Shown here piece after piece: positions 1 to 25,896 of a stretch of DNA of 25,896 bases (its first letter is position 1; the number at the start of each line of letters is the position of its first letter). Where the stretch lies: contig CAXIUT010000063.1 in assembly GCA_964035545.1 (NCBI GenBank), positions 1 to 25,896 on the forward strand, in the 5' to 3' direction. Origin of the DNA: Bugula neritina (taxonomy: Eukaryota; Animalia; Bryozoa). A program made the translations under genes and the position numbers. The notes under the pieces were generated by a model. It did no database searches and was not told the DNA's origin. It saw only the letters and a list, made by a program, of their open reading frames with translations.

Positions 1-82
1 CCCAACCCCAACCCCCAACCCCAACCCCAACCCCAACCCCAACCCCAACCCCAACCCCAACCCCAACCCCAACCCCAACCCC
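1..82 (+). repeat. Left telomere, (CCCCAA)n C4A2 repeats
   Basis: About 13.5 tandem CCCCAA units at the window start (one unit has 5 C). C-rich strand at the 5' end, as in oligohymenophorean ciliate telomeres. Confidence 0.97.
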
Positions 83-141
83 TAAATAAATAGATAACAG
101 TATTTATCTTTTATATTGATATTATATCATTCATCTTCGAT

Positions 142-502
142 TCATTGATAAATAACAGGATAAATATCACCCTCAGTCTCAGTAGTCTTTGTACTTTTCT
201 TCTAAGCCTATCCGTTCTACTTGATCAACACGTATGTCCGCATCCAATTAGTCACACATCCAAAACCACCAAAACAACACACACTCACTCCACATCCAGA
301 TTACTCACAGCATAAACAACAACTGTTCTCGTGAATAGAGGAAAGTAAAGTCGGACGGCACAACCAACACCCGCAACCCCATACATGAATAGCTAGACCA
401 AGACAACCAAGAGAACACCAACAGCAGTCACAACATAAATAGTTGCACATGTATAGTTCAAGAAAAGTCCAAAGAGAGAATTAATAATTATATATTTATC
501 AT
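142..502 (-). CDS. Small Cys/Gly/Trp-rich hypothetical protein (start uncertain)
   Basis: With TAR=Glu the frame reads FSLWTFLELYMCNYLCCDCCWCSLGCLGLAIHVWGCGCWLCRP...CCLCCEESGCGVSVCCFGGFGC...IYQ then TGA (142-144). There is an in-frame ATG at 450. The ATG at 502 is one base out of frame (possible indel). Confidence 0.65.
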
Positions 503-632
503 TATTAAGACCATCAAGTATTTAGATATTTTTATTGATTTTATTTGAAAAAGTCCATTAGTATAGCGATATTATTAATATAATTTTGGAGTCTTAATTC
601 TAATTTGTAATTTCGATAAAATCAGAATAAGT

Positions 633-1866
633 ATGAATAAAATAATGCAAGTAATTAAGGTTGCTTTGTTTATCGTAGCTTTCATGACTCTGCAATCCTA
701 GGAAAAGTCTCTTAGAGCTCTTCTTTATTGCCATTTACCTGTGTGGGATCAGAACAAGCCGATGTAGGACTTATAAAACTTTCGAATGATATTAAATGAT
801 CGATTAGCAGTGAAAGGTATTGATGTCGTTGTAGATTTTTGTGATATCTAAGGCAATTCATCTAAGCTGTACAACAAAGATGAGATAAATTAATTATGGA
901 ATTTCTATGATATCTTAGAAATAGATATGATTGCATTCCAAACTATCAATCAATCTTTGATGAAATTTACAAAAGAATAAATTAGCTACTATGATGACGT
1001 CTTCTCTTTTCAATGGAATCCAGTTACCATCACATAAGGAAGTCATTAGTATCTAGTTGGTTCTCCAGGTTTGATCTGTAGTGATTTCTTACTCACAAGA
1101 AAAGGAAACTACAAGAATCAGCTGTACATGAATGGAGGCTTTAGTGCTTATAAAGCAGCACCTCTTTATGTAGATTTCTTTATCAACCTAAACTAATCAA
1201 CCAAACTTGACGATATTAACTACTAACACACTGATAAACAAGTACTTGATCAAGTGGCATAATTTTTGGCTGAATGCCGAGAACAACCTCGACACTTTGA
1301 TCCCAACTAAAACAACACTTGCTTTAACTATAACTTTTACTAACTATTTGTTCTATCAAACAAATCTACTATCTTTGGCTACTCTGAATATGCCTTTAGA
1401 TTGATAACTGACCAAGTAGTCAGAACATCTTAGGAAATTATGATAGAACATATAATGAGAAACCATAAGAAGAAGGTTGTTTATCTTGATCAGTTGATAG
1501 CCAAGTAGCCTTTGAAAGATTAGCATTATTAGAATAAAAGAAAAACTATTATTGAATTTTATTAGTTTATGCTGTCAGATGAAGTCTTATCTATCTATGC
1601 TGAAGGAAGCTATATGTAAAAAAATAGTAGATATAACCATTCGATGACCTACTTGATTCCTCCTAAAAATAAGCTTTTTCAATAAACTTAGATCAAATTC
1701 AAATCTATACCAACAGATCTATGAAAGTCTGTTCAAAGAATCAGACGTTATTTATCCAGTTTACCAGAAAGACTTTTTCTATAACTTCTAGGAGCTGTCG
1801 ATAAAGATAAATCAAGATCTGATGAATTACAAATCAACATAAACAAATCTGATCACATAGCAATGA
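633..1866 (+). CDS. Thiaminase I-like protein (periplasmic-binding-protein fold) with N-terminal signal peptide; apparent +1 frameshift at the T-run 1675-1679
   Basis: Hydrophobic N-terminus, then LRALLYCHLP, YDILEIDMI, DDVFSF, VGSPGLICSDFLLTRKG (Cys codon 1077-1079), IFGYSEYAFRL (Glu codon 1386-1388), VVYLDQL, YLIPPK. These are collinear with recalled bacterial thiaminase I motifs (LKVAIYPYVP, YGLPQILCTNLLFYRKG, FIGYSESMMRM, FYSDVV, YLLPAR). Uncorrected, the frame stops at 1722-1724. Removing one T extends it to TGA at 1864-1866. No introns. Confidence 0.75.
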
Positions 1867-1886
1867 ATCATTAAATTAATACAATC

Positions 1887-2040
1887 CTCAATAATCAATA
1901 ATCAAGAATCAATAATCTATACCCAATAGACAATACTCAATAATCAATAATCAAGAATCAATATACAGTAATCAATAATCAATACTCTAATATACAATGA
2001 ATATTGATAAATAAATATTGATAAATAGATATTGATAAAT
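1887..2040. repeat. Degenerate intergenic short tandem repeats (ATCAATA-like 7-mers, then 3 x ATATTGATAAATA-like units)
   Basis: Visible between the convergent 3' ends of the thiaminase-like gene and the kinase gene. Confidence 0.7.
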
Positions 2041-2058
2041 AATAATACTATTTTTAAA

Positions 2059-3366
2059 TCATTTTTGGTTGTCTTAGTAGTTTTTAACAATTTTTTGATA
2101 GTCAAGCAGTTGCATTTTCATATTTTGTACTTAATTATCTAACATTTTATATTTTTATTTGTTTCTACTTATTTATATTTGACACTGCTTATGTTCCATC
2201 TGGATATTTCTCAAATATTTCAACTACTCCTCCTGTCTTCTATTCTTCAACTACAACTATCTTATCTTCAACTAGTACTCCCTTGATTTCTTATCATTCT
2301 GGTCTATCATCTTCTGCTTGTTCGCATTTATTATACTCTACATCCTAGAATTACTATAGATCTCTTCCTTTGAAAATATCTCATACTTCTTTGACTACTC
2401 ATCCTTGCTGTCCATTATTATCCCGAATTCTGTCTTCAATTTATCCTGCCAATTTTTGTTCTACTATATCAGCTACTCAGCTATATTCTCTTTCATCCAC
2501 TGATGCGATAGTATCCCTTCAAGCGATATCCTTTATTAAGCTTTTAACCTCAATATTTTATCGATTAGATCTCTACATGATTCTGATACTTGTTTAGGCA
2601 CATCATATTTCAAATTTGATATGTTATTTTTAATTTATGCCTCGCTCATGTTGTTCTGCTGGTATAGAGCTGATGAAAATGGACTGTTGCCAGTACAAAG
2701 TTCATAAATCAATACTCCTATACTCCATATATCTACTCTATAGTCATGCAAGTGATTCTTGTCCACCATCTATGGAGCCAGGTAGTCCAAAGTACCACAA
2801 TAGGTCTATCTTTTGTTCTTTCCTTATGTAAAATTAGACCATCCGAAATCAGCCAATTTAGGGTTGTTATTTTTATCTATAAGAATGTTCTAGGGCTTTA
2901 TGTCTCTGTGAATTATATTTTTTTTATGAATATATTGTAAGGCTAGGACTATTTGTCTAATATAATCAGCTGTTCTGGGTTAGTCGAATCGTTTGTTGGG
3001 CGTTTTCATGAGAGTGTTGAAGACTTATCCTTTTTATGCGAATTATAAAACAAAATAAATAGAGAAGTCGTCCTAGAAGTGGTTGTATAATTTGACTATG
3101 TTCGGGTGGTTTAAGTCGTACATGATTTTAACTTATGTTTTGACATGTTAGATTAGTTTTTCTGTTTTAAGAGTACTTTTTTTTATTTATTTGATAGCAT
3201 AGATAGCACCTGATTTTTTATGTCTTGCTTTCCAAACTACTCCAAAAGACCCTTCCCCTAGTGTTGCTAGTTTTTAGAAATCTGATTTGAAGGATTCTGC
3301 TTACCATCCAGCCTGGACGGTAGGTGACAAGAACATAATTCTTTTAGCTAGTTTAGTTAACTTCAT
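2059..3366 (-). CDS. Aurora-like Ser/Thr protein kinase with C-terminal coiled coil (435 aa, no introns)
   Basis: GEGSFGVV, YAIK, KT(taa=E)VKIM, HPNIVKLY, HRDIKP(tag=E)NIL, LADFGWS, YCGTLDYLAP(tag=E)M, DIWSIGVLIYEL. DFGWS and CGTLDY are Aurora-type. The frame is open from ATG 3366 to TGA 2059. Confidence 0.93.
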
Positions 3367-3693
3367 TTGATAATTTAATATATCTTTCTTATTACTTTTA
3401 GTCATAGTATAAGGTGTAGTCAGAATCGATTAGATCATAGATATTAAATGTAGTTGATATTGTTATATTTGATATTATTGATATGTTATGGTAAATATCT
3501 ATGATTTAATATAGGTAAGCGACTGCTTATATCATTTATATCAATAAGAATCACTTAAAGTTGATTTTATGGAGAGTATGATGTAGGTGATGGTGTTTTG
3601 GTTGATTTGTGGTCATATTGTAAACTAATTTAGTGTATTTAGTTGATGGTTGATATAAGTTACCTATTATAATACAAATAAATTCTGCCAACA

Positions 3694-4290
3694 ATGCAGA
3701 AGCCAACTCAAAAGACGTTTTATCAACAAATTTTGATGATGTGTTCTCAGAGATACAACCATCCTATAGTCGATTCTCAACCAATCAAAAATTAAATAGT
3801 TTAGAACAAACCCAAAAGACCTAAAAAAGTTAAAAAGTACAGTCCTAGCAATCGAAGTGGGAAATGGGATCGAGAAGAACAACTCTCCTATATTTCCTTT
3901 CTCTCTTAATACTACTCTCAAATCACTGACTCTCAAATCAGAAGAGCAAATAAACTATTTATCCAAATGTCTGTCTATGTCAAAACTAGAGACCCTGATC
4001 AGTGTAGAAGTCACCATCAAAAAATGATGAACATGCTGAAAACAGTCTCAAATATCATCTCATTCTATTAAGACAAGTTTTCAAGCACGAATCACCTTTA
4101 AAAAACCAGCCAACCTGTCGAGAAAGCTACTAATCAGATGGAAAGAGTCAAGGTAGAGGAGTCTAGGAGTATTTAGGAGGAGCAGAAGGCTAGGAGTGAT
4201 GGTTTGCTGGCTAGCATGCAGGTGGAGGGCAGTTGTATAAAGATGTAGATACGTTCAAGTTGTATATCTTCGTATAATGGGTGCGAATGA
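3694..4290 (+). CDS. Myb/SANT-like DNA-binding protein (198 aa)
   Basis: SGKWDREEQLSYISFL...LFIQMSVYVKTRDPDQCRSHHQKM is a single SHAQKY-class-like Myb repeat. A basic NLS-like stretch KPKRPKKVKK precedes it. Confidence 0.85.
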
Positions 4291-4477
4291 TAGGATATAT
4301 CATTGAAACTTGAACATATCATATAAAAACATCATATCATAATATCATATTTTTACAGCCATTAATATTGTCTCAACAAAACACTTCATTTCATTTAAAT
4401 GGAAGGCATTTGGTGTTCTTCTTTCGATTCTTACATATTCTAGTTGTATATTTAATAGTTGTCTGATTATAACTGCT

Positions 4478-5868
4478 ATGCTGACTATAAAATTGTAGTG
4501 CAATCATACCCATCGATGTAGATGTAGACATAATTAACAGACACAGGTCAGTCGGGAGGATGTTACTAGTTAATTGCTTAGTATTTTTCATTATATTGCA
4601 GAACATAATCCAGCATTGGTTAAGTATTTTGGCAAAAAAAGCTATCCAGAAAGTAAAGAATTGGGATGTGGCAATGCAGGACAAGAGTTGGTGGGTATTG
4701 GTCAAGGCGAAAAGGAGTTAAAGTAGCCGTATGTATCGATAACTGAATAGAAAGGTTTGAATTTCCATGTCGATTGTGGTGAAATGCAGCAATAAAGGAA
4801 CAAAAATCGTAAAGACGTGTTGTCTCCCAAATAAAGAACCAAAACATAAGAGCAATAGCCTAAAGAAATCAATCTTAAACCAGATAATTGCAATCCCAAA
4901 CAACCAAAAACCCAAAAATAGAAAGATTTAAAACATTTCCACAAAGATCTTCGCAACCAATCTCGTTATTTGTCTGACACAGCCTTTCGTAAATATTTCA
5001 ACCGTCAATGTTTTTAGAATTATGGTCGCAATAATACAACAGATAAAGCTGATGGATTTGTCTATCACAACTACATGAAAACACATAACATCAATCCTCA
5101 TACCGGATAAAATATACCCATCAACTAGTAAACCTTCTACCATGCTTTGGTTAGTGGATCTCCAGAAAAGTATTAAAAATATGGAGAAGAAGTACGACTG
5201 GGAATGACTGGAAGTGTAGAGAAGGAAGGGGCTAGGGAGAAAGATCGATTAGGAGTGGAGAAGATGTTGAAAGATAATGAGAAACATAGTAAAATGGAAA
5301 AAAAGTATCAGCATTTGCATCTTAAATACAAAAATAAAAAGTAAAAGAATAATAATACACTATCCCAGCAGTATGTTAACATCTATTTAGACATCTTAAA
5401 GGACCTAGCCAACTTGAAATCAATACAAGACAACATTTCCCACATTCCAAGTAGCAATCATAAATAAAACAAACAAAACACAAGAACCAAACTTCATTCC
5501 AAGAGCAAGACATTCACAGTAGACAGCAATCGAAGTTGACAATCGACAACCACCTCAAATCTCAGAACTAGTTTTCAAATTATCAACAGGAAAGAACGAT
5601 ATTGAACAAGCAGACATCGCCTAAATCTGTTTGTGAGCATAGTGAGCAAGAGAAGAGCATGGAGTGTGTCTGTTGTTTGAACCAGATGAAGAGAGTGATA
5701 CTGTAGTTGGCCGAGAAAGATAAGGACTTGGGGGAGAGAATTATGGCGAGTGCTAAGAAGAACGTTATGTACAAGAACTATGCGCTTAATAATTATGAAA
5801 ATGCAGGGCTTAATCCTAAAAATTACAATAAAGACGGAAAGTTGAATGTCTACTCTCCTGATTGTTGA
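4478..5868 (+). CDS. Hypothetical protein (~456 aa), one intron 5371-5390
   Basis: The frame is open from ATG 4478. Removing the 20-nt GTATGT...TTTAG intron joins it to a frame ending at TGA 5866-5868. Spliced length is 1371 nt. Confidence 0.7.
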
Positions 5869-6015
5869 CTTTTTTGATTATTTTAACAAGATGAATTAAG
5901 ATTATTTGAAGATTCTTTTAAATTTGAGAGATTTTAATTTATTCTGATGATAATTCATGACTTCATTAGTCATTAAGATTAAATAATTATTCTAGTAGTG
6001 ATAGTTATATGTTAT

Positions 6016-6981
6016 ATGATTCAAAAAACAACCATTCAAAGCGCAAGATCACCCTTTCCCAACCAACTAGAACACACTACTCCTGAACCACTGGTCAAAA
6101 CATTTAGAAAGCGATCGCAACTCAATGAATATACTATAAAATCAGTCAAAGACAAAACATAGCAATCAACTTTAAATAATAAGCATAAATAACAACAAAA
6201 TGAAATAAAATATATAAAATAGAAACGTGCAAATGATAAATCAAAATCAATATAAAAACTATCACTTGTTTCTGCACAATACCACCAAAACCCGTTAGTT
6301 TCTCATTCAAAAATAAAGCAAATTTCTAAAATATTCATCAACAACACCACCAGCAACCCATAAACAGCCCTAAAACAACTATACTAAGGCAACAACAAGT
6401 ACAAATAGATATTGTGTGATTGGCAAAAGAGATAGTACTATGACTAGCTAGATAGATAGTTATATATTTTACTGCAATATTTTATCAAATTGGCTGAGAA
6501 AGTGGTTGGCGAGGTGGCTACCAGTGGTTGTTAGTTGCTATCTAGGTGTGAGAAGTAGTTGGAGGAGATCATTGAGGAAAACCTTGCTTTGAAGAGGTAG
6601 ATATATCTGTTGGATAGGAATTAGGAGTTGATGAGTCATTTGAAATAGCGATTATAGTAATCTATAAGTAAAAATTAGTGGAGTACTATTGTTTTTAATC
6701 ATCTGCAGAGATGCAATTTTAATTTATAAAGCTATGTAGGTCATTTGCAATAACAATAGTCGTTTGCATCTTGTCATTCCTAAGGAAGAATGGTTCCTTT
6801 TGAGTAAATGAGTCAAGTCCACATCCTTGGAAGAAATCGCACATAGAGTGTTTGTTTATAATAGATTGATATATTAAAATCTGAGTGTCATTCCATAGAT
6901 GGTTCTAAAAATGGATAGTTGTTGCATTCTGAATGCAGATCGATGGATGTAGGAGAAGAAAGAGACATAATTTCTATATGA
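6016..6981 (+). CDS. Hypothetical protein (321 aa) with central coiled-coil segment
   Basis: 966-nt ATG-to-TGA frame with no internal TGA under TAR=Glu. Confidence 0.7.
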
Positions 6982-7164
6982 TTTTTATTTATAGGTTATT
7001 TGAAATAACGTCTTTTTGATTTTTATTTTGTTATAAAAAGTATATCTTTATGTCTGTTATAATCACACCTCAGATGTTGTTAGCAGATCTAGTGGCCATT
7101 ATTGATTTATTTTTATTTTATATCTTCTACCTTACCTTCTAATTTTATTATAATACATTCTAGC

Positions 7165-7665
7165 ATGGAAAACAATAGAAGAACTCTTAGAAATACAAAC
7201 AACTGCACCTAACTTTCTAATCCTTTCGCAGCCAAAACCATTCCATCACACCTGCTCCACCTTATTCCCAAACAACTCTTCAAACAAATCAACTCTCTAC
7301 AAAAAATGTCATGTCAAAAGATATAAATGCTGCCCTAAATCAGTATGAGATAAGAAGCCGAAATCTAGGTCAGCAGGTGTCAATAAGCCAGCGGGTATCA
7401 ATAAATTTGGAGACAGCAATTCGAAGGAGTGATAGTCGAGTAGTAGAAGAAGACCAAAACGGATGAGGTGAAAGAAGGGTAAGATAAGTTCTTTTCGGAA
7501 GACAATATCAAATAGATCTAGCGACCTGTAATAGTAAACAACGAATAGAACTACTAAGGAGACATTTGGAAAGACAGTTCGTTTTTGTAGTACTTGAATG
7601 ATTTTTTAATGCAAGATCAACCGCCAAAAAGACATCTATTCGATTAATAGTCCTTTTATAAATGA
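7165..7665 (+). CDS. Hypothetical acidic protein (166 aa)
   Basis: 501-nt ATG-to-TGA frame under TAR=Glu, flanked by AT-rich spacers. Confidence 0.65.
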
Positions 7666-7714
7666 TAGCTTGCATATATATAGGTTATAGAGCGGGTTTC
7701 ATTATTATATCAAA

Positions 7715-8377
7715 ATGACCAATAAACCATCCGCCCTCGCCTCCAAAAGCACCTCCAATCATAGCGAACTTCCCCCAGACATACTCGACAACTCCTTCAG
7801 CAACCTTTCTGACGATGATCTCGGACAGGAAGAACCCACCCAGCAAATAGATGTGATCAATATGATAGAAGAAGAAAGTGGAGAGGTGCTGCTGAAGAAA
7901 GAGGAGAGCATGTCTTTGCTGGGAGACGGTCAGACGGGCGGTCGGAGGAGCGGGGAGAGCAGGGAGAGCAGGGAGGGAAGGAGAGGGAAAATCAATAATA
8001 CTTCAATGAAGGTTATATAGGAAATGGAGGGGAGTATAACTAAATTGAAAAATATGCTTGAGTACTAGTAATTTTAACGAAAATATTCATAGAAGATGAA
8101 AATACTGTATGGAATAACACTTCTCGGTTCTGATAGGCTGAGTCCTGTGAATTTGCACCGTTTGAAGGTCTTTCTATTTATTCCTACTCACGGGGAGCAG
8201 CTGGTTCAGTGGGGAAATCATAAGTACGGGACTAACTTGAGTGTTGCTTCTGCGATTGAAAAGATAGAGCTGATTGAAGGAGGGGAATGTAGCTATTATT
8301 GGCTGAAAATGAGACAAAATGCTAAATATATTGTGCTTTTCATTATTCTATTGGTGATAGTCAAAATGCTGGTCTGA
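7715..8377 (+). CDS. Hypothetical tail-anchored membrane protein (220 aa)
   Basis: Track ORFs 7715-8020 and 8096-8377 are in the same frame and fuse when TAR=Glu. The C-terminus is hydrophobic (YIVLFIILLVIVKMLV). Confidence 0.75.
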
Positions 8378-8527
8378 TTGTATATTCGCTTAGTCAATTC
8401 TATTGATTAAATATGACTGGTTCAGATGGCTTAATGAGTTATTAGATTATGAATATTAAATATCATATGTTTGATATATCAAATTGACTTATATCCTCCA
8501 TTTAAGAACAGGCAAATAATAATATTG

Positions 8528-9130
8528 ATGTTCTACGTCGCAAAAGGACTCAGTTCAAGGCTAAATTTTCCACACTACGAATTCAAAGATCTCAATAACC
8601 CGCTTTTCGTCTATAGACGAGTCAAATTGTCCTTCGAAAGACATTGCAATCAAGAGCTCGGCTTCATGATCCAGCTCATCGCTTACATCCCTTACATCGG
8701 AAGCAAACCTACTTTGGAAATGGGCTAAATACAAATCACAGAGAAAGGATGCCTCATGGACGTCAGTTTCGACTGTCTCTGCTTCAAACGTAACAATGGG
8801 CTGATGTTAGCTAAAAAGGGAGACTTTTTGGACGTGTTTATTTTAACAGTTGATGAGGCGATGATTCGAGCTAAGTTTGGTCCAATTGATATTATGATCC
8901 CTGCTATTCGCATTTCTGGAGCTGTTTTTGATGCTGATGAAAACACCTTTACTTATTTTTTGAGCGACGGGAATAAGAAAGTATTTTGTCCTGGAGAGTT
9001 GGTTCGATGCTGTGTCATCTAGTGGGTGGTTGAAGAAGGTATTTGTCATTGATATTCAGAGGAGAACATGAAAATTATTGCAGAAGTTGATGGAACTGCT
9101 TTGGAAAGCGTTATTGCTGGAAAATATTGA
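8528..9130 (+). CDS. Divergent RNA polymerase RPB7/RPC8(Rpc25)-family subunit (186 aa); introns 8790-8810 and 9039-9059
   Basis: MFYV start, C..ELGFMI, DVSFDCLCFKPKKGDFLDV (after splicing), FGPIDIMIP, FD, GELVRC. This follows the RPB7 pattern (GFVI; VFRPFKGEVVD; GPM..FI). The second intron removes an in-frame TGA. Confidence 0.7.
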
Positions 9131-9242
9131 TCGCTATCCATAAACCTAAATTGACCATTAACAATAACTCTTAATAATAGTTCATTAACTGGTTCCTGAC
9201 TAATATGTTTGATATAGTAGACCAAATGTATTTCATGTCAAA

Positions 9243-10023
9243 TCAATCTTTTTTAGAGACCTCGTTCAAATAGAATTAAATCTGCTCAGAACTCAACTTC
9301 CCAAATTTAGGATTCTTCTTAGAAGCGACTCCAATCTCAATATCATTCGACTTGAACTCCTGACCAATCACTGTCTGCATACAAGTTATGGCCAATTTGA
9401 TTGCCTCTTCCTCGCTCAAATCCCAGCCATTCTTCTTCATCTCTTTCTATAAAAAATTGATCGAGTCCTGCTCCTTCACTCCGCTCGATACTCCCTTATA
9501 CCCGTAGTAGTAACCAGCTGGATCCACTTTGTAAAGCGATGGCCACTCTCGACATCAATACCAGCTACAATAGTTTAAACTCCGAAGACTCTTTGCATAG
9601 CTTTTTGGGTAGTAATTTGGTTGTAATCAGCCAATCGAGAAGTCAAGTGGTCAACTGGTATCTCATGTCCATATTAGAATTTATAGTTAGCTGCTTCCAT
9701 TTGCAATCGAGTCAATATGTTTCTGCTATCAGCTAAGATAAAAGAATAATTACGTGCCAAACCAATAGTCATCGCCCCAATTTTAGGAGTCACGTTATGG
9801 ATAGTACTGACAGTTTAAGCATCAATAAATCTGTCCTGAATGCTAATAAGAGTACTTGAACCTTTTTTTAGGATAGGAGGATGACAGCATCACGAGCCTT
9901 GATCCCAATAGCAGTCAATCCACAAGTTTTAACTGCCTTGAAGGCATATTCTACCTGATAAAGACGTCCCTAGTTAGAAAAAACAGTGATGTAGTATTAC
10001 GATCCTTGACCTGATTTACTCAT
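9243..10023 (-). CDS. PSMA6: 20S proteasome subunit alpha type-6 (alpha1); introns 9836-9855 and 9733-9753; apparent 1-nt deletion near 9541
   Basis: ITVFSN(E)[63 protein letters not shown](E)K, IEIGV. Confidence 0.92.
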
Positions 10024-10056
10024 TATTTAAAAACTATTTGAATTTATCAAAACATA

Positions 10057-10153
10057 TCATTCATATATCATTCAATAATCATTCAATAATCATTCATTAT
10101 CATTCAACAATCATTTATATATCCCAACAATCATTAATATATCCCAACAATCA
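10057..10153. repeat. Intergenic degenerate tandem repeats (ATCATTCAATA-like; 2 x ATATATCCCAACAATCA)
   Basis: Visible between the stop of the pepsin-like gene and the start of PSMA6. TGA-dense on the minus strand. Confidence 0.7.
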
Positions 10154-10174
10154 AAATAGGTAAATGTAGTTACA

Positions 10175-11431
10175 TCAATCATCTTAGTCCATTTCGGGTG
10201 GTTTTTGATAAGCCACCAATCGAACTCCCTCCTTGCCCCGATGAAATCTATTTCTCCTCGATTTTGGCATACTATATTGCTGCCAAATTATGATGATTAT
10301 GCAAGCCAAAACCATAAAGGCCAAAAATATCAGTAAAAACCTGATGATTTAAGCAGATGATATTTCTGTTGAGAATCTATTCAGAGGTGAGAAAATTAAG
10401 GACTTAGTTTTCATATTCAGAGATATGTAGTATCCTTTGAGCAATGGAGCACCGATTTGGGCTGTTTATACTGGTCCTAATTTGATAAAGAAAGAGGTAA
10501 TTTTTTATTTATGATTATACTGATCTCTCAAATCGTAAAGACTGATGTTAAGACTAACCTAGATATCTATTTAAAAATTAAGAAAAGTCAAAGCCTCATC
10601 AATAGACGATATATTCGAACATTGCAGTTGCTTACTTATCTATGAAAAAGAACATTAGATATTCTATGATTAAAAACTTGTCTAGAGATCTTATTTACAA
10701 CTTTAGGGCAAGACTACAAATTGAGACTAGATTGACAGTTTAGCTAGCATACTTGATGATGCGATATTGTAGGTTTGCCAGCGGTTGTTTTGCTACTTAG
10801 CTACAACCAGTTTCTTTACTGGAATTGCCCAATAGTTATCGATAGTTGATATTGTTTTCTAGTAAAATGTTACACCATTATTAAAACCTTTAGCGTTCTC
10901 GTTCTAATATCCACCCAATTGCATCTTCACGTCCTTTGCTCCAGGTGTTGTATAAAAACTAACTATGTCATCTAAAAAGAAATCAGTGGTTTGTTATTTT
11001 ATCATTTTGTATACTTTGTTTTGCGATAGTTTAGGGCCTAGAGTCATGAGGCCGTTAGTCATGGGGATAGTTTTATTTATTTTTTTGATGTTAGTGAAAT
11101 CGATGGGTATGGTATGAGAATATTTTGAATTTTAGAAAGTGAATACTTACATGAAAAATCTTTTCCAGCCTTAAAGAGTATACCCCTAAAGACTCCAGAC
11201 ATGCAAAGAACCAGTTTAGTTATCTTTGTTTTTTATTTTTTTGTTTTTATGAGGCAAAGCATTAGGCTCAACTATAAACTCCTATTTATTTTACAGTGAA
11301 ATAGCCAAATGGTAAGCCTGGCTGCAATATAGAACAGGCATATTCAATACGATATCTGCAGATGATGAAGAGACTGATAGCTAGATATCGACGTATGCTA
11401 GAGTAGAAACCAAAAAGAAAAGGAAAAGCAT
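10175..11431 (-). CDS. Pepsin-like (peptidase A1 fold) type I membrane protein lacking the catalytic Asp motifs (418 aa)
   Basis: Signal peptide MLFLFFLVSTLAY, then MQLGGYE, YWAIPVKKLVV, AKLSIESQFVVLP, IGAPLLKGYYISLNMKTKSLIFSP, a TM helix (IIRFLLIFLAFMVLACIIIIIW) and a basic tail. No DTG/DSG motif. Confidence 0.6.
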
Positions 11432-11607
11432 CTGGTTATATATTTATGATTTATATATCTGTGAATATATATTTTGAATAAAAGGGAATAGTTCAAATCA
11501 ACAATGAATAAAAATAATTCTAAATACAAATAATAACGTTGCAAATAGGACAAAATCAATGATAATATGAACATTATAAAAATATTTAAACAAATATTGA
11601 TAAGATA

Positions 11608-12327
11608 TCATTCCATCATTTATATTTCTTACTAATTGTCCAATACCTAAGTATAAACAAACTAATATTTACTCACATCCCCTCCAATACTCAAAAACAT
11701 ACCAATAATCGTCGCAGTAAGCGTCCACTAAAAAAAATTACTTTTATCATTTCTTAACAAATCATCCAAATCAAACCCCTTGATCGAACTAACTATCAAC
11801 TGAATAGCCAAAAAGACCAAAATAACATATTTTACATAGAGATTAATAGTACTAATTGCCTTAGTTTTGGAATGCAAGAACGAAATGATGACGGTGTTGT
11901 AGATTTGTGCAAAAAAGGTAAGAATAAAAAAACTAGTCGCACATATCCCGTGCCAGGTCTAGTTCATCTTGCCAGTATCGATCAGTGCAGTACTAAACAT
12001 CAACAGAATTCCTCCTGTGCAACCAGCTACCAATGGTATTTTCGGATGGTATGAATCCAAAGATACTCCACTCTAGGCAGAAACAGTGCTTAAGTAGAAG
12101 AAGTTAGTCAGCCATCCGAGTAGTATGAGCGCTGATCCTGAGATGGTGCTTAATCTGAAGACAAGAAATTATGGATAATGTTGTGCTACTTGACTAATGG
12201 TTCTATGAGGGAAGGGAGGCTCGTGATGGTAGTATTGAGAGATGTAGTAGATGGCTATCAAACTAAAGATAGCAAATGATGCGCCTACTAGATAGAAGAG
12301 ATAGGCAGGAAATGAACCTTTGAACAT
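11608..12327 (-). CDS. Frag1/DRAM/Sfk1-family multi-pass membrane protein (239 aa)
   Basis: About 6 hydrophobic segments. TISQVAQHYP(E)FLVFR, WHGICATSFF and FF(E)W match the family pattern. Confidence 0.75.
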
Positions 12328-12510
12328 TGTTATTATTAGATATATGTTGATTTAGTAATAGAATTTATATCAAGTGTATTTGTTGCTTTTATTCTTGATT
12401 GAAGAGTTTATTCAAGAATTATTGGATATATTTTGTGATTTTTATTTTAGTGATTTCGATCTAAAAAGGAAAGAAGTTTTTTTATCTTTTCTGATGCAGT
12501 TAGAGTGTAG

Positions 12511-12948
12511 ATGTTATTATTGTTTAGAGATTTGTTTACATTTAGGTTACATTTTTATGATAACATCGACTAATATACTTTTCTATCAATTGAAACAAAG
12601 TATAATACTATTACTTATTTATTTCCCTTAAATTAACTCATAACAAGCTCCTATAACACTTACAATGCTTCTCAATAGTCTAAAAAGTCCTATTTTGACT
12701 CTCCATTTGTTCATCGATAATTATCATATCTCAACGATTCTTAATTTATCTACCTGCACCACCTTTAAAACCTATTAAATATTTATCTACAGATATCAAA
12801 TCATCCAAAACATTTCTCAATCAACCACCCCAAAAATAGACTATCCAAAATATCCATCTATCTTTCAGTTAAAGTCAATAACAACATCCTATCCCCTACT
12901 TAGTTATAGATCTCACTCACTTACTATGATATATATTTATTCTGGTGA
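12511..12948 (+). CDS. Possible hypothetical protein (145 aa)
   Basis: The only long TGA-free frame found in this gap. No recognisable motif. Confidence 0.4.
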
Positions 12949-13053
12949 TGGTTGGTAGCATATGCTCCTATAATCTATTTAATTCTTATTCCTTGGCGTA
13001 TAATAACAGTTCAAGTCCATTACTTATAATAATAATTCTTCAATTGATTCAAA

Positions 13054-14687
13054 ATGGACTACGATGCTCGTAAAGACTCACTGTTATCTGAACAGTAATC
13101 ATAAAAAGTCTAAATCTACCTCTCGGCACGTAAGATAGGAGCCTCTCTTGTCTCAGCCTAAGCTTTTCTACAAGAAGGCAATAAACCTAGAAAAAATGTT
13201 TTTGCTTCAAAATCGACACAAGTACACTCATCCAGAGCTGATTTTGCCAATTCCATCGTTCTCTAATATTTTTTTGAATGTAAAACTGTTTTTATGAAGA
13301 TCGACAAAAATTGTTTTTTGATGTTTACGACTGTTCAAGCCAACCTCGCACCCTTCTAGGCAAGATATCAACCACAGTAGGATAGATCTTCAACGGAAGA
13401 GACAAAGGAATCATCAAAGATATCTAAAAGAATGGAGATCCCAATGGACAAATGCTACTCAAATGCTAAAAAGTATAAAGAGGAACACAAAAATATGTAT
13501 AATTCGATGTCGTTACTAGAAATCTAGACGTAGGATCATCTTTTCTCTGTTTTGGGGAAGGAAGCGCCCAATGGAAACTCTACAAAATAAAAAACAAAGA
13601 AGAATATCTTCTGTACTAGAGTTAAACCAGATAAGGCAAAAACAACAGATACAATCACTTCAAAATCAACTAAAAAAGATTATGCAACAATAACCCACAA
13701 CAGCCAGTCATCATCCGCTTCTTCAACGACTCAACTATGATCGGATAATCTTATTTCAACTTACAAACTCTCCAAGAAGGAAAACACAGATTAACTCTAA
13801 CCGCCTCAGGCTCATAAAGAGGCATAGTTATGTTCTAACACTACAAACAATACGTCAAACACGCCTTCACAGACTACCTCTCATCAGGCATGCAAATGGC
13901 CATGGTCCTATGCATCGATTTCACAGCAAGCAACGGCATACAGACAGCCAACTCCTCCTTGCACTACCATAACGCACACAAAAGAAGTCAATACGAATAG
14001 GCATTGCATGAAGTGAGTGCAATTGTGCTCGACTATGACACTGATAAGTTAGTACCATGCTTTGGATTTGGAGCTAAAGTCAATATGCCTACTTTCAATA
14101 CCTACAACAAGGTGCACCATTGCTTCCCTCTCAACGGATCATAAGCCAACCCGAATCTCTTCGAATTAGCTGGAATGGAATAAGGCTATCGAAGATGTCT
14201 ACCCAGTCTACAATTTTCAGGTCCTACATATTTCGCTCCTCTCCTCAGAGAAGCCATGAACGTCTGTCAAAACATGAAAGCATAACAAAAAGAATACATG
14301 ATTCTTCTGATTCTAACTGATGGTATCATCCACGACAAAGAAGACGTGAAAGATCTACTAGTCAAATGCGGTAGACTACCATTGAGCATAATTATCATTG
14401 GCATTGGAGATAACGGAGGTGATGATTGGTAGATCATGAACTAGTTGGATGACGATGACATGCAGATGGTAGATAAGTAAGGGAACAGGACAGTTAGAGA
14501 TCTAGTTCAATTTGTAGAATTTCAAAAATTTCATAACAATGGAGTTGAACTAGCCAGCCAGGTTTTATATTAATTGCCTAGACAAGTTTAAGACTATCAT
14601 ACTTTGTGTGGACTCACTCCTGAAGTGTATAGAAAACATTTGGATTTGGATATTAGAGATCAAATGAGTAGAGTTAATAGACGTTGA
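13054..14687 (+). CDS. Copine (two degenerate C2 domains plus vWA domain, 537 aa); intron 13280-13299
   Basis: FTDYLSSGMQ, CIDFTASNG, SLHY, DYDTDK, FGFGA, HCFPLNG, SGPTYFAP, ILLILTDG, LPLSIIIIGIG, RDLVQFV, VLYELPRQV. Confidence 0.93.
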
Positions 14688-14836
14688 TTTTATTAATATT
14701 ATAGTTTATTTCTTAATATTTAGTTTATTGTTAGTATTTTATTGTTACTTAGAGTTTTATGTGACTATCATTATTGTTATCTATTCTTATTGATAGTTTT
14801 TATGGAACTGTCTTTGATTTGATGTACTATATATAT

Positions 14837-15693
14837 ATGATGAGATCTTTGCTAAGAATGGGTAGATTTGGATCTATGACCAAATTCAACTACTCCAACA
14901 TCAAACTATCTATTGCTGCAGATAAATAAACTGCCTTCTTGACACTGGCTAATTAAAAAAAAAGAAATACACTTTCTATGCAAACCATCAAATAAATACA
15001 AAGTGCACTCGCTGAAGTATCATCTAAAATATAAAACAATCGTCTTAAAGTATTACATATTTGAAGTAGATGCTTGTTCTAAACAGTTAAGGACCTGTCT
15101 TTTCATCAGGCCACGACCTCAAGTAAATAAAAGCTTCATAAAAACCTCAAGATATCTTCAACTAATGCACAAAAACACTTCTTTTCTTAAAGAAAATGCC
15201 TATAATCACATTATGTGCCATTAACGGAGTAGCTGCAGCTGGTGGACTGCAAATGGCTCTCACTTGTGATTTGCTTATAGCCACTTAGAAGTCAACATTC
15301 AGTACGCCAGGAGTCAAATGGGGTTTATTTTGTTCAACTCCAGGAGTCCAATTGGTCCGCACCATAACTTCCTAGAAAAAAGCCAACGAAATGCTTCTAT
15401 TTGGGTAACCAATATCAGCCCAATAAGCTTTACAGTATGGACTAGTGAACAAAGTAGTAGCAAATGATAAATTGTAATAAGCAGTCGATGGATATATCAA
15501 AAAAGCAAATGGTTTGAGCGGAGAAGTGTTAGCTTTGGGCAAGAGAATACTCAGTGATCAGGTTGATTGTGATTTGTAGAAGGCTTATTGCGTGGCTACA
15601 GAGGGAATGAGAGAGAATATCATAGAGAAAGAAGACTGTAGGGAAGGATTAAGTGCGTTTTCATAAAAAAGACATCCACATTTTAAGAAATGA
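14837..15693 (+). CDS. ECHDC3: Enoyl-CoA hydratase/crotonase, ECHDC3-like, probably mitochondrial (278 aa); intron 15050-15069
   Basis: Arg-rich N-terminal presequence, KKRNTLS, GPVFSSGHDLK(E), AAAGGLQ, CDL, FSTPGVKWGLFCSTPG, G(E)PISAQ(E)ALQYGLVNKVV, EGLSAFS(E)KRHP. Confidence 0.88.
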
Positions 15694-15760
15694 TCGGTTG
15701 ATTCTAAATAAGATTTAGTTGATAAATTAAAAGGTTAATATAATTAGATCTCCTAAGAAG

Positions 15761-16594
15761 ATGCTAAATAAATATTCACCCCATCTCTTCAAATATCTAT
15801 ATTCCACAATAAATCTAAAAATATATCCTGAAAAATCAACAGCATATCTCACTCTAACCAACCCGAACAAAAGAAATCCTCTATCTTTGTCTACCATTCA
15901 ATAGCTATCATCCAGTCTCAAAGAAGTGCAGTCAAAAATATAAGATAATAACCTCAAAGTAACAACCTTTGTATGATAGATATTGATACTAAGAGGATAG
16001 GGTAGTGTATTTTCTGCAGGACATGATTTAAAAGAACTCAAATATACAAAAAATCCTTAAATAATATTCTAATAGTGTATGAAAATGATGCTACTTCTCA
16101 AATACCTTCCCATTATTACTCTTTGTGCAGTTGATAATATTGTAACAGCTGCAGGACTTCAACTAGCATTGACTTGTGATCTGATAGTTGCAACAAAAAG
16201 TGCCAGTTTTGGGATACCAGGCATGAAAAGAGGATTATTTCCATCAACTCCTTTAGTACAACTGCAAAGATGTTTGAAATCAAGCTGCATAACCAAAGAA
16301 ATAGTAATTATTGGTGATATGATGAATGCCAATGAAGCTTTTGATAATGGATTGATAAATAAAGTAGTAGAAAACGATCAGTTAGAAAATTAGATCAATA
16401 ACTACATCAATAAAGCAAACAATATCAATAGATAAGTACTTTAGATAATAAAAAGAAATATTTCTTCATAAAGATAAATAAAAAAATAACCAATTTATCA
16501 CACAACTTAAGCCATAACTCAAAATATAATATAGATCGATGACTGCTACTAAGATGTATCAGCATAGTAAAATAAGAAAGAATATAAAAAATGA
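15761..16594 (+). CDS. Second, diverged ECHDC3-like crotonase paralog (270 aa); intron 15959-15979
   Basis: NPNKRNPLS, VFSAGHDLKEL, TAAGLQLALTCDL, FGIPGMKRGLFPSTP, GLINKVV. The intron sits at the same position (after ...LK) as in the upstream copy. Confidence 0.85.
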
Positions 16595-16606
16595 TGGAAA
16601 TACTGA

Positions 16607-17182
16607 TCATGGACTATACTGTTGTTCTTCTTATTAATTATTTTTTTATTGCCTAACAAAGGATAAGTTCCTTTTCTACAAAGCATGACTCTTAGATCGA
16701 TAATCCGGTGAATACCCTCTCCTTTTATTCAACAAACTTCCCGGCCTTCGATTCATCAACTCTCCAAAAGGCGCATACTTAACCTGCGTCTTTCCCAGAA
16801 TCTCGCTGCCTGCTTTAGTCCTAGGCATAGATACTTTGTCTTTTTGGTTGAAAGAATCCTGAGAACGTCGCATGTTGATACATGATTTATGTTCGTATTA
16901 GTGATTTTTTATCACATTTACTTCAGGTACTTTGCAGAGGTTGTCCTTCAGATGCTTATGGTAGTTTTTACTACGTCGCTAGAAATAAGGATAGTCCTTG
17001 CTTGGAGAATATTTCAGGCCCATCTGATTAATATGCTGGGACACCTTTCCATTGTAGAAATAGTTTTTGAGGTGAGGGTCTGATAGTGGATTGTAGTATG
17101 GAAGAGGGACTTAGCAGATGTGATAGTTAGTAACAAAGGGTCTTTCTGATATTGGTGAAGGTAGATAGTTGCTTCGGCGCAT
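16607..17182 (-). CDS. Hypothetical basic protein (191 aa) with YNPLSDPHLKNYF...HINQMGL motif
   Basis: 576-nt open frame that includes track ORF 16676-16873. The motif resembles the YNxLxDxHLxxYF block of ERICH3-type ciliary proteins (from memory, low certainty). Confidence 0.65.
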
Positions 17183-17335
17183 TCAATAAAATTAAAATTT
17201 ATTCTGGAATAGATAGATTTGTGGTTATTGAGCTTTAATTTGATGCTATTCTAGATTTTTAGAGCTAATATTCAATATTTAATTAAATTTGCAAGTTAAT
17301 TTTCAAAAATAAAGATTTCTAGATTTTATTGTTGA

Positions 17336-18711
17336 TCATTCTTTCACTTAAGTTTAAACTTTTTATTCTTTTGGTGGCTATCCTGGTGTCTAATACCCTG
17401 GAGTTATCTCTACAGAATTTTATCCAGGAGTCACTTCTCCTGGAATCTATATTTTATCCTCTTTCTCTTATACTTTCTCTTATACTTTCTCTTGTACTTT
17501 CTCTTGTACTTTTTCTTATACTTTCTCTTATACTTTTTCTTATACTTTTTCTTATACTTTTTCTTATACTTTTTCTTCAGTTTTTACCCTTTATTTTTAC
17601 TGAGGAGTTGCTTTTCTCTCTTAAACTTATTGGTTTTATACTTTTTATCCAGTTTTTGGTCTTTAACTTTCCTGAGGAGTTGCCTTCCTTGATTAATCTT
17701 TTTATCTTTCCTTCTTTTATCCTGTTTGAACTCTCTAACTTTCCTGAGGTGTTGCTTTTCTTTCTTCTGATCTTGGAGCCTCTTCTACTTTACGCGAACT
17801 ATATATTTCTTTATCAGATAGTTCTCCTCTTCCTCTTTAACTATCTTTCTGTTGTTCAAGATACTAATCGAAATGTTATAAATAAAAATAACTTTTCACC
17901 ATTTCTTCAACATTTTCCATCTAATTTTCCATCATTTCCAAAATATGACAATTTTCCAAAGGCGAACTCATCCTATACTCCGATTCCGGATGATAGATCT
18001 AAAGCTGAGGCAAATTAATACTAAATTGCTGTCCACTTCTTTAAAATATATAAGGACCTTAATCATACCTTTATTCGTTATTAGTATTCGTTCCCATTTT
18101 AGATTAAATCTTCTCATAGTCAATAACAACCATCGATCCTTCCTGCTTCATCGCACTTTCAATCGATCTAACCAACTTATTACCAGGTACATGCATAGTT
18201 AACAACTTCAGATAAGCCATAGGCAAGGACTAGATAATTCTGTTGGTTTGTAGTGACTAGATAGTAAAAGATTTCAGCGTTACAAGTAGCTTATGTTGTT
18301 TGTGTTAGTAAATTCCTTTGAGGACAGCTCTAGCATCGTGATATGTTTTTTTTTGTCCATTTCTTTTAGAATCAGAAGGCACATCTCTTTAATTTTCCAT
18401 TTATTTGTCGATAGGAAGTGCAACTGCTCCAAATTTTTGAGCCTGATGCAACCGAGTAGTTCCAACAAAATTTCTATGCAATAAAACACCAAAATTATTA
18501 ACAGTATTTTAAAAATTACCATAAGAGTACTTAGATATTCCAGCCAATGAATTAGCATTGTTGCCATCCTATCCATCAAATCTTTATCGTCAGATAAGTA
18601 CCTTTCAAGACTCTATTGGAGAACCTTGGATGCTGTCATTGAATTTCCCACTTTGGGACCTATTTTTAGATATTGGATCTGAGAGGGAGTCAGTGATTGA
18701 TGCTATGACAT
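17336..18711 (-). CDS. Hypothetical protein (451 aa) with acidic repetitive C-terminus; intron 18582-18601
   Basis: ATG 18711. A 20-nt GTACTT...AAAG intron shifts into a frame open to TGA 17336-17338. It contains 3 x RKATPQE and about 10 x EEKV. Confidence 0.75.
17461..17578 (-). repeat. 12-bp coding tandem repeat encoding (EEKV/QEKV)n
   Basis: About 10 units of GARAAAGTAYAA on the minus strand. Confidence 0.9.
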
Positions 18712-18841
18712 CTTATTAGTTATAATATATGTTATACATATCATGCAATAGATATTTTTGCCATTCAATCAGTTCTATTACTTAAAAGATAAATCAAATG
18801 AGATATTGTTTAATAGAATAAGATGTATGCAATAAACGCTA

Positions 18842-20626
18842 TCATTTCTTTTTGTGTCTACCTGCAGGACTGCCCAACCCGCCATCTCTTATCTGTTCCT
18901 GCACTGATTCCTTCAACCCACCGATTTTACTCTATGTTTTAACTGGATCTTTCTTATAACAAGTCGACAACATAATCGATGCCAGCTTTCTGGCCTCCTA
19001 TGCAGGATTATTAACGTTTTCCAGCCCGAAATCAAGGGCACTAATGGGCACAGTATGCCCACCGCCTCCCAATCCATACTGATCTACCATTTTATTCAAC
19101 ATAGCCAATCGAGTAGTGATCTGTTTGCTACTCAACTTGCCTTTATACTTAGCCAACAACAGACTACAACTTTCTACTCCATAAAGTGGAGATTGAGTCA
19201 TCTGCGCAAATGTCTGTTAGGTAGCTGTTTTTATTTTAGCATTGTTGTCAGTTAGTCTCTTCACCACCTCCCGACCTATATCGTTTAAATCGTTATGTTA
19301 GTCGCCTGGTTTAGTCATCAACTGAGTATCGTTGTTGAGTTTTAATGTTTACTGGAGTAGTTTGAAGGATTGGATTGTTACTTGGAAGTTTATTTGCCTA
19401 GAACTGTGTTTTACAATGGTTATTAGTGTTTTTAGCAAACCGATGTCTTTCTGTTTTGTTGCTAGTGATGATGATATTGAATGAAGACTGTCCAAATTGT
19501 GTTGCCAATGAACAGAAAAAAACTTTTTTACTGTCTATTCATCAAAATACTCTTGCATAACTGTTGCATCTTTTATATATTTGCCCTAAACCTCTTACAA
19601 TGGTGGTGGTGCTTTAGGTTTCTAATCTGCCAGTTAGTCAGCTTCTGTCCTAGGTCCATTCTTCAAAGTAGGTATAACTCGTTAGTCATAATTCTCAATA
19701 GGTGGGGGATGGTGTTTTATGGCTCTTGAATGTGCCATTTTCGATGAATGTCGAGACTGACTCAAAGGATTATGCTACATAAATTAATTTCCTCCTCCCT
19801 CTTGAGGTTTATGGATCTATGCAAATTAGTTTTATTCAAATTACGGTTGCTATTGATACTACTCCTGTTTTTCTTATAATATTCCATCGATTTATTCTTT
19901 ATGCTTCTATATTTATACTTTTATTTGTTTAGCCAACTAGTAATCCTAGTTCTAAATCGCCTGATTAATTCTAATACGATTTTCCTTGAGTTTTCCCTTT
20001 ACTTGCATTATCAAATTAATCGTGCTCTTAAAATAATTAGCACTCTAGTAATCCTAATCAGCTATTGCTTTCTCCTTCTCAACTATCAACTTATTCACCC
20101 TCACTTGCACATACTTATCATCATCTTCATTCAACACCTCATCCTAGTCCTCCTCTTTCTACTAGTGCTCACTCAAACCAACCTCAGGAGTCTAACTGCC
20201 AACAAGCGTCAGTGCCTGTAGTCCAATTTGACTAAAAAAGTTTTATTTAGAATTATGCGGTTTATGAAACAACAGCCTCAGATACAAGCAGTTGATATCG
20301 ACCATAATGGATTTTTGTTCGCGATGACTGCCACCTTACTGTCGGTTGAACTGCAAATAGCCATATTTATAAAACCTCTGTTCTTGGTTGCCAGTGGGCA
20401 CGTAGTAGAGAAGATCAACCTGTGATGATATTTTTGAATGATGAGATACAAATTCTAGTTTTCTGATATTAACCACCCCGTAAAACTAAAGTGTTATTTA
20501 TTGAGGATAAGTGCAAAAACGACGAGATTGCCAGCCCTAAGATCCAGGAAACAATAATGATGATACCGGGTATTATTGCTATTAGGTACTGCACGATATT
20601 ATTTTGAATTTCAGCTTATGACTCAT
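18842..20626 (-). CDS. CEP104: CEP104/FAP256-like ciliary/centriolar protein (594 aa): jelly-roll domain, coiled coil, TOG-like region
   Basis: MSHKLKFKIISCS, GWQSRRFCTYPQEITLEF, IRKLEFVSHHSKISS, REQKSIMVD, YLRLLFHK, QIGLQAL, two EDYExA repeats, YDERVIP, then a helical region with RLTDNNAKIK. This matches the recalled CEP104 N-terminal organisation. Confidence 0.85.
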
Positions 20627-20809
20627 CTCTATTATTATTATTTTATTATTATGTAACGATAAGGTCAAGAATGCTTTTATTATGGTTCTAGGGATGTGAG
20701 GTTTTTATTGTTGTATTATGCGAAAGGAGATTAGTATTTATAGTAGAATTTATTATGAGTTATAAATCAAATAAAATTATACTTCCATTGTTATAAATTA
20801 TTTAGAAAC

Positions 20810-21951
20810 ATGGCACAAAGAATCTATCCCTAGGATTACAGCTGCATCATCTAGCCAGTCAACAACAAAGGTGGCATTTTCATTGGCAACCTCTAAGCAG
20901 CCCAAAACATCAACACCCTCAAAAGTACCTCGCTTCTTATTTAGAACATCAAATCAAAGCCATCCTCACTGCAGCTAAAGGAGTGGAATTGAACCACTCC
21001 CGCACAGATATTCCCTACTTCCTCTACATTCCAGCCGAGGATCACTAGTCCTTCGACATCAGCAAATACATGCACCAAGGAGCCAACTACATCAACGACT
21101 GTCTCCAAAGAACCAACATCATGGTCCACTGTCTAGCAGGAGTCTCAAGATCAGTTTCACTAGTTATCAGCTATTTCATCAAACACCAAGGCTACTAGTT
21201 CAAACAGGCCTATGATCTAATCAAGAGAAGAAGGTCAATTATCCATCCCAATGATGGCTTTATCTAACAGCTAAAACAGTTTTAAAGAGAAGTATCAAGA
21301 ACATAAACTAAATCTATCGCTTCTTCACCCTCTAGATCAAGATTACAAAGATAAAGTTCTTTATCTTCCAGTCCTACCAAAAAATATGGACATAGCAAGT
21401 AAATTGAAGCCATTTTATCCAAATATTAGAATTATAAAAATATTTCCTATGCTCCATCAACTACCACAAACAAAAACCCTTAATATCCAGCCCTTTAGCT
21501 AAAAAAAACATAAAGCTATCCCATGGACTATAGTGAATAAAGACAAAAATTCAAACCCAAGAGAGTCGCATCTATGAGCATCGACCGACCATAACTATAA
21601 CAAAACTACTAACGCGAAGGATATCGAAGAAAGGTGAGTAATCTAGAATACAGCCATCCCCTTGAAAGTATTCAGAATAAGACAGGACAGATAAGTCAAT
21701 ATGGAGCTACCAGTGATATTGACAAGAAGATACAAGAGATCAGAAAGAAATATCAGTAGTATCAGAAGGAGTCGAATAGTGGGTATAGTCGATTGGCATC
21801 TAGAAGTACTTTTGATGAGAATTCATCTAGAGGCATTGTTCAAAATTCTGGATAGGGAAATTATTTAGATTTTATTAGGGAAAGGAAATCGATTTAGACT
21901 GGACAAGTAGGTGGTAGGTTAAAAAGATTAACATCTTTCCAGGAGTATTGA
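20810..21951 (+). CDS. Dual-specificity protein phosphatase with Ser/Arg-rich tail (373 aa); intron 20925-20944
   Basis: GIFIGNL, IKAILT, AED, VHCLAGVSRS (HCx5R active site at ~21124-21153), PNDGFI(E)QLKQF(E). Confidence 0.93.
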
Positions 21952-21999
21952 TCTGTTTGGATTATTAATTAATAAATATAATTTAATAGTTAAGATACG

Positions 22000-23277
22000 A
22001 TGCCCAAGAGTATTAGAAAAGATAAGCTTTTAAACTATAAGACAAATAAGATCACAATGTCTAGTAATATCACATATAGATAGATAAAATAAGTTATTTA
22101 GGGAGATAAATACAAAAAAGACAAGACTCATTGAATTTATTCGAATCAGCAAGTTTACAACTAATGAAAGAAAATCAATAAAGTTTTTTTATTTCAATTT
22201 AGAAATGTCGATAATGCAACAAAAATGGTAGGAATCATTCGATAATTATTACATCTTTTTAAATAAAAAATCAGAAAATATTGATTAAAACTAATAAAAA
22301 CAACAAGCTTCTTTGAAAGAGCTTTAAAACAAATAAAAAAAGTTCAATTCTTTTTTGGATAAATTTAAATAAAATGAAAGATAATATTAAGTGTACATAC
22401 AATAAATAAAAGAACAAAATATTAAATTAGTTAATTAAAATAATTAGTGGTATTAATAGTAAATTAAAAGACAAAGTAATGAAAATTTAAGAGTCACTCA
22501 ATAGACAAGTCGATAAAACAACTAGCGAAATAGAAATACAAGCTAATTAAATAGAAATACAAGCTAATTAAATAGAAATAGAAGCTAATTAAATAGAAAT
22601 AGAAGTTAATTAAATAGAAATACAAGCTAATTAAATAGAAATAGAAGCTAATTAAATAGAAATAGAAGTTAATTAAATAGAAATACAAGCTAATTAAATA
22701 GAAATAGAAGCTAATTAAATAGAAATACAAGTTAATTAAATAGAAATAGAAGTTAATTAAATAGAAATACAAGCTAATTAAATAGAAATACAAGTTAATT
22801 AAATAGAAATGCAAACTAATAAAATAGACCACGGATTTAAAATAATCCTTAAGAGAGATAAATAAGTAATTGGACATTATTTTTCAGAACAATTTTATAA
22901 TCTCTTCTTGTTTGATCTTCGCTATTTCTATTATGCAAATATTATCCTACAAGTATGCTGGAAATATTGTCAATAATCTAGAGGATATTTAAAAATTTGA
23001 AAAATAAATTTCTTAGATAAATAATACAGACACCCTTTAATCACAAAAAAAAATATAATAAAACCAAAATAAAATATAAAATAAATAAAAATCGAACTTT
23101 AAAATTAAGAAAGATATTCATAATTTAAGTTTGTTATTTTTGATTTTTACCATTCTTAATAGTGTGGTTGGACTTCTTTTTGCAATAAAGCATTGGCAGT
23201 ATGTTTGCTTCTTAAATAATTAATCTAATCAAAGAGTACATCCACAAATTAATATAAATGATAGTATAGCAAATTGA
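22000..23277 (+). CDS. Hypothetical repeat-containing membrane protein with two C-terminal TM segments; needs two compensating 1-nt indels
   Basis: A long TGA-free frame runs from ~22005 to 22910. Adding one T near 22910 gives a clean TM segment (WTLFFRTILESLLVLIFAISIMQIL). A second TM (LSLLFLIFTILNSVVGLLFAI) precedes TGA 23275-23277. Confidence 0.5.
22528..22821 (+). repeat. 21-bp tandem repeat, about 14 units (AAATAGAAATA[C/G]AAG[C/T]TAATT)
   Basis: 13 near-perfect units and one degenerate unit, no spacers. TGA-free in all three + frames. Confidence 0.95.
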
Positions 23278-23352
23278 TTTCTTGATAGTTTATTCAAAAA
23301 ATATTTAAGTAATTAATAATTATATTGTACAATATTGTGTTGCATTTATAGA

Positions 23353-24366
23353 ATGGAAAAAGAATAGGAAAAGGAAGATAAGTATGCAAAGTATTAGAGT
23401 GATTATTGCATAATAATTTATAAAGAAAGTGTAAAGAGATTAGAATACCAAATTGAGAGAATTTATGAAAAAATTGATAGATTTAAAAATGACATGAAAT
23501 CAAAACATCCCAAACAACACTATCAAGATATGATATCTACAAATTAGAAGTTTCTTCAGTATTTCTAAAAAAAGAAACAACAAGCAATCGATAATAAGAA
23601 AGAAAGATATTTATAATTATAAAATCTTTAGAAAAAAAAAGTATAATAGGAGAGAATAACAAAGTAAAGAAAAGCTTAAAGATAAAAGTAAAAAGAAAGA
23701 ATCAAAAAGAAAGAAGAAGAATAATAGTAGAATAGGAAAAAAAGTGCTTAGAGTTGGCTTCAAATTTAGAAAAATAATAATAACAAAAAAGAAAAAGAAA
23801 AAGAAGACAAAATCAAAAAGTAAAAAATATAATAAGAAAGAATAAGAGCTTTAAATAAAACTAAATAACTCAAGCTTAAATTAGAGCAACTTAAACTAGA
23901 AAGACAAGAAATAATATAGAAAGGTGAAAAAGAAAGATTAAGAAGGGAAAAATAAATTAAAATGAATGAATAAAAAGAAAGATTAAGAATAGAAAAATAA
24001 ATGAAAATGAAGGAATAAAAATAAATATTGTTAAATTTGCAAAAATAAGATAATTTCAAGAAAGAAACGAAGAAATAAAAATTAATATTGTTGAATTTGC
24101 AAAAATAAGATAATTTCAAGAAAGAAATAAAGAAATAAAAATAAGAAAGTAATAACTCATGGTTCAATATATTTAGTTGGAAAAAGTTGATGGAATGGCG
24201 TTCCAATATCTCTAATTATAGTGAAGTGCCAACCGATTACAGTGAAGTGCCAACCAGTGAAGACACTGAAGGACAATAAAGAGAAACAGTGATGAATAAC
24301 CACTAGTAGTTGATTGAAAACAAGAAAAATCAGTTTTTGACTCAAAACAAGAAGAAAACATAATGA
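23353..24366 (+). CDS. Glu/Lys-rich coiled-coil hypothetical protein (337 aa) with internal 45-bp and 60-bp duplications
   Basis: 1014-nt ATG-to-TGA frame. It reads KEKEKEDKIKKEKIEEERIR... with TAR=Glu. Duplicated blocks lie at ~23928-24015 and ~24014-24141. Confidence 0.75.
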
Positions 24367-24465
24367 TAATCATCAATAAATATAGAAATAGATATAATTT
24401 TGATTTAACTTAATGATATTAGCTGAAATAAACTTTATAATTTGTTATTGGGATAGAAAGAATAA

Positions 24466-24756
24466 ATGAATAAACCTCCAGAAAAGCAAGCACGTAAAGA
24501 GTTGGTCCTCATAACAATATAATTTGGTAAATCTCGTTTCCAAATAAACTTTTCATCATCGACAAAGGTCCTTCAGTTGTAAGAGTTTATCAAAAAGACC
24601 CAAAAGATCAGACCAACTGAAACCATGTTCATGTTTGTCAAATAAAGAAGAAAACTAATGACTCCATAAAGAACAATATCAGAATATCTAGATAAAGGAC
24701 TTTAATAAAACAATAAAAACCTCAGTATTGTAGTTAGAACCACAGATGCATTTTGA
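24466..24756 (+). CDS. ATG12/ATG8-type ubiquitin-like protein (96 aa), most like ATG12, with no C-terminal Gly
   Basis: KVLQLEEFIKKTQKIRPTETMFMFVK...TPERTISEYL...NLSIVVRTTDAF-stop parallels ATG12 (LIDFIKKFLKL..EQLFIYVN..SPDQ...LVLHYCKSQAWG). It lacks the two N-terminal helices of ATG8. Confidence 0.62.
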
Positions 24757-24857
24757 TCGTCAATGAGTTTATAAAGACAGATTGTAGTTATTGATGCTTA
24801 ATTGAACTAAATTCATTTGTTTTGAGATCATTTTTAAATCAATAGAAAACAATAATG

Positions 24858-24910
24858 AGATGTAAAAGATAAATAAGATGTAAAAGATAAATAAGATGTA
24901 AAAGATAAAT
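24858..24910 (+). repeat. Subtelomeric 18-bp tandem repeat x3 (AGATGTAAAAGATAAATA)
   Basis: Seen directly in the purine-rich right subtelomere. Confidence 0.85.
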
Positions 24911-25087
24911 TAAAAGACTTAAAAATAAATTAAAAGATTAAAGAAAGATCATGAAGGAAATAAAAATTAATTTAGATTGAAGTTAGGTATAAAATAATGA
25001 TAAATTAAGATAATAAAAATGAATTGAATAGTTTATTTTAAATATATATTAGTGGAAATAATTAAATCATAATTTAATTATTATCAT

Positions 25088-25167
25088 GGGGTTGGGGTTG
25101 GGGTTGGGGTTGGGGTTGGGGTTGGGGTTGGGGTTGGGGTTGGGGTTGGGGTTGGGGTTGGGGTTGG
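25088..25167 (+). repeat. Right telomere, (GGGGTT)n
   Basis: About 13 perfect units, reverse complement of the left telomere and of similar length (~80 nt). Confidence 0.96.
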
Positions 25168-25896
25168 ACACATCGATAAGCCACACAAATAAAAAAAACA
25201 TAACAACCAACCAAAAGAATAACCCGAACTGAAAAGTCTCTCTGATTTCGTCACCTCTCTCTCCCCACTCTACACCAACCGTCCCATCTACACCGGTGGA
25301 AGAATAGTCCTCGCCCATGGAAAAATCTTCGCCTCCTGCAACCAAAACGTCTCAATCTATGACCTATCAACCAGATCGTCTTTCCCGAAAATATCCCTCG
25401 TACTTTCCATCATATTATAGTCCGGCTAAGAAATCGTCAACTTCGCAGTGAACACAAAGGCAACAAAAATATCAACTTTCAGCTAAAACGGACTACTAAG
25501 GATAATCGACATCGATTCATCGACTATTTTGAAGATAAGCAAGTTAAATACAAAGTTATTTGCAAATGATATGGCTTTTTCATAGAATGGTAAATATCTT
25601 ACTCTCGGATTCGCTAACCAACAAGTAAAAATATTTACAGTATAAACACTCAAATAAACCCATCACTATCAACATTCAGCACCCATTCGCAAAGTATAAT
25701 GGAACCCAACACCAGATACCCTCCAAGTTATATCCAGTGACGATAGCAGAAAAATATGCAAATTTGACTATATCGCCAATAAAGTACTAGGCACCATTGA
25801 TGGAGGACACACCTTCTGCTTCTCTAGTGACAGCAATGTTATGGTTACTATTTTCAATCAATAAATCAGATTGTATTCTGTTAAATCTTTCAATTT
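25168..25896 (+). CDS. Partial WD40 protein, UTP13/TBL3-like (no start codon, runs off the window); probable intron 25400-25420
   Basis: PIYTGGRIVL...IFASCNQNVSIYDL...EEIVNFAVN...DMAFSENGKYLTLG...QVKIF...HSAPIRKVEWNP resembles the UTP13/TBL3 N-terminal propeller. It uses the same TAR=Glu code. Confidence 0.65.

Follow-up and report, generated by a model that had tools for sequence, protein, structure and literature searches.

Thiaminase I is a cause of thiamine deficiency in aquatic food webs and in livestock, and the bacterial enzymes are extracellular. To our knowledge, production is confirmed for a few bacteria and a single amoeba, and the natural role of the enzyme is debated. The thiaminase of Paenibacillus matches PDB entries 2THI, 3THI, 4THI, 4KYS and 4HCW and the Pfam family PF22141 (Thiaminase-1 domain). 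Two papers name Naegleria gruberi as the sole eukaryote in which a thiaminase of this class is confirmed (PMC5627462, PMC9839694), and no paper linking thiaminase with ciliates was found in the literature searched. The gene described here lies close to a telomere in the window (the whole stretch of DNA analysed, 25,896 nt). There are sound grounds for regarding it as a real but very divergent member of the thiaminase I family (thiamine pyridinylase, EC 2.5.1.2) and, judged from its sequence, it extends a known kind of enzyme to a new lineage of eukaryotes. The features of the locus are as follows.

1-82: telomeric repeat (CCCCAA)n, period 6, 13.5 copies, marking the chromosome end.
83-632, plus strand: 5' flank between telomere and start codon, presumed to hold the promoter and leader.
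633-1667, plus strand: coding part 1 in frame A, codons 1-345, with 19 TAA/TAG codons read as Glu (homology, synonymous strain differences).
633-698, plus strand: signal-peptide-like N-terminus of 22 codons, with a hydrophobic core at residues 7-19 (hydropathy).
870-926, plus strand: Tyr (870-872), Asp (909-911) and Asp (924-926), corresponding to Tyr50, Asp59 and Asp64 of Paenibacillus thiaminase I.
1059-1109, plus strand: GSPGLICSDFLLTRKGN block, in which the Cys codon 1077-1079 corresponds to the catalytic Cys113 (family alignment).
1377-1388, plus strand: GYSE block, in which the Glu codon 1386-1388 corresponds to Glu241 and the Tyr to Tyr239 (family alignment).
1482-1490, plus strand: YLD block, corresponding to Tyr270 and the pyrimidine-binding Asp272 (family alignment).
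1650-1667, plus strand: YLIPPK block, corresponding to YLLPxR of the family (Tyr314, Arg319; family alignment).
1665-1669, plus strand: A5 run at which frame A passes to frame B, with one A fewer in sequencing run X2 (family alignment, X2 contig).
1669-1866, plus strand: coding part 2 in frame B, 65 codons with three TAA/TAG, ending at the TGA at 1864-1866 (C-part HMM).
1722-1724, plus strand: TGA that closes frame A in the sequence as assembled.

The ATG at 633 is located approximately 550 nt downstream of the telomeric (C4A2) array. No coding signal was detected in the intervening 83-632, and ORFs in that region gave nothing with the thiaminase HMM described below. Frame A contains 19 in-frame TAA/TAG (TAR) codons and no TGA from the ATG through 1664, and frame B (+1) is open from 1660 to the TGA at 1864-1866, with three further TAA/TAG. 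Because no stop-free piece of the ORF under the standard code exceeds 48 aa, the gene is invisible in a standard-code translation, as the first-pass annotation of this subtelomeric ORF had stated. The same annotation claimed a signal peptide, and hydropathy of the predicted protein is compatible with one, showing a 13-residue hydrophobic core (residues 7-19) followed by polar QS-EEK. The convergent spacer at 1881-2042, which separates the gene from a kinase gene, contains degenerate tandem repeats (7-nt TCAATAA, 49-nt and 14-nt units).

A (GGGGTT)13 array at 25088-25167, in the orientation of a right-hand telomere, is followed by 729 nt of other sequence. Positions 1-25167 look like a complete chromosome of ∼25.1 kb, and past 25167 either the contig continues into something else or an alternative telomere-addition site is present. 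Between 22000 and 25000, the G+C content falls to 21-25% and long low-complexity repeats translate as FYLI- or K-rich runs. A stop-free piece at 13839-13997 (plus strand) includes a copine/vWA-like motif, CIDFTASNG...SLHY. An enoyl-CoA hydratase/crotonase-like gene at 15800-16590 (plus strand) carries a 21-nt intron, GTAAC...ATAG, at 15959-15979, and two more introns of 20-21 nt are found in a proteasome alpha-6 gene, indicating that introns in this genome are tiny.

Use of the thiaminase alignment as arbiter between Glu and Gln at the TAR codons was dropped, as it is too weak for the purpose: the profile score is 46.8 bits with Asn at these codons, 45.0 with Glu and 42.0 with Gln. The code was therefore read from two other genes in the window. 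An Aurora-like Ser/Thr kinase gene lies on the minus strand (2062-3531) and converges on the thiaminase-like gene. Its HRDIKP-E-N and AP-E motifs have TAG in the Glu position, and its DF-E and L-E-FA motifs have TAA there; all are established kinase motifs. The proteasome alpha-6 gene (minus strand, ∼10022-9244) has TAG at the Glu of two blocks, one of them FL-E-KK. Both genes terminate at TGA. These positions, which uphold the earlier proposal that TAR codes for Glu, firmly indicate that TAG is Glu in the nuclear code of the window; the case for TAA as Glu is weaker than that for TAG but is also well supported by the motifs. TAA and TAG as Glu with TGA as the sole stop is the arrangement of the peritrich nuclear code (NCBI table 30).

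Searches of Pfam, NCBIfam and the PDB with stop-free pieces (≤48 aa) returned no useful matches. In hmmscan, Pfam PF22141 gave 154.6 bits with the Paenibacillus control and none with the window pieces, which were limited to ≤48 aa. When the 48-residue piece containing the Cys was searched with phmmer against 1.84 billion representative proteins, one true match was obtained, a 68-aa fragment (P0002), together with two low-complexity false matches. A profile made from this piece and P0002 found nothing in the PDB. The contig encoding P0002 (L001, 666 nt, NCBI assembly GCA_013565675.1) includes the N-terminal 215 codons of a homolog with in-frame TAA/TAG, which shares 39% identity with the window protein over the N-terminal half and has a similar hydrophobic leader directly ahead of the first conserved strand. 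At approximately 385-404 of L001, between FQWGQ and KLIGSPGLFC, an in-frame TGA is located in an A-rich stretch, perhaps reflecting a tiny intron or an assembly error.

Bacterial members of the family were reached with a degenerate DNA pattern for the Cys block, which was fitted to both the window and the Paenibacillus motif and hence is a retrieval device, not an independent test. It matched four times in 596 Gb of prokaryotic genomes; two matches were due to chance, and the other two fall in thiaminase I genes, one in Paenibacillus thiaminolyticus and one in P. dendritiformis. The Paenibacillus protein in turn retrieved 120 family members, named thiamine pyridinylase by their sources. An alignment-based scan of JGI metagenome contigs gave 88 pattern matches and no relatives, and a word search of 5.8 billion proteins with the same alignment recovered P0002 alone. 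Together, these searches yielded one homologous fragment in another TAR-sense ciliate (L001).

A local HMM was constructed from 109 thiaminase I members (Pfam PF22141 family) and run on every TGA-delimited ORF of the window. The joined reading (frame A, X at the break, frame B) scored 32.8 bits with X at all TAR codons and 45.0 bits with Glu, and frame A by itself scored 25.4 bits. Each of the remaining 280 window ORFs reached ≤0.9 bits, and the best of 3000 shuffled-sequence controls reached 7.3 bits. With Glu at the TAR codons, partial profiles gave 14.6 bits for the N part, 7.5 bits for the Thiaminase-1 domain and 13.4 bits for the C part, so that all contribute to the match. The window protein covers family positions 37-374 collinearly, and hhalign of the ciliate pair (window and L001) against the family gave a probability of 98.3% (P 2.3e-14, 304 columns). 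This full-length match supports the thiaminase I-like identity suggested at first pass.

Tyr50, Asp59, Asp64, Cys113 and Glu241 are invariant among the 109 family members, and conservation reaches 99% at Pro109, Asp272 and Tyr314; none of these positions is substituted in the window protein. The catalytic Cys and Glu, previously described as intact, fall in columns that are 100% conserved. Identity extends to 10 of the 15 columns with ≥97% conservation. GSPGLIC, of the GxPxxxC type, is encoded at 1059-1079, and the other collinear blocks are LLYxxLP, LY (with the Tyr at 870-872), YDILEID and a second LY. The GxPxxxC, GYSE and further collinear motifs reported from the sequence are all present, and they align with the conserved blocks of thiaminase I. 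The Arg319 column is occupied by the Lys codon that opens the A run. Several well-conserved positions are replaced (Tyr18 by His, Trp33 by Leu, Trp47 by Ser and Gly231 by Ser), and Gly233 is likewise changed. L001 has Tyr in the Tyr18 column, where the window has His, and carries the same active-site residues wherever the fragment covers them.

The assembled copy does not have an uninterrupted reading frame, as a 1-nt break leads to a predicted product of 363 codons in which the last 19 residues form an unrelated tail. The break is real in the sequence, with the C-part profile scoring 10.6-13.4 bits in frame B versus 1.4 bits in frame A. The family alignment is gapless from YLIPPK in frame A (1650-1667) to the start of frame B at 1669 which, together with these scores, places one extra base at or just after the A5 run. 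A surplus T at 1675-1679 had been proposed. The A5 run (1665-1669) and that T5 run fit the homology equally well, but the sole natural variant seen in either run is an A4 in place of the A5, which refines the proposal.

Strain variation was assessed by aligning Logan contigs of four runs with the window. Run X2 comes from a different strain, which differs by 24 substitutions over 1.4 kb and has A4 at the break site. Its contigs also contain two further indels, an AA inserted behind 872, where the invariant Tyr codon ends, and a 2-nt deletion at 1594 that leads to an immediate TGA, each breaking a frame that homology supports on either side. In frame A, 14 of 20 strain differences are synonymous versus 4 and 2 in the other frames (P 2e-6 to 9e-4). 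This distribution indicates that purifying selection acted on frame A of the thiaminase-like gene during most of the period since the two strains diverged. No run recorded as RNA contains the gene.

Introns across the frame change were modelled with donors at 1584, 1616 and 1627 in combination with acceptors at 1673, 1691 and 1716, and all were rejected because introns in the window are 20-21 nt and the family alignment leaves no gap. Programmed +1 frameshifting was also rejected, as no Euplotes-type stop or slippery motif is present at AAA-AAT. The proteasome alpha-6 gene (minus strand) has a frame change of its own at GGCC 9544-9541, after GIDVESG, where one base is shared by the two frames. 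By PDB numbering there is no spare residue and no room for an intron at this point, and a base is probably missing from the assembly. A comparable 1-nt defect in an essential gene makes an assembly indel plausible for the thiaminase-like gene as well, and an assembly or strain-level defect at the A5 run is considered more likely than fixed pseudogenisation.

That the resemblance to thiaminase I arose by chance, or that the protein belongs to the solute-binding fold in a generic sense, is very improbable and is refuted at the sequence level. Such an explanation would account for the lack of Pfam, NCBIfam and PDB matches among the stop-free pieces and for the insignificant pairwise phmmer comparison with Paenibacillus thiaminase, and generic solute-binding proteins can reach 19 bits on the HMM (E. 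coli PotD 19.4, MalE 10.5, UgpB -2.1 and ThiB -2.4 bits). It does not account for a full-length profile match of 33-45 bits when none of 3000 shuffles exceeds 7.3, for the hhalign probability of 98.3%, or for scores from all three parts of the protein with matching catalytic columns. Against the ciliate pair, hhalign gave ≤1.4% for the four E. coli proteins (ThiB 0.5%), and 93.7% and 57% for single thiaminases. Pairwise blastp reached 51.6 bits, collinearly, with a Salipaludibacillus thiaminase, versus ≤18.5 bits in scattered, non-collinear segments with solute-binding proteins. The window protein is thus closer to thiaminases than to the transport class of these proteins (SBP_bac_1/SBP_bac_8), and generic ABC solute-binding proteins, which the first pass had named as possible best structural matches, score far lower at the sequence level. 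An intact, expressed gene that has taken on a new role, either as a thiamine- or pyrimidine-binding protein or as an enzyme acting on thiamine analogues, is somewhat easier to envisage but still improbable. The very long branch with identity of ≤23%, the non-catalytic replacements (Tyr18 to His, Trp33, Trp47 and Gly231/Gly233) and the 7.5 bits of the Thiaminase-1 domain part alone would be consistent with a change of function. Retention of the nucleophile, the base and the pyrimidine-binding Asp and Tyr despite ∼77% sequence turnover argues against it, as do the values for ThiB, the thiamine-binding relative in E. coli.

A more substantial competitor, though on balance unlikely, is that the subtelomeric gene has only recently lost its function and is decaying as a pseudogene, with different indels in different strains and no enzyme made. 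The 1-nt break at 1665-1669 in the window, the +2 behind 872 and -2 at 1594 in X2, the lack of an RNA run with the gene and a telomere only 550 nt away all fit this explanation. However, 14 of the 20 between-strain substitutions are synonymous, all of the invariant residues are intact, and the 344 + 65 codons are free of in-frame TGA. X2 is represented by short Logan contigs of unspecified library type, and the defect in the proteasome gene means that indels in the assembly need not be biological. The preferred reading, to which a probability of roughly 0.55 is assigned, is a genuine ciliate nuclear gene with TAR as Glu that encodes a diverged thiaminase I, in which the break more probably reflects an error of assembly or a strain lesion and from which a secreted, thiamine-cleaving product would be made. 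The broader proposal that peritrich-code ciliates produce an active, exported thiaminase I of the solute-binding fold, and would be the second eukaryotic lineage to do so, is more tentative and falls short of even odds.

If the preferred reading is correct, a preprotein of ∼410 residues would enter the secretory pathway and be released or sent to food vacuoles. From the known mechanism of the family, the Cys of GSPGLIC would add to C6' of the thiamine pyrimidine, activated by the GYSE Glu, while the YLD Asp would hold the pyrimidine; the thiazole would leave, and a second nucleophile would free the enzyme. In its normal state the gene would then probably be unbroken, with the single-base break in the A5 run introduced by the assembly or present as a strain-level lesion.

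In a maximum-likelihood tree of 64 family members, the window protein is found on an end branch of 4.88 substitutions/site, its best identity being 23%. It attaches near the Paenibacillus group, with a placement that lacks reliable support. A donor lineage was rejected as a conclusion from this tree, since a branch of this length with unsupported placement allows no donor to be named and no statement to be made on horizontal transfer. The horizontal gain that had been suggested is thus not shown by the phylogeny (branch of 4.9 substitutions/site).

If a ciliate enzyme proved active, abundant bacterivores and epibionts would join the possible sources of thiaminase, and fresh water, activated sludge and the surfaces of aquatic animals would harbour a source that has gone unrecognised. 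Such an enzyme would also provide a eukaryotic system in which its purpose could be addressed, whether to starve prey or competitors, to destroy antivitamins of thiamine, or to serve in salvage. A reassigned code can conceal whole gene families, as illustrated by the single 68-residue fragment recovered from 5.8 + 1.84 billion proteins; if the reading is right, gene calling under the standard code has hidden a ciliate thiaminase from every protein database.

Among enzymes of the same reaction class, the fish thiaminase I (zebrafish NP_001314821.1) is TenA-like, with a fold unrelated to that of the solute-binding thiaminases (PMC9839694). Although it also comes from an aquatic eukaryote, neither this enzyme nor thiaminase II is a homolog of the window gene. 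E. coli ThiB/TbpA and other solute-binding proteins (SBP_bac_1/8) have the superfamily fold in common with thiaminase I, and the Paenibacillus thiaminase itself matches PF01547 and PF13416. These proteins lack the catalytic Cys or Glu, and the window protein is not significantly similar to ThiB, MalE, UgpB or PotD.

The bacterial thiaminase I enzymes (Paenibacillus thiaminolyticus, 2THI/3THI/4THI; Clostridium botulinum BcmE, 4KYS) are likewise ∼400 residues long and carry a cleavable leader at the N-terminus, immediately ahead of the first strand, where the putative leader of the window protein also lies. The same set of Cys, Glu, Asp and Tyr residues occurs in the GxPxxxC...RKG, GYSE, Y-x-D and YL(L/I)P blocks. 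In contrast, the window protein is at most 23-25% identical to the bacterial enzymes, is found on a very long branch, and has replacements at several conserved aromatic and glycine positions. Its gene is eukaryotic and nuclear, has 22 TAA/TAG Glu codons and a frame break as assembled, and is not accompanied by an operon of bacimethrin or thiamine-salvage genes.

A eukaryotic parallel is the thiaminase I of Naegleria gruberi (4HCW/4HCY), which has the solute-binding fold and is found in a free-living, bacterivorous unicellular eukaryote. Naegleria belongs to a different supergroup (Heterolobosea) and uses the standard code, and the activity and structure of its enzyme are proven, whereas the window gene belongs to the Ciliophora and its product is a predicted enzyme. 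The Naegleria enzyme is itself strongly diverged from the bacterial ones, with 61 bits between the Paenibacillus protein and 4HCW.
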